NCBI GenBank assembly: GCA_965240325.2 | Contig: OZ251225.1 | Span: 2,418,001 to 2,482,000, forward strand | Source: Rebecca billardiae RCC1528 | Lineage: Eukaryota; Protista; Haptophyta | Direction of reading: 5' to 3' | Length of the DNA stretch: 64,000 nucleotides | Shown here: positions 1 to 64,000 of the stretch, in pieces | How positions within the stretch are numbered: the first letter of the stretch is position 1 | Layout of the letters: the number at the start of each line of letters is the position of its first letter | Translations under genes and position numbers: made by a program | The notes under the pieces: model-generated | What the model was told of the DNA's origin: nothing | Databases searched by the model: none | Seen by the model: the letters and a program-made list of their open reading frames with translations, nothing else

Positions 1-2126
1 ACCGGCACGAGCGCGCGGTGGAGGCGGTCGGGCTGATCGACGGCTTCGCCCACGACGACCTCGACGAGCTGACGGGCGAGGCGGACTCGGAGCACAAGGC
101 GCGGCGCGAGGCGCACTTCCCCGCCACGCTCGTGCGGCGCGCGGCGTCGTTCGCCATCGGCGAGGCCAAGGCGAGCGAGCCCTCGGACGAGCGCGCGATC
201 AAGGAGGCGGTGGGCGGCTCGGAGCCCAAGGTGAATGCCACGCTGCGCGCGCGCTTTGGCTGCGGCACGCTGCCGCGCCTGCTCGGCGCGGGCGCGGACG
301 CGGACGACTCCGGCGGCGGCGACGGCGCGGACACGCTCTCGAGCGTGTGCGCCGCGCTGAAGGAGTCGGAGCTGCGCAAGCTCGCCGTGTACTGCGACGA
401 GCCGTCGGCGCGCGCCGTGCGCCAGCTCGGCAGCGCGCTGCCCAGCCGGCTCGAGGAGCTGCGCGCCGAGCGCATCGGGCGCTCCGCGCTCGCGCCCGCG
501 GCGGCCCTCGTCCGCGACGGCGTGCTGCTGCACCTCGAGCTGCGCAGGTGCGGCCTCACGAGCTCGGACGCGCAGCTGCTCCGCGCCGCGCTCAGCAACG
601 CGCGCGCGCGGCTGCTCACGCTCGACCTGTGGGAGAACGAGCTGGGCGACGGCGGCGCGGCGGCGCTGGGCGCGGGCCTGCGCGAGGCGGGCGCGGCGTC
701 GACGCTCACGGCGATCGATCTCGGCGGCAACGACATCCACGCCGACGGGATGGCCGCGCTCGCCGACAGCGCGCACGGCAGCCGAGCGCTGCGCACGCTC
801 TCCCTCCGCTTCAACGACGGCGGCGACCGCGGCGCGCTCGCGATCAGCGCGCTGCTGCGCGCCTCGCGCAGCCTGCGCACGGTGAACCTCGAGGGCAACG
901 GCGTCGGCGCGGCCGGCATGCGCGCGCTCGGCGCCGCGCTGTGCGCGAGTGAGTCGCTCTCGACGCTCAAGCTGACGGTGAACAACGTGGGCGACGGCGG
1001 CGCGGCCGAGCTCGCGGCCGGGCTCAAGGCGAGCCGCACGCTCGGCGCGCTCCACCTGGACGACGGCAGCGTGGGCGCGGGGGGCGCGGCCGCGCTCGCC
1101 GACGGGCTGCGCACCAACAGCAGCCTGAGCCACCTCTCCCTCGTGAACAACCGGCTGGGAGACGGCGGTGTCCTGGCCATCGGCGAGTGCCTCGGCGTGA
1201 ACGGCGCGCTGCGCTTCCTCGACCTGCGCGGGTGCGCGGCGAGCAGCGCAGCCGCTGCCGCGCTCGCCGACGGCCTGCGCGCGAACAGCGCGCTCACCGA
1301 GCTCTCGCTTGCGGAGAACCGCCTCGCGGACCCGGGCTGCAAGACGCTTGCCGCCGGGCTCGGCGCCAACCGCGCGCTGCGCGCGCTCGACATGCGCGCC
1401 AACAAGCTGGGCGACGACGCTGCCGACGCGCTCGGCGAGGCGCTGGCCCTCAACGGCTGCCTGACCGCTCTCGTCCTCGAGCACAACTCGATCGGCGACG
1501 CTGGCCTGGCCGCGCTCGCTCGGGGCCTTCGCGAGAACTCGGCGCTGCGCAGCCTCAACCTGCGCGGCAACCTGGTCGCGGACGACGGCGCCGTCGCACT
1601 GGGCAGCAGCCTTGCGCACAACCGCGCGCTCGAAGGGCTCACGCTGCGCTCGAACCGCGTCGCGGACGCCGGCGCGACCGCTCTCGGCGAAGCGCTCCGC
1701 GTCAACCAGACGCTGCAGGCGCTCGTCCTGCAGCACAACAAGATCGGCGTGGCCGGCGCGCTCGCGCTCGCGCGGGGCGTTGAGGCCAACGAGGCGCTGA
1801 CGACACTCGACCTGGGGTGCGCACGCTGCGCCGCGCGTCGCAGCATGCGGCTGGCGCGCCCTGCGCCGTCCGAGCGCGCGCGGAGCCCACCCGCTTGCAG
1901 CCTGCCGCTCCCATGGCTCGTAATGACCTTCCGCTCGCATGCTCACCCACACGCTCACCCACTCCCACGCGCGCCCCTGCGCATCATCGCGTACTGCACA
2001 TGTCTATGACGACATGTCGTACATGCATACAGGGCAAACCACGACTTGGATGGGTCTGCTGCAGAGGCGCCCCTTCGCACTGCCTGGATGAGCCGACGCC
2101 GTCAGCCGGCAAATCTGACACTCTGA
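1..2126 (+). CDS. RI-like leucine-rich-repeat protein (NLRC3-like LRR array), 5' end outside window; exons <1-1816, 2033-2126
   Basis: About 15 repeats of 28 aa, LxxLxLxxNxIGDxGAxALAxAL. Frame is open from nt 3. GT..AG intron 1817-2032 restores LDLGAN and ends at TGA 2124-2126. Confidence 0.85.
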
Positions 2127-2476
2127 TCAGAATCTGCGCGCGCGCGATCACCGGGCCGCGCGGACCGTGACTGGTGGGATCATCATATCAGATATACATA
2201 CATACATACATACATCATCTACATATATCAGATATATATGTGTGTGTGACGTTATAATATATATATAGCGGAGCTATATAACCGAGGGTGAATCCGGCGG
2301 CAATAACATTATGCTGATTTATTAACATAGGTGACTTGCCGCTGGTGGTCAACGGAGCTCTCTCCCTCCAACGTACTGCCGTACAAGATCCTGCAGGTCC
2401 TTTCTGCTGATGCTGATCTGGTATAATCCAAATAAAAGTGCTCGCTCATTTTTGATACCAGCTCCCAACATCATCA

Positions 2477-2680
2477 TATCTTCGTCAGTGCTCAGTATAT
2501 CGAGTACTATATATTATATTATTATATAATAATATAATATAATAATATATATAATACAAGAAGTATTATTTAATAAACTATCTTCGTCAGTGCTCAGTAT
2601 ATCGAGTACTATATATTATTATATTATATAATAGTATAATATAATATATATATATAATACAAGAAGTATTATTTAATACA
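2477..2680. repeat. AT-rich tandem duplication, 2 x ~102 bp
   Basis: TATCTTCGTCAGTGCTCAGTATATCGAGTACTATATATT...AAGAAGTATTATTTAATA starts at both 2477 and 2579. Confidence 0.9.
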
Positions 2681-2943
2681 CTACTTATTAAATAAATAAT
2701 TAAATATTATTTTTTTAATAAATCATCATCAGCGTATATTATATATATATATATCATATTATTATTATCGTCGTCTGTCTAGAGCTCGCCGGTACCCGCA
2801 CGGCGCCCGCGGCTGCTGCGGCCGTGCCGGCTGGCGCCAATAGGCAATATGCCGCACTCGTGACTCGGTCGGACGGGTGAACAGACCGACTACTACCGAC
2901 GCGCGATAGGCAGCTACTGCCTACTGGTGGCCAGCGCTCATCG

Positions 2944-5900
2944 TCATGACAGATGCGAGGCTTCCACTTCGGACAGTGACGGTGCGTCGCGGGCGGCAGC
3001 GAGTGGGGCCCCTGCGTGTGCAGCCGCGGCGGGCGGCGGCGGGGTCTCGCTCGCCGCGCGCGCGCGGGGGCGCACGTGCGCCGACCATGGCGGCGCCTCG
3101 GCGTCCACGCCGCCCCGCGCGATCTCGGAATCGCACTCGCGATCGACGGTCTCGTGCGACGCGCAGTCGCTCTTCGGCGCCTCGCGCAGGTCAGCATGGT
3201 CCTGGTGGCGGCGCAGCCGGGGCGAGGCGGAGCAGAGGGCATGCGCGAGTGAGAGCCGCAGGGCGCGGGCGGTGTCGTTGCACGCGCGCTCGCGGAGCCG
3301 GCGCGGCGCGTGCACGCGGCGCGCGCGCACCGAGGCGATGATGGACTTCGCCACGCAGCCGTCGTACATGTTGCGCGGCGTCGTCGCCCACGACGGGCTC
3401 GCGACGCGCCGCACGCGCTCCGGGCTCATCCCGTCGGAGCCGCGCGACTTGTACGGCTCGGGCTCTCCGAACGAGTGCTGCAGGCGCGCGAGCGGCACCT
3501 GCGCGTGCGGCGGCAGCGGCTGCTGCGCGTGCTGCTGCAGCGGGGGCGGCTGGGTGTGCGCGTGCGGCGCGTGCGGCGCGTGCGGCGCGTGCGGCGCGTG
3601 CTGCGGCTGGAGCGGCTGCGGCGGCTGCGGCTGCATCGGCGCGGCCGGCTGGTGCTGGGCTTGCAGCGGCTGCGAGGGCGGCGGGTGCAGCGGCGCGTGG
3701 CGCGGCGGCGGCGGCGGCGGCAGCGACATCGAGCTCGGCGTGCGCTGCGCGAGCGGCGGCGGCGTGTGCGCGAGCAGGCTGCCCGCGAGCGTGGGCGATC
3801 GGCCCGAGCCAGGCGGCCCCTGCAGCCGCCTGCGCGGCGCGGCAGATTGCATCTCGCCGTCCGCGTCCCGCTCGAGGTGGTGGCCGTTGGCGCGCTTGCG
3901 CGGCTGCGCGGCGCCGTCGGCGGCGGGCCACGCGTGCGCGCCGATGCCCGCCGCGCCGCCGCCCGCCGCCGCGTGGCCCTCGTCCTCCGAGGTGGGCGGC
4001 GGGCGCGCCCAGCGCGGCAGCGTGCCCACCGGTTTGTTGAACGCGCCGCCCGCCGAGCCGGCCGTGCGGCGCACGGGCACCCCGTTGGCGACGCCGTGGA
4101 CGGGGCGCGGCCACGCGACGGGCACCGCGTGCGACGCGCCCGCGGACGGCGCGCCCAGCGCGCACGTCGGCGCGTGGGCAGCATGCCCGACGACCGTACC
4201 CGCGAGCGGGCGGCGCTCGCGCGCCGCGTCCGTGAGGAGCACGCTCGTCGCGCACGCGGGGAGGGCGGGCACGCCCATCGGCACGCGCACGGGCTGCGGC
4301 GGCGGCGCCTCCATCCGCAGCGTCGCCGGCTGCGCGCCGCCGAGCGCGCGCGCGTCGCGCGCGCCGCCGCGGCCGCCGCCGCCGCTCGAGGCGCCGCCGG
4401 TCGGCGAGCGCGCGAGCCGCGCGTACGCGCCGTGGGTGGTGCCGTCGCTCGTCGGCGTCGCCGGCGCGATCGGGGCGGCCGCGCAGGCGGGCAGCGGCCG
4501 GATGAGCGAGAGCGAGTGCAGCCGCTCCGCGTCGTCCGCCGTCGAGAGCGGCAGCGACGGCGTGGGCGTGGGCGGCGCGCGCATCTCGTCGTCTTCGCCG
4601 TCGAGCTGCCGCCCGTCGACGCTGCCCACGTCCGCGTCGACGAGCCGGCCGTCGACGCTGCCGACGTCCATGTCGGTGCCCATGTCGAGGTCGGTGCCCG
4701 CCTCCGCCTCGTCGTCGCCCGCCGCGTCGGGCTGCGCGCGCCTCGCCCGCCCCGCCGAACCGCGCAGGCTGCACTCGGCCTCCTCCGCGTCGTGCCGCCG
4801 CAGCTCGTCCGAGAGCCGACCGCCGTCGTGCGCGCCCCGCAGCCCGACGGCCTGCGAGGCCTCCTCCTCGGCGGCCTCGCTCGCGGCGGCGGACTCGAGC
4901 GCGCTGCCCCACGGCGGCGGCCCGTCCCGGATCAGCCCGGGCGTGGCCGACGGGTCGGCGCAGCTCTCGAACATCTTGACGTCGTGGTCGAAGCCGGAGA
5001 CGGCAATCAGCGGCAGGTCGGCGTGCGGCGCGACGCAGTTCACCACGGCGCCGTCCGCTTTGAGCATGTGCGCGAGGCGGCCGGCGCGCGTGCGCCAGAT
5101 GAAGAGGCGGCCGCAGTCCGAGCCCGCGCCCACGTAGTCCGAGCCGAAGAGGAAGCGCACCTGCTTCAGGATGCTCTTCGCGTTGCGCGCGCCCGCGTAG
5201 CGCTGCGCGGGCTGCACGCACGCCGCCTCCGGCCACGCGCCGCCCGGCCCCGCCGCCTCGCTGCCGCCCGCGCAGTCGGCGCCGCCGATGGGCTGCGGCG
5301 CGTACTGGCTCGTGTCGAAGAGGTAGACGTCGTCGTTGCGGTAGCACGCGGCGATCAGCCCGTCCTCGCTCCAGTCCACGCCGCTCGCGCCGCCCACCCG
5401 CCCGTCCGCGACGCGGCGCGCGTGTGCCGACAGGTGCTCGGGCGCGTACCACTCGAGCGCGCGCGCCGTGCAGCGCAGGTCGAACACGCGGACGAAGGGG
5501 TCGGGGTCGGCGCCGACGGCGAAGAGGTTGGGCGAGCCGGGCTTGAACACCACGCTCGTCGTCGACGTGCGCTGCCCGAGGTCGACCACCGCGGGCGCGC
5601 GCGACGACGTCGGCGGCGCGCGCAGGTCGATCAGGCACACCTTGCCGTCCTCGTGCGTCGTCACGAGCACGTCCGCGGCGCCCGGCCTGTAGGCGAGCTT
5701 GAAGACCATCACGCCGCCGAACTCGGCGACGACGCGGGACGTCTGGCGCACGAGGTCGTGCTCGCGCACCTCGCCGTCGCCGCCGCACGTGACCACGCGG
5801 GCGCCGGCCGACTCGGGCACCAGCCCGGCGCCAAAGATGGTGTGCATGTGCCCCGTGCTGTACGACGCGCGGAGCGAGGCCCCCCACATCGACCACAGCT

Positions 5901-6180
5901 TGATGTGCAGGTCGGCGCTGCCGCTGACGAGCAGCCCGCTGTCCGCGCCGGTGCCCCACGAGACCGTGTGCACGCAGCCCGCGTGCTCGCGCAGGCGGCG
6001 CACGCACATCAGCCGCCCGACAAAGTCGGGCTCGGCCGCGACGTTTGCGCGGCCCGCTTCTCGCAGGAGCAGGCGCTCCGCCATCGACAGCGCGGGCGCG
6101 GCGCGCCACGTCGCATGGCTGCTCAGCCGCGTCGACGGCTCCGGTAGCGACCCCCCCAGGTAGATGGAAGTGGCGGCCAT
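2944..6180 (-). CDS. WD40-repeat protein, DCAF8/WDTC1-like (CUL4-DDB1 substrate receptor family), with long low-complexity P/Q/H/A C-terminus
   Basis: Motifs HAGCVHTVSW, SGSADLHIKLW, TGHMHTIF, GAGSDCGRLFIW and VVNCVAPH..LPLIAVSGFDHDVKMF. Probable in-frame intron 3202-3330. Confidence 0.8.
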   Translation of the reverse strand: MAATSIYLGGSLPEPSTRLSSHATWRAAPALSMAERLLLREAGRANVAAEPDFVGRLMCVRRLREHAGCVHTVSWGTGADSGLLVSGSADLHIKLWSMWGASLRASYSTGHMHTIFGAGLVPESAGARVVTCGGDGEVREHDLVRQTSRVVAEFGGVMVFKLAYRPGAADVLVTTHEDGKVCLIDLRAPPTSSRAPAVVDLGQRTSTTSVVFKPGSPNLFAVGADPDPFVRVFDLRCTARALEWYAPEHLSAHARRVADGRVGGASGVDWSEDGLIAACYRNDDVYLFDTSQYAPQPIGGADCAGGSEAAGPGGAWPEAACVQPAQRYAGARNAKSILKQVRFLFGSDYVGAGSDCGRLFIWRTRAGRLAHMLKADGAVVNCVAPHADLPLIAVSGFDHDVKMFESCADPSATPGLIRDGPPPWGSALESAAASEAAEEEASQAVGLRGAHDGGRLSDELRRHDAEEAECSLRGSAGRARRAQPDAAGDDEAEAGTDLDMGTDMDVGSVDGRLVDADVGSVDGRQLDGEDDEMRAPPTPTPSLPLSTADDAERLHSLSLIRPLPACAAAPIAPATPTSDGTTHGAYARLARSPTGGASSGGGGRGGARDARALGGAQPATLRMEAPPPQPVRVPMGVPALPACATSVLLTDAARERRPLAGTVVGHAAHAPTCALGAPSAGASHAVPVAWPRPVHGVANGVPVRRTAGSAGGAFNKPVGTLPRWARPPPTSEDEGHAAAGGGAAGIGAHAWPAADGAAQPRKRANGHHLERDADGEMQSAAPRRRLQGPPGSGRSPTLAGSLLAHTPPPLAQRTPSSMSLPPPPPPRHAPLHPPPSQPLQAQHQPAAPMQPQPPQPLQPQHAPHAPHAPHAPHAHTQPPPLQQHAQQPLPPHAQVPLARLQHSFGEPEPYKSRGSDGMSPERVRRVASPSWATTPRNMYDGCVAKSIIASVRARRVHAPRRLRERACNDTARALRLSLAHALCSASPRLRRHQDHADLREAPKSDCASHETVDRECDSEIARGGVDAEAPPWSAHVRPRARAASETPPPPAAAAHAGAPLAAARDAPSLSEVEASHLS

Positions 6181-6434
6181 GTCCCCCCCGCGGGCAGGAG
6201 GGGCTACGCCGCCGTGCCAGCCAAGCCGCGGAGAAGAGCAGCTTGCGAGCGGCTCTTGAGATCAGCTCACAACCGGACGGCTTCTCATGTTCGGCCGAGT
6301 TCTCTACTGGTCTACCCCCATAGTGGTCTCTACCCGCATTGCTCCAGAAGTAAAATCCGGCCCCCCCCCCGGATTGTCGGTCGCGGCGGCAAGACGTCGC
6401 GTGGGCACGCACGGCAAGCGCAGTGATCACCAGC

Positions 6435-7211
6435 ATGGTTGCATCGGCAGACGTCGCGGGCGCACTCGTCCATGACGCGTACGAGGCGAACGCGCTCGTG
6501 CGCGCGGTGCACGCGGCGGCGGACCAAATTGTAGGGCTTCTTCCGCCGCTCCTGATCGCCGCCGTCGTGCTGTATCCGCACCTGGACGCGCTTGTGCAGC
6601 AGCGTGGGCGCGTGGACGGCGAGGGCGCGCCGCCTGACGAGCCACTCGTGCGTGTGCTGCGAGTCGCCTGGCTGTACATCGGGCACCTGCGGTACGAGCT
6701 GCCCAACCTCTTTGCAGATACGTTCGGCCAGGTCTTCCGCTTCTTCCCGCAAGGCTTCTACGAGGAGGTGCACCCGTACACGCGCGAGGCGCGCGAGGCG
6801 CGCAACGACGCGCTGCTCCTCAGGTTACAACGGATGAAGAGCGAGGCAGACAAGCTGCGCGTCGAAGAGATTCACCCCGAGGTCCTCAGGCGCCTGATCG
6901 CACAGATCGAGCGATGGCAGTGGCGCCGATCGCGGCTGAGCTTCATCGACAATCTGCTCACGTCCGATGAGGGCCGCAAGGCCAAGCGGCGGTTTGCCTT
7001 CCTCGCGCGGACCGCGCGTGAGAAGCTCGAGGTGCGGCTGGCTGAGGCGGAGGAGTACTGGGGGGGCGATGCAGGCGATGCCGTGGGCGCAGCGGGTGGT
7101 GACTCCGACGATTCGCCAGCGCGCAAGCCGCGGCCGACCCGGCCGCCGAAGGCGCCAAAGATCAGCCGGCCGTCTCGGCTGCAGCGGCCAACCAAAGCCA
7201 AGAGCGTGTGA
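6435..7211 (+). CDS. hypothetical protein (~258 aa) with one N-terminal hydrophobic segment
   Basis: Single ORF with GC3-biased codons and protein-like composition, divergent from the WD40 gene. Confidence 0.65.
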   Translation: MVASADVAGALVHDAYEANALVRAVHAAADQIVGLLPPLLIAAVVLYPHLDALVQQRGRVDGEGAPPDEPLVRVLRVAWLYIGHLRYELPNLFADTFGQVFRFFPQGFYEEVHPYTREAREARNDALLLRLQRMKSEADKLRVEEIHPEVLRRLIAQIERWQWRRSRLSFIDNLLTSDEGRKAKRRFAFLARTAREKLEVRLAEAEEYWGGDAGDAVGAAGGDSDDSPARKPRPTRPPKAPKISRPSRLQRPTKAKSV

Positions 7212-7535
7212 CGCCGCAGAGTCAGAGACACGCGGCTGCCGCCACGGGATTGCTCAGCGGCGTATGCGTCAGATCGGAGGCTGCCGTGCGATGTTCGGAC
7301 ACAATCATGTGCGGACACAGTGTGGGCGTGCATCTGTGGCTGCTGCCACGTGGACGCCAGGGGGTCACCTTAGGTCCTTGACCTTAGGAGGCCCCGGCTC
7401 TGATGAGTCTGATGAGGGTCCCGCCCGGCCCTGGCTGATTGTCATCAGATCGTCAGCGGATCGACGACCAAAAATACTGCGCGCTGATCATGATCATGAG
7501 CCGCGCTCGTCTGGTCGCCTGGACCGTTGCGAGCG

Positions 7536-8195
7536 ATGAAGGGCGTTCGTCCTCTTCCAGCCTGCGTGCTGCTCGCGGTAGCCGCGTCGGTGCCGGGGGT
7601 GTCGGCGGAATGGTGGTGGCCATTCTCAGGCTCATCGTCATCCGATGGCTCCGCAAAGTCCAGCCATCCGCCGCAGCCACAGCCGCACCCGCAGCCCCGG
7701 CCACAACCGCGGCCGCAGGCGGCGCGGCCCGATCTCTCGCGCCCTCCAACGTACACGACAACCACAGCGTCGCCAGATGTGCCTGCGCCGACGCCGAGCG
7801 CACCGACGCCCGAGCCTTCATTGGACTCCCAGTCTCGCAGCCAGCCCGCCCTGATGGCCCTTCCATGCACGAACGGTGATGATCGGTCCCTGTGGGGTGC
7901 GATGAACCACTCACTCCCCAACACGCTCGGCTACTGCGGGAAGAGGTGCAAGGACGAAGAGGCCTGTGTGACCAGCTGCATGAAGCGCGTGGTCACATAC
8001 ACAGACGCGTGCGCGGATTGCTTCGGTAAGCTCGGGCACTGTGTGCGAACGAATTGCGTCCGCTCGCGGAAGCGGTGCGTGCTGTGCACGTGTTCAACGT
8101 TGCCGTCGAAGGGCGACTGCGTCAACCAGTTCTTCCGCTGCTCTGGGCTCTCCATCGCAGGCACTCCTTTTGCTCCCAAGCTGGATGGTCACTGA
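7536..8195 (+). CDS. secreted Pro-rich + Cys-rich protein
   Basis: Signal peptide MKGVRPLPACVLLAVAASVPGVSA, a PQ/PT linker, then a Cys-rich domain with CxxxC/CxxC spacing. Confidence 0.7.
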   Translation: MKGVRPLPACVLLAVAASVPGVSAEWWWPFSGSSSSDGSAKSSHPPQPQPHPQPRPQPRPQAARPDLSRPPTYTTTTASPDVPAPTPSAPTPEPSLDSQSRSQPALMALPCTNGDDRSLWGAMNHSLPNTLGYCGKRCKDEEACVTSCMKRVVTYTDACADCFGKLGHCVRTNCVRSRKRCVLCTCSTLPSKGDCVNQFFRCSGLSIAGTPFAPKLDGH

Positions 8196-10845
8196 GACTG
8201 CAGCTGATCGCGGCGCCGACCACGGACCGGCTCGCGTCGGGGCGGCAGCCCAACTACTCACCTCGTGACCCTCGGCACGGGCTGACTGACACGCGGTTCG
8301 TCACACAGCAGCGGATGATGGAGGCTCCGCGGAGTCGTCCGGAGCTTGATCTTTCAGCAGCCGGGAGCCACTCGCGCCTTGCGGCATATGCCATGGCAAC
8401 GCGCAAGGCCCCGCACGGTGTCCCGACATCCGAGAAGTCGTCACGCCGCCCGGGGCGGCCGTCAACGTCGCCGGGGCCGCGGCGTCAGGCCAGCGTTGGC
8501 CGCCGACAATCGAAAGGTGACCGCTCTCGGCTCTGCGGGGCAGGACTTTATTACGGCTGTCTCATCCGTCTGAGCGCCATCGCCCATCATCCATCGGCGT
8601 TGTCATCCGTCGACGACAGGCTACGCGGTGCGTCGTCCCGCCGGCGCCCGCCGCCGCCAGTTCCGCGCGCTCACACCGCAGAGTCAGACACACGGCGCCC
8701 CGGATGAGGATCCGACGAACTTACTTGTTATAATGATGTATATATATATATATAGTAGTTATTATTATTAATTACTACCGCTAAGCCTGCCTCGGTGCCT
8801 GTGGCGAGTGATCTGTGATGGGCGACTACTATATGACCGGAATCGGTAACGAGCAGGGGGGCGGGTGGAACTGGAACGGTCGGATTCGGTTACATGCGAC
8901 GCCCGAGGCTCCGGCTCCGGTCCAGGGCCAGGCGGTCCACGACCCCCCTGGCAGCTCCGTTAAGCTAGCTACGACTCAGTACGTCCGTTGGCCCCGGCAG
9001 CCGAAGGCGAAGTTACAACTCCCGTGAGCCGGGCCGAAGCGCGGGTCTGACCGCATGCAGCACAGTGAGCTAGAGAGCCTGCTCCCTTCCGACCCCCGAT
9101 TGATATGACGCCGTTAGCGAGATAAGACTGTTATAATAATATTATATTAATTAGGCGCATCCGACCACCTCCCAACGATATGAATTCAGACTCTATTTTA
9201 CTATGCAATTACCCGTCCCTGACTCAGATTTCAGCACATGCAGTCAGGGAGCGTTCCGGACACCTGTATACAGTATGGGAAAATGGTAGTTACCCGGACG
9301 ACAGTTGGGTATCATTATTTTATTATAGAAAATAGAACGTCTAGGAACCTATTGGAGGTACACGTGATGATGCTGGCTGATTATCCATGATTAGTTACTG
9401 GCCGTGAAGTATCGTCCAAGGGACCATCAGAGGCGGCGATCCCGCCGATTGTGACAGCGTCAAGATGTAACGCTCCAGTGACCAGACTGGGGGTGTCAGA
9501 CCGAAGCCGGAGCCGCCACAAAGTGACTCTGATGCAGTGGCCAGCAGTGACGGACTTACACACGACTGATGCGGCCCGCGAGCCCGCCGAGGTCGATTAC
9601 TCACTCACTGTAAGTCGGCCTCGGAGCGGCCCGCGCCGGGGGTCGCCACGGTGAGTCAGAGTGAGAGTCGGACGCCACGCCCACGGGCACGGCTAGTCCG
9701 ACTAGCTTTCGCTATCCGAATCTGGCGATCAGGCCTTAGCAAGCTGCAATACTCCGCCAATAGCAGGCGAAGGTGCGTGATGAGTGTCAGAGTATTCTGG
9801 CACTGATGCACTACGAGCTGATTGTACACGCTCATCTACCCGCACGGACAAGCTCACAGCCATTGAGGGCGCTGCAGAACGGTCCGGACAACCAGAGTCC
9901 GAAGCTCAGTGGAGTCTCGGAAGGTTGGCCCCGGAGTGATCGGTTTCAGCGCGCGCCCGTTGGTTGCGACGTATTGACATGTGAACGGTGGCCGCGGTCA
10001 CGGATGGAGCGTCGTCGTCTCAGCGGGGTCGATCCAGGCGGACTGCAGCCCACACGTGCTGTATCGAGTGCAATCGTATCTGTCCTGCTCTAACAATGAG
10101 TCTGACTCTGCGCGCCTGGCCGCCTGGCCCTGGATCCTTGCTTCCTGACACTCCTGTGTCGGCCGAGCCCGCGCCGGGTCGGCCGCGGCACTCGCCGGGC
10201 GCCCGCACTCTATCTCGGACGGATCACGCGCCGGCTGTCGGAGCGCATCTGAGCTACCCGAGTTAACGGAGTAGACCGAGCAGCTAGCAAGGCTGAGTCC
10301 GCGCGTCGTCAATCTAATATCCGCATGTCAGATCACTGGATATATATATACTGGAATCTTTCTGTCCGTGTCCGCATAGCTACCGTTCCCCGAACAGTCG
10401 TGAGTCTCAGCCCGCAGTGACGGCAGCTGAGCTGAGCTGCCCGCAGGCAGGCCGCAGCGCCAGCCAGCAGCACGTCAGTGCGTGCCCGAGCCAGCCCCAG
10501 CGGCTGCTCCGTCGCCGTGCTCGCAGCATGGAACAAACCTCTCCCTCTCCTTGATCTCTCTGGGGATTTACTGCGAATTTCCCTATTTGGTGTGGCTGAC
10601 ACCGGCTCGTTGCACACGCTTGCCAGCGCTCGTAACGCGGCGCGGCAGGCCGCTTACACAGTGACCAGGTAGACATGACGCGACCGCAATGCGGGCCGTG
10701 CGTGCACCACGTCCACTGCCCGCGCGCATCCGCTGCATCGCCGTCACGTCCTGGTCACGTCATGCAAAAAACTCATCGCGAAACCGTTCAAGGGTGGTGG
10801 TTGGTTGGGGGCTGGCCAGGGTACAGGTGGATACGGGCTAACTAC

Positions 10846-11100
10846 TGGGACACAGGGGCTATCTGGACACTCAGCGGGCGGCGGGCCTCGTGGCGAGGGC
10901 TCGTGGGCGAACGAGCACGAGCGCCCACTGGCGGGTCGCCACGACGGCGCACGATGTTCGCTGAACTCACCTGGTCGTGAGACGTCGTCTGCGCACGCGC
11001 CAGGTCGCGCTTCTCGCCGCCTTCGCCTTGTTTCGTGAGTCCCGCGCACAAGGGCGAACGCCAGCGTTTCAAGCCGCAAGGCGCGTGCGCGGACTCAGGA
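10846..11100 (+). repeat. dispersed repeat, copy A (~255 bp)
   Basis: Aligns by eye with 46081-46352, e.g. shared GACGTCGTCTGCGCACGCGCCAGGTCGCGCT. Confidence 0.9.
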
Positions 11101-11525
11101 AGGGCGGACTCCGAGGCAAGGCGCGGTTGCGCTGGCGTGGGTAGGTCCCAGAGCAACCGTCCGAGCCGCTGCACACGCTTTTCCTCCGCGCGCGCGTCTC
11201 TGAGCTCGATTCCCATGCCTCAGCCAGTGCCAGGGGCTAATTGGACAGTGCCATTGCGGCCGCCACGCGCGGAGACGGGCCCGCAGCGCAGAAAGCGCGC
11301 TGCGGCGGAACTCCAGGGACCCCCTGAAGTCCGTCCCTGGCGCCCCTTCGACCCCAATGCTCCCAGGGAGGCCTCCGCGTGAGTTGGGTCGGCCACTGTC
11401 CAGATCACCCGTATCCACCTGTAGGGCTGGAGGCTTCGGCCGCCAGTCTGATCACCCGGAGCCCGTTATAAAGGGGAATTTTAAAAAAAGCATTGTCTCA
11501 GCGAGATTGTAGATATGGGGGTAGA

Positions 11526-12150
11526 TATTGACGTTGCAAGAAAACCTAGAGCCCCGGCCCAGCGCGGGAAGCGGCGACACCGCCCTGCGGCGTGGTTCGC
11601 CCCGCGCTTGTGGGGGCTAGCGGCTTGCGCATCGCCATCGGAGGAAGTTCTTGGCGCCTGTGGGATGCTCGTGAAGTGCGTTTGCCCGCGCGAGCACGCG
11701 AGGGGTGCATTCCTCTCGCTAGCCTCGCGCCGGCGCGCGTGCGTGCGCTCGTTCGGAACAGCATGTTGAACCCCGCGATCACGACCGCGTGAAGCCCGCG
11801 CACGTGACATTGTGCCGGATGACAGGGCGCCTGGGGCCGGGCAAGTATACTACGGATGCATACGTCGGGATGACATCGTATGCCACCCTCGCTAGTGCAC
11901 CGAATGCCCCTGATGTGCTGTCCCGCGTGCATCACGACCAGTCCGCCGTGCCGTCGTCGAGAGTGACCCACCCAACTTCAGACTGCAATATTAGGTCCCA
12001 GGGTGATGCTCAGGTCCCTGGAGGTGTTGGGCCTGTATCATGGTGTCAGGGAGACCCAGAATGACTTATTCGCCGGATGCCCATCATGCCGCTGAGACCT
12101 AATATACCCGTGTAACGGTCGGGGCTCTAGGTTTTCTTGCACCATCAATA
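11526..12150. mobile_element. MITE-like non-autonomous DNA transposon with ~31 bp terminal inverted repeats, TA-bounded
   Basis: Left TATTGACGTTGCAAGAAAACCTAGAGCCCCG (11526-11556). Right CGGGGCTCTAGGTTTTCTTGCACCATCAATA (12120-12150) is its reverse complement with 2 mismatches. Confidence 0.75.
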
Positions 12151-12459
12151 GTGAGTTTGAGGACTGGTGATGAATATGAAATAGCTAGATAAGTGTGGCG
12201 ATATTACTATACAATGCGGATACACATCATTTTTCAATCGTGAATTTGGGTTCGTGAAAGTGAATTTTCACGAACCGATGAAATTTGTATGACGGCCAAT
12301 CTCGATCTGTCGAGATGTTCGGGACAGTTCGTTACAATTGACGAAACGTCATTGAGAAGGCATGATGATTATAGTCCTTCTTTCTCTACATACTCACAAT
12401 ACCAATAGTCAATGAACAAGCGCTGCGACAGCCGCGCGGGCGAGTGAGTGGACCGCGTC

Positions 12460-15400
12460 ATGCGTGCCTCCCCGGTCGCCCTCGTCCTGCTTCTCGCGGC
12501 GCTGACCGCTCGCGCGCAGCTCGTCATCACCAGCGGGCCGTCGCGGCTTGTCGGGCGTGAGTTTATCGCGCCGCCATTCCGCTTCTCCCCGCACCCCTTC
12601 GACGTGGAGGCCGCGCCGGTGATCCTGACCGAGGGCGCGGAGTGGTCGTACGCGGCGTGTCCGCCCGCGTACGTCGGGCCGCACGTGCTGCGCGGCGCCA
12701 TCGTCATTCATGCGCAGCCAAATTTTGTGCTGTGCTCACTCGAAGAGCACGCGCGGGGCGCGCGCGCGCTGAGCCGCGTCGCCGCGTGGGCGTTGTGGGT
12801 CGATGCAGCGGTGGTGTTTGAGACGGAAGTCGGGTCTTTCAAGAACGTCTGGCTGCTGGGCGACGTGGGCGCGATCGCCTCTCCACCGGCGGTGGACCTG
12901 GGCGGCTGGCAGACTGCCCCACTCATCAAGGTCCTGCGCGAGGGCTCCGTCGTGAGCGCGAGCCTCAGCCCCTCCGTGTCGGAGTGGGATCGCATGCGTG
13001 CGTCGGGATGGCTCTTCCTCTTCCAGATCAGCTTCGGGCTGCTCGCGCTGGGGCACGCCGAGTACGCGCTGGCGCGTCTCGCCGCCTTCGTGGGTGCGGA
13101 CGGCGGTCCACGTCCGAGCATCGCACAGGTCATGCTCCTGCTCGAGGTGCTCGCCAACGCGATGCGAGCGGTGCAATCCGCCGACCCAAACTTTTCTCAC
13201 GGCCTTTTCCCGATGCACGTCGTCCTCAGCTTCTTCTGGCTGCCCGTGGTGCTGGCGACGATCACGACGGCGCTGTTCCTCGTGCACTTTGCGCAGGCAG
13301 CAGCGCGCGGCATCGCCTCATTCCGGCTGACCGTGCCCGCGCTCCGCGTCGGGCTGTACGTCCTCTGCCTCACGATGGCGACCGTCTACCTCTGGTTTGA
13401 GATCAACCTGAGGCAGCCGTCGAGCATGAGCTTCTTCATCTTCGTCGCGAGCTCGCAGGGGTTCTACATCGGCTTCCCCGCGCTGCTCGTGGTCCTCAGC
13501 CTCGCGACGGACGCGCTGGTCCGGCGCCGGCTGCGAGACCTCCCGCTGCCCATGCTGCGCTCCCTCTCGGCGCGCGTGCGGCTCTCCGCGCTGCTCTCGG
13601 CCGCGCTTGTGGTGCTGGGGCCGTTCATGTACTGGAGCAAGAACGCGCCGTGGCGCATGCTCGGGATGGGCACGGCGTTCAACCTGCTGAGCCTCGCCGT
13701 CTCCAACGCGCAGATCGGCGCATTCGCCCCCGCCGGCGTGCGCGTGCGCTACGGGCCGCTGTGCGCGCTCATCCTGCCGGCGTACAGCGCGCTCGAGACG
13801 AGGGCGCCCTCGCCGCGCGCGCAGGTGCGCTCCGCGGCGCGCTCCTTCCTCAAGCCGTCGGCCGTGACGCCAGCTGAGGAGCTGTCGAGCCCCGGCCGGG
13901 AGGCGGGCGCGGAGGCTCCGACAGTGGACGACGCGGTGCACCAGCACACGCACGCGAGCGAGGACGTGGACGACGAGCGGATGTTCCTCGGCGTCTCGCT
14001 CCCGTACCTGCACGAGCTGGCGGAGGCGGAGGCGCTCACGGCCGAGCACTCCACCGCGCACGTCAGCGCGATCGTCCGCGAGCGCACGAGGGAGAGCGGC
14101 GCGTCGCTCGCGGAGCTCGAGTCCGCAGCAGATACGCAAGCGGCGGGCAGGCCTGCGGTGGCGCGGGCCACCCTGTTCGTCTCCCACGCGCAGAGCTGCT
14201 CCTTCCTCAAGCTCGTCGACGCGGTGCACGTCCACTGCCGCATGCACGGCGTGGACATCCACACGGTGCACGTGTGGATCGACATCTTCTCGTGCGCGCG
14301 CGCGCGCACGCGCCGCGCACGCCGGCCGACGCGCGCACGCTCAGTCGCGCTGCCAGCCCGCGCCTTACGCGCGAGCCGCCCCGCGCCCCTCCCCTGCCCT
14401 CGCCTGCCCGCCACCCTCCCTCCGCGCCTGTGCCGCGCCGCGCAGCATCCGGCAGCACCACATCTCGACTGAGGTGAAGCGCATCGCCGCCATCGAGCGC
14501 GCGATCGGCCGCGTGGTCGTCGTCCTCGACCCGTGGCACGACCCCGTCTGCCTGAAGCGGTGCTGGTGGTGCGCGCCCGCCTCTCGCGTCGCCGTGCGCC
14601 ATCCGGCGCGGCACCGTCAACTTGCGGGCCACGGCTCACGCGCTTCTGCCGCGCGCGCTGTGCCGCCGCGAACTCGCGCGCGCCGCGCGCCGGGGCCACA
14701 GCCTCTTCGAGATCGCGCAGTGCTTCTTCGCCACGGAGGGCGCCGACCACTCGCAGAAGACGGTGAAAGTGTCGCTCACGATGGCGGAGGAGGAGCGCGT
14801 CTCGCTCGTGCGAAGCCTCGAGCAGAACACGGGCACTCTCGAGCTCGCGCTCAAGCGCTTCGACGTGCGCACCGCCCAGGCGTCTGTCGAGAACGACCGG
14901 ATCAGCATCCTGCAGCACATCCAGACGCGCGGCTGGCCACGCGTCGAGCGGCAGCCGTCGTCGTCCATGCCCGCCCGCGCCTCTCCCCAGCTCGCGCCGC
15001 GCCCGCGCGCCGAGCCCCCCCTCGATCTCATGACCACCCCGGAGCGCGACGACCCGCCGCCGGACTTCGAGACGATGGGTGCGGACACCGCGATCGACGT
15101 GGGCGGCGTCGCGGCGGCTGTGTCAAGCAGGGACCCGTCGCCCACCATGGATCACCACCTCCAGCTGCTGCCCGGCGACGAGAGCTTCAACCGCTTCAAC
15201 GAGGTCGTGCGCGAGGAGCTCGCCAGGGCGGTGGCGGTCATGAGCTGGCAGCTGAGCCGGCCCACCCGCCATTTGCCCTCCGATGCGCGATCGCGCAAGA
15301 AGAAGCACCAGTCCGACGGCGCCGTCCCGCTGTCCCGCGGCTCCTCGGGCACCTCGAGCCAGCCGTCGACGCCCGTGCGCACGGCGCGCAGCAGGCCCTC

Positions 15401-15746
15401 GAGTCACACGTCGACGCCTGTGCTTCAGGCGCGGTCGCGGAGCCGACCCCCCAGCCTCTCGACGACACCGGTGGTCAGGGCGCGCAGCAGGTCTGCTACG
15501 TTGAGGACCCTCGAGCTGGAGGAGGCCGCCACCGCCAACGCGAATGCGCAGCCTGGCGCACGTCTCGCCCACGGCACGTCCCCCCTTGTGCCGGCGCGAA
15601 GCAGCAGCAGAGCCGGTGCAAGCAGATCTAATTCTGAGGCACGGCTGCTGCCAGGCCCGGTGGCGGCTCCGACCGCGGCAGGCGACGACGCCGAGGTCCC
15701 AGTGATGCCCGCAGAAGCGGCGGGTGCTGATGATGGCCACGCATGA
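12460..15746 (+). CDS. 7TM receptor-like protein: signal peptide, ~160 aa ectodomain, seven TM helices, cytoplasmic TIR/HET-like domain, S/R-rich tail; exons 12460-14291, 14446-14568, 14702-15746
   Basis: Hydrophobic N-terminus and seven hydrophobic segments. Two GT-AG introns (14292-14445, 14569-14701) join LFVSHAQ...VWIDIFS-IRQH...VVVVLDPWHDPVCLKRCWC-LFEI...AQASVENDRISIL. Confidence 0.75.
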
Positions 15747-16046
15747 GTCATCGCAGTTCGCACTGTCAAGTGACCGCGTTACCAATACCACTTACCAGAC
15801 GAATCAGACGACGATTATTAATCGCGGTGACTACGTGACAATATATATATATATATATTATAATAATAATATATTCATCTAGTTACACCGCCGCCCGTAT
15901 TATACTTATATATTTAACGACGTGGCAGCATCGGACAAGCGTCAGGCTCAAGAGTGCAACAGACACATAGAATGCGTCCGCGCCTTCCGACCAGGTCAGA
16001 CAGTGCGCCACCCGCAGCCCTGCCCCCCTACGGGAGCGGGGCCGGG

Positions 16047-16465
16047 ATGGAGCACCGCCTCGGCCTGGGGCACGCGGCGGCGACGGCAGATGCCGCCGCG
16101 GCCGAGCGCCTTCCGGAGCACTTGGATGAGGGTGAGGTCGTAGTCGATGTCGCCGCCCGCCGACCTAGCGGCGAGCAGCTCCGGCAAGCGGCAGCCGCGG
16201 CTGTCGCCCCCGTGCGCCCGCGTGGGCGCCTGGATGAGGATGAGGTCGTAGTGCGCGTCGCCGCGCGCCGGCCAAGCGGCGCGCAGCTGCAGAAGAGGGG
16301 CTTGGAGAGTGAGCGCGCCGCCTAGCGCGCTCTGGGCGATGAAGCAGATGAGGTGGTAGTCGATGTCGCAGCCCGGCCCGCCGGCGGGCTGCTGCAGATG
16401 CAGTGCTTGATGCTGGGGAACCTGGCCCCTGGGCTCGTCACACCCCGTACCCCCTGCCCCACCTA
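16047..16465 (+). pseudogene. degenerate ORF with three DExEVVVxVAARxP repeats and an in-frame TAG
   Basis: Repeats near 16125, 16233 and 16338. The third repeat continues in frame past TAG 16323-16325. Confidence 0.4.
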
Positions 16466-17347
16466 GGGTGGAGCGAGGGGCACGGTGGAGGCCGGCGCCA
16501 AGGGCCAGATGGGTGCAGCGGCGTCCACCTGCTGCATCGCCCCCCGAGGCGATGCAGCCGGCGGCCGGCTGGAGAAAGAGGGTGCCAGTGCCTATCCCGG
16601 ACCCGCTGCGTGTGGTTGATCTCCGCGTGCACGTGCCAGCGCAGAGCAGTCGAATCGAACGTCGCGGGGTCAGCTGGCGACCCGCGCGCTCGGCCCGCCC
16701 GCCGCGAGACACTCCTGGCGGTGCCCCACCGAGTCCCCGGGAAGGGGGAGCCGGCCGAGGGCCCGTCGGCCGCCGAAGCGACCGGCTGAGCCGGGACAAC
16801 CTGAAGGGCGCGTGGGGAAAGGCGGCATGCCTCGTCGCAGGTCCGTGCCCAGTTGCTGTTGGCAATGAACGGTGGCAGAACCCGGCCCCACGCGCACGCA
16901 TCCATGGAGGCTCGCAGGCAGGCAGATATATATACATTAGGAGCCGCCGCGACGATATATCGATCGATCAATAACGTCACGTCGTAGTCATCCCGTGACG
17001 AATCACCTGCAGCAGCTCAGCCAGAGTGGCAGTGCCGCGCGGATAAGAATATAACGGATTCCAGGACATTCCTGGCAATCGGGGCCTAAGTAGATATTGC
17101 GCGGCATATATATTATATACGGACGGCGCGACACGAGTGCAGAATGCGCGGCACACTCGCCCGGGCGTAGTGACCAGCTGCTGTTAGCGGCCAGCACGGC
17201 GTCGGCATCGCGAGTGGCCATCAGCTCGCGAGCTCAAGCCGTCTGGCCGGCCATGCAGTGCATGTGTACGTGCGGGATGTGTCATGTGATCGTCTGATCC
17301 ATCGATCGCATGCCGCCAAGCAAGAGCATCAATCCGAGTGGCAACGT

Positions 17348-17792
17348 CTACTTCGTCGGAGGAGGTGCATCTTGTGGGGTCTCCTCGAGTAGCGACTGCA
17401 GCTTCTTCTCGATCTCCTCGCGCTTGCTCCGCTCCTCCAAAAGCATCTTCTCGAGCGAATCGATCTTGTTTCGGGTGGCTGTAGATGCCCGACTCATCCC
17501 CGTGCGACCTGTGCGGCTTGAGCGGCTCGAGCCAGACTCTGAAGGCGGCACGTAGCCTGCGAAATTTCTGTACGCCGCGAAGAGGTTCTCGCGATCCACC
17601 CGCTGCTTCCAGAACTCAGCCTCCTGGACATTGTACATGTTGTACGACTGTCAGCGGCGTGGCCGGCAGCATGCGGCAGCCGTTGGCGCGGATCTCAGGC
17701 AGGCGCGGTGGTCGCACGATCGTATCACTCGCAAGGACTGCGCCAACATGCACACACGGCCGCGGGGCGCGCACCTTTCCGGATCCCGCCAT
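17348..17792 (-). CDS. small protein (~105 aa) with FWKQRVDRE motif and C-terminal coiled coil; exons 17792-17775, 17647-17348
   Basis: MAGSGK|GTGCGC...ACAG|SYNMYNVQEAEFWKQRV. Heptad pattern in KIDSLEKMLLEERSKREEIEKKL. Confidence 0.7.
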
Positions 17793-18076
17793 GCTGGATG
17801 AGGGTCGGGGCGCGGGCGTGCCCGCCGAGGCCGCCACCCTTGGTGGTGCGCTTTTATTCCCACCGGAAAAAGGCTCGCGTAACGTCGAATGATTTTTCTG
17901 CTGCTCATTTTCGTCGCACCTGAGGAATCATGCATGACGATTTTCTCCACGGCTAAGCCCACCACTAGTGAAACGGCGGGAGGGCCCGGCCCGTCTGCAC
18001 TCTCAACCTGCCGGCCCGGACGGAGCCACCGGAAGCGCGGCTGACGTGGACGTGGGCTTGGCGCGCGCCGCCGCCG

Positions 18077-19069
18077 ATGCTCCCGCTCCTCGCGAGCGTC
18101 GTGCTGCTGCTCAGGGCACTCGGTGCCCCGGACCACTATCAGGAGCTCGGTGTGCAGCCGAGCGCCTCGCTCGAGGAGATACGCCGCAAGTACAAGGCAG
18201 CCGCGCTTGCTAATCATCCGGACCGCTGCGTGCGCGCGCCGGCTGAGGAGCGCGAGAGCCGGCTCGCCAAATTCAAACGGGTGTCCGCAGCCTACGAGAC
18301 GCTGAGCAATCCGCGCACTCGGGCCGAGTACGACGCGCGCCGCTCGCTCCACTCTGCACACGGCTTTCGACCACCACCCCCGGCCGATACGCCCTTCACG
18401 CACCTGCCGACCCAGACCGTGGTCGTGCGGTGCACACTACGCGAGCTCTTCAACGGCGCTCCCAAATTCGTTCGTGTGCCTGGTCTGGTCGAATTGAATG
18501 TGATTCTTCGCCCAGAGTGGCAGCATGGCCACAGCTTCTCTCTCCTGTCGGACAGCGGTCAGCACGTCCGCGTCGTGATCGCCGTGCGGCCTCATCATGA
18601 CCTCGCACGGCGTGGCGACGACCTGGTCGCCGAGCGCATGGTCACCAGGCGCGGCGCGGCGCGGGGCAAGCCATTACGTGTGCGTGCGATTGACGGCCGC
18701 ATCCTCACCTTCCGCCCGCTGCGTGGGGGCGCGTGGCGGGACGGCCAGCGGCTGGCATGGCGCGGGGCCGGGATGTGGACGGTCGACGGCTCCACGCGCG
18801 GCGACCTCGTCCTCACGGTGCGCGTGGCAGACTGGCTGACGGTGCTGGGTATGCGCACGCTGCGCGCTGTCTCGTCACGCGCGTTCATTCGCACTGTGCA
18901 GATCGGCATCCTTGCGATGAAGATTGATGGCGCAGTGAGCATCGTGCGCGCATGGTGGCGCGCCCTACACAGCGTGCTCTCTGCGGTGGGAGCAGGCGCA
19001 GCCGCAGCACCCATCAATCGTCGCGCGCAGCGCCGCGCACGAGCCCGGCGCAGCAAGACTCGCGGCTAG
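18077..19069 (+). CDS. DnaJ/Hsp40 co-chaperone (J domain + DnaJ_C) with N-terminal signal-like peptide
   Basis: DHYQELGV...IRRKYKAAALANHPD...FKRVSAAYETLS, CTLRELFNG, GDLVLTVRV. Confidence 0.85.
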   Translation: MLPLLASVVLLLRALGAPDHYQELGVQPSASLEEIRRKYKAAALANHPDRCVRAPAEERESRLAKFKRVSAAYETLSNPRTRAEYDARRSLHSAHGFRPPPPADTPFTHLPTQTVVVRCTLRELFNGAPKFVRVPGLVELNVILRPEWQHGHSFSLLSDSGQHVRVVIAVRPHHDLARRGDDLVAERMVTRRGAARGKPLRVRAIDGRILTFRPLRGGAWRDGQRLAWRGAGMWTVDGSTRGDLVLTVRVADWLTVLGMRTLRAVSSRAFIRTVQIGILAMKIDGAVSIVRAWWRALHSVLSAVGAGAAAAPINRRAQRRARARRSKTRG

Positions 19070-20333
19070 CATCTTGGTTGCTGGCTGGCGGAGCGAACAT
19101 GGCCGAAGGAAGGCTCGGACCGCTGGCCGGCGGGATCTGCGGACGCTCCGCCGAAATCTGCCGCTCATGATGGCCACGCCTCCGAAGCCAGTCAGAAGTG
19201 AGTCCAAGGGGACCGCAGTGCCGACCCGGGGGCGACCGTGGCGGTTACAGTATATGGTACTCGGCCCGACGCTAACTAGCAGCTACTAAACTAGTACTCG
19301 GTCGGAACGGGCACTGCATGACGACGATGGCCAGGCCCGCAATGTGAGCTGGCGACTGTCGTCGGCCGAGCCCGCGCTGCGGCGCTGAAATCATAGTCCG
19401 ACGGCACAGTAACTCAGTTCAGTCACAAGTGCGGCCCGCACGGCCAGGCCATGTCCGTGGCTGTCCCGTGCTGCGGCGCCCGCGGCCCGGGCGTCGCATC
19501 GCGCTGTCGGTGCCACGTAGTGACGTCAGACGTCTGGCATGCGACGACGTGTGTCGTGTTGACTATCCCGCACGGCGCCCCGGGCAGGCGCCTAACGGTG
19601 GCCCGATACTCGCGGGACCGTTGCCAGGGTGGAAGGGCGGCTCCGACTCTCATCCTCAGTCGCCCTGGAGCCGATACTAGTCATCCGAGTCACCTGCTGA
19701 CTAGATCAGATTTGAACTGCCCCGGTGGCGCGCAGCGTCTGACTCAGTCCTCTGAGTGAGGCCCCGGCGCCGCCCGGTCGCCCGGGGGCCACACGGCAGT
19801 GCGGAGAGTGCCACCGTCCCGCGCAGCGTCATGGCGGCAGACCGAGCGTCTCGGCGCGGCGGACGGGCCTGCGGGCTGCGGAGACTCGGTGACGGAGTCG
19901 CACTCGCAGGCTGACTGAAGTCCTGACGGCGAGTAGTTCAGCCGACTCGCGCCAGCCACGCCATGCCCATGGCCATGCGCGCGGTCCGTCAGACCGTGAC
20001 ATTCCGGCGGGTCACGCTGCTTTCTTGAACGCGTACTGACAGTTGGCGGGCGTCAATCTCGCCTGCCTGAGCTGTGTGCGTCTCTTATTCTTAGTAAACT
20101 GTACTTCGACGTGGTTCGTCACCGGTGAGACGGTCACGCCCGTCACGGTGCAGCAGGCGCCGATCGGACTGGCGCCGGCGGGTGGGGAGTGGCGACGGAT
20201 CACGGAAGGACCAAGGGTGGTGACTCCTGCCGGCAAAGTGGCAAGGCGGTTCGTCACCCGGGGCCGCACCGGACTTCTGCTTCGCCTGTCCGGCCTTGCA
20301 AAGCGCAAAGCCCGCTCCGACGCGACCACGCTC

Positions 20334-22417
20334 ATGGACTTCATGCTCGCGAAGAAGCTGCCGGCGGGGCGTGGCGGCGGTGCTGCGCAGGCCCCGGCCG
20401 CGCCTCTTGGCGCATCGCCGCCAGTACCCACCCCTACCCCGGCAGGAGCAGGCCCGGGGCCGTCGTGCGTGGTTTCGTCTGCGGGTGCGTCGCCGGCGCA
20501 GGGCCTGCCGGCGCAGGGCGCGGCAGCGGAGCCTGTGGAGGCGACGGACGTGCACGTGGTTGCTTCGCAGTTTCAGGCGCAGTACTATGACGTCATATGC
20601 ACCCAGCCACAGCAGGCGCGCCTCTTTTACTACGACGAGTCCATCGTCTCACGCTGCCACCCGGTCAGCCTCGTTCCGATCGCGCCAGCGGTGGGGCTTG
20701 CGAGCATCCACACGGCGCTGACGGAGTCGGTGCTCGCGTACTCGAGCTGCACCGTGCAGACGCTCGACGCGCAGTCCGCCCCGGGCGGCATCATCGTGAT
20801 GGTGACGGGCTCGGTGCTGTGCAAGGGCGAGGTGATGCCGCGGCCGTTCGTCCAGACCTTCTTCCTGATCGAGCGCAAGCACTCCTACTACGTGCGCAAC
20901 GACGTGCACCGCTTCATCGACCGGCCCGTGGCGCCCGCGGCACCGGTCGCGGCTGACGCGACGGCTATGGCGAGCGCGGCCACGCCACCGCCGCAGCGGC
21001 CGCCGCACGCGTCGGGCAACGGCGCGCCGCACGCACCGACGGCCGACCCTGCGGTGCTGCAGGCGGTCGCTGCGTCGCCCGTCGCACCGCTGCCTGAGCA
21101 GCACGCGCCGCTGCAGGACGCGCGGGCCCCGGTGCCCGCGGCGCAGCGCGGCGTGGTGAGCGATGGGGCGTGCGCGATGGCGGCGACGGGGAGTGCTCCC
21201 GCGCCTGGGCCATCGGCCGGGAGTGCGCAGCCGTGCGCCTCCAGGGCGGCGCGCAGCGCGGCAGGCGTCAGCGGGGCCGGCGGTGGCGGTGCGAGCGGCG
21301 GGTCGGCGGCGGTGAACGCGGCGGCGGCAGTACGGCCTGCCGCACGGGAGGCGGAGGCGGCTGCGGCAGCGGCTGGCGCAGTGACGGAGCGGGGCGCGGA
21401 CGATGGCACGGAGGTTGGCTCGGCGCTGATGAAATCGTGGGCGGCGATTGTGGGCAAGGAGGCCCCGCTGCCGAGGGTAGGGGACGCCGCGGCGAGCGGC
21501 GTGGCGGAGGGCGAAGCGCTCGAGCTGGCGGCGGCAGTGGGGGCGATGGAGCTGGTAAATGGCGGCGCGGCGAGTGGCGTGGCGGCCCCGGCCGAGGGCG
21601 CGGCAGGGCAGGCGGTAGCACTCGTGGGGACGCCGGCGCATGCACTCGCTGCCGCCGAGGGCTCCGACGGCGCGGAGGTGCGGCCTGCACCACGGCGGCG
21701 CGAGGCACCGTCGGTGCGTGGCGCGCGGCGCCCGTCAGCCGCACGCGCGCACACCGCTCACCGCGCGTGCCTGCCCGCCGCTGCTCTCCGCGTGCAGGTG
21801 TCGCCGGAGCCCGCCGAGGGCGGTGCGCGCGCCGGGCACGGCGTGCACGGCGCGAACATCCTCAACTCGTCGGTGGCGGTGTTTGTGTCCCACGTGCCGC
21901 TCTCAGTCGAGTCGGACGAGCTGCGGCAGCTCTTCCAGCAGTGGGGCAAGGTGGTGCAGGTGCACTGGCGGAAGGACCGCGGCTTTGCATTCGTCGAGTT
22001 TGCCACGCAGAAGGACGCGCAGAACGCCGTCCAGGTCGCGGCCGTCGACCCGGTGTGCGCGGCGGCGCTCCGCGCGCCTCCCGCGACAAGCGAACGCGTG
22101 CGCTCACGCGCGCGCTGCACGCGTGCCCCCTCCCCGGCTGCGATCCCTCGGCACGCCGCCGCCGCGCAGGGCATCGTCATCCACGACCAGCGTGTCCTCG
22201 TTGAGCCCAAGAAGGCGGTGCAGAGCAACCGGGGACGGTACGGAGGCACGCCTGCGGTGCGTGCGCGCTCTGCGGCAGGCCTTCCCTCACTGACACACCG
22301 CTGTCTGCCCTCCCATCCGCGCCATGCGTACGCCGCGTGCGCAGCGGTGGCGGTGGCCGGCGTGGCGGCGCACGGGCTGGACGGACGGGCGGCGAGGCAC
22401 GAGGCACGCAGCTGTAA
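20334..22417 (+). CDS. G3BP/Rasputin-like protein (NTF2 + RRM + RGG); introns 21678-21797, 22053-22169, 22238-22344
   Basis: NTF2 (VASQFQAQYY, VMVTGSV, FVQTFFL, YYVRNDVHR). RRM with RNP2 VFVSHV and RNP1 RGFAFVEF. Spliced RGG tail ends at TAA 22415-22417. Confidence 0.85.
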
Positions 22418-22754
22418 TAAGCGATGACCGGTGCTATGGCTGGCTGCCTACTCACTGGCCCGCGAGTGCTGACGCCCGGCGTGGACACATCTCTCAACGC
22501 AGCACGACTGAGGCAGCGGCTCGGCGTGTTCGCGGCCCAAATGGTATGCGGCTTGTAGGCGGCGGGGCGGCCGGGGCAACTGCTACGACTCAAGGTCAAA
22601 CCCGAAGCCTACCCGTCACCCGAAGCCGTCTTGACGGCCAGCGACGTGAGACGGGGTCCCACGGCGGCCACGGCCACGCCGCACGCGGCCCACGCCCACG
22701 CCCACGGCCGCCGCGCCGCGCTATAGTGATGTCCAGTCTACGAAGTACGAGTCG

Positions 22755-23758
22755 TATCTCTTTCGGTTGGCCGAAGATACGCTAGCGTCCTTCCGACCAC
22801 AAAATCGCGAAAAACGCCGCAATCGCTTGGTTTTCAGACCTCGGCCCCAGCGGCAAATGCGTTCAGCGACCTCGAAAACCTTGGGACCCGCTCGGGTTTG
22901 GGCGTCAGGTGCCGTAGGCGACCGTCCGACCGCCGGAACCGTCCAAAACTCCAAAAGTCGAAGGACGCTAGCGTATCTTCCTTTTGTCTTTTGAGGGTGC
23001 CGGTAGTACGCTAGCGCCGGCTATGTTCGAGACCTCAGAGGCTAAGACTTCAGCCAGAGGTGCCCCAGGAGGTGCCCAACATGATTGACTTAATGGGCAG
23101 CAAGCGCCGCGCACGTCAGAGAGCTCCACGACTGACGTTTTGAGAGACACGCTCAGCGACGCGCGGCGCGGGCTCGTCGTCGGACGACCAACAGCACTGA
23201 GGGGTCACGGCGACAGCACACAGGGCGGGCTAGTCGGCGGGACGTGCGGCATTCGCGACTCCATCAACCGTTGACGAGCGCGCGGTGGCAGCGGCGCGCT
23301 GGTCGCACCTGCAACGCCCTGCTCAGGCACCGCGGCCACCGCGCTGCTGGCCACGCCCACGGCTCGCGCCGCAGCGGCCGCGCATAGCTTGCACTGGCGC
23401 AATTGGCGTGGCGTGCGACAGCGCGGTGGCACTCGGGGCGATGACGTTGACAATGATAAGTTGCTCCATCTCCACAGCCCGCTCGAAGCCCTGCGCCGCG
23501 CCGCTTTCCTCCGCCTCACGCCGCGCAGCGCCGCAGTCATCCAAATCACAACCGTCGTCGAGCGCGGTCGCCTCTGGAGGGCCGTCGTCGGCATCAGAAG
23601 AGAAGGTCTCGTCATGTGAGTTGTCGTTGAGGTCCCAGGCATCAATCGCGCCCGCGGCCGCCCTCGCGCGCGCCCCCTACGCGCCGTCAGAGCTCACGCG
23701 CGCCGGGGCGCCATCGAAGATACGCTAGCGTATCTTCCCCGCGGCCAACAAAGAGATA
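22755..23758. mobile_element. ~1 kb putative non-autonomous DNA transposon with imperfect TIRs and palindromic subterminal motifs
   Basis: Left TATCTCTTTCGGTTGGCC-GAAGATACGCTAGCGT versus right (reverse complement) TATCTCTTTGTTGGCC-GCGGG-GAAGATACGCTAGCGT. Internal minus-strand decayed acidic ORF. Confidence 0.65.
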
Positions 23759-23804
23759 GCAGTGGCCGGCTGATCAGGCTTGAACATTATTACAGAATCA
23801 TCGT

Positions 23805-23808
<4 letters not shown>

Positions 23809-23870
<62 letters not shown>
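23809..23870. repeat. (AT)n microsatellite
   Basis: About 30 uninterrupted AT units. Confidence 0.95.
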
Positions 23871-23875
<5 letters not shown>

Positions 23876-24307
23876 TTAATACACAGTACTCAGTAGAATA
23901 CTACAGGCGCGGGACCGGACACCCGGTCACCGTGACCGGACGCGCGGACGGGACGTCGTGGCGACGGGACGTTGCCGCGCCTCCACTCAGACCACTGACC
24001 TAACTCTCCGCGGCATCAGGCGCGACAGGCGCCGACCACTCATAATATAATCGCCATATATCAGTCGCCACTGCCAGTAGTCTGAGTCTGAACGTGGCGG
24101 AGATCCGTGATGAGTCCGACTGCATTATGAGTGAACTCGGCCTCGGGCTCGGGCCCGACTCCCGACTCCCGAGTCGGTCGGAGTCGGACCAGCGCGCGAG
24201 ATCTCATGTCCCGATGTTGATTGTTGATGATCGGGCGGGAGGGCCGCGTCAACTGCCGCCAGTGCCCAGTGTCCAACTGCGCATGCCGGAGGAATGGCGC
24301 ACCCGGC

Positions 24308-25331
24308 TTAGACGATGCGTTCGAGCTCCTTCGCATACGACAGCGTCTCGTGTATCAGCCGCATGGATGGGATTTCCAGCGGCTTTTCCGTCTGGTGCTG
24401 GAACGTGATAATGCCGCCCTCGATGGACCACTCCCGCTGCGCGCAGAGAGTGGCGACGCAGCGAACCAGGGCGTGAGGCCGCGAGAAGGAGGGCGGGCAG
24501 CGGGCGTGAGCATGCGCCGCACGGTTCGCACGGGCAGGGCGCCGTGGACGGCAGCGTACCGTTGCCGCGTACGCCTCGAGCTCGGCGGGCGCACTGAACA
24601 TGAGCATCTGCTGCGCGTGCGCAACTGACATGGTGCGGTACGCCTTCTCCGCGCACGCCGCGATCTCCTCGCGTACAGTGTCCACGAGCATGCCCATGAA
24701 GAACTGGCCTTCTTGCGAGTAGAGGCCGTCGGCGCGCGCGTTGAGCACCTTGTTGAAGCTGCCCTCCATGATGTACTGCTCGAGCTGCGATGGGTACTTG
24801 ATGTAGATGTTCGAGTCGTGCAGCTCGGACGGGATCAGCTCGAGCTCGGTGTGGAACTCAGCGGTGCGGTTCTGGGCGAGCAGGCGGAGCAAGTTGAGGC
24901 CCAAGATGGGGAATTGTCGCTGCGACTCGGGCAGCACGGACCTGCGCGCAGGCAACAGGCAGCGCTCAGCGCGCATGAGCTCCCCAAGCGCAGTCGCGGT
25001 GGGTGCGAGAGCGCTGGCGAGGCGACGTCACACACCTGAAGTCGTTGTAGAACACCTTGAGCTGCGAGACGTAGCGCTCGAATGCGGGAATGTCATGCGT
25101 GCGGATGCTCAGGAAGGCCCCGTGCTCCAGGATCTCGCGCGACAGGAGCAGCTCCTGCTGCATGGTGGGTGACTGCGTCACGCCCAGAGGTGGCAACGAT
25201 GCGAACTGCGTCATGCGCAGTTTGAGGTCGTCAAGCATCGAGGCGCACTTGTCCACATCGCACGGCTTGTTGTCGAACGCCTTCTTGAACTGCTCAAAGC
25301 GCTGCGCGGCCTCCTGCAGCTTGGCGTCCAT
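24308..25331 (-). CDS. RPN12: 26S proteasome regulatory subunit Rpn12/PSMD8; introns 24942-25035, 24437-24559
   Basis: REILEHGA..SI, FERYVSQLKVFY, ILGLNLLRLLAQNRTAEFHTELE, LEQYIMEGSFNKV, C-terminal YAKELERIV. Confidence 0.95.
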
Positions 25332-25541
25332 GCTTGCTGGTCGCCGATCAACGAGCGCGGGCGCGTCGCGACTCGCGCGATCTCGTCAAGAGCAGCGGCA
25401 GCGGCTGGCTTGGCGCGACCTCCCCCACGATGGCTGCCATCGCAGGAGGCGCGGAAAAGTGAGCTAGTCACTTGCACGGCACTCGCCGGAGTCGCCGCCC
25501 AGCATACCGAACGAGGTTCGACCCAGGTGGGGGCTTGAACG

Positions 25542-26009
25542 ATGGACCGTGGTACCTCCGTCATCGTTCTCCTGCTGGTGGCAACCACCATCGCGTTCAT
25601 CATCTTCGCTGCGCGCGACCTCGTCTCGGCCACTCGAACTGGAGGGCTCGGCGCGCCCAATTCATTGGCGCCTCAGTGCACGTACAAGCGCGTGCATTCC
25701 TGCCGTGACTTCGGCCCCTTGCAGCCACGCGTCTTTCATGAAGCAGCGTTGGCAGCGGGATGGCCGTGCGAGCATCAGCGGAATCTATGCGGACAGAACT
25801 ACTACATTCCGCGTGACCTTGGCTGCCCGAATTCGACCTGGGACTACCTCTACGAGCACGGCTACGTGTACGGGAGCTGCTACCTGCCATGCCCAGCTGG
25901 GTGCGAGCGCGTCATGCACCAACCTTGCACATGCGGCCCTCCGCAGAGCCGCCTTCATGGACTTGCGGCCAGTCAGCACAGCGTCAGAGACTCTGACGTG
26001 CTGGGCTGA
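25542..26009 (+). CDS. small membrane-anchored/secreted Cys-rich protein
   Basis: N-terminal TM segment VIVLLLVATTIAFIIFAA and 10 Cys. Divergent from RPN12. Confidence 0.55.
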   Translation: MDRGTSVIVLLLVATTIAFIIFAARDLVSATRTGGLGAPNSLAPQCTYKRVHSCRDFGPLQPRVFHEAALAAGWPCEHQRNLCGQNYYIPRDLGCPNSTWDYLYEHGYVYGSCYLPCPAGCERVMHQPCTCGPPQSRLHGLAASQHSVRDSDVLG

Positions 26010-26306
26010 TCGGTTATTCAAGCCGAGTTCCATTGTGACGCGGGCAATGACAACGAGTCAATATGACCGCGTTCCGCGGTCCTTTTCCGTAGAACGAACG
26101 TAGTTCGGGGCCCGCGGTGGCGGTGCACCCTCCGTCGCAGCCATCGTCTAAATATTGCTGACGACCAGTTGAAGCATGATGCCCGTACAACTGCTAGTGC
26201 TACGGACTCGCCATCGGTCAGCAGCGGCGCGCCGCCGCCCCGGCCGCGCGGCCGGGGCCCGGGCGGGCCCATCGCAGCCGCCGGCGCGGCGCCGAGCGAT
26301 TGTGTA

Positions 26307-26636
26307 CAGGCGGATGCGACGAGGCGTGATCGACGCACGAGCGCGACTCCACGTGCAAGCCAGGCCACGCGGAGCTGACTGACAGCCAGGGAGCACGGTG
26401 CGGGGCCGCGGATTCGTTCGGGCCGCTCAGTGCGGGCCGCTGCTGCTGACCGCTGTCGTCACCGCACGCCGGCAGCGCCGCCAGGATATAGATGATTTGC
26501 ACTGAGTGTCCGAGTAGGGTTCGACCAGCGCCTGCGCGACGGCCGACAGGCGGGCGCGAGGCGTGATCGATGCATGAGCGCAACTCTACGTGCACGCCAG
26601 GCCACGCGGTGCTGACAGCCCGAGGGAGCGCGGTGC
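26307..26636. repeat. direct repeat of ~90 bp (26307-26401 and 26546-26636)
   Basis: GAGGCGTGATCGAcGCAcGAGCGCgACTCcACGTGCA.GCCAGGCCACGCGG occurs twice. Confidence 0.85.
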
Positions 26637-27495
26637 CGAGGTGCGAGGGCAGCAGGCATGGCAAGGGCGGCGCGTGGTGAAGTCGGAGACTCAGAGATCG
26701 ATCAGTCGTCCGTCCGGCATCAGGCGCCGGCTGGCGCCGCTGCCCCCGAGCTTGCGAGAGCCCGAATACAGGGCGGCTGCCGCGGCGCAGGCGCCGGCCC
26801 GACGCGCGGCGGCCGCGCAGGCAGTCGACACGCCACACGGGGCGGCGGGGGCGCGCGGAGTGAGCGGGGCACCTATAAACGGATAGCTGCGGCGGGTATT
26901 TTTCAATGTCTCGCACTATTGGAGTTGGTTGGACTATTATGTCAACGGTCGTTCTTGGCATCTTGCGGCGGCGAGGCCATATTTATTTTACTATGGTCGC
27001 ACTACATGAACAAGAGTCTACCCCCCTAATTATTCCTTTGTACCCACAATACCCAGCCTCGCACACTTGGGCCGTGGGTTTCGTTGTGATAGTGGCCTCT
27101 GTTCACTATTCAAGACGGCGGACGCGACCTTTTTCGACGCTAATCCATGTGTAAGGGGGTCTAAAAAATCGAAACTCGGTCTCCTCCACTCTGGAAAACA
27201 CCGCCCCGTCCCTTTTTCTTTGATCAAAGATCTTTTTGAAACGTGGTTAGTGCCCGCGTCGCGGGCTCCACGCTGCGCGTTCCGCCCTGCACCGCGGGCC
27301 ATGAAAGAAAAGGTACCGAAAAGGAGCACAAATGCCCCGGAGCGTCGGCTTCTTGGACTGTGTCGGAGAGCGTGCGATGATCATGAAGGATGGCGCGGCA
27401 ACCTGCCACCGTGAGCCTTACGCACGTTAAAACAAATAAACCGCGTAGCGTCATAATCTGCGTCGGGGTAGTAGCGCACTGGCGCAGCACCTTCC

Positions 27496-30400
27496 TTACG
27501 AGGCGGATGATGCAGCGCCGTGCGGTGGCGCAACGGAGTCGGCCCCGACGACAGTGGTGACGCCAACGGGCTGCTGGCAAGTCGGCATCTGGGGCCGCGG
27601 CCGGAGCTGTGCCAGCCGCGCACCCAGGCGTGCCGGGATCGCGCGCCGCGCGGCCAACGCGGGGCGCGCAAAACGCGGCACCGTTGCATCATCCGATACC
27701 TCGACGCCCTTCGACTCACTGCCACCCTCGTTCTTCTCGTCCACAGCATCGGTTCCATCGGCGCGTGCCAGCTGCAGGAAGACCTGCTCGAGCGTGGGCT
27801 GGCTTGCTGCGTACTCCACGATCCCGACGGTGTGCATGTGCGCCTGCACCGCCTCGAAGATGCTGGCGAGCTGGCCTCCGGGTGCCTCGCCAGGCGCCTG
27901 CACGTGCTTGGGTGCCGAGGCAGTGGCACCTGGCATGCCCACGGCGTGCATGTTGCTCTGCACCGCCTCGAGCATCGCCGCGAGCTGCCCCCCGCGTGCG
28001 CCGCCCGACGCCTCCGGTGCGGTCGCTTCGTCCATCACGTACTTCAGCTTGGTGCCGTGGTACTCGTCCAGGTGCGCACTCGCGCCAAATGTTCGCGCCA
28101 CGAATGCGCGAACATCATCAACGCGGCCGGGCGCACACTTCAGCTCAAGCACGTAGCCGCCGCCGAAGCGACTCTTGAGACGCTGCAGGCCGCCGAGGCA
28201 GCGCAGCCGTCCGGCTGAGATCACGCCGACACGGTGGCACAGCGCCTCACACTCCTCCATGGAGTGCGACGTGAGCACGATCGCACGCCGCCGAGCCTCC
28301 TGGCTCAGCACATCCCACATGTGGCGGCGGGCGAGTGGGTCCATACCCGAGGACGGCTCATCGAGAAAGATGACCGCGGGCGAGCCAAGCAGCGCTATGG
28401 CAAGGCTCGTCTTGCGCTTGTTCCCACCTGAGTATGCCGCCGTCGGCCGCGCTGCGTGTGGCCGGAGCCCGAGGCGGGTGATGAGCGCCTCGGCAGCATC
28501 GTGTGCGTCTGCGGGAGCCATGTGCTTGAGCGCGCCGTATAGCGCTAGCGCCTCTCGCGCGGTCATCCAGTCAATCAGCGGGTCGGTCTGCGGGCAGTAG
28601 CCCACGGTGGAGAAGACGGACTGCAGCTGTGAGACCACATCAAATCCGCCCACACGCGCATGTCCACGAGTGGGCATGTGGAAGCCGGTGAGCACTTTGA
28701 GCGTGGTTGACTTGCCCGCACCTGCGCGAACAAGCAAGCACGGGGTGGAGCGCGGAAAGCCACGCTACTGTTCAGGGCGGGTGCGGACGGGGGAAAAGCG
28801 CTCGCTCCGCAGGGCGGCTGGCTCCGCACCATTCACGCCGAGCAGTCCGAAGCATTCGCGCGCCCGCACACGCAGCGAGATGCCGCGCACAGCGAGCTTT
28901 GGCGGGTTGGCTCCACGGCGTGGATACACCTTCCAGAGCCCATGGATCAGGACAGCCTCGTCGTTGCGAGCAGCTTCGACGCGTGCCTCGAGGGCCCCGC
29001 CCGGCCACATCCCCCGCGTGGGCTGGCCCTCCGCCGCGTCGATGTCGGCGCGCTCCGCAGCAACGTCCTCATCCTCCCCCGCCGCTGACTCCGCCTCACT
29101 TGCAGCGGCCGCACTGGCGGCCCGCGCGGCAGCAGAGCCCGCGCACGGCATGACGCGTGAGGCGAGGCGGCGCAACTCATCGCGCCGAGCGAGGAGGAGC
29201 AAGACCACAAAATAGATCGCAGCGAGCGCTCCGTTGAAGCGCAGTGGCCGGCCGAGCACGTCCTCTGCGAGCGGGTCTTGCGGTATGCCCGTGAGTAGCT
29301 GCACGTAGTAGGACTGCGAGAGCGCAAGCAAACCCTCGCCGAAATTGAATGGTGGCAGTACGCGGTACACCCACACGAGCTGTTCGGCGACCTCACGAGT
29401 GCGATCAAGCGAAAGCATGATGAGGTTTGCCATGACCAGCACGAACCCCGAGACGAGTTGCACGAGCACCAGCGCGATCTGCGCGCTCGAGCCTGTCTCG
29501 AAGCCGAGCGAGAGCGCATACGTCTGCGGCAGCACAGCACATCCATAGAGGAACATGTGCAGGAAGAGCAGCCCCACGCTGCGTCCTGTGCCGACGAGCG
29601 AGGGCTCACCATACGCGAGCAGCACGCACATCACGAGCGCCAGAAGCACCGCGTACTGCAGCAGGTCCCAAACGTAAGTCGAGAGCCAGTAGAGGGCGGG
29701 CCGCGCGCCCGAGAGCAACTGCAGGTGAGTCGAGCCGATTGCACGCTCGCGCACCACAAATGTCGAGAACGCGGCCGGGATGTAGCAGAAAGGAACGAGC
29801 ACAAAGATGGAGGAGAGCACGGCGAGGATGAGGCGCAGCTCGAGCTCCTGCTTCGACGTGAGCGGCAATGGCTCGACGGACACGCTGTACACGTCTGCCG
29901 TGCGCGCAGTTGAGTTCATCGACGGCTCAGCACCTGGCTCGGAATCGACCGACACATCGGCTGCGTCTGCGCGTGCCGGGCACCTGTCCGCCGGCTTGCG
30001 GGCGTCGAGGGCGTCGGCGTACTGCGCAGCGTGCAGAGCCCCGGTCACCGCGCCGATGGCGTGCGGCGACGTCGCGTTGTGCATCAGGCTCAGCGCCGCG
30101 CCGAGTGAGAGCGTCACATTGCGCGCGCGTGTGGCACGCCCCCGGTCATTCGGTGCCTCGCCGATCACAAGCTCGTCGCGGCATGAGGCCGTCGGCTCAC
30201 CCACGCGCGTGCACAGGCCGCGGAAGCGCACGCCAGTCGTGCTGACGAGCGCCTGCTCGGCATGCAGGTAGACGGGCACGCCCCGCCCCGCCACGAGCGC
30301 GGCGAGCGAGCGCGTGTCGAAGACACTCGCCAGCCCGATCGGCAGGGCTGGCGGCCCGCCGTCCTCGCTGTCCGATGTCGCTGCGGCTGCAAGCCGAACG

Positions 30401-33400
30401 CGAGCCTCCAACTTGACGGCGTGAAAGGTGACGGCGGGCTGCCAGGGCACGCTTATCGAATCAACGCGTTCGGCGGCAAGAGTGAGGCCGCTCAGCCGCA
30501 GTGAGGTGAGCGGCAGCTGCACTTCGCCCAGCTCGATCACGCCAAGCTCGGCCGACTCGCCCGGCAGCAGGAAAGTGAGTGCGCTCAGCGTTGCGCTCAC
30601 GACCGGCTCTAAAACCGCATCGTCCACGCCGGTCGAGTTGGCCAGCTGCGCAGTGATCGAAGAGACACTGAGCGCATCGAGCTCGCCGTCGAGCACGTCG
30701 CCCGCAAGCCGAGCAATCGAGTCTCCCAAGACCATCAGCAGTGCACCCGGCACAAGCTCATCGTAGCCCTTGCCGTCCACAAACAGGTTTTCGCGCATGT
30801 ATGGAAGCGCACCACGCAACAGTGAGCACGCCTCGCCGATCAAGGACTGCTCGCGCGAGAGCTCGAGGATGGAGGATACGTTCGCAAGGGCGAAGCCGAG
30901 CGGGCCACTCGGCGCGAGCAATGCCGCCGGGTCGAGCCGCGCAGTGCCCGTCAGCACCGACACGAGCGCGCCACCCACCGTGCCGCTTGCACCGAGAGCA
31001 TCGACTCCGCCATCGATGGCAGCGCCGAGCGCGATCGCCGTCAAGGCCGAGGAAAGGCTGTCCAGCACAGACGCAGTGCCATTCGCGCCGGGCACGCCGA
31101 CGAGCGCGCCGACCGCGGCGTCGAGCACCGCGCGCAGCACCACCGTCGCGTTGCCTGCAAGCGACTCGGCGTCCAGCAGCGGGCCCACCGCCACGGGGAC
31201 GCTGGCATTGATCCCAAGCAGCGCGAGCAGAGCGGTCGTGCCAGGATCGGCGGTGCTGGCGCTGTCAGCGAGGGGGCAGACGAACGAGAGCGCAACCAGC
31301 GCCTGCGCGGCGAGCAGCTCGATCTCGGGCGTCACCTCCAGGCGGAACTGCACACGATCGTCTGCGACCATGCCCATGTACCGCGGCATCTCGCGCGTCG
31401 CGTCATCGTCCCATGTGGCCAGCATGTGACGAGACATGGCGATGCTCGACGACACGTTCACGTCCTCGACCGCGAGCAGAGGGTCGGACGTCAGCAGTTC
31501 GGCGCGCAAGGCGACGGCGTCGAGGACGCCGCGCGAGGGCGGGGCGCGCGGCTCGATGCCCGCAAGGCCGAAGAGCGCGCCCTCGATCGCGTTTGCCGGC
31601 CGCGTGGCCTCGTCCTCTGCCCCGTCGTCGTCGTCAAGCCGGGGGCCGCCTGCCGCATACTGAAAGGCTGTGGCGGCGCTGCCGTACAGGGCGGAGGAGA
31701 GCGGGATCTGCGGGCCGGTGGTGCGCGTGTCGATGGTGAGCACGAGCTGCACGAGGGCGACGAGGACAACGGGCGCGAGCACGTTGGCGGCGGTGCCCTT
31801 CTTGTCGCGACGCGCACACAGGGCGCGCTTGGCGAGCAGCGCACGGAGCTGCACGTGCACCGGCGCACGCCCCGGCTTTCTTGTCGCCATCTCCGCGCCA
31901 AGCGCCGGTGTGGCGCGAGTCTCGGCGCCGGCGCGGCGCATGCGTGGGAGCCAGCGCGACGTCCGGGGCGCCGATTCGGCAGACGCCGGGCTTGACTCGC
32001 TGGGGCTATCCAGAGGGTGGCACGCTGGTTCGCGCCGGCGCCCGCTGAGCCCACCAAGCCGCGCGCCGAGCGCGCTCGCGAGCGCGCCCGGTCCAGCGAA
32101 GGCGCCACGCGCACCCGTGTGCGGCTTGTGCGCGGCTGCAGGTGAGTCCGCCGCAAGCCCGTCGGCCGACAGATTGTCGGACGAGCCGCGCGGCCCACCG
32201 CGCGGCTCGTGCGACTCGGCCGCCTCGCTGCTCGAGCTGACGGAGCCGGCACCCGTGCGCACACCCACGGCCGCGCGCGCGACCTTGCGCGCGTCAGCCT
32301 CGTCCGCGTCGGCGGCGAGGAGCTGCGGCTCGTCCTCCCACACGGGCTGTGGCACGCCCGTGTGCTCGCGCCGCTCGCGCGCGCGCTGCGCCGCCTCGGC
32401 GCGCTTGGCGAGCGCGAGGAACACCTCCTCCATCGACGTCATCGACATGCCGTAGCCGCCCACGCGCAGCGCGGCCGCGCGCGCGTCCAGCTCGCGCAGC
32501 ATGCGCGGAAAGCGCTCGCTCTCGTCGAGGGGGAGGCGGTACGACGCCTCGTTGCCGGCGACCGACAGCGGCTGCGTCGAGGGCACGTGCGTGCGCAGCA
32601 GCGCGAGCACGGCCGTCGATGCGCCAAGCTCAGCGGCGGAGCCGGCGTGCGCGCCGGCGCCGCCGCCCGTGCACGCCACGCCCGGCGCGCTCGGCGCCGC
32701 CGAGGCGTCGTCGGCGTCGGCGCCGGCAGCACCGGCGTGCGCGTTGCGTGGCAGCTCGAGCTGGACGGTGAGCGTGTACCCCAGCCCGAACTGCGTCTTG
32801 AGGAAGAGCGACGATCCAAAGGCCTGCAGGTGGCCGTCGGCGAGCACGGCGATGCGGTCGGCCAGCAGGTCGGCCTCGTCCATGTAGTGCGTGGTCAGCA
32901 CGAGCGAGCGCGAGGCCTTGTGCGCCTGCAGCAGCTCCCACGTGGCCCGCCGGCTGTGCGGGTCCATGCCCGACGTGGGCTCGTCCAGCAGCACCGCGCG
33001 CGAGCGCGCCACGAGCGCGAGTGCGACCGAGAGCTTGCGCTTCATCCCCCCGGACAGCGCGTACGCGTGCGTGCGCGCCTTGTCGCCCAGACCGAGCGCG
33101 AGCAGCAGGGGCTCGGCCTCGGCGCGCGCGTCCGCGACGCCTTGCGCCGGGTTGGCGACGGGGAGGGCGCCGCCGTGTGCCGCGAGGAACGCCACGGTAT
33201 CCGCCTCCGCGCCCGACTCGCCGCCCGCCGGCGGCTGCTGCTGCGCGCGCGCAGGCTCCGCAGCCGCGGGCGCGACGCTGCCCTTGATGGCCGCAAAGAG
33301 CTCGAGGTGCTCGGCCACGCTCAGCCGGCCGAAGAGCACGTCGTGCTGCGGGCAGAGCCCGAGCAGCCGGTACACCTCCTCGCGCTGGTGCGAGATGGAC

Positions 33401-35430
33401 TGGCCGAACGCGAAGCAGTCGCCGTCCGTCGGCGGGTACAGGCCGGTGAGCACGCTGATCAGGCTCGTCTTGCCCGCGCCGTTGTGCCCGAGCAGGCAGG
33501 TGATGCGGCCGCGCAGCATGCCGACGGACACGCCCTTCACCGCCACCTTGCGCGCGGCGCCCGAGCCGTACACCTTGAGCAGCCGCGAGACGTACACGCC
33601 GTCGTACGCAGCGCCCTCCGCGCCGCCCGACGCCGTGTCCTCCTCGACGACGGGCGGCGCGGCGGCGGCCACCTCCTCGGCCGCCAGCGGGTCGAGCGCC
33701 GGCGCGCGCGCGCCCGCGCCGCCCGCGTCGGCCTCGCCTGCGCCGAGGCGTGGGCCGACGACGGGCACGCGCGCGAGCGCGGCGCGCGCGCGGGCCGGGA
33801 GGCAGAAGAGCGGGTGACGCGGCGCGCCGTACTGCGTGGGCACCGTCTGGTCGAGGTACAGCGCCGCGAGCAGGTAGAGGACCGCGTCGAGCGCCATCAT
33901 GCCGATCGTGGCCGCAAACGAGAAGGGCTCAGACGACGCGGTCGCGGCCGTGACGCCCACCTCGGCGTACTCGTAGTCGGCGACGAAGTCGGCGCCGAAG
34001 GCGAAGGCGGATGGCGAGAGGAGCGAGGTGAGCAGCTTCTCCGCCACGCGCTCGTTCCGGTCCGTCGCGAAGAAGGCGAACTTGGGGACGACCGCCGCGA
34101 CGTAGAGCATCGGCGCGGCGACCGCGGCGAGCTTGGCGCGCGAGAAGGCCGTGGACATGAGTAGCGAGAGCGAGACCGTCGAGAGCAGGAAGGTCTCGAC
34201 CCAGAGGAAGATGAGCAGCGGGTTGGAGTTGGCAACGAACGTGGAGCATATCACCGCCGTGACGAACGTCGCCGTCAGCGTGAACTGCGCCGCGCCCGTG
34301 AGCAGCCACGCGGAGACGAGCGCGTCGTACCGCAGGCCCATGCAGCGCAGCGTCTGCCGCAGCCGCGCCTCCTTCTCCTCCACGATGGCGCGCGTGAGCT
34401 GCGAGACGGGGTACATCAGCGCGATCGCCATGAAGAAGCCCATCAGGTAGCCCACCGCGCGGTAGAAGATGTTCTGGCTGTACCGCGCCGTCGGCATCGG
34501 GATGAGCGGCGCGCCCGCGAGCGGCTCGCCCGCGTCCGCCGGCCCGTCGGGCGGCTCGCCGCTCAGGATGCGCTCCGCGCTCGCCGGGTCGGCGAGGTGC
34601 AGCACGAAGCCATGCACGGCGCGCTGGAGCGTGAGCACGCCGGAGAGCAGGTACTTCTGGTAGTTCGTGTCCAGCCCGCGCGCCACCAGCCGCACGCGCG
34701 ACCACGTGTTCGGGACCGTCGTGTAGTTGACGCGCACCGTGTAGTTGACGGCGCACGGCTGCAGCGAGCCAAAGTGCAGCAGCGCCCACGTCTGCTCCTG
34801 CGTGTTCGCGAGGATGTACTCGACGGCGGCGGGCTCGTCGGCGTGGATGCGCACGCGCAACGTGTCCGGCGCATCCGCCTGCGCCTCGAGGTACTCGGCC
34901 AACGCCGACACAGCCGGCGACTGGGGCGAGAGGTGGATGGTGCCGAGCGTGAGCACGTTGCCAAACAGCCGACCGAACCGGTTCTGCGACAGCAGCTCGT
35001 TCTGCACAGACTCGGTGAGATTCCGCGTGAGCTCGTGCAGCCGAACGTACTGCTCGATCGTGGGCACAGGCAGCGGCCCGTTCAGCACCGCGTCGAGCGT
35101 CGAGCGCACACGCACCAGATCGCCCGTCGTCACCGCGCCCCCGCCGCCCAAGCCCGCCGAGCCGCCGCTGCCACCCCCCAGAGCGCCCACGTCGCCGAGG
35201 CCATCCGCGCCACCGAAGGCGCCGAGGACGACGGTCGTGTTGATGTAGCGCCCGTTGTACACGCCCGCGCCGAACACCTCCACCTCAGACAGCTCGTACC
35301 CGAACAGCAGGATCGTCATGAAGCCGACCGGCAGCAGCAGCTCGAAGAGCGCCGTGCGCGGCGAGCGGCGCTTGAGCAGCCAGTTCTTCCATAGCAACGC
35401 GCGCAGCTGCACCCCAAAGACACTCGGCAT
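27496..35430 (-). CDS. full-size ABCA-family lipid transporter (TMD-NBD-TMD-NBD); intron 28722-28829
   Basis: QLRALLWKNWLLKRR, IVEEKE, GHNGAGKTS, LSGGMKRKLS, LLDEPTSGMDP, SSLFLKTQFGLGY. Second NBD has GVNG|AGKST, YSGGNKRK, FLDEPSSGMDP, TLEQVF. Confidence 0.95.
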
Positions 35431-35779
35431 GCCGCCCGCGCGCGTGAAACCACCACGCGCTCCGCACGCGCTGCCGGGACGCGCTCACGGCCAGGGCGGG
35501 GCGATGGGGCCGGGGGCGTCCGAAATCGTCAAAAGCAGCCGGATCTTGCGGTGCCATGGCCCATCCTGAATCTTCTCATCAGCCTGCGCTGTCTTGTAGC
35601 TCGGCCTCCTTCGTCGGCGAGCAGCCTCGGTGGACCAGTTCTCGTGACCGGCAACCAAGGGAAGGGGCCAAGGGGGTGGCAACCGCCCGAGGAGGCGAAG
35701 GACTGTGCTGGACGTGAGAGTGGTCGAGGTAAAAGTGTCGTCGGATTGGAAGCTCTCACGCACGATCGCGCTCGTACCA

Positions 35780-36270
35780 CCGCGTCAACCTGCCTGCGCT
35801 ACCCCTAGGCGACCCGGCCATGGCGCTGGGGCCTTGGATCGTGGGCATTGCCATACGGCCAGAGTGCCAAATGCGCCAAACAGCTCACTGATGAGTTGGC
35901 GCGGCCGTCGCAGCTAGTGAAGGAAAGGCTCGACGAGCACCTCGAGGAGTCAATCACGCCACGATTCGGGCAGGTAGTGCCATACCGAGTACTCGAGCGT
36001 CACTTGGATCAGCACGATCAGCGGCTCGACCACGCCGACCTTGAACGCGGTCGTCTCGATTGCCCATGCGGCCAGGATGGCCTCACGCCACTGCGCCGGG
36101 TCGCGCAGGCCGCCAGCGCCCTCCGTGCCCGGGAGCGAGAATGCAAAGAGGAGCGTGCTAAGCGCGGCAATGAGCGCAACGTTGACAACCCACACGAGCC
36201 GGCACTACCAGCGCTTGGGCCTGTTGGTCCATCACCTGCTCAAGCTCGAGCTTCGTCAGCCGCACCTTGA
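35780..36270 (-). pseudogene. decayed fragment of a multi-pass membrane protein gene
   Basis: Protein-like hydrophobic frame LVWVVNVALIAALSTLLFAF...AWAIETTAFKVGVVEPLIVLIQV is bracketed and interrupted by in-frame TAG/TGA, with an apparent upstream frameshift. Confidence 0.45.
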
Positions 36271-37279
36271 CCTGCGCTCGCACGCTGCCCTCGCGATGGC
36301 CCTGGCCATGCCGTCCATGCCGCGTGAAAGCAAAAGCGGCGCGCACTGACGAGCCGAGCTCGCTGTTGGCGCCGCCGGCATGCACGGCGTCGCGCTCGTG
36401 TGCCACCCGGTACGACTCCATCAGCGCCCGTCTGGCGCACGTTGTCAGTTATTATTAATATTGACGTCGCGACGAGACACGATGACGAGTGGGGCGCTGC
36501 GATCCGAGTCACCGGATCCGACCGGCGCCGATCACGTGCACGAGCGCGCGCGCGCGACTATCATCAGCACGACTCTGCTGATGGGGCACCAATGTTTGTA
36601 TACAACTGCCCGGTAAGCTATACAGTCGTGATGATGTACTGTGTCGGTCGTGTACAGTCCGGGCCGGTTGACTCGCTGCTATAAGTCTCTGATGACTGTC
36701 GGCGTCGCGTCGCCGCACTGGCGGGCACGACTACTCGCTACCGGCCGTGCCACTAGGCACTAGGCCTCACCGGGGTAGCCCACTAGTTGTGACGACGAAT
36801 GGACGATGCCGCCATGAAGTGGTGACCGCGTACGCCGATGATGCCGACGCCGATGATGATGCTGAAGTTCGTCGACAGACGTCGTCGACGACGCGATCAT
36901 GTCGCCGGGATCAACATTGATGGGCCAGCGGCCGCCCTCACCGTCGAAGGTCCCGGGCAGCACTCGCGGTAGCCAGCGCCCACCGGCACCGGCCACCGGG
37001 CGCTTCAGGCCATTTGGTCCGCACACCCTGGCGCCCACAGGCGACATGGAGCGGCAGCCACTCGCCACTCGGCGATGCCGCGCGGCCCGCTCGCGCCGCA
37101 GCCAGTCTCGTAGCCACATGCATGCAAGCAGGAGAGCACAACAGCTGCGCAGCTTTGAAACCCAGCGAAGGACAGCGCTCTCGTTCGACGATGCGCGATG
37201 CCATGGCAGCCGTCAGGAATGCTTGCCCAGCAGACGTTGGTGATGGCGCGCGTTGCCTACGCCGCTGGTTCCGGCCCCC

Positions 37280-38920
37280 TCATTCTTTGATGACCCAATC
37301 CTGCGCGCAATCGAGGGGCAAAGGAGGCACGGGCGCGGTGGGAAGTGAGCATGGCACTGGGCATGCATCATGGGCGCACGCACGCCCAACATGGTTGCCA
37401 CACACACCGCGTGCGAGTCCTTCAAGTACTGCTTCCCGATCTCCAGACGCTCGAGCGCCTGCTCGACGTCGGCGACGATGTCGGCCGTGTCCTCGACGCC
37501 GACCGCATAGCGTATCAGCCCGTCCGTGATGCCCACCTCCTTGCGCTCCTCAGGTGGCACGTTCCAGTATGAGATGATCTGCGTGCGCACGCGCGGGGGG
37601 CGGCGCCGACGGGGCGGGCGCAGCTGAGGAGGCAGTGCGCGCCGGTTGACTGGGCACGGGCGGCGCAAGGACACGGTCGTTTGCGGCGCACCGTCGGCTG
37701 CTCGACGAGCGAATCGACACCGCCGAGGCTGGGTGCGATGTGCGGCAGCTCGAGCGTGTCGCAGAACTGTGCGCCCGCATGCAGCCCGCCCTCGAGCTCA
37801 AACGAGATCACGCCGCCAAAGCCCTTGGCCTGCTGGACGGCGTGCGCGTGGTCGGGATGCGAGGGCAGCGTAGGGTAGATCGCCTTCTTCACCTGCGCGT
37901 GCGATCAGCGCAGCGCAGCCACGCGGAAGGGGCGGGGTGGCGGGGAGTCCTCAGCAAGCAGCATCATGGCGGGTGGCCGCACGCACGCGCGCACGCGGCC
38001 CATGCGCGCGCCTTCGGGTGCGAGTCCAGGAGCTGCGCGAGCGCTTCGCATGTCTTGTTCTGCTGTGCGACACGGAGGTGCAACGTTTTCATGCCACGCA
38101 GCACCATGTACGCCGCGTGCGGGTCGAGCACGCCGCCGAGCACGCCCTGAAGGTCGCGCACCTGCGCGACATGCTCCTCGCGACCCGAGATCACGCCCGC
38201 TACGACGTCGTGGTGGCCGGCGAGGTACTTGGTGGCGGAGTGGATGACGAGGTCAGCGCCGAGATCCAGAGGGCGCTGGTTGCACGGCGTCGAAAACGTC
38301 CCGTCGATGCACAGCAGCGTGCCCGCGCGCCTGCAGATCTCCGCCGCTTTGGGGATGTCGACGCACCGCAGCGTCGGGTTGGCGGGCGACTCGGAGAAGA
38401 AGATGGACGCGCCCTTGCTCACCTCGTGCTCGAGCGCAGCGAGGTCGCCGGGTGGGATCACAACGTTCTCAACGCCCTGCTTACAGAGGATCGTGTTCAG
38501 GAACTGGCGCGTCCTCCGGTAGCAGTCTGTTGTCGTGACGATGCGCCCGCCCTCGGGCACGAGCGCCATGAACATGGCCACGGCGGTGAACATGCCGGAG
38601 GCGCTCGCGAGGCAGTCCTCGGCGCCCTCGAGCTCCATCATCTTCTTCTCCACCGCGCGCACGGTCGGGTTCCCGTAACGCCCGTACTCGTAGCTCGGGT
38701 ACCGCCCCTCATTGTAGTCGATGAGCTGCTGCGAGTCGATGAACGTGTACGCTGCTGTCTGCACGATCGGCACGGCGATCGCGTCCGACGACTTGTCGTG
38801 CCCGACACCCCGCGCAGGCTCGCCACCTTTTACGCTCGCCGTGCCCGAGCCTTGGCTCAGCCACCGCCGGCTCGCTGTTGGCCACACGCGGCGCGCGGCG
38901 ATGCGCTTCATCGTCATCAT
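37280..38920 (-). CDS. CGS: cystathionine gamma-synthase (PLP-dependent, plant CGS-like); introns 37893-38011 (GC-AG), 37579-37691, 37301-37407
   Basis: EYGRYGNPT, ASGM, TTTDCYRRTR, FSESPANP, IDGTFSTP, HSATKYLAGHHDV (PLP Lys), APSLGGVDSLVEQP, LIRYAVGVED. Confidence 0.9.
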
Positions 38921-39681
38921 CGATTCTCAGCCGGCGGCGGCCGAGCCACCGGCGCCGGACTTCTAACTTGCAAGTGTGAAGCAGGACTCTCATACCCCCA
39001 TACTGTACACTCTGACTCTGTGCATTCATGATGCGATAACGACTGCAGGCTCGTGGCAGCTGACTAATCCGCAGCCGGACTGCCAGAGGCCGGCAGGCCG
39101 CAGACTCCTCCATGCTTCGCACCAGCCGGATCGCTGGTCACAGGAAGCTAGGATCCAAGGCCAGGCCCAGGCGCGCGGACACCGCACCTTCGCAGCCTGT
39201 GCCGATCGAACCCGGGAGCCGACGCACCCGTGCGCACGGGCCGCGGCGCGTCGGGGAGCGCGACGTCTGGCGGTGGAAGCCTCGGTGGACGCTCCTAGTC
39301 GCGACGTGGCAGTTCGCCTTCCCACCCCAGGCTCCACCTCATCGAGAAGCGGCGACAGCACACAGCACCCCTTTTCCCGGCGGTTGGTTAAGCTGCTGGA
39401 GTGCTCACTGACTCGGTCCGTTGCAGGACGGACTAACTTGAATCACTACTCTGTCTCTGTAGTCTGTCTCTGCTCGCTATTCGTCTATATATATTCCGGA
39501 CTACCCGCCGGCGCGCGCGGCGTGCCAGTCGTGGCCGTCCGACGGACGCGGCCACGTCACAGCGCCACCGTTTGCCCGTGGCCCCTGGCCCTAGCTAGGC
39601 ATTCATCGGAATCATCGGGCTCCGGTCACTGTCCGGGACATCCAGCAAGGGTCGTGCATTCATCTCTTTTGGGGGGGTCTG

Positions 39682-39682
<1 letters not shown>

Positions 39683-39712
<30 letters not shown>
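39683..39712. repeat. poly-G tract (~30 nt)
   Basis: Homopolymer run with G-quadruplex potential. Confidence 0.9.
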
Positions 39713-40603
39713 CTCCCCCCAGCCGATCGAAGGACCAAATACGCCTCAATAGGGGCCCAACTCGCCAGATTTGCATCACAGACTGCGCGGCTGAGCCTGA
39801 CAGAGGGCGTGCAGCGGCGTCGATTGACAGCGTCAGCTCTGCGCCGCCTCGCGACGACCATGCGACGCCTCGCACGCAGCCCTGATCTCGGCGTCTCCCT
39901 CGCGAGTCAAGACGTAGCGCAGTGCAGGATCAAGCGACGCATCGACCGCTGCGGCGGCCGCCGCTGGCTCCGACCTCGGCACGCTCGCGCGGAACTCTCT
40001 GAGCCGGCCAGCTGTGGCAGTCCTCTGAGGAGCTGCAGCCAAGCACGAGCTCGTGCGCATGCCCGCGCCACTACGAGCTGACGGCGCGGCCCGGAGCGCA
40101 AGCAGCTCGACGCCGACAAGCTCCTGCACCCGCCCGCGCCGCCGCGAGCTCAAGGCGCGCGGCCCGGCAGAGTGAGCTCGACGCGGACAGCGCGCAGCTC
40201 GCTCGAGTTGACGAGCAGCTTCTCGCTCATCGATTACTCCAAGTGCACGAACGTGCACCCGGGGCGCGAGCGCGACAAGGTGCCGCCGCCCACCAGCGGG
40301 TGCGCCCTGATGAGGGCCTCCAGACGTCTCGCCTCCTCGCCCGCCGCGGCTATGCTCCATCGTGCGGGAGACCGGTCCGGGAGCGTCAAAAAAAGTAGTT
40401 CAGCACGATGGAGTCCTCCGTGTTCGACTGTGACGACGCGTTCGAACACGTCGAGTCGTGAGAATTAAGACGTCGATTACTTCGATGAGGACTACGTTAC
40501 TTCGGTACCCTCATCGTTCTCTGGCTCCCAGGGGTTCCGTTGAATGCACACACACCCCATAGGGTCACTGGCTGTCCCTGACTGTGGCTGGAGCCATCGG
40601 TCA

Positions 40604-42190
40604 TTATTGGAGGGAGTCGAGGACAGCCTGTCCGCGTGCCCGCCACGCAGCTGCGCGTTTGTCCAGAACCTCGAGCGCGCTCTCGTGATGAAGTACAGCA
40701 TGCAACGAGTTGTCAGATGGTCCCACCTCGCCCTCGGGCACGGAGTGCGCCTGCGGGTCGGCGGCGCACCCTGCGGCCATGGGCATCGCAACACGCGCAG
40801 CTGGCAGCGAGCTCACGCCTCGTTGGGCGGCGCTGTGTGATTGGTCACCCTCGAGCAACGCTGCCTCCAGCCATGGCAGCGGCAGCACACGCTCATGCAA
40901 CAGCACGGCAAGGCCAAAGGGCGTCGTGGGTGCCCACGATGCGGCCACTGAGCGATGGTCGCGCACCTCGGCGACGAGGGCGTCGAGTGCGTCAGCCGCC
41001 CGGAGCTGCAGCGCCGCGAGCACGTGCGAGCCTTCGGGCGCGATGTGCTCCATGCCATGCGCAAGTGCCGCGCTGTGCGCACCAAGCAGCAAGGCGAGCG
41101 CATGCCGCCATGCGCGATTGCGGGGCTCGGTCGGGACGAGCTGGGCGAGCGCGTCCGCGCTCCACGCCTGCACGCGCGCGTGCAGCTCGAGGCACAGCCA
41201 ATGCTGCGGATGCAGTGTACGCCACGCGCCACGCCACGCGTCGAGCAGGCCGTGGTCGTCGTCAGCATCGGCGCCCGCCACCGCCTGCGCAGCGCACGCA
41301 TGCGAGACCGCAGCGTGTATCCGTACGAGCTCGGCGTCGAGCGTGCGTGCGTCAGCCTCTGCACCGCACACCGCGCACGGCGTGTACCCGTCTGCGCGCT
41401 CGCCATCCGGGCGCTCGTGCTCGTCCACAGCGAGGTGGACGGCCGCTCCACCCGCCGATCCTTGCGCACACTCACGCGATGCGCAGCGCACGGCCTCGAG
41501 GTGCCGTTCGGCGGCGCGCACCGCCTTGGACTGCGCGGGGCGGTGGCAGCGGCGGCAGCGGCACCAGAACCCGTAGCGTTGCATGAGGAGCGCACGTCGC
41601 TGGTCTGTCGGCAGGTGCCACCGCGCCTCCTCCAGGTACCCAATCGTGAGCTCGGCCCCAGCCGCCACCGGCTCGGAGACGATGACGCGCAGCGCTGTGC
41701 GGCCGGTGGCCTCCGCGCGTGCCGTCACGAAGGTACAATTCGGCCGGCACGCGTGATTGAAGCGGCAGGCATCGGGGAAGACGCCTTCGGCGAAGCCGTT
41801 GCGCGCGAGCTTGGCCGCGAGCCGGCGCAGATCCGCAGGCGTCGACAGCCCGTGCGCACGCGCCAGCGCGCGCTCGTCGATGCCAGGCAGCGCGTCCTCG
41901 AGGATGCGCTCGAGCGCGTCGTCTGATGCGTTGCAGTGCGCCGCCGCGACAGCGTCATCGACGGGCTCCGGACAGAATGCCCAGCATGCTCGCACGAGGC
42001 GCGTGGTGTCCGCATCGGAGGACGCATGCGCGCGTGCCACGGCGAGCAGCACGTCAGCCACAGTCGCCGCGCCCTCAACGAGCGCGGATGCGACGCATAC
42101 CACGTCGCCACGTATGAGCGCGCGCGAGGCAACCACGCCGAGGCCGCTGTCACCGCAGTCTGCGACCTCGCAGCTGACGAGCGGCGGCAT
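40604..42190 (-). CDS. SET-domain lysine methyltransferase, SMYD-like
   Basis: GLGVVASR, RFNHACRPNC, GAELTIGYL, post-SET YGFWCRCRRC, LHPQHW. Confidence 0.88.
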   Translation of the reverse strand: MPPLVSCEVADCGDSGLGVVASRALIRGDVVCVASALVEGAATVADVLLAVARAHASSDADTTRLVRACWAFCPEPVDDAVAAAHCNASDDALERILEDALPGIDERALARAHGLSTPADLRRLAAKLARNGFAEGVFPDACRFNHACRPNCTFVTARAEATGRTALRVIVSEPVAAGAELTIGYLEEARWHLPTDQRRALLMQRYGFWCRCRRCHRPAQSKAVRAAERHLEAVRCASRECAQGSAGGAAVHLAVDEHERPDGERADGYTPCAVCGAEADARTLDAELVRIHAAVSHACAAQAVAGADADDDHGLLDAWRGAWRTLHPQHWLCLELHARVQAWSADALAQLVPTEPRNRAWRHALALLLGAHSAALAHGMEHIAPEGSHVLAALQLRAADALDALVAEVRDHRSVAASWAPTTPFGLAVLLHERVLPLPWLEAALLEGDQSHSAAQRGVSSLPAARVAMPMAAGCAADPQAHSVPEGEVGPSDNSLHAVLHHESALEVLDKRAAAWRARGQAVLDSLQ

Positions 42191-42336
42191 CGGCGGCCAG
42201 GCACCGGATCCAGGTGCACGGGTCGGGTGACGGCGGCCGTCTTGACTGCTCCGCCTGGTCGTGGTGCGCACGCACAGCTGCAGGATCCGCCTGGTCCTGC
42301 ACGAACGATGGCGTCCTGATCTAGCCGGGCAACGAG

Positions 42337-42750
42337 ATGGCCAGGCGCACCCTGCAAGAAGTGCAGGCTGAGCTCACCGTCCAGGAGCTCGAGGATGAAG
42401 GCAAGATGCTGGAAGATGTCAAGCAGGAGCTACGCTCGACAATGTCACAGCTGATGAATGAAGAGCGCATGCTCTGCGACATGCTGCACGCCGCTGGGGG
42501 CTCGCACGATCACGATGTCCAAGAGGAGGTCAGCGCGCAACTCTTTGGCGAGGAGGCCCTGATGAATACGAGCGTGGGCGACGCCATTCTGGACGAGCTC
42601 GTTCGCGGTGCGCCCTTTCGAGACGAGCATGACGACGAGGGTGACGATACTCTCGGAGAGCACGTGCGCTCACAGCTGTTGAGCCTCACACACATGCATG
42701 GCAGCGCGCGAACTGTGCCCATTGGTTCGGACCATGTGATGTCACAGTGA
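42337..42750 (+). CDS. small acidic coiled-coil protein, possibly SNAPC5/SNAP19-like
   Basis: 137 aa ORF. N-terminal helix QELEDEGKMLEDVKQELRSTMSQLMNEERMLCDML and an acidic tail. Confidence 0.65.
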   Translation: MARRTLQEVQAELTVQELEDEGKMLEDVKQELRSTMSQLMNEERMLCDMLHAAGGSHDHDVQEEVSAQLFGEEALMNTSVGDAILDELVRGAPFRDEHDDEGDDTLGEHVRSQLLSLTHMHGSARTVPIGSDHVMSQ

Positions 42751-45700
42751 TGGAGGCGCCGGCATTGCACCACTGCAGTGCTGGTACAGTATGAGACGAC
42801 ACATCTTGACCGTCGGCTGCGTCGAGATGAATCAGCCTGGCGGATCAGGCTCTCCCGGCAGGGCCCGGGCATACGGCCTACGGGACTTTATTTACGGCGC
42901 AATCAGCCCGATGAATGGGGTATCCATATTCCATGGGCAGCCCGGCGCTGTCTACGACTGATACCGTTGGTAGTTAACTGTCAGAGTATCGACAGTACGT
43001 AGTAATTCGGCGCGGCGCAGCCCGGCCGCCGAGCACGGAGCAGGCTGCCAATCCCGTTACGAATCCGTTCCACTTCCAGCCGCGACGCTTTCAGTTTCGC
43101 CGAATTCGAGGTCTCCACAGTGAGTAGTCCCGCGACTGAGCTCGCTAGTGTCAGTGAGTTCAGTATAGCTAATGAATAGTGACACTGATGATGAGTTACT
43201 AACTAGTCTAGCTAAGCTAGTCAGCCTGACGCCACGGGCACGGCAGGCAATCCTTTATCATCGAGCAGTCACGTCACTCGTCAGGCGAGACCGAGTGCGG
43301 GTGCCCCGGAGGACTGCGTGGCAGGCCAGCCGGAGGCACGGGTTCAAGTCGTATTGCGACGCGAGTTATTTAACTATCGGTGTCAGTGTGTCACTACGGT
43401 GACGACGGTCCTGATCCCAGAGTCCTAGACCGCCGATCCCGCCGCCCGGCCGCCGCGAGTCATCCGTCTCGCACAGCGCACTCGCAGCAGGCTACTCAGT
43501 AGTCACTCAAACAAAGTCAGTCGTACACTCATTATGGTACATACTTACTACTTAGGCGGCGCGGTCATCAATAAAAGCATTCAAAATGCTGCGCGTATGA
43601 TTCCGGCTGCTCGTCGTCGGATATATATACTACATGTGGTGTTATTGGTACAATAACTGAGTGTGTACTCGTGAGCTGCATGACGGTGGGGCTCGCCGTG
43701 GGGCCTCGCCCTCTGGCCCTCTGCACTCGAATTACCCGCTTCGCCGCCGCACCATCCAGGAGCAAATTCGAGGAAGTTGCTGGCGGATATCCTTCCGCGG
43801 GTGCGCTCATCAGCGGGTAATCTTGAGTGCCCCGGGCACGGCTCCCGCGCCAGGCCCTCGCCCTCGGCATGGACTCGTCGTCGTCGCTCTCATCTGGCGC
43901 GCACCGTCCGAGCACCTCGCTTCTCGACGGCGGCGAGCTGGATGTCGGCGGCACGCAGGCTGCACGCCAGGCGCCTCCTTCGGCTCTCGCCTCAGCTGGT
44001 GCCGGCCCTGCTCGCGTCTCCGGGCAAGTCCCTCGGCTGCGCTCGCCCTCGTCTCATCGCTTGAGCAGCGCAGCCAGACGGCGGCCAGCGGCAGCAGCAG
44101 CTAGTCTGCTAGTTCTGCACCGCTGTGCCAAGTTATAATATATGATCGGCTACGCCGATCTTCGGGTAGTGAACAACGAAGTTGAGGGCGCACGGCCCTA
44201 GTGGCTAGTCACCATCACGCAGCTAGTGAGCTTGTGAATGTGAGCAGCAGCCGCGACTTGTGACGACACGGTCGGACGCGGACGGTCGGACGGTGCCGGT
44301 GCGGCGGGGGCAGCGGCGGCGCGACGGCGTCGGCGGTGGCGCGCTCGTACAGCGTCTGCAGCACGTGCGCAGCGTGACTGCGTGTGCAGCAGCGCGCCGC
44401 TCAGCTCCCGCCGCTCCACGCCGCCGCAGCGGCGCGCGCGGCGCGCGCCCGCCTCGGCCGCGGCCGCGCCCGCCACCAACCATCCGTCGCGCCGCCGCCA
44501 GCTGCTGCGCCGTCGGTGACGGCGGCGGGTCGAGTGCAGAGAGGAGGTGGATGAGCCAGTGCAGCTCGGACTGCGTGACGTCCACGTCCACCACCGCGTC
44601 CTCCTTCGCCACCGCCATCTCCTCCGCCCGCCCCGCCCCCCAGCGGCGGTCCCACCACTTAGTAGGCGGCGACCGCGGCCCGGCGCACGCCGCCGTGACG
44701 CCGCGGGCGCCCGGCGAGCGCTCGGATGACGAACCGGCTGGGCGGCAGCGTGGGCGGCGAGGCGACGCGCTCTCCGCCGCTGACGGAGGAGTTGACGGAG
44801 GTCGTGCGCGCGAGGTCGGCGGCGGTGTGCGCGGCGGCGCTGGGCGAGTGCGCCAGCCTCTCGGGCAGCACATGCGCCACATGCCCCGCCGCGCGCCCGC
44901 CGCCGCCCAGGCTCCCGCGCTCGGCCGCGCGCCGCGCCGCCGCGCTGTCCGGATGGCGCACCTCCCTCGACTGCGCCGCCACCATCGCCCTCGCTCCCTG
45001 CAGTCGCCGCCCCCGCCGCCTGCCGTGACGCGCTCGCCGCGCGCCGTTCAGGCGGCACTCGCGGGCGGCGGCGTCGGCTGAGAGCCGGCGGCGGTGACGC
45101 GCGGGCGGCCGCCGCTGGCGAGGGTGAGGACGGACATGCCGTTCGGCGCGCCTCCCTCGTCCGTGCCGCCACCACCGCCCTCGCTCCCTTCAGCCGCCGC
45201 CCCCGACGCCTCCGCCTGGCCGCTACAAAGGCCGCCGCATCGCAACGGACTCGCGCCGACGTGCGGGCGGCGGTTGGATCGTGACTGTTCGCGACCAGAG
45301 ATACCAGAAGTGACGGTTCGTTAACTCGTACCATAAAACTTTACTACAAGAGGCAGAATCAAAGCCGATCGCTGCCCTTTCAAGTTGTCCAGGACACACT
45401 CGTTTTCAGAGAGCTGTTAATCCTCGCAGATAGAGATGTCGAATCCCACCCGCATTGTAATACGTTGATACTGAAACGTTGTTTTTGAAGTGTGGTTCTC
45501 TTCAGAGGAGAAGGATAATAGGAGACGATACTTTACTCTTTGAATTGGAAACAGCAAACCAGAAGTGTATATCAGCAGGAGAATCACGAACGGCCCACCA
45601 TCACGAACGGCCCACCAGTTCTCTTAAGAGAAGAGGGATGCGTCTAATCTAAACCGCTGTTTTTCAGAAGCGCGTGAATCAACTTAGCTGACGACCCAAC

Positions 45701-46080
45701 CTATCGTTTCTATGGTTGGCGAGCTGTTTCAGGCTCTTACAATTCAGGCATCTTACTATGACGGAATGTTCTAACACACGGCTGGTGTTATGTGCTATTC
45801 CACCCTGCATTCCCCTAAGTGTTACTATCGTTAAAATTAAGGGGCAGTACAAACGCAATCATTGCGGCAGCGATATCCACTCATACGCGGTGGCCACCTA
45901 CCGAAAAATCCCCAAAATCCTGCGCGCATCCTCTTTTTGATTTTGCGGAGCACGTGCGCCGCCCCCCCCCGGCTTTCGCTCACGCTCAGACCTTTCGGGG
46001 GGGCCGTGCGCCATTATTATATCCGCCTGAGTGATTAACTACACGGATGTCAGACGGATATGTACGGGCGGAGCCTGAAC

Positions 46081-46352
46081 TGGACACAGGGGCTATCATG
46101 ACGTGTACTCAACGGGCGGCAGCCCTCGTGGCGAAGGCTCGTAGGCGAACGAGCACGAGCGCCAACAGCCCAACTGGCGGGTCGCCACTCGACGGCGCAC
46201 GAGATGTTTGCTGAACTCGCCTGGTCGCGGGACGTCGTCTGCGCACGCGCCAGGTCGCGCTCCTCGCCGTCTTCGCCTATTGTTTCGTGAATGCCGCGCA
46301 CAACGCCGAACGCCAGCGCTTCAAGCCGCAAGACGCGTGCGCGGACTCCGGG
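46081..46352 (+). repeat. dispersed repeat, copy B
   Basis: Same orientation as 10846-11100, with several small insertions. Confidence 0.9.
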
Positions 46353-46523
46353 ACTCACCTGAGACGGTTCGCGGCGTCAGCGGCCGCCCTTGCCCGTTGT
46401 TACTGTCAGCAGTCTTGGCCGGACCGAGATCTGCGAATCAGCGGCTGAAGGTCGCGGCTCAGGCCACAACGCGAGCTCGCGTCGGGTCTGCTCACCGTCG
46501 TCGCGACGTGCGCCCCGTGGCAT

Positions 46524-47150
46524 TTACCAGTCCAAACGGGCGACTTTGCGATGTTCTTTGAGGCCTGTCTGCGGGCACTGCATCTCGGCGAATGTGAGCG
46601 GCACCATCGTCTTGCCCGCACCACTGCGCGCGAAGATGACGCCAAGCTCGTTCTCGGCGGTGGACAGGTAGTAAGATCTCGAGTCACCGAGCGAGAGGAC
46701 ACGAGCACGCACGACGTCGCCGGGGCGCACACATTTGAACATCTCGACCGCGTCCTTGTCAAAAGGGCGCACGTCCTCCTTCCTGATCAGACCAGACGCT
46801 GGCTCCTGCAGGACGGCTGCGCCGCCCGCCGTGCAGACGACGTCCACGTTTGCGAGCCGGGGCGTGATTCGGACCACACGACACAACACCACCTCGCCGA
46901 CGGAGGGCATCAGCGAGGGCGCCCGCCCGCGTGCCTCCACCGTGAGGACACGAGACCCGCCGGCCTGCCTGGAAACGGTGCCAACCATCGATGCGCGCAC
47001 GAAGCCATCTCCATCGTCGTACGCGCCCGGGCCTGCCTCGTACTCCTCTGTGGAGCCGAGAGCGTCTCCCGGCGTGACGATGGCGCCCCCAGTGGGGCCA
47101 GTGCCAGCACCAGCGGACTCTGCCACGCGAGTGCGCTTTCGCGACGCCAT
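46524..47150 (-). CDS. CSL4: exosome complex component Csl4/EXOSC1
   Basis: VTPGDALG..YEAGPGAY, S1 domain GLIRKEDVR...RPGDVVRARVLSLGD..YYLSTAENELGV, Zn-ribbon-like MQCPQTGLKEHRKVA. Confidence 0.95.
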   Translation of the reverse strand: MASRKRTRVAESAGAGTGPTGGAIVTPGDALGSTEEYEAGPGAYDDGDGFVRASMVGTVSRQAGGSRVLTVEARGRAPSLMPSVGEVVLCRVVRITPRLANVDVVCTAGGAAVLQEPASGLIRKEDVRPFDKDAVEMFKCVRPGDVVRARVLSLGDSRSYYLSTAENELGVIFARSGAGKTMVPLTFAEMQCPQTGLKEHRKVARLDW

Positions 47151-47359
47151 GAATGTGAGCGACGATCAACGACGTCGATCGCCGATTCATTGCGGATCAC
47201 CGGACAGCACAGCAGCCGAGCCCACCGCCGCCGAGCGAGCGACCCGGACGCGCGATCATCGCGAGACGACGCGATCGCGGCGCGCCGGTGCGGCCTGCGA
47301 GAGCGCGATATTTTTCACATCGCGGTGCGTGTGCGTGCATCCGGCCAGCGCCGCACGCC

Positions 47360-48495
47360 ATGTCGGGCTGGGATGACCTCGACTTTATGAAGAAGTTCAA
47401 GGCAGTGGTCGACAAGTCCACTGGCGAGACCATCATGGTGGCAAGCGACGCGCCCGAGTACGAGCTCGACGCGTCGGGCAATATTGTCGGCGGCTTGCCC
47501 GCAGACAAGGCGTCCGACGGAACGGGCGGTTCCGAGGCGCCGTCGACGGGCTTCAACTTCGGCACGGCCGCTGGCGCCAGCGGTGGCCCGGCGAAATTCT
47601 CGTTCGGCGTGCCGACGCCACAGGCCGGCGCCAGCGGCGCGGCACCCGGGTTCACGTTTGGTGGCGGGGCGAGCGGCGCGGGCGCAGGCGGCGGCGGAAG
47701 TGGAGGGTTCGCGTTCGGTGGCGGGGGTGGGTCGGCGCCGACGAATTTCTCCTTCGGCGTTGGCGCAGGCGCGCCCGCCTTCGGCGCCGACGCGGGCAAG
47801 CGCAAGGCCTCGGACGATCCAGCAGCTGGCGTGCCCAAGCGCGGCAAGCGGCGCGCGATGGCTCGCACCGGCGACGAGACGGGCGGCGTGTACGTCGCGG
47901 GGAACGGAGACTGCGGGCAGATGGGGCTGGGCGAAGACGAGGCGCTGATGGAGTGCGCCACCCCTGCGCCTATCCCCAGCCTCGCGGCGGAGGGTGTCGT
48001 CTCTGTCGCGTGCGGTGGCATGCACTCGGTCGTCGTCACGCGCGGCGGCCGGCTGTGGACGTGGGGCTGCAACGACGACTGTGCGCTCGGCCGCCCGGGC
48101 GACGAGTCGCGGCCGGGGCTGGTGGCTGGCGAGCTGACGTACGCACGCGTCAAGGCGGTCTGCGCGGGCGACTGCCATACCGCCGCGCTGCTCGACGACG
48201 GGCGCGTCTTCTCGTGGGGCACCTACAGGGACTCGAACGGGTACATTGGGTATGCACCCGCCAAGGGGGGCGGCAGCGCCAACGTGCTCAAGGCGGAGAT
48301 GCCGGTACTCGTGCCGGGGCTGACGGGTGTGCGCATCACCGCCATTGCGAGCGGCTCGAACCACACCCTCGCCATCTGCCGCGGCTCGCCTGCCCTGTAC
48401 GCGTGGGGCTGCGGCGAGCAGGGCCAGCTCGGCCGCTCCGTGAGCAAGGGGATGGCCGTGGCCAACCTTGTGCCTGCCGTGCCCGCACTCACGAT

Positions 48496-48528
<33 letters not shown>

Positions 48529-49498
48529 GACGCCGTCGCTTCGCGTGCTCAACGCCAACTTTGTGACGCACGTCGACGGGCTGCTCAAGTCCGACCCGCA
48601 CGGGGACTGGTCGGGCGCCGTGCAGCAGTTCATCGCCCACCGCGCCGCTGTGCTCGACGGGAGCGCGCCCGCGGGCGCAGAGGCATCCGCAAACCCGCCA
48701 GGCGATGGCGTCGGGCTCGAGGGAGTCTTCGCGGGATCTTACCACTCGTTCGCGCTCACGACAGACGGCGCCGTGTATGCCTTCGGCCTGAACAACATGG
48801 GCCAGCTCGGCGTGGGCGACCTGCTCGGCAAGGAGAGCATGACGATGACGCCCCAGCGCGTGCCCGGTGTGCGCGCGGCCCCATTTGGCTGGCTCACTCC
48901 CCGAAGAGGTGGCCCGCCGTGCGTGCCTGTGCTCATGCGCGTCCTGCGGTGCGCCGTGCGCAGGTCTCGACGGCAAGGGCGTCACGATGCTGCACGGGGG
49001 CGAGCACCACTCAGTCGCCCTCACTCGCGGGGGTGCGCCGCACCGCAGCGCGCGCGTTGCGGGCGACACGCGCGTTTGCTCACGCCGCTGGGCTCGCATG
49101 CGCACTCCACTCACCCTGCGCCGTCCGCGCCTGCGAACGCGCCCGCGTCGGCACTGCGCCCAGGGGATGTGTACGTCTTCGGACGTGGCGACTCGAACCA
49201 ACTCGGGCTGGGTGACGGGAAGGAGCAGCACAAGGCGCCGCAGCTCGTGGAGCGGCTCAAGGGGTTCGGCGTGCACAAGGTGTGCTGCGGCTCCAACCAG
49301 ACGGCTGCCGTGACCACCGCTGGCGAGCTGTACACCTGGGGCTTTGGCGAGATGTACCAGCTATGCAACGGGAAGATGAAAGACTGCGTGACGCCGTACC
49401 TCGTTGAGAGCGCGCCGCTGGGCAGCAGGCGTGTGCTCGACGTGGGCATGGGCGGCCAGCACACGGTGGTGCTTGCCACAGAGTCGGAGGAATCGTGA
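47360..49498 (+). CDS. RCC1: RCC1 (Ran GEF) with N-terminal FG repeats, bipartite NLS and Nup50-like insertion; introns 48867-48963, 49033-49163
   Basis: GNGDCGQMGLG, ACGGMHS, WTWGCNDDCALGR, AGDCHTAAL..DGRVFSWGTYRDSNG, WGCGEQGQLGR, FGLNNMGQLG, YTWGFGEMYQL, GGQHT. These match orthologue-type RCC1 motifs. Confidence 0.88.
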
Positions 49499-50323
49499 AC
49501 AGACGACCGCGGATCATCATGGCTGCCGACCGAAGCCGCAGGCCGGGGCTCGGCGCCGGCCAGCTGCTCGTCCGATCGATGCCATATATGATATACGTAC
49601 AGTCACTGTCATGATCAATGTTCAAAGGTGAGCTAAAGTTCATTCAGTGCGCACCCGCCCCCGGCCGCCCGGCCGGGCTGAGCCGCGGCGGCAGGGCAGA
49701 GGGAACCTCCCACCTGCCAAAAAGTCCGGAGCCTTTGTCAGCTGCTGGAGCCGGGTAAATTCGAAATCGAGCTACGATATTAGCCACGCAAGTGCGCACC
49801 CGGCCCGCCGTATCAAGAACACTTACCAGTAGTCACTACTTATAAAATACAGCTCTCAAGCCTCAACCCTGCAGGCAGTTGCGGTTTCGCTCCGCCTCTG
49901 CAACGGGAGGCTTGCGCGCCCCGGGTGAGCCACGCGCGAGCGTCGCCCAGCGGGAGAGCTGCGCGCGCAGCGGAGTGGGCCTGGCGACCGGAGCGTACTG
50001 GCCGGGAGCATCGCGCTGGCGGGGCCCTTCGCCAGCGCCCCGTCCAGCCTATGCCCCACCTCCCAGCCGCAACGCGCCGTGGGGCTGCTCCGCGCGGGGC
50101 TGGGCGGCACATTTGTCGGGCAGCACAGCAGCCGGCCTGTCTGCCATGGGAGACCTCGCCATGCGTGGGCTGCGGTGTGCGGGGGCGTGCTCTCCGGCCA
50201 TACTGACACGCGCGTGCGCGCGTACGCCGCCACCGCCGCTCGCTTCGTGCCGCGCAGGCGAGGTCGAGCGCAGGCGCGTGGTCGTCGCGGGGTCAAAGTG
50301 GTCTGAGCATCTGCTCGTAAGCG

Positions 50324-53300
50324 ATGGAGGTCAAGCTCCTGCGCGTCAGGGTGCAGGCGTTGACGCGCGCGGCGCTGCTGCTGGTTCTCGTGGCTCCCGC
50401 TTCGTGCGCTGTCACGGCGAATCTCGAGCATCACTTCCGGTTCGACAACTCCCTCACCTCGGAGGTGTCGGCTGACTCGACGACATTCTCAGTCAGTGCC
50501 GGCTCGGCGACGTACACCGAAGGGCAAATCGTCTCGGCCTTCGACTGCAACGGCGCGAACACGCTCGTCACCGGGACAGCGATCAGCGCCATATCTGGCG
50601 CAAATCCGGTCTCCATCTCGCTGTGGCTTCGCGTCGACGGGCTCTCTGCGGATGCGGGCCTGCTGTCCGTCGGCAGTGAGGCCGTGTTCGATGAGAACCT
50701 GCTCGAGGTGCAGATTAGCGCGGGCGGCGATCTGCAGGTGGTGTTCGCCACGGTCGTCATCATGTCGGCGACCGCGTCCCTGTCGGCCGACGCGACCACG
50801 TGGCACCACGTGGCCTTCACGTCGTCGGGCAGCGCGCAAGCGCTCTACCTCGATGGGACCGACCTGGGCGCGTCCGGTGCGACCAACGACCTCACGACGG
50901 CCTCGACGGTGATGACGGTGTGCAAGGGCACCTCGTTGACCACTGTATTCAACGGGCTCATCGACGACCTGGCGATCCATTCGACCGAGCTCAGCTCGTC
51001 GGACGTGACGAGTATCTTCACGGATGGGAGCTCGTCCATCTCGGCGAGCGGCATCCCGTACGCTGCGTCGGTGTTCGCGCACTTCACGTTCAACAACGAC
51101 GTCACCGGCCTCACGCTCGCCTCGGGTACGGCGGCGTTCGCGGCGGGCGAGGTCGGTGCGGCGCTCGAGCTCGACGGCTCGACGGTCTTCACCGTCGACG
51201 ACATCGGTGCCGCCCCAGCGGCGTCGAACATCTCGGCCGCGGCGACGCGATCGTTTGCCTTCTGGTTCCGGCAGACGGCCGCAGAGCGCTCCACTTCGGG
51301 GACCACCCCGGCGATCCTGTCGTACGGCGCGTCGGGCACGCTCAACGCCTTTGACATCGGCTTGTCGTCGGGCAGCGTCGCTGTCTTCGCTGGCGGCACG
51401 AACAATCGGCTCGTGGCCAACGGCGCCGTGACGACGACGGACACGTGGTACCACGTGGCGGTCACGTACGACGACGGCGCGTACAAGATCTACATCGACG
51501 GCTCGCTGTCCAAGACGCTGGCGGACAAGACGCTCACGACGGGCGCGGGCTCGTCGGCAACGACGATCCAGATCGCCAATTCGGACAACAGCGTCGGCTT
51601 CGCGACGAACTTCGCCGGGCGGATGGACGACCTGGGCTTGTACACGGGTGTGCTCAAGCCGTCGCAGATCTCGACCATCTACACGGACGGTACGACCAAT
51701 GACAAGTCGCTGGCGGGGACCTCCCTGTCTCCGCCGCCGCCGATGCCGCCGCCGAGCCCACCGCCGCCGCCGACGCCGCCGCCGAGCCCGCCACCGAGCC
51801 CACCGCCCTCCTCGCCGCCGAGCCCGCCGCCGAGCCCGCCGCCGAGCCCGCCGCCGAGCCCGCCGCCGAGCCCGCCGCCACCCTCGCCACCACCTCCCAA
51901 CGCGGCCACTCTCATCAACCACTTCAAGTTCGACACGAGCGCCACGGAGGACGCCGCCGGCAGCCTCACGCTCGCCGCGACGGGCTCCGCCGCGCTCGGC
52001 ACGCAGGGCGGCGGCCAGGTCGGCACCGCGCTCACGTGCGCGTCGTCGGGCTACCTGCAGTCGTCGGGCGCCGTGGACGCGGGGCTGACCGGCGCGGGGC
52101 TGCGCACGGTCGTGCTCTGGTTCAAGTACACCGGCTCGGGCACCAACTCGATCGTCTCGTACGGCGACTCGGGCAACTCGGAGGACCAGGTGTTCGATGT
52201 GCTCGTCTCCCTTTCGGGCGGCGCCAAGATCTGCCTCTTCAGCGGCTCGACGAACATCGACTGCGGCCCGGGGATCTCGACGAGCACGTGGCACCACGCC
52301 GCGTTCGCGTACGACGGCGCGACGAGCGTGTACATGTACCTGGACGGCACGGCGTACGCGTCCAACCCGGTGGCGATCTCGGGCGGCGCCCTCAACACGG
52401 CATCGTCGGCGCTGCGCGTCTGCAACTCGATCACGTCCTTCTACAACAGCTACGCGGGCGACGTGGACGACCTGGGCCTGTACACCAACATGCTCAGCGG
52501 CGCACAGGTGAGCACGATCGTCACCAACCAGGCGTCCGACATCAACCTGGCTGGCAGCTCGCTCTCGCCTCCGCCGCCGATGTCACCGCCGAGCCCGCCT
52601 CCGAGCCCGCCGCCGCCGAGCCCGCCGCCGAGCCCGCCGCCGAGCCCGCCGCCGAGCCCGCCGCCAAGCCCGCCGCCGAGCCCGCCACCGCCGAAATCGC
52701 CGCCGAGCCCGCCGCCGAGCCCGCCGCCGAGCCCGCCGCCGAGCCCGCCGCCGAGCCCGCCGCCGAGCTCGCCGCCGCCCTCGCCGCCGCCGCCCCCACC
52801 GGCCGAGGTCAAGCACGCGTACAACATGAACGGCAACACCGACGACCAGTGGGGTAACAACACCGCCACGCTGTACAACGGCACGCTCGTCGGGAGCCAG
52901 GTGACGTACATCGCCAACACGCTGACCGCGCTCGACCAGGCGATCTGCCTCTTCGACTCGGCCGACCAGCACCTCGAGGCGAGCGTGCCGCTCGACATCG
53001 TCGGGGACACGCCGCGCTCGGTGAGCCTGTGGTTCCAGCAGACCGGCACGCTTGAGGCGAAAGCCCTCGTCTCGTACGGCGCGACGACGTTCGTTGGCAT
53101 CCCGGACAAGTCGATCTTCGAGATCGGGCTGGCGTCGGGCGGGCTGGTCGAGGTGCAGCTCAAGGGCGTCACGCTCACGAGCACGACCTCGTACGTGCTC
53201 AACACGTGGTACCACGTCGCCGTGACGTACAACGGGTACCGCATGAAGCTGTACGTGAACGGCGTGGAGGACCAGTCGCTCGACATCGACTCGCTCGTCA

Positions 53301-55722
53301 CCGGCACGGACGGCGTGCTGCTGATGGGCACCGGGAGGTTCTACTCGTCTGAGGGCTTCAACGGGTACCTGGACGACATTGGCTTCTTCTACGGCGTGCT
53401 CGACTGCTGCTCCACCACCCTCGAGGGCTCGGTCGCCGAGCTGTACAACGGGGGAAACCCGACGAAGGATCTGATCTTCTACCACGCGCCGCCCCCGCCG
53501 CCGATGCCGCCGCCGAGCCCGCCGCCGCCACTCCCGCCGCCATCCCCCCCGCCGCCTCCGCAGCCGCCGAGCCCACCGCCGAGCCCGCCGCCACCAGCGC
53601 CGCCACCATCTCCACCGCCGTCGCCGCCACCGCCAACGCCCAAGCCGCCGAGCCCACCGCCAAGCCCGCCGCCGACGCCACCGCCATCGCCACCGCCGCC
53701 ATCGCCTCCGCCGTCGCCGCCGCCGCCGTCGCCGCCGCCGTCACCGCCGCCGCTTCCCCCGCCGAGCCCGCCGCCGAGCCCGCCGCCGAGCCCGCCGCCG
53801 CCACTCCCGCCACCGAGCCCGCCGCCGCCACTCCCGCCACCGAGCCCGCCACCCGCGCCGCCGCCAAGCCCACCGCCGCCGAGCCCGCCACCAACGCCGC
53901 CGCCATCGCCACCGCCAGAGCCGCCGCCTTCGCCGCCGCCATCGCCACCAAGCCCCCCGCCACCGATTCCCCCTCCGTCGCCGCCACCCCTCCCGCCGCC
54001 CAGCCCGCCGCCACCAGAGCCACACCCGCCGCCCAGCCCGCCCTCGCCGCCGCCCTCGCCGCCGCCCCAGCCGCCGCCGAGCCCGCCACCGAGCCCACCC
54101 AGCCCGCCGCCCATCCCACCGCCCTCGCCTCCCCCTGCGCCGCCGCCCTCGCCGCCGCCCTCGCCGCCACCTAGCTCGCCGCCCTCGCCGCCGCCCAGCC
54201 CGCCACCGTCGCCACCCCCGTCGCCGCCGCCAGCGCCGCCGCCCTCGCCGCCGCCCTCACCGCCGCCCAGCCCGCCACCCTCGCCGCCGCCGCCCTCGCC
54301 GCCACCCAGCCCGCCGCCTACGCCGCCGCCCAGCCCGCCGCCCAGCCCGCCGCCGCCCAGCCCGCCGCCATTGCCGCCGCCATCGCCCCCTCCATCGCCG
54401 CCACCCAGTCCACCGCCACCGAGCTCGCCGCCGCCGCCGCCGCCCACGCCGCCGCCCTCGCCGCCGCCCTCGCCGCCGCCCTCGCCGCCGCCACCCTCGC
54501 CGCCGCCCTCGCCGCCCTCGCCGCCACCCTCGCCGCCGCCGGCGCCTCCACCGAGCCCGCCCCCGCCGAGCCCGCCGCCCTCGCCGCCGCCGAGCTCGCC
54601 GCCGACCGCGTGGTGCGCGTTTGAGGACGAGCACCCGGTGGAGCTGTGCGACTGGACGCACGGCGGCTGCGAGTTCCGCTGGACGATGAACCAGGGCGAG
54701 ACGCCGTCGGCGTTCACCGGCCCGTCGGTCGACCACTCGACCAACTGGACCGACCCGGTCGTGCACGTGCCCTCGCCCTCCGAGGGCTACTACATCTTCA
54801 TCGAGAGCACGTGGACGCGCGCGCAGGGCGACAAGGCGTGCCTGGACTCGCCCGCGGTCAACGCGAGCGCCACGCCGGGCATGACGTTCTGGCGGCACAT
54901 GACGGGGCTGCACGTGGGCACGCTCAACGTGTACGCCAACACCTCGCACAACGCGTCCGAGGATGGGCTCCTCTTCTCGGCGAGCGAGGACGAGGGCGAC
55001 CGGTGGGTGTGGACGCACATCTGCCTCAGCGACTTTGGCCTCACCGGCATGCAGGCGGTGCGCATCGAGGGCGTGGTGGGGAGCGACTTCTCGGGCGACA
55101 TCGCGATCGACGACGTCCACTTTGGGGACTGCCTCGGTGCGACACGCGCGCCACCGATGCGTCCGGCACCCGCGGGGGCTTCGCCGCGCAGCGCCGCGAG
55201 CCATCGCGACGCACTCACGCCGCGATCCCTCGTGCGCGCGCGTGCGCGTGCGCGCGAGCAGTCACTCCGCCGCCGTCGCCGCCGCCGCCGCCGCCGCCGC
55301 CATCGCCACCGTCGCCGCCACCGCCGCCACCACCGCCGTGCGCGCGGCCGACTGAGTACGTGATCATCGAGGACGGCGGCATTTGCGATCAGACCGACCC
55401 CAGCGTGTACGGCGTGTGCGACCCGTGCGGCACCGAGTCGAGGTGTGCGCACTCGCAAGCGCGCGGCTCGCCGCGCTGAGCGAGAGCCCCAGCGAGCCGC
55501 GCTTGCCGGGCCTGCCCCGCCCTCACCGTGCGACGCTGCCCAACGCCCTGGCCTGCACTCGCGCGTCGCAGGGGCCCGCTCGACTGTGTGTGTGTGTCGT
55601 CGTACATCCGGCGCAAGCGCCGAGCAAACTCCCACGCCGCGGCTGCGCACAAGCGCGAGCTGCTCTTTGGCGGAGTGCCGGGCGGCGACGAGTTCTGCTA
55701 CTGCCAGGAGGTTGGGGCATGA
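50324..55722 (+). CDS. large secreted glycoprotein: signal peptide, 4 LamG/ConA-like (pentraxin-type) domains, SPPP extensin-like linkers, MAM domain, Cys-rich C-terminus; introns 55137-55261, 55443-55571
   Basis: Four repeats of HFxF..., WHHVAxT...LYxDG...FxGxxDDL. Long PPSPPP runs. MAM motifs CAFED..CDW, TGPSVDHS, GYYIFIES, GDIAIDDV. Confidence 0.88.
53488..54604 (+). repeat. coding low-complexity (Ser-Pro3-5)n tract, ~370 aa
   Basis: CCGCCGCCGAGC/CCCTCGCCGCCG-type units. Shorter tracts at ~51728-51898 and ~52564-52801. Confidence 0.95.
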
Positions 55723-56093
55723 CGGGCGCCCTCTAAAACTTGAACGTGCCACTGCGACCACGGTGCGGCCTTGACAGCACCGGTGGAGGCCAATCTACGA
55801 TCCCTGACCATGTTTCACGGCTCCGCCTGATCGGAAACTGCTGAGCGCAGGCGCCGAGCCACGGTGCGCGCAAGCCGGGGGTGAGCCGTGCGGATCGTGC
55901 CGTCGCTTGTACGCTGCTCTGAGGAGCCTGATCACACAGTTGAATTCGCTGCAGCCAGCATCATGAATCTCCAACGGCGCTCCGGCGACGGAGCCTGAGG
56001 GAGGCCCACATAACTCACCGTAAGCCAACTGTGAGCGACGTGGAGTTCAGCAGCCATCGTCCGTCTCACCAGGTCGATTTGGACCTCCGCAGC

Positions 56094-57161
56094 ATGGCTT
56101 CCGGGTCGAGGCGCAATTTTTTTGGAAGAGCCACAGCGGCCCTGCTCGTGACCCTTCAGCTCCGCCAGGTGGCGTCGGGGCATGCGACTGATGACAGCAC
56201 ATGCGCGTGCTTGCCCTCACGAGCGATGCCGAGTGCGAGAGAACGTCCCTTGAAGTGCGCTCATGCGCAGTATCAGGGCAAGCCCTTGTTCTCGGCGGTG
56301 ATCCATGCCTTCCGAGCACCAGTCACACAACCCGCTCACCTGGTGCGAGGGCTACGCGCAGCGCATCCCTCGATGGAGATCATTGTGGCCGACGATTCGC
56401 ACGAGAACAGCGCCGCCTGGATCGCCGCGCTGAATGGTCCGAACGACTTTTACGCCGCCACGCCGGACCTGCACGAGATTCGCTCATACAACAGGATCGC
56501 GAGCATGGCTCGGGGCGAGTACCTCATCGTGATGCAGGCCGACTATTGCTTGCCGCCCGGCGATCGGAGCTGGCTGAACAATACTCTCGCCCTCTTCGAA
56601 CACATCCCCCTGCTCGGCCTGCTTGGCGGGTTGAGCTGCATGATCGGGCAAGACGCAAAACAATTCTCCACGCCGCGCAGATGGGGCTCCCAAGGCGGGC
56701 CCGTCACAACGTCGACCCTGTCGATGCCCTTCATGTACTGCCAGGCCGCGAATCTCGGCCCGTTCGTCGCGCGCAGAAAGGCCTTCCTGCAGGTCGGTGG
56801 CTTCGACGAGAGCTTCTCATGCCCTGGCGATCCGGGGATTGGGCTCGACTTCGAAATCTCGTTCGCGATGTGGGCGGCTGGCTGGAGGGTGGGCTGGACT
56901 CCGATGCCGCACGTCAATGGCGCAGGGGGGCAGCTCTCTCAGCGGGATCGCAGGCGACACCAGGCCCGAAAACGCAACCTGGAGAGGTTGCAAAGGATAC
57001 ATGCCTTGGCTGGCTTTGGCGGCCGGGTGATCCGGACAGCCACTGATCTCAACAAGCAGCTCGACCCCATCCCGCGAGCTGAGGCGACGCAGTACAAGGT
57101 GCATCTCGTTGCCAAGAACCTCACATGTGACTATTACACGCATTCCTCTGAGGCGTGGTGA
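56094..57161 (+). CDS. GT-A fold glycosyltransferase, family 2-like
   Basis: EIIVADDS, YNRIASMARGEYLIVMQAD, GPFVARRKAFLQVGGFDESF, DFEISFAMWAAGWRVG. N-terminal hydrophobic segment. Confidence 0.8.
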   Translation: MASGSRRNFFGRATAALLVTLQLRQVASGHATDDSTCACLPSRAMPSARERPLKCAHAQYQGKPLFSAVIHAFRAPVTQPAHLVRGLRAAHPSMEIIVADDSHENSAAWIAALNGPNDFYAATPDLHEIRSYNRIASMARGEYLIVMQADYCLPPGDRSWLNNTLALFEHIPLLGLLGGLSCMIGQDAKQFSTPRRWGSQGGPVTTSTLSMPFMYCQAANLGPFVARRKAFLQVGGFDESFSCPGDPGIGLDFEISFAMWAAGWRVGWTPMPHVNGAGGQLSQRDRRRHQARKRNLERLQRIHALAGFGGRVIRTATDLNKQLDPIPRAEATQYKVHLVAKNLTCDYYTHSSEAW

Positions 57162-57940
57162 TGCTCTCTACTACATGAGCAAGTGGCCGGCGGCGCACAC
57201 GAGACGACGACGAGATATATATGGCTCGCGTGCATCAAGTCGCGTCGTGCTGTTCGTCCAGGTAGTGCTAGGTATTCTACTAGGTATATATATATATATA
57301 TAGACGAGTGCGTCTAGCGCTGATGAGTGATGACATATCATAATAAATTAATAAGTCGCGGTCATATCCGCGATGATAGGCGATAACGCGACTCAAACGA
57401 GACGACTACGAGTGACGAGACACGAGTACGACAGTATCAATCACGGTCAACGTCAACGCCCGGCTGCCGGCACCCGCGCCGGCGGCCCGGGCCCGGGGTC
57501 CGACGGACCGACGGGAAGCGGCCGAATAAGCGGGCGGTAGTTATATATATATATATTAGCGGCGATGCGACGAAAATACTATAGCTACGCGCGCCGTCCG
57601 GCGCCGGCGGGCGGCGCCGTCAGCCCTGCCATCAGCGGCAGAGTTAATGCGCCCGAGTCGAAGCAGACAACCGGACCGCGCGTCCGCGGCGGCGCGGCAT
57701 GCCGAGGCAGCCCGAGCCGCGAGCGGGCTCGCAGCCACCTCGTCACGGTCGTCCCTGCCGGCACGGTACGCGCGTGACGGCCAGCCACCAGTGGTGAGCG
57801 CATTGAGGAGCAGCAGCCGCAGCGACGCGCGGACCTTATAATAGTTACTTACACGTGCGCCGATGTGCAAATCGGTACCATACACAGTTTCGCCGTCGAG
57901 CACCTCCGAGGCCCGCTCCCGGGGCGCGGCGTGGTCGTCA

Positions 57941-60900
57941 CTACAGCGACGCCTGGTAGCTCGCGTCGAACGGCGGCGCGGGCAGCTCGGTGCCCGTGTC
58001 ACGCAGGTCGAGCGGCACGACGATCGTCTTTGACGCTCGCACGCCGCTCGTGATGGAGTGGCATGCGAGCGGAGACTCGAGGCCGCTCGTGGCGAGCAGC
58101 GCCTCGCAGCGGCGCACCTCGAGGGCGGAGTGGCCCGTGCACGAGTACAGCGTCTGCTCGTCGGGCGTGCAGTCCCCGGGCACTCGCTGCGGAGAGCCCC
58201 TGCGCACAGCGAGGCTGCCGCCGTCGGTGCTGGGCGGCAGCGGCCGCAGATGCCACGAGCGGACCGCGACGACAAGGGCGGTCGCGGCGAGCAGCGACGG
58301 CTCGAAGCGGAGGAGCGCGTATTCGCGCGTGGAGCGCACGAGTATCTGCGCGCGCGCGCGCGCGCGCCGCGTGGTGGTGCGCCGATCGGTCAGACGAGCA
58401 GGCACCGCCGGACGTGCCAACGCGCGGCCGGCTGGTGCCGATGGCGCCAGCACACGGGGGTGAGTGAGCGCGCGCGCGCGCACCTCGTGCGCAACCGACG
58501 CCGGCTCGTCGCGCAGCGGCACGAGCGCGCTGAACTTGGCGAGGAAGTGCAGCGGCGAGCGCTGCGCGAAGACAGGCTCGTGCATGCCGATGCCCAGCCG
58601 CTGCGCACACGCGCCGAGCGCGGCGGCGCGCGAGGCGGCGGCGCGGCGCAGCGGTGAGAGGAGGCGTGGCGCGCGCGTGGCCGCACGGGCGCGAGCGCGC
58701 CGCGTGGCCGGCCGCTCGGCAGCGCGCGCCTCGCGCCGCGCTCACGTGCATCAGCCTCGCCTCCATGCTGACGACCTCGTCGACCGTGTACGTGTTGTCC
58801 GTCCAGTACACCACGTCCTCGGCGGTCGCGAGCCCGCGCAGCTCCATCATGTCGCCGTCCTGCGAGAGGAGCTTGCAGTAGTTGTTGGAGGAGAGCATCA
58901 GCGCGACCGCGCCCACGAGCTGCAGGCACTCCTTGTTCACGTTCGCCATCGAGAGGTACCGGTCGACGGCGTGCACGCCGGCGAAGAGCACGTGCGGCGG
59001 CAGCTGCAGCTCCTCGTACAGCTCGATCAGCCAGTCCACCAGGATGCTGGGAGCGCCGGGGGCGGCCGGCGGCGCGCCGAGGGGGAGGGAGGCGGCGGCG
59101 GCGCGCGCGGCGCGCGCGAGGCCGTGAGCGGCGCGCGCTCGGGCGGGCGGCCCAGCCGGCGCGCCGGCAGGGAGGCGCACGCGCCATCTCGCGCGCGCGC
59201 AAGCGCCCTGCGCGCGGCGCGCACCGGCGCATCGACGTGTTCACCTCGCGCTGCCGCGCCATGTAGAAGGGGTTGGGCAGCCGCGCGCGCTCCAGCTGGC
59301 GCAGCTCTCGCGCGAGCGCGGTCGCGCCGGGCATGACGCTCGCGGAGGCGGGGGCTCCGGCGGCACCGTCGGGCCCTGAGCCCGCGCCGCTCGGCTCCGC
59401 GTCCGAGCACCCCTCCGCACCGTCCACGCCGATGCTGTCGTCCCGCAGCATCATCTTGCGCATCTGCTCCACAGAGGGCGTGCTCGGCTGCGGCCGGCGG
59501 CTGCCCGGCGCTCCGTCGTCCTCATCGCCCGGCGCGTCCACCATCGGCACGTCGGGCACGAGGACGGAGACCGAGTCCCACTTGCGCTTGTACACGGCGC
59601 TGAGCCCGCCCGCGCCCGCCGCGCCCGCCGCGCCGCCGCCCTCCGCGCCCAGCGCGCCCAGCGCGCCGCTCGGCTCGAACCCCGACTCGCCTCCGCTGCT
59701 GCTGCCGCGCTCGCCGCTGCCGTCAGCGTCGTCGCTATCCGCCTCGGCGCTCGGAGCGCGCGCGCCGCGCTCGCAGCCCTCGGGCGAGCCCGCGCCGGCA
59801 GGCGACTCCGCGCGCTGTCCACCAGCTGCGCCGCCGCCCGCCGACGCGGCCGCCGGCGCGGCCGCAGCGCCGCCGCGAGGAGGCGCCGCGGGCGCGGCCG
59901 CGGCAGGCGCGCAGGTGTCATCCGCCGGGGGCGCGGGTGCGCCTGGCTGAGCGGCGGCGGCGGCGGTGGCCACGCCGTTCGGCGCCGCCGGCGCGATGGA
60001 CGCGCTGCCGCCCGCCGCGGCGATCGACGCGGCGGCACGGGCCGCGCCGCCATCGCCCGCGCCCCGTCCCAACCCCGCGCTCACAGACACGCGCCGGCGC
60101 GCGGGCGCGCTCATCGCGAGCTGCCACGGCGACGTGTGCCGTGCGCCGGCGTGCACCTCCACGTCGTCCTCGGACGCGGAGAGCAGGCTCGAGAGCGTGG
60201 CATTGCCCTGCAGGTCGACGCAGAGCGGCGCGCGCCGCGCGCCGCCGCCGTCCTCGCCGCTCGCGCCGGCGCCGGCCGCGGCCGACCCAGCCGGCGCTGG
60301 CGGCGGGCTGAGGCACGGCCTGAGGCAAAAGAGCAGGCCGTCACCGTCCGCGTGCGGGTGCGCGCGCGCCAGGTCGGTGCTGCCGCCGCCCGACTGCAGC
60401 ATCAGCACGCCCGCGCCCGCGTTGGCGCGCGCGAGTCGGACGTGGCGCGCGTGCGTGTGCAGCGCCAGCGGCAGCCACGAGTGCCCGCCCGTGTGCAGCT
60501 TCGCCGTGAGCTGCTGCAGCCCGGCCGCGGTGATGCCGTTCGAGTGCAGGTCGAGCGCCGTGATCGACGGACCGTCCAGCACGGCCTGGAGGATGGCCTG
60601 GCTGCCCGCGTCGCCTGCGCGGCGGAGGGGCGGCGGCGAGGGGGGCGGGGCGGCGTGGAGCGCGCGCGGCGGCGCCGCCGGGCGCGCGCGGCTGAGCGGC
60701 GAGCTCGGAGGGCGCGCGGCGCGCGCAGCGAGCGCCAGGCCGCGAGCGAGGCGCGCCGCACCGAGCGCGTTGTGAGCGAGGCTCACGGTCCGCAGCGTGG
60801 AGTTCTTCGCGAAGGCCTGGCAGAGGGTGCCCACGGCGAGGGAGAGCTGCGAGGCGGACGTCTGCGCCGCCTGCGCCGCGCCCAGCCCGTTGTAGCTCAG

Positions 60901-62745
60901 GTCGAGCATCGTCAGGCTCGTGTTCGCCATGACGCCGCGCGCGATCGCGCGCGCGCGGCGCCACCCGCCTATGCAGCACCGGCGCACGCGCAGCTCCTTC
61001 AGCGACTTGTTCGTGGCGAGCTGCGCGGTGATCTGCTCGACGGGCGCGCCGCACGCGGAGATATAGTTGAACGAGAGGTTCAGCGAGGTCAGCTCGCACT
61101 CCGCGCCGAGCAGCGTGCCGAGCAGGTTGGCCGGCTCGCGCGTGTACGCCGTCACGTACTGCAGGCGCAGCGACTCCAGGCTGACGTTGGCGCGGAGCGC
61201 GTCGGCGAGCGCAGCGGTGCCGTCGGCGGTGAGCGGATTGAGCGAGAGGTCGAGCGAGGTGAGCTGGGGCGGCCGATGCCGCCGCGTGCGCGCGCCGCCC
61301 CTGCCCGCGCCGCCGTCGGCCGAGGCAGCGGCGCTGCCGGCAGCGTCGCTGGCTCGCTTCTCGCGATCCGGCGAGGCGCCGCGCGCCTCGGTCGCGGCCG
61401 GCGCGTCGGCAGCGGGCGCCCTTGGCGGCGCGCCGTCAACCACGTCCTCGCCGTCGACCTCCATCGCGTCGCCCGCTCGGGCTGCGTCGCGCTCGTCGCC
61501 GCCAGACGGGTCGACGCCCCGGCCCGTCGACTCCGCCAGCGCAGCCTCCTTCTCGCCATTGGCGGCAGCGGCGCCGTCGGCTGTGTCGGCAGCGTCGGCC
61601 GCGAGCGAGGGCAGCGCGGCGGGTGCAGAGGCGCTCCCCATCGCGCTCGGCCGCTCCGCGGCTGCGCCGCCGGCGTCCGCGAAGGCGCTCTGGCGGCCGC
61701 GCCGCGCGGGTGAGCCCCCCGGCGAGCACTCCGACGCCGCCGCCCCGCTGCGCAGCAGCAGGCTCAGCCCGCCCTCGACGCCGACACGCGTGATGGCGTT
61801 GTTGGAGAGATCGAGCGACTTGAGGCACACCTGCTCGGAGGCGAGCGCGGAGCAGAGCTCGATGCACAGGTCGTCGTCGAGGCTGCAGCCCGCGAGGCAG
61901 AGCGAGTCGAGCCAGTGGAGCGTGCGCACGGCGCGCAGCGCGCCGAAGACCACGCCCCACGACGCGGTGCCCAGCGTCGCGTACGTCAGCTCGAGCGCCT
62001 CGAGCACCGCGCCCGAGCGTCGGAGCGAGTCCACAAACTCGCACGCGTGCTCGTGCGTCGTCACCGTCTCGACGAGCGCGACGCGCTTGAGCGAGCGGAG
62101 GCCGCCCATCGCGGCGGTCGCCATGCACAGCGTCTCGGGCGCGCATGCCACCGTGAGCTGGCGCAGCTGCGTCAGCGCGTCGAGTGGGTACATGGCATCG
62201 TCGCTCGCGGCGCTCGCCGCATCCACGTGCGGCGCGCACCACGCCATGGCGCGCTTGAGCCGCGCGAGGCGGTGGTCGATGGTGTACCGGTCGGCAACGT
62301 TGTTCGCGAGATTCATCAGCTCGAACGTGTCGTGCGTCACGTAGTACTTGCACCACGACGCGCCCGGCGCGCCCGGCGGCGGCGGCGGGGGCGGCAGCTG
62401 GATGCGGCTCGCCTCACGATCTGTCGGGAGTGACCAGCGCGACGAGCCATCAAGCGCGTGGACCCACGACGGCAGCGCGAGGGGGGCGGGTCCTGCGCCG
62501 GTGGCCAGCACCGCGGAGCCGCCTGCCGCGTCGCACAGCGGCGGGAGCGGCGCGCCGCCGGCCGCGTGCGGCCATCTGTGCTGCGCAGCCTTCTGCCACA
62601 CCGCCTCGTGCTCGACGAGGGCCTCCCATTCCGGGTTGGCGCGGCACATTGCGACGAGGTCCCAGCAGTCGAGGAACCGGATGACGTGCAGTATCAGCTC
62701 CGACGGGAAGCGACAGCTGAGGAAGTCGTCCATGAGCGTCGCCAT
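57941..62745 (-). CDS. F-box + LRR + cyclin fusion protein; introns 60615-60761, 59047-59224, 58601-58745, 58346-58483
   Basis: F-box FPSELILHVIRFLDCWDLVAMCRANPEWEALV..EAVWQ and RI-like LRRs. Spliced cyclin box YMARQREVNTSMR-RILVDWLIEL...VDRYLS...LQLVGAVAL...TDNTYTVDEVVSME. Cyclin_C FEPSLLAATAL...TGHS. Confidence 0.82.
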
Positions 62746-63319
62746 GGCGATGGTGCGTGAGCGCTGCCGGCCCCAAGAGGGCCGCCCTCCTTAGCCGCAA
62801 CCCGGAGAAGGCGCGCAGCCGGACCCTCAAGACCATCCGGATGATCGGCTCGGGATCCGGCCATCGTCCCATCGAGCCTCAATCCGGAAAATGAGCCTCG
62901 TTGCCCGGACTCCCGGAGCAACTCCTGAAACTTCAGCGGGTTCCGCTGAAGTTTCGTTCATCACAAGCTTGCCCCAATCGCGCGCTAAAATTGGTCGTGA
63001 TGGACCATTCTGATCGTATTATTTTCAATTTTACTCATAGGAATGCTCCATCGGCCATACTTGATTATGCGGTTACGCTTGCAACGACAGATGATGAGTA
63101 GTGCTATTAGCGCGGCGGTTTTCCACTGCCTCATACAGCGAATGCTTGCCGATGATTATATGCCGACCCAGCAGCGAATGACCAGAAGGCGCGCGATCTC
63201 GCCCGCCGCCGACGACGCGGGGCCTAGACCGCCGGGGCCGCGCCCCGCCCGGAAACACCGCCGAAACCCCACCACCCAGCGTGATTGCTGCACCCAGCAA
63301 GGAGCTGCTGGCTTGCCCG

Positions 63320-64000
63320 ATGGCACGGCGGTCAAGCCGCGGCGCACGGCGCTCGTCGGCGGAGGGGCATGACGGAGGGCGGGAGGCGGTGGCGGAGAGC
63401 GACGGGGCCGCTGAGACCTTCCCCGCCCCCCAACTCTCGCTCAACGTGCTCGACCACCTGCCATCGGCGCTGTGGCTCGGCGGTGGCGGCATCGCGTGCT
63501 GGTGTGTGATTATCACTGCGGTGCTGCGAGGGATGAGCTCGCAGGCGAGCCACCTGCCAACGGCGGAGAAGCAAGCCGCGGAGATCGCGGCGAGTATGCT
63601 CACCACCGCGTGCCTCCTCCGCGCGATTACCACCTTGGCCTCCGCCAGCAACTCCGTGCACTCGGTCATCACCATCCCCATCATGGCCGTGCAGGCGATC
63701 GCCGCGTCGTCCAACTGGGTGATGGCGACGATGGCGGTTCCCGCGCCCGTCGACCCGATCACTGGCTGCCATGTCCAGCTCGTGCGCTACGGCGAGTGGT
63801 TCTGCTGCACGTTCATCATGGCCTTTGTCATCGAGGCGATCGATAACGACGCGAGCACGTTCCCCGTCTATCTCGGCCTCTCGCAGTCCGTTTGCATCCT
63901 CTTCGGCCTCGCGTTGCCGTACGCGCCGGGGCCGGTGAGCTGGGCCGTGCTGCTCGCGCTCTCGTGCATCTTCTTCGGCGCCGTCCACATGCGCCTCTAC
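63320..64000 (+). CDS. microbial-rhodopsin-like multi-TM protein, 3' end beyond window
   Basis: Stop-free frame from ATG 63320 to the window end, absent from the ORF track. Several TM segments and PVDPITGCHVQLVRYGEWFCCTFIMAFVIE, with an RYxEW helix-C motif at 63785-63799. Confidence 0.7.
   Translation, partial: MARRSSRGARRSSAEGHDGGREAVAESDGAAETFPAPQLSLNVLDHLPSALWLGGGGIACWCVIITAVLRGMSSQASHLPTAEKQAAEIAASMLTTACLLRAITTLASASNSVHSVITIPIMAVQAIAASSNWVMATMAVPAPVDPITGCHVQLVRYGEWFCCTFIMAFVIEAIDNDASTFPVYLGLSQSVCILFGLALPYAPGPVSWAVLLALSCIFFGAVHMRLY

Follow-up and report, generated by a model that had tools for sequence, protein, structure and literature searches.

We describe a three-exon gene of the haptophyte Rebecca billardiae RCC1528 (positions 12460-15746 on the plus strand of the window, i.e., the whole 64,000-nt stretch of DNA that was analysed) whose product of 999 residues joins a PA-like ectodomain, a membrane core of seven helices modelled with a GPCR fold and a remotely TIR/HET-like cytoplasmic domain in one chain. 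Both the membrane core and the cytoplasmic domain are found together in at least 46 of the 157 relatives that we fetched, the MMETSP transcripts P0021 and P0159 among them. Bacteria, plants, and animals alike use TIR domains in immunity and in regulated cell death, and the family described here wires a domain of TIR/HET type straight to a GPCR-fold receptor with an ectodomain. This would be a new mode of control for a TIR-type module, would add an output class to the GPCR-bigrams, and would open a tractable way into the innate immunity or programmed cell death of haptophytes, which are an ecologically important group of algae. It also brings to notice a large protist domain family (1472 matches in an exhaustive search) that no Pfam model yet annotates. 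An earlier note on this DNA had not recognised the architecture as described, and no description of a 7TM-TIR/HET fusion was found in the literature that we searched.

Gene model and splicing

The first exon lies in an ORF (12448..14472) that includes the ATG at 12460 and carries the signal peptide, the ectodomain, all seven helices, the linker, and the first 105 residues of the cytoplasmic domain uninterrupted; with intron 1 kept in, the reading frame ends with a stop at 14472. Taking out 14292-14445 and 14569-14701 yields a CDS of 3000 nt that closes with TGA at 15744-15746. The earlier note had proposed just these two introns, and we obtain exactly the spliced readings that it wrote, ..VWIDIFS/IRQH.. 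and ..KRCW/CLFEI..; the ORF list likewise spreads the cytoplasmic domain over three frames as it had claimed. The features of the gene and its product are collected in the table.

Table. Features of the three-exon gene and of the protein that it encodes (positions in the window)
Feature	Position	Strand	Description and basis
Exon 1	12460..14291	+	Residues 1-610 and two bases of codon 611; ORF, translation, homologue match
Intron 1	14292..14445	+	154 nt, GTGCGC...CAG
Exon 2	14446..14568	+	Residues 611-652, codons split at either end; encodes IRQH...IGRVVVVLDPWHDPVCLKRCW
Intron 2	14569..14701	+	133 nt, GTGCGC...CAG; interrupts the Cys codon within the WCLFE motif
Exon 3	14702..15746	+	Residues 652-999 and TGA stop; remaining domain, insert, conserved last helix, Ser/Arg/Pro-rich tail
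Signal peptide (residues 1-20)	12460..12519	+	Predicted; hydrophobic stretch, residues 3-20
PA-like ectodomain (residues 21-180)	12520..12999	+	Model, Foldseek, relatives' Pfam matches, conservation
Seven transmembrane helices and helix 8 (residues 181-446)	13000..13797	+	Model; GPCR fold
Acidic linker (residues 447-505)	13798..13974	+	Poorly conserved
N-terminal subdomain of the cytoplasmic domain (residues 506-568)	13975..14163	+	LGVS..FL and TT.eV motifs; alignment
TIR-like core (residues 569-665)	14164..14741	+	Broken by both introns
WxxxE motif	14564..14711	+	W651 at 14564-14566; C652 split by intron 2; E655 at 14709-14711
C-terminal helical part (666-727), lineage-specific insert (728-808), and conserved last helix (809-838)	14742..15260	+	
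Low-complexity Ser/Arg/Pro-rich tail (residues 839-999)	15261..15743	+	Repeated STPV..ARSR units

A search with exon 1 matched one homologue at E 1e-130, and the spliced protein aligns with KAG8458467.1 of Diacronema lutheri from end to end (46% identity over 949 columns) and gap-free across both junctions, so the gene is not a chance arrangement of reading frames. The genomic DNA of D. lutheri has no intron at the first junction, where it reads WIDVFAIRQH contiguously, and its second intron is offset from intron 2 by 3 nt (downstream). The junctions 14291/14446 and 14568/14702 are placed by homology and by splice-site consensus. A tblastn search with the cytoplasmic domain returned no paralogue in the whole window, positions 1-300 included. 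The genome is GC-rich, and the composition is rich in Ala, Arg, and Leu.

Ectodomain and membrane core

The signal peptide, the ectodomain of about 160 residues, and the seven hydrophobic helices that the earlier note had seen are all present, with the helices at ca. nt 13006-13722 where it had given 13008-13730. The N-termini of 23 homologues align at the predicted signal peptide, which has low pLDDT in the model and is directly followed by a folded domain. This N-terminal half of the protein, i.e., the PA-like domain together with the membrane helices, folds with pLDDT 92, and the ectodomain, which holds a conserved pair of cysteines (C67 and C92), reaches 95-98. With the model of the whole N-terminal half as query, Foldseek picked out 2ek8, an aminopeptidase with a PA domain (E 2.7e-3 over 162 columns), and, at E 1e-2, 8r4y, the lumenal domain of vacuolar sorting receptor 1 (VSR1). 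ESM Atlas rows that bear a PA domain align with only part of the model, at TM 0.4. In Pfam, the PA family PF02225 (gathering score 23.9 bits) does not match the window protein but weakly matches 3 of 23 relatives at E below 1; P0018 scores 20.3 bits (E 6e-4), which is under the gathering score. The resemblance to PA domains that had been suspected from the letters is in line with the Foldseek matches, the weak Pfam matches of relatives, and the Atlas rows. We note that PA domains are also found in endomembrane sorting receptors.

The membrane core is, in the model, a bundle of seven helices (183-213, 221-241, 252-283, 293-317, 325-357, 363-393, and 397-421) with GPCR fold, followed by a helix 8 (433-446); with the signal peptide in front, the N-terminus is predicted to face out. 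Compared by VIA with GPCRs of classes A, C, and T, the bundle scores Z 16-18.4 (rmsd 3.1-4.5 A over 210-255 residues), above the level of Z 13 up to which caution is advised for helical bundles, and it is also similar to designed GPCR-like folds. Its identity to solved GPCRs is 5-14%. None of the Pfam 7TM families matched any of 23 family members at E up to 1, no DRY or NPxxY class motifs were seen in the window protein, and neither a GPCR family signature nor a link to G proteins was found. The GPCR-like nature of the core that had been proposed earlier thus holds for the fold. A UniRef label of paralogue P0033, 'RGS domain-containing', was not reproduced in Pfam or PDB searches.

The cytoplasmic domain and its relatives

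Behind the linker, which is variable in length within the family and only 34% identical to that of the closest homologue, the cytoplasmic domain begins with its N-terminal subdomain (a strand and three helices in the model of a relative, with pLDDT above 95) and continues into the TIR-like core, the most conserved module of the protein with 63% identity vs. 45% for the 7TM part. The key residues of this core are FVSH576, W606-I-D608, P640-W641, and R649-x-W651-C652-L-F-E655. Across ca. 90 divergent domains of the family H576, W606, D608, W651, and E655 are near-invariant (of the 92 domains counted, all keep W651 and 90 keep E655), and the WxxxE motif sits on the predicted C helix after strand C in the relative's model. 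Further downstream, the conserved last helix reads FNRFNEVVREEL..MSWQLSRP, and the Ser/Arg/Pro-rich tail is not conserved (27% identity to P0151, missing in P0007).

For structural comparison, residues 534-752 of P0007, a contiguous relative with 43% identity, were modelled in place of the intron-split domain of the window. The model has pLDDT 95 and alternates strands and helices at residues 69-218, and nearly all top rows of a Foldseek search with it are TIR domains, which agrees at the level of the fold with the flavodoxin-like TIR fold that the earlier note had expected. The top rows of VIA are likewise TIR domains or the related deoxyribosyltransferases, at Z 5-6.4, a range in which VIA warns that similarity may mean a shared general arrangement only. 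Among the TIR matches are the NADases AbTir, SARM1, RUN1, RPP1, ThsB, and SPARTA.

In sequence, PdTIR was the sole profile match in the PDB (E 0.28), with FVSHAW and WxDxF aligned with FISHAW and WYDDF, and it was again the only one when a trimmed profile of 100 core sequences was used (E 0.8); phmmer searches of the PDB with pieces of the domain gave noise only. Pfam searches with 100 family cores gave HET 16 times, TIR_2 8 times, SEFIR once, and each remaining family no more than three times. The HET matches, with E below 1 and 4e-5 at best, lie at positions 35-75 of the profile; those to TIR_2 are weak as well (best E 5e-4), and HET and TIR_2 are the only Pfam families that relatives match recurrently. 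In the typical HET consensus, a strand A of SYxWG type is followed by WIDxxCIxQ and then RxWxxQE; this is consistent with the Pfam matches because of the profile positions on which they fall, and the window protein has its blocks in the same order (FVSHAQ, VWIDIFSIRQH, and KRCWCLFE). P0001 scores 12 bits against HET PF06985 (E 0.26; gathering score 22.5 bits), and Pfam searches with the three exons separately, with P0001, and with the full D. lutheri protein (P0151) gave nothing above cut-off. PADLOC models returned two weak families, one of them TIR-bearing (SAVED_TIR) and matched by a single member. Two D. lutheri paralogues with the same architecture carry the UniRef title 'Heterokaryon incompatibility domain-containing'; this name, given for P0018 as 'HET domain-containing', was not borne out when Pfam and the PDB were searched.

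We therefore call the domain TIR/HET-like by its modelled fold and its motifs, a remote link in which all Pfam matches lie below the gathering cut-off and Z is 6.4 at most. To this extent the earlier assignment of a TIR/HET-like tail stands, at the level of the fold and of motifs rather than of Pfam membership. The catalytic-type glutamate that had been called intact is there as well: By motif and by its helix position in the model, E655 matches the catalytic Glu of TIR domains, which lies in a WxxxE motif on the C helix and is needed for their NADase activity. The same motif is also reported to be conserved in TLR TIR domains, which are non-enzymatic scaffolds, and E655 thus does not prove catalysis.

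Possible modes of action and likeness to known systems

The chances seem to us evenly balanced that this is a single-chain receptor-like protein in which ligand binding to the PA/7TM part would switch a TIR-type N-glycosidase domain, a reading that builds on motifs and structural models. The signal peptide would carry the PA-like domain to the cell exterior or into a lumen, the seven GPCR-fold helices and helix 8 would cross the membrane, and the variable linker would lead to a TIR/HET-superfamily domain of ca. 230 residues in the cytosol. A ligand on the PA/7TM part may then change the conformation of the receptor or cluster it and thereby draw the cytosolic domains together. TIR domains require such coming together for their active site or for a signalling assembly. 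Most likely the domain would cleave NAD+ or a related nucleotide in the manner of a TIR-type N-glycosidase, by means of the WxxxE glutamate, and the outcome could be a second messenger or loss of NAD+ and cell death. The protein would then be a GPCR-bigram with an output module of immune or cell-death kind. NAD+ cleavage, the ligand, and roles in cell death are inferred. More tentatively, and with a fair measure of doubt, the protein may be a ligand-gated 7TM-TIR enzyme that bypasses G proteins and serves haptophytes as a surface receptor for immunity or self/non-self recognition; such a receptor could act against viruses or at cell fusion. Among relatives without the 7TM part, 37 of 51 fuse the domain to TPR_12/TPR_10 repeats and some relatives hold it in tandem copies, and these soluble domain-TPR proteins may form a downstream or parallel arm.

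The same proteins would be plausible partners if the TIR/HET-like domain were a non-enzymatic adaptor with which the receptor seeds homotypic assemblies, much as the TIR domains of TLRs recruit MyD88 and MAL. This alternative, which we consider rather unlikely, would fit the TIR domains of MyD88, MAL, TRIF, and TRAM being among the best structural matches, the conservation of WxxxE in TLRs, and the adaptor role that Dyrka et al. proposed for HET. The near-invariance of H576, D608, E655, W606, and W651 nevertheless resembles an active site more than an interface, and the nearest links in sequence lead to bacterial domains of TIR_2/PdTIR type. An improbable option is that the protein is a cargo or sorting-type receptor of endomembranes and not a sensor at the cell surface, with the PA domain in the lumen and the cytosolic domain governing trafficking or turnover. 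The PA domain does face the lumen in vacuolar sorting receptors and PA-TM-RING proteins, and both the likeness of the ectodomain to the lumenal domain of VSR1 and to peptidase PA domains and the absence of a GPCR sequence signature would agree with such a role. But the known PA sorting receptors are single-pass, whereas here a GPCR-fold bundle with helix 8 follows the PA domain, and the tail belongs to a kind of domain that is familiar from immunity and cell death. We deem it very improbable that the cytoplasmic domain is a generic Rossmann-like domain for nucleoside or nucleotide processing (of deoxyribosyltransferase, SLOG, or DprA-like kind) and not specifically TIR/HET: Nucleoside 2'-deoxyribosyltransferases, DprA, and ShosA do score close to TIR domains (Z 4.2-5.5), but the recurrent sequence matches comprise only HET, TIR_2, ThsB_TIR, SEFIR, and PdTIR, TIR domains lead the structural lists, and the FxSHAW, WxD, and WxxxE motifs are of TIR type. 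Finally, the idea that the membrane part and the domain belong to separate genes or that the locus is a pseudogene, for which the breakage of the domain over three frames could speak, has a negligible probability and is already close to refuted by the unbroken ORF from the 7TM part into the domain, the gap-free homology regained by splicing, the recurrence of the architecture in 46 relatives including transcripts, and the intactness of every key residue.

The cytoplasmic domain shares its alpha/beta core, as the best structural match, with the TIR NADases (SARM1, plant TNL and TIR-only proteins, AbTir, ThsB, and SPARTA TIR-APAZ), together with a bacterial-type FxSHAW strand A, the W-x-D of strand B, and the WxxxE of the C helix. 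It differs from them in its low identity (9-17%, at Z of no more than 6.4) and in the extra N-terminal subdomain of 65 residues and the helical C-terminal extension of its family. To fungal HET (PF06985) the domain is similar in size (ca. 220-240 residues), in the order of motifs (xSHxW/SYxWG, W-I-D-x-x-x-I-x-Q, and R-x-W-x-x-x-E), and in having PdTIR as its best solved-structure match, as Dyrka et al. found with HHpred; these authors also reported HET homologues in haptophytes and stramenopiles. HET is a TIR-like domain of cell death that occurs in heterokaryon incompatibility proteins and in fungal NLRs; according to a review, its overexpression causes cell death, and its biochemical activity is listed there as not determined. 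In contrast to fungal HET, the window protein and its closest homologue remain under the Pfam cut-off, and the partners are PA-7TM or TPR with no visible NTPase, whereas fungal NLRs combine NACHT or NB-ARC with WD40 or TPR.

Toll-like and IL-1 receptors resemble the protein in that a binding domain outside is linked across the membrane to a cytosolic domain of TIR type, which has to be gathered for signalling. They pass the membrane only once, however, and have LRR or Ig ectodomains where we find a PA-like domain and a seven-helix core of GPCR fold. The N-terminal 447 residues match the shape of stand-alone PA-7TM proteins of Endomyxa and Zoopagomycota in the ESM Atlas (TM 0.68 over 400 residues; language-model features 0.95-0.96), which are hypothetical proteins of 461-607 residues and too short for an added domain of ca. 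230 residues. The GPCR-bigrams of oomycetes and other protists similarly combine an N-terminal 7TM part with a putative catalytic domain at the C-terminus of one chain and come as multigene families, and linkage in one ORF together with the 46 relatives places the protein within this definition if its tail is taken as the putative catalytic part. Published bigrams comprise GPCR-PIPK, -INPP, -AC, -PDE, and -TKL, a list without an output of TIR/HET type, and the protein described here differs further in a 7TM part outside every Pfam GPCR family and in the addition of a PA-like ectodomain. The PA-7TM-TIR/HET design is a variant on the themes of receptor-TIR proteins and GPCR-bigrams.

Gene model and comparison with Diacronema lutheri

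The gene occupies GC-rich coding DNA on the + strand (12460-15746) between short AT-rich spacers (12100-12420 and 15780-15960), the 3' one of which includes a microsatellite of (TA)n and (TAA)n near 15840-15875. From its ATG, the first open frame encodes, in order, a hydrophobic signal peptide, an ectodomain of ~160 residues, seven hydrophobic helices, an acidic linker and the first 105 residues of the cytoplasmic domain, up to VWIDIFS. All membrane-associated parts that the earlier note had joined to this domain thus share one uninterrupted ORF with its first part, and the fusion is therefore independent of any splice. Excision of both introns, the second of which splits the Cys codon of WCLFE, leaves a 3000-nt CDS of 999 residues that reads VWIDIFS/IRQH and KRCW/CLFEI, as had been proposed from the DNA.

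A search with exon 1 matched the relative P0001 (E 1e-130), the cluster of which contains Diacronema lutheri KAG8458467.1 (P0151, 1115 residues). The spliced protein is 46% identical to P0151 over 949 columns, from signal peptide through tail, and the alignment is gap-free at both junctions claimed beforehand (14291/14446 and 14568/14702); with these junctions placed by homology, we predict a three-exon gene. Both modules are also present together in MMETSP transcripts of two relatives (P0021 and P0159), and NCBI names the homologues 'hypothetical protein'. Intron positions differ between the window gene and P0151: WIDVFAIRQH is unbroken in D. lutheri genomic contig DNA, so that no intron interrupts junction 1 there, and a GTGAGC..CAG intron (4367-4471 of the D. 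lutheri sequence L001) lies 3 nt from junction 2, within the Leu codon of WCL in D. lutheri and the Cys codon in the window. The ~68% GC content of the window versus 73% in D. lutheri fits a related GC-rich haptophyte. On the same 260-kb contig as P0151, seven locus tags apart, KAG8458474.1 (P0152, 317 residues) is near-identical to the C-terminal third of KAG8458467.1 and is a partial duplicate of the gene's tail end.

Coordinates of gene and protein features (window nucleotides, or residues of the window protein where stated)
Feature	Position	Strand	Detail
Open frame	12448..14472	+	ATG at 12460; ORF list
Intron 1	14292-14445	+	154 nt, GTGCGC start, CAG end
Intron 2	14569-14701	+	133 nt, GTGCGC start, CAG end
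Glu codon of WCLFE	14709-14711	+	codon coordinates
Helices 1-4	residues 183-213, 221-241, 252-283, 293-317		AlphaFold2 model
Helices 5-7	residues 325-357, 363-393, 397-421		AlphaFold2 model
Short extra helix	residues 433-446		AlphaFold2 model
STPV..ARSR units	residues 874-883, 889-898, third variant near 905		C-terminal tail

Ectodomain and seven-helix module

Alignment of 22 homologues to residues 1-447 of the window protein revealed a conserved Cys pair (C67/C92), a GDSR-type motif and conserved cytosolic loops (RADGG after TM1; AF.P.G and GPL after TM7). The AlphaFold2 model of the window's own sequence, run on this alignment (pLDDT 91.7, pTM 0.87), comprises an alpha/beta ectodomain, seven helices and a short helix. 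Foldseek matched this model to GPCRs of several classes, and its ectodomain to an aminopeptidase that carries a PA domain (2ek8) and to vacuolar sorting receptor 1 (lumenal domain). Structural re-alignment with GPCRs (classes A, C and T) and with designed GPCR-like folds gave Z 16-18.4 (rmsd 3.1-4.5 A across 210-255 residues), with the GPCR matches exceeding the caution level of Z 13 for helical bundles. Pfam PA was weakly matched in 3 of 23 members and, at 20.3 bits, in P0018 (KAG8471001.1), and a Pfam scan of the N-terminal module matched no 7TM family. The modelled fold is GPCR-like with a PA-like ectodomain, and we assign it to no named family. The same module is found in unnamed ESM Atlas clusters from Endomyxa and Zoopagomycota, which at 461-607 residues are too short to add a domain of ~230 residues and form an unannotated receptor-like family in their own right.

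The cytoplasmic domain

An exhaustive search in HMMER, for which the uninterrupted homologous segment P0001:600-754 was the query, matched 1472 proteins (E up to 1e-3). Among 39 full-length domains aligned over about 220 residues, the Gly of LGVS, the His of FVSHA, the W and D of WxDxF..Q and the W and E of RxWCLxE are invariant. The domain was modelled on P0007:534-752, from a relative 43% identical to the window's intron-split domain (pLDDT 95.3, pTM 0.91), and consists of a 65-residue N-terminal subdomain, a core of alternating strands and helices, and C-terminal helices, with the invariant W and E on the helix after the third core strand. In window numbering, W651 is kept in 92 of 92 domains, E655 in 90 and each of H576, W606, D608, P640, W641 and R649 in at least 86. 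The catalytic-type Glu described as intact is indeed encoded as E655, its catalysis being putative; in TIR domains, the Glu in the WxxxE motif on the C helix is the residue required for NADase activity.

Foldseek of the P0007 model against the PDB returned almost exclusively TIR domains (E 0.03-1), and the top TIR domains of an independent VIA structure scan of 48,161 chains were those of MyD88, TRR-2, SpbK, SARM1, IL-1RAcPb, ThsB, MAL and RPP1 (Z 5.4-6.1). Re-alignment of the Foldseek list gave similarly modest values (AbTir-3AD, Z 6.4; SARM1, Z 6.3). The profile of the domain alignment matched a single PDB chain, Paracoccus TIR protein 3h16 (E 0.28), pairing FVSHAW...WlDvFs with FISHAW...WYDDFS. 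Searched singly against Pfam, 100 family cores matched HET in 16 cases (best E 4e-5), TIR_2 in 8 (5e-4) and SEFIR in 1, with all further families at 3 or fewer, and the alignment shows the same pattern. In published work, HET is described as a TIR-like domain that has the conserved Glu, finds its best HHpred matches in PdTIR and TcpB, and has homologues in haptophytes and stramenopiles. The domain very probably belongs to the TIR/HET superfamily: the TIR/HET-like reading of the earlier note is supported by the TIR-dominated structure matches, the HET and TIR_2 tally and WxxxE, but Z stays at or below 6.4 and no Pfam family cut-off was reached by the domain, which is therefore assigned to neither PF06985 nor PF13676.

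Family context, proposed mechanism and known systems

The PA-7TM module lies upstream of the domain in 46 of 157 fetched relatives, several of them D. lutheri paralogues, and the window gene belongs to a multigene family. The remaining relatives mostly combine the domain with TPR_12/TPR_10 repeats (37 of 51 scanned), as do oomycete, haptophyte, chlorophyte and ciliate rows of the Atlas, and many soluble ones have the domain in tandem, as two or three copies (P0025, P0035, P0048, P0051, P0062, P0080, P0098, P0102 and P0111). An NTPase domain is absent from the 25 commonest of 49 Pfam families matched in scanned relatives; judged by domain content, the soluble relatives pair an effector with repeats and do so without the NOD found in NLRs.

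A quick maximum-likelihood tree pairs the domain of the window protein with that of P0151 (SH-aLRT 98); 18 of 19 7TM-linked domains fall into one clade of 35 rows, and a separate group of 49 rows contains none. Most unlabelled rows of the former are short and may represent fragments; the fusion may therefore have had a single origin. Conservation is highest in the TIR-like core (63% identity to P0151, 50% to P0007), and the 7TM part (45% and 26%) falls below the PA-like domain (52% and 39%).

UniRef labels D. lutheri paralogues of the same architecture 'RGS domain-containing' (P0033, KAG8460825.1, with a 250-residue linker of low-complexity look) or 'Heterokaryon incompatibility domain-containing' (P0018/P0158, KAG8471001.1/KAG8471002.1), and neither label was recovered by Pfam or PDB searches. 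The C-terminal tail of the window protein (15261-15743) is Ser/Arg/Pro-rich with repeated STPV..ARSR units; relatives do not share it, and it may serve as a receptor tail rich in phosphorylation.

The list of parts is established, and with it their order, their topology and a strictly conserved TIR-type motif set. We propose that the PA/7TM part would sense something on the non-cytosolic side and thereby control self-association of the cytosolic domains, which would act via E655 as TIR-type glycosidases, with NAD+ or some other nucleotide as substrate, or, alternatively, trigger death as fungal HET does. The main rival is that the domain is a scaffold recruiting soluble domain-TPR proteins: WxxxE is reportedly conserved in TLR TIR domains too and so cannot separate this reading from an enzyme. 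A lesser rival is a role in endomembrane sorting, since PA domains occur in VSR-type receptors; another is a generic Rossmann-type nucleoside enzyme, and nucleoside deoxyribosyltransferases score close behind TIR domains in the VIA scan.

Full-text literature searches on 7TM-TIR, on TIR in haptophytes and on HET in oomycetes or with TPR gave no description of the fusion, in line with the earlier note, which had not recognised the architecture as described. Among the closest known designs are fungal HET proteins, the TLR/IL-1R receptors, which are single-pass with a TIR tail, and the oomycete GPCR-bigrams, whose published outputs are PIPK, INPP, AC, PDE and TKL, without TIR.

Follow-up and report, generated by a model that had tools for sequence, protein, structure and literature searches.

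In the textbook view, RCC1, which recharges the nuclear-transport switch Ran, marks chromatin, so that the cell senses the location of its nucleus and chromosomes. The chromatin-bound RanGEFs known as RCC1, Prp20 (Srm1), and Pim1 combine a seven-bladed propeller with a basic nuclear localization signal (NLS) placed before blade 1, features that the haptophyte protein described here has in common with them. Human RCC1 contacts the nucleosome and DNA through R217 of its switchback loop and through K232, R234, and R237 of its DNA-binding loop (PMC4750278). The nucleoporin Nup50 is linked to this enzyme by an N-terminal segment (G25/F27/K36/R38) that binds and stimulates RCC1, while its residues 144–189, which are required for localization to the nuclear pore complex (NPC), bind Nup153 and MEL28/ELYS through two sites that could not be separated (PMC8634129). 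In yeast, the MAR of Nup2 (residues 89–130), predicted to form two helices, binds Nup60, localizes to the envelope, and also binds meiotic chromosomes (PMC9071577). Our literature search, which covered few subscription journals, turned up no account of an RCC1 that carries FG repeats or Nup50 modules.

In the window, a 64,000-nucleotide stretch of the Rebecca billardiae genome, an RCC1 gene occupies positions 47360–49498 of the forward strand and comprises three exons that encode a 636-residue product. The earlier note had read this interval as one uninterrupted coding ORF of 712 residues, but that reading overlooked two short introns. A single GT..AG model preserves the frame and recovers the blade segment LDGKGVTMLHGGEHHSVALTRGG. 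Exon 1 (47360–48866) encodes the N-terminal module, the FxFG region, the NLS, most propeller blades, and the hairpin insert; it follows from the only frame-keeping model, from an MSGW start kept in orthologues, and from colinearity with KAJ1630995.1, an annotated protein of Pavlovales sp. Intron 1 (97 nt, GT..AG; 48867–48963) has GC content that is flat by codon position and precedes the 69-nt exon 2 (48964–49032), which carries the recovered blade segment. Intron 2 (131 nt, GT..AG; 49033–49163), with equally flat GC, leads into exon 3 (49164–49498), where the last blades and the stop codon are placed by the gene model and the alignment with human RCC1. Both small exons, like the spliced product as a whole, are colinear with KAJ1630995.1. 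A sister species splices out an intron at the position matching intron 1 and has a micro-exon corresponding to exon 2, and its splicing likewise supports intron 2. The Arg-rich stretch of the 712-residue reading is intron plus out-of-frame exon and not true protein. The divergent neighboring gene, CSL4/EXOSC1, is conserved with Pavlovales sp.

Pfam, Foldseek, and phmmer agree on what this gene encodes. The RCC1 family (PF00415) is matched in seven stretches with an E-value of 4.6e-67. Human, Drosophila, and yeast RCC1 fill Foldseek ranks 1–10, led by human RCC1 (1A12), Ran–RCC1 (1I2M), and RCC1–nucleosome (3MVD) at TM-scores by target of 0.88–0.89, and identity to human RCC1 in the structural alignment is about 31–32%. 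In phmmer, human RCC1 (E = 1.3e-65) outscores UVR8 (E = 1.5e-51). These comparisons identify the product as orthologous to RCC1 (RanGEF), in a haptophyte of Pavlovales type. The N-terminal blades of the propeller (47870–48490), which include the β-wedge WGTYRDSNGYIG, match Pfam RCC1, RCC1_2, and WD40_RLD and align to residues 13–207 of human RCC1. AF2 models of two orthologues (P0005 and P0257) contain the complete seven-bladed propeller, with blade pLDDT mostly above 90.

The Ran-facing elements appear to be largely kept: the phmmer alignment to human RCC1 retains the β-wedge (146–153, YRDSNGYI), D128, R206, H304, and H410. At the position of human D182 the window protein differs from human RCC1: it and the Pavlovales related to it have Asn (ASGSNH), and Prymnesiophyceae have Asp. 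In human RCC1, a D182A mutation strongly lowers kcat (PMC2898669). Full GEF activity of the window protein is assumed here.

The architecture ahead of the propeller sets the window protein apart from RCC1, Prp20 (Srm1), and Pim1, to which it adds an N-terminal module and an FxFG domain. Animal RCC1 has a methylated N-terminus of the (S/P)PK type, whereas the window protein begins with MSGW. This start belongs to a conserved module of about 46 residues (MSGW.DL..KF..V.DKSTGE.IMV...Y.LD..GNI; 47360–47497) that is kept in all full-length haptophyte orthologues, is modeled by AF2 in an orthologue as small β-hairpins (pLDDT ~73), and has no Pfam or ESM Atlas match. A GWG(D/N)LL.KF leader is common to haptophyte RCC1 and P0048, an RCC1 from an uncultured protist, and it gave rise to the idea that the module is what remains of a RanBP2-type zinc finger after loss of its Cys residues. 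We rejected this idea, as hhalign assigned it a probability of 0.3% over 5 columns only.

The FG domain (47552–47782) consists of five FxFG repeats (FNFG at 47552, FSFG at 47597, FTFG at 47651, FAFG at 47708, and FSFG at 47747) and a terminal AFG, separated by uncharged Gly/Ala/Ser spacers. Typical FxFG nucleoporins differ in that their spacers are not uncharged. None of 20,000 shuffles of the protein reached five FxFG motifs (maximum three), and all 11 phenylalanines of residues 50–145 lie within FxFG or AFG. Every orthologue carries three to six FxF[GA] motifs, and the Prymnesium orthologue shows a weak match to Pfam Nucleoporin_FG; the region is predicted to be disordered in the AF2 model. 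Immediately before blade 1, a bipartite NLS, KRK-x10-KRGKRR (residues 147–165; about 47798–47854), can be read from the sequence. A basic stretch at this position is kept in orthologues and aligns with the basic tail of human RCC1. Thus, the RanGEF identity, the five FxFG repeats ahead of the propeller, and the NLS proposed in the earlier note all stand, and the FxFG domain proves to be conserved across haptophyte RCC1s.

Between two blades, the propeller is interrupted by an insert with Gly/Ala-rich linkers (TIGGGGSGGGGGGTPSLRVLNANF...IAHRAAVLDGSAPAGAEASANPPGDGVG; residues 378–452; 48491–48715). It occupies the place of residues 208–235 of human RCC1, which have no aligned counterpart. Within it lies a two-helix hairpin (LRVLNANFVTHV...DPHGDW...QQFIAH; residues 390–430; 48527–48649), its helices positioned from the homologous P0257 in its AF2 model, and in the AF2 models the two helices (pLDDT ~82–92) lie outside an intact propeller. 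Codon-position GC (GC1/2/3) is 0.76/0.59/0.88 for the insert and 0.73/0.42/0.93 for the hairpin alone, whereas the introns are flat. All aligned haptophyte RCC1s keep the insert. In the sister species, which is about 60% identical, a spliced transcript contig (L001) retains the insert, although the two introns present in the genomic locus (L002) are gone. A Gly-flanked, exonic insert that forms a helical hairpin outside the seven-bladed propeller, as had been predicted from the sequence, is therefore borne out by coding periodicity, haptophyte-wide conservation, the sister-species transcript, and the models of orthologues.

Searching 1.84 billion proteins with a profile of the insert returned 131 matches at E ≤ 1e-3. 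Among the 61 matches of at least 200 residues, 24 carry a RanBP1 domain (Ran_BP1) and 12 carry the NUP50 N-terminal domain. P0170 has its NUP50 domain at residues 2–68 and the motif at 144–187, the same coordinates as the NPC-targeting region (144–189) of Xenopus and human Nup50. An HMM made from haptophyte inserts alone matched P0107 (2.4e-7), P0123 (2.5e-6), and P0170 (5.7e-4), with E-values scaled to the whole library. With hhalign, the haptophyte insert and Nup50-type sequences aligned over 47 gap-free columns at a probability of 99.1% (E = 4.4e-19), a test that is not fully independent because the Nup50-type sequences were found with a profile containing the inserts. The hairpin retains the family positions L-N-x-x-F, V, P/D..D-W, and Y/F-x-x-H. 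A profile search of the PDB gave chance-level matches only (VPS4 MIT and lipase chaperone, E ≥ 0.17) and found by sequence no solved structure of a Nup50/Nup2 hairpin. On the basis of the matches to NUP50/RanBP1-domain proteins and the hhalign result, the hairpin is homologous to residues 144–189 of Nup50 and to the basket-targeting MAR of yeast Nup2. The kinship suggested earlier is upheld, and the NPC-targeting role given there for this central segment is correct (PMC8634129).

The window protein thus shares a central two-helix NPC-targeting hairpin and FxFG repeats with Nup50/Npap60 and Nup2, but its hairpin sits within a loop of the propeller, whereas theirs lies in a disordered chain. It is also missing their N-terminal importin-α/RCC1-binding domain and C-terminal RanBP1 domain. 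The NUP50 N-terminal domain (PF08911) was not matched by the N-terminal region of the window protein at E ≤ 10, nor by the complete ORF at E ≤ 1, and the RanBP1 domain (PF00638) has no match in the window protein, whose C-terminal end is propeller. The Rosetta-stone fusion claimed in the earlier note therefore survives in part: the Nup153/ELYS-binding hairpin and FG repeats are fused to RCC1, but the RCC1-stimulating Nup50 N-terminus is absent, so the haptophyte gene is not a Rosetta stone for the Nup50–RCC1 contact itself. A word-based search for a standalone haptophyte Nup50 with P0107, the best Nup50-type match, returned only P0107, and cluster names gave no haptophyte label.

Nup50-type hairpins also occur in the RCC1s of oomycetes (Pythium, Globisporangium, and Peronosclerospora), Chloropicon primus, and the uncultured protists P0048 and P0130. 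In these proteins the hairpin immediately precedes blade 1; only in haptophytes is it inside the propeller. Given the N-terminal hairpins of the oomycete and Chloropicon proteins, coupling of RCC1 to Nup50-type modules is recurrent outside animals and fungi. P0048 has FG repeats too and starts with GWGNLLQKF, comparable to the haptophyte GWGDLL.KF; an ESM Atlas look-up of its Nup50-like region gave nothing usable. RanBP2-type zinc fingers are present on P0048, P0035, and P0050. In oomycetes and P0048, a weak NUP50 N-terminal match precedes the hairpin; it is present in 4 of 8 sequences, and the best E-value, 1e-3, falls short of the Pfam cut-off. Because of this below-threshold match, the oomycete RCC1s and P0048 may be Rosetta stones for the Nup50–RCC1 contact.

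Comparison with human RCC1 indicates what the haptophyte insert displaced. Neither the nucleosome-binding switchback loop nor the DNA-binding loop is conserved in the window protein. The switchback loop, histone-binding in human RCC1 and located between GQLGR and LVP, has 13 residues versus 20 in human, 7 fewer, and contains no Arg. By alignment, the hairpin stands in for the DNA-binding loop (K232/R234/R237), on the propeller side that faces the nucleosome in animal RCC1. With its FG repeats, and with a basket-type hairpin where animal RCC1 grips chromatin, the protein may recharge Ran at the pore.

We propose, with a probability of roughly 60%, that haptophyte RCC1 has been rebuilt with nucleoporin-like parts and is docked at the pore, making RanGTP there and not only on chromatin. 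The protein would enter the nucleus via its NLS. There, on the nuclear side of the pore, its hairpin would dock on the haptophyte counterpart of Nup153/Nup60, and possibly on ELYS, leaving the Ran-binding face, opposite the hairpin, free. The FxFG repeats would hold transport receptors beside the exchange site, with NTF2–RanGDP a likely one. Pore docking and receptor capture would therefore cause RanGTP to be made at the pore exit and not only on chromatin. We infer that RanGTP production would be tethered to the nuclear basket. A bolder version, which we hold only tentatively, makes the haptophyte RanGEF a mobile basket nucleoporin that has lost direct nucleosome binding, is bound by the Nup153/Nup60 counterpart through its hairpin, and captures NTF2–RanGDP through FxFG, so that the gradient is made at the pore and the Nup50–RCC1 partnership is ancient.

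The position of the hairpin, precisely where the propeller faces the nucleosome (PMC4750278), also suits a different reading, in which it is a replacement chromatin tether that binds ELYS or chromatin directly and so makes up for the chromatin association lost along with the canonical loops. As in animals, RCC1 would then remain essentially bound to chromatin, with the FG repeats aiding only import or receptor recycling. The hairpin could have this function because the MAR binds meiotic chromosomes and the Nup50 segment contacts ELYS, a chromatin-associated protein, at a site that could not be separated from that for Nup153 (PMC8634129); moreover, some MAR mutants lose meiotic-chromosome binding and keep envelope localization (PMC9071577). 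However, the segment determines pore localization in both vertebrates and yeast (PMC8634129, PMC9071577), and the FG repeats, together with the RanBP2-type zinc fingers that RCC1 has in other lineages, indicate a pore setting. We find an essentially chromatin-bound enzyme rather doubtful.

The added modules might instead leave localization unaffected, with the hairpin playing an intramolecular or regulatory part in the propeller while the FG region serves as a flexible linker or import aid. The RCC1-stimulating Nup50 N-terminus (PMC8634129) may be fused in cis in oomycete RCC1s, so catalysis might be the target of some of the fused Nup50 parts. Such a role seems unlikely for the haptophyte protein, which has no recognizable NUP50 N-terminal segment, conserves the family positions of the hairpin as expected for the same bound partner, and flanks it with Gly linkers that suggest a freely presented module. 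Finally, the resemblance to Nup50 could be an artefact of an unspliced in-frame intron or a chance low-complexity loop, given that ten possible in-frame GT..AG pairs span the insert and that its flanks are low-complexity Gly/Ala. Coding periodicity and the sister-species transcript rule out such an intron, and together with conservation among haptophyte RCC1s and the significant library-wide matches to NUP50/RanBP1-domain proteins, they make an artefact extremely improbable.

We therefore favor a pore-docked RCC1. The remodeled chromatin-binding loops, the pore-basket module in their place, and the adjoining FG repeats suggest an alternative placement of the RanGTP source. The fusions provide independent evolutionary support for the Nup50–RCC1 link reported in 2021 (PMC8634129), and they are natural constructs for asking what the conserved Nup50/Nup2 hairpin binds. 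They also bear on whether a pore-placed GEF alters transport or the way in which the nuclear envelope reassembles after mitosis. If the bolder version is true, the haptophyte, oomycete, and green-algal fusions would mean that the vertebrate Nup50–RCC1 partnership is ancient, and in these lineages RCC1 may assume part of the role of Nup50.

Haptophyte RCC1 carries a pore-targeting type of helical hairpin within its propeller. The window is very GC-rich (0.59–0.78 in 2-kb windows), and the 736-aa open reading frame at 47288–49498 contains Arg-rich nonsense in its middle portion, where an adjacent frame gives a good RCC1 blade, LDGKGVTMLHGGEHHSVALTRGG. Enumerating all GT..AG pairs left a single model that preserves the frame and both flanking blades, with exons at 47360–48866, 48964–49032 and 49164–49498 on the forward strand and introns of 97 nt and 131 nt. 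The spliced product of 636 aa is colinear over its full length, both junctions included, with KAJ1630995.1 from Pavlovales sp., sharing 377 identical residues. The divergent upstream neighbor in both genomes is the exosome subunit CSL4/EXOSC1 (46524–47150, reverse strand; Pfam EXOSC1 1.9e-15, ECR1_N 9.5e-13); the two start codons lie about 210 nt apart, and the same pair occurs in Pavlovales sp. GCA_026770615.1 (locus L002). Because the products are colinear and the neighbor is shared, the two RCC1 genes are orthologues, and the window comes from a Pavlovales-type haptophyte. The best named matches in protein searches are likewise from haptophytes (Prymnesium, Chrysochromulina and Emiliania). 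Database models from close relatives (P0001–P0004) read through both introns and end in Arg/Ala-rich nonsense; as a result, public models of the gene from GC-rich haptophyte contigs frequently have an incorrect 3' end. Downstream, a 1679-aa open reading frame (50324–55363, forward strand) lies where GC skew is strongly negative (52–56 kb). It encodes repeated Laminin_G_3/concanavalin-like domains (E 1.5e-34) with long, extensin-like PPSPPP runs between them, and its C-terminal part has no Pfam match.

Pfam detects seven RCC1 repeats in the window protein. AlphaFold2 models of two orthologues, P0005 and KAJ1630995.1 itself (P0257), show a complete seven-blade propeller with mean pLDDT of 87.0 and 80.6. 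In structural comparison, human RCC1, the Ran-RCC1 complex, nucleosome-bound Drosophila RCC1 and yeast Prp20 rank highest. We identify the predicted gene product as the RanGEF RCC1. Residue alignment with human RCC1 shows that D128, the β-wedge, R206, H304 and H410 are retained. The equivalent of human D182 is Asn in the window (approximately 48340–48357, ASGSNH) and throughout the Pavlovales-type orthologues. Prymnesiophyceae have Asp there, and oomycete RCC1s lack the residue (GSSFN). Human D182 positions R147 through an intramolecular hydrogen bond, and the D182A mutation causes a strong drop in kcat (PMC2898669). Asn could preserve this bond.

The elements that the earlier note had read from the DNA are all present: a bipartite NLS (KRK-x10-KRGKRR), a Gly-flanked insert (48491–48715) and five FxFG repeats starting at 47552, 47597, 47651, 47708 and 47747. 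Shuffling the protein 20,000 times never produced five FxFG motifs, and between residues 50 and 145 all 11 Phe fall in FxFG or AFG among Gly/Ala/Ser spacers. No relatives were detectable for the 46-aa module conserved at the N-terminus of haptophyte RCC1 (47360–47497 in the window). Its GWGDLL.KF leader resembles the GWGNLLQKF preceding a zinc finger in a protist RCC1 (P0048, residues 12–21); a zinc-finger origin of the module was tested and is unsupported.

Coding periodicity, conservation and a spliced transcript agree that the insert is exonic. GC by codon position in the hairpin (0.73/0.42/0.93) resembles that of the whole coding sequence (0.68/0.56/0.87), while both introns are flat, and the insert occupies the identical place in all alignable haptophyte RCC1s. 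A 1921-nt JGI contig from the sister species (L001) matches its genome (L002) in three blocks at 98–100% identity. It lacks two genomic stretches of approximately 174 and 313 nt that flank a micro-exon, placed as in the window, and is therefore a spliced transcript; the insert is retained in it.

Both models place the insert outside the intact propeller as two helices with pLDDT of about 82–92 (residues 254–276 and 283–295 in P0005; 348–369 and 376–388 in P0257), the helical hairpin that had been expected. A 50-column profile of 24 haptophyte inserts and four look-alike segments preceding the propeller in other RCC1s was searched against 1.84 billion representative proteins, with E scaled to the whole library, and matched 131 proteins at E≤0.001. 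Among the 61 matches of at least 200 aa, 24 contain a RanBP1 domain, 12 a NUP50 N-terminal domain and nine RCC1 repeats. One match (P0107) has NUP50 at 4–53, the motif at 98–143 (E 2.5e-10) and RanBP1 at 215–337; another (P0170) has NUP50 at 2–68 and the motif at 144–187, and a third (P0199) is labeled nucleoporin NUP2 by its source. As a guard against circularity from the four non-haptophyte rows, we rebuilt the HMM from haptophyte inserts alone and still recovered Nup50/Nup2-type proteins on the whole-library scale (P0107, 2.4e-7; P0123, 2.5e-6; P0170, 5.7e-4). Comparing the inserts, profile against profile, with the motif from 15 RanBP1- or NUP50-domain proteins gave 99.1% probability (E 4.4e-19, 47 gap-free columns) and a common pattern, R-A-L-N-x-x-F-x-x-(W)V ... 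P/D-x-x-D-W/L ... Y-L-x-H. The library-wide matches and this probability bear out the proposal of a Nup50/Nup2-like module.

The role that the earlier note gives to the central segment of these proteins is also correct. Nup50 residues 144–189, mapped by Holzer et al. as the minimal NPC-localization region, have Nup153 and MEL28/ELYS as partners and match a portion of the MAR in yeast Nup2 (PMC8634129). Residues 89–130 of the MAR, matching two AlphaFold helices (87–132), mediate Nup60 binding and envelope localization, and some MAR mutants uncouple envelope binding from chromosome binding (PMC9071577).

Window RCC1 aligns to human residues 13–207 and 236–417, with no counterpart for 208–235. 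This human segment spans the histone-binding switchback loop, where R217 lies, and the greater part of the DNA-binding loop, including K232 and R234, with R237 next (PMC4750278). The stretch from GQLGR to LVP has 13 residues without Arg in the window versus 20 in human, R237 aligns to Gly or Asp, and the hairpin, flanked by uncharged Gly/Ala linkers, occupies the place of the DNA-binding loop. This puts it on the side that faces the nucleosome, opposite the face that binds Ran. From these loop differences, we infer that direct nucleosome binding has been lost.

Among the RCC1s compared, only those of haptophytes carry the hairpin within the propeller. It directly precedes blade 1 in the oomycetes [Pythium] brassicae, Globisporangium ultimum and Peronosclerospora sorghi, in several uncultured protists and in the green alga Chloropicon primus (QDZ17650.1, residues 7–54), so the fusion extends beyond haptophytes and stramenopiles. 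The earlier note had also proposed a Rosetta-stone fusion. Nup50 binds and stimulates RCC1 through its N-terminus (G25/F27, K36/R38; PMC8634129); unlike Nup50, haptophyte RCC1 lacks this part, which a Pfam search did not find. In oomycetes and P0048, the pattern KR.R..-(I/V)SKE.Y.A ... F.RAS..L..RK lies ahead of the hairpin and in alignment resembles the N-termini of two NUP50-domain proteins (P0169, P0170); Pfam NUP50 matches four of eight such sequences, short of the gathering score (best E 0.001). Because the segment includes positions required for RCC1 binding in vertebrates, these fusions, though weakly matched, may serve as a genuine Rosetta stone for contact between Nup50 and RCC1. Several protist RCC1s have FG repeats (P0048, P0050, P0052) or Pfam-detected N-terminal zinc fingers of the RanBP2 type, one or two per protein (P0035, P0048, P0050). 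The fingers, whose type binds RanGDP in Nup153, are a second kind of nucleoporin module joined to the RanGEF.

With the architecture of haptophyte RCC1 and the homology and position of each part established, we propose that the NLS would direct nuclear import and the hairpin would dock RCC1 on the basket, through a Nup153/Nup60 counterpart, and/or on ELYS. The FxFG repeats would bind transport receptors. NTF2, the carrier of RanGDP, binds FxFG repeats and could thus supply substrate beside the exchange site. We put the probability that the hairpin tethers RCC1 to the basket at roughly 0.5–0.6. The main rival, in which the hairpin would be a substitute chromatin tether acting via ELYS or by direct binding, seems unlikely to us.

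Full-text literature searches, covering few subscription journals, turned up no account of an RCC1 joined to FG repeats or Nup50 modules; a 2025 trypanosome study describes chromatin-bound RCC1 with Nup50/Nup2 as a separate GEF stimulator (PMC11825100). The enzyme and the individual modules are already known, and their combination in one RCC1 protein appears to be new. Its most striking aspect is that, compared with human RCC1, a pore-targeting module stands in place of the chromatin-binding loop.
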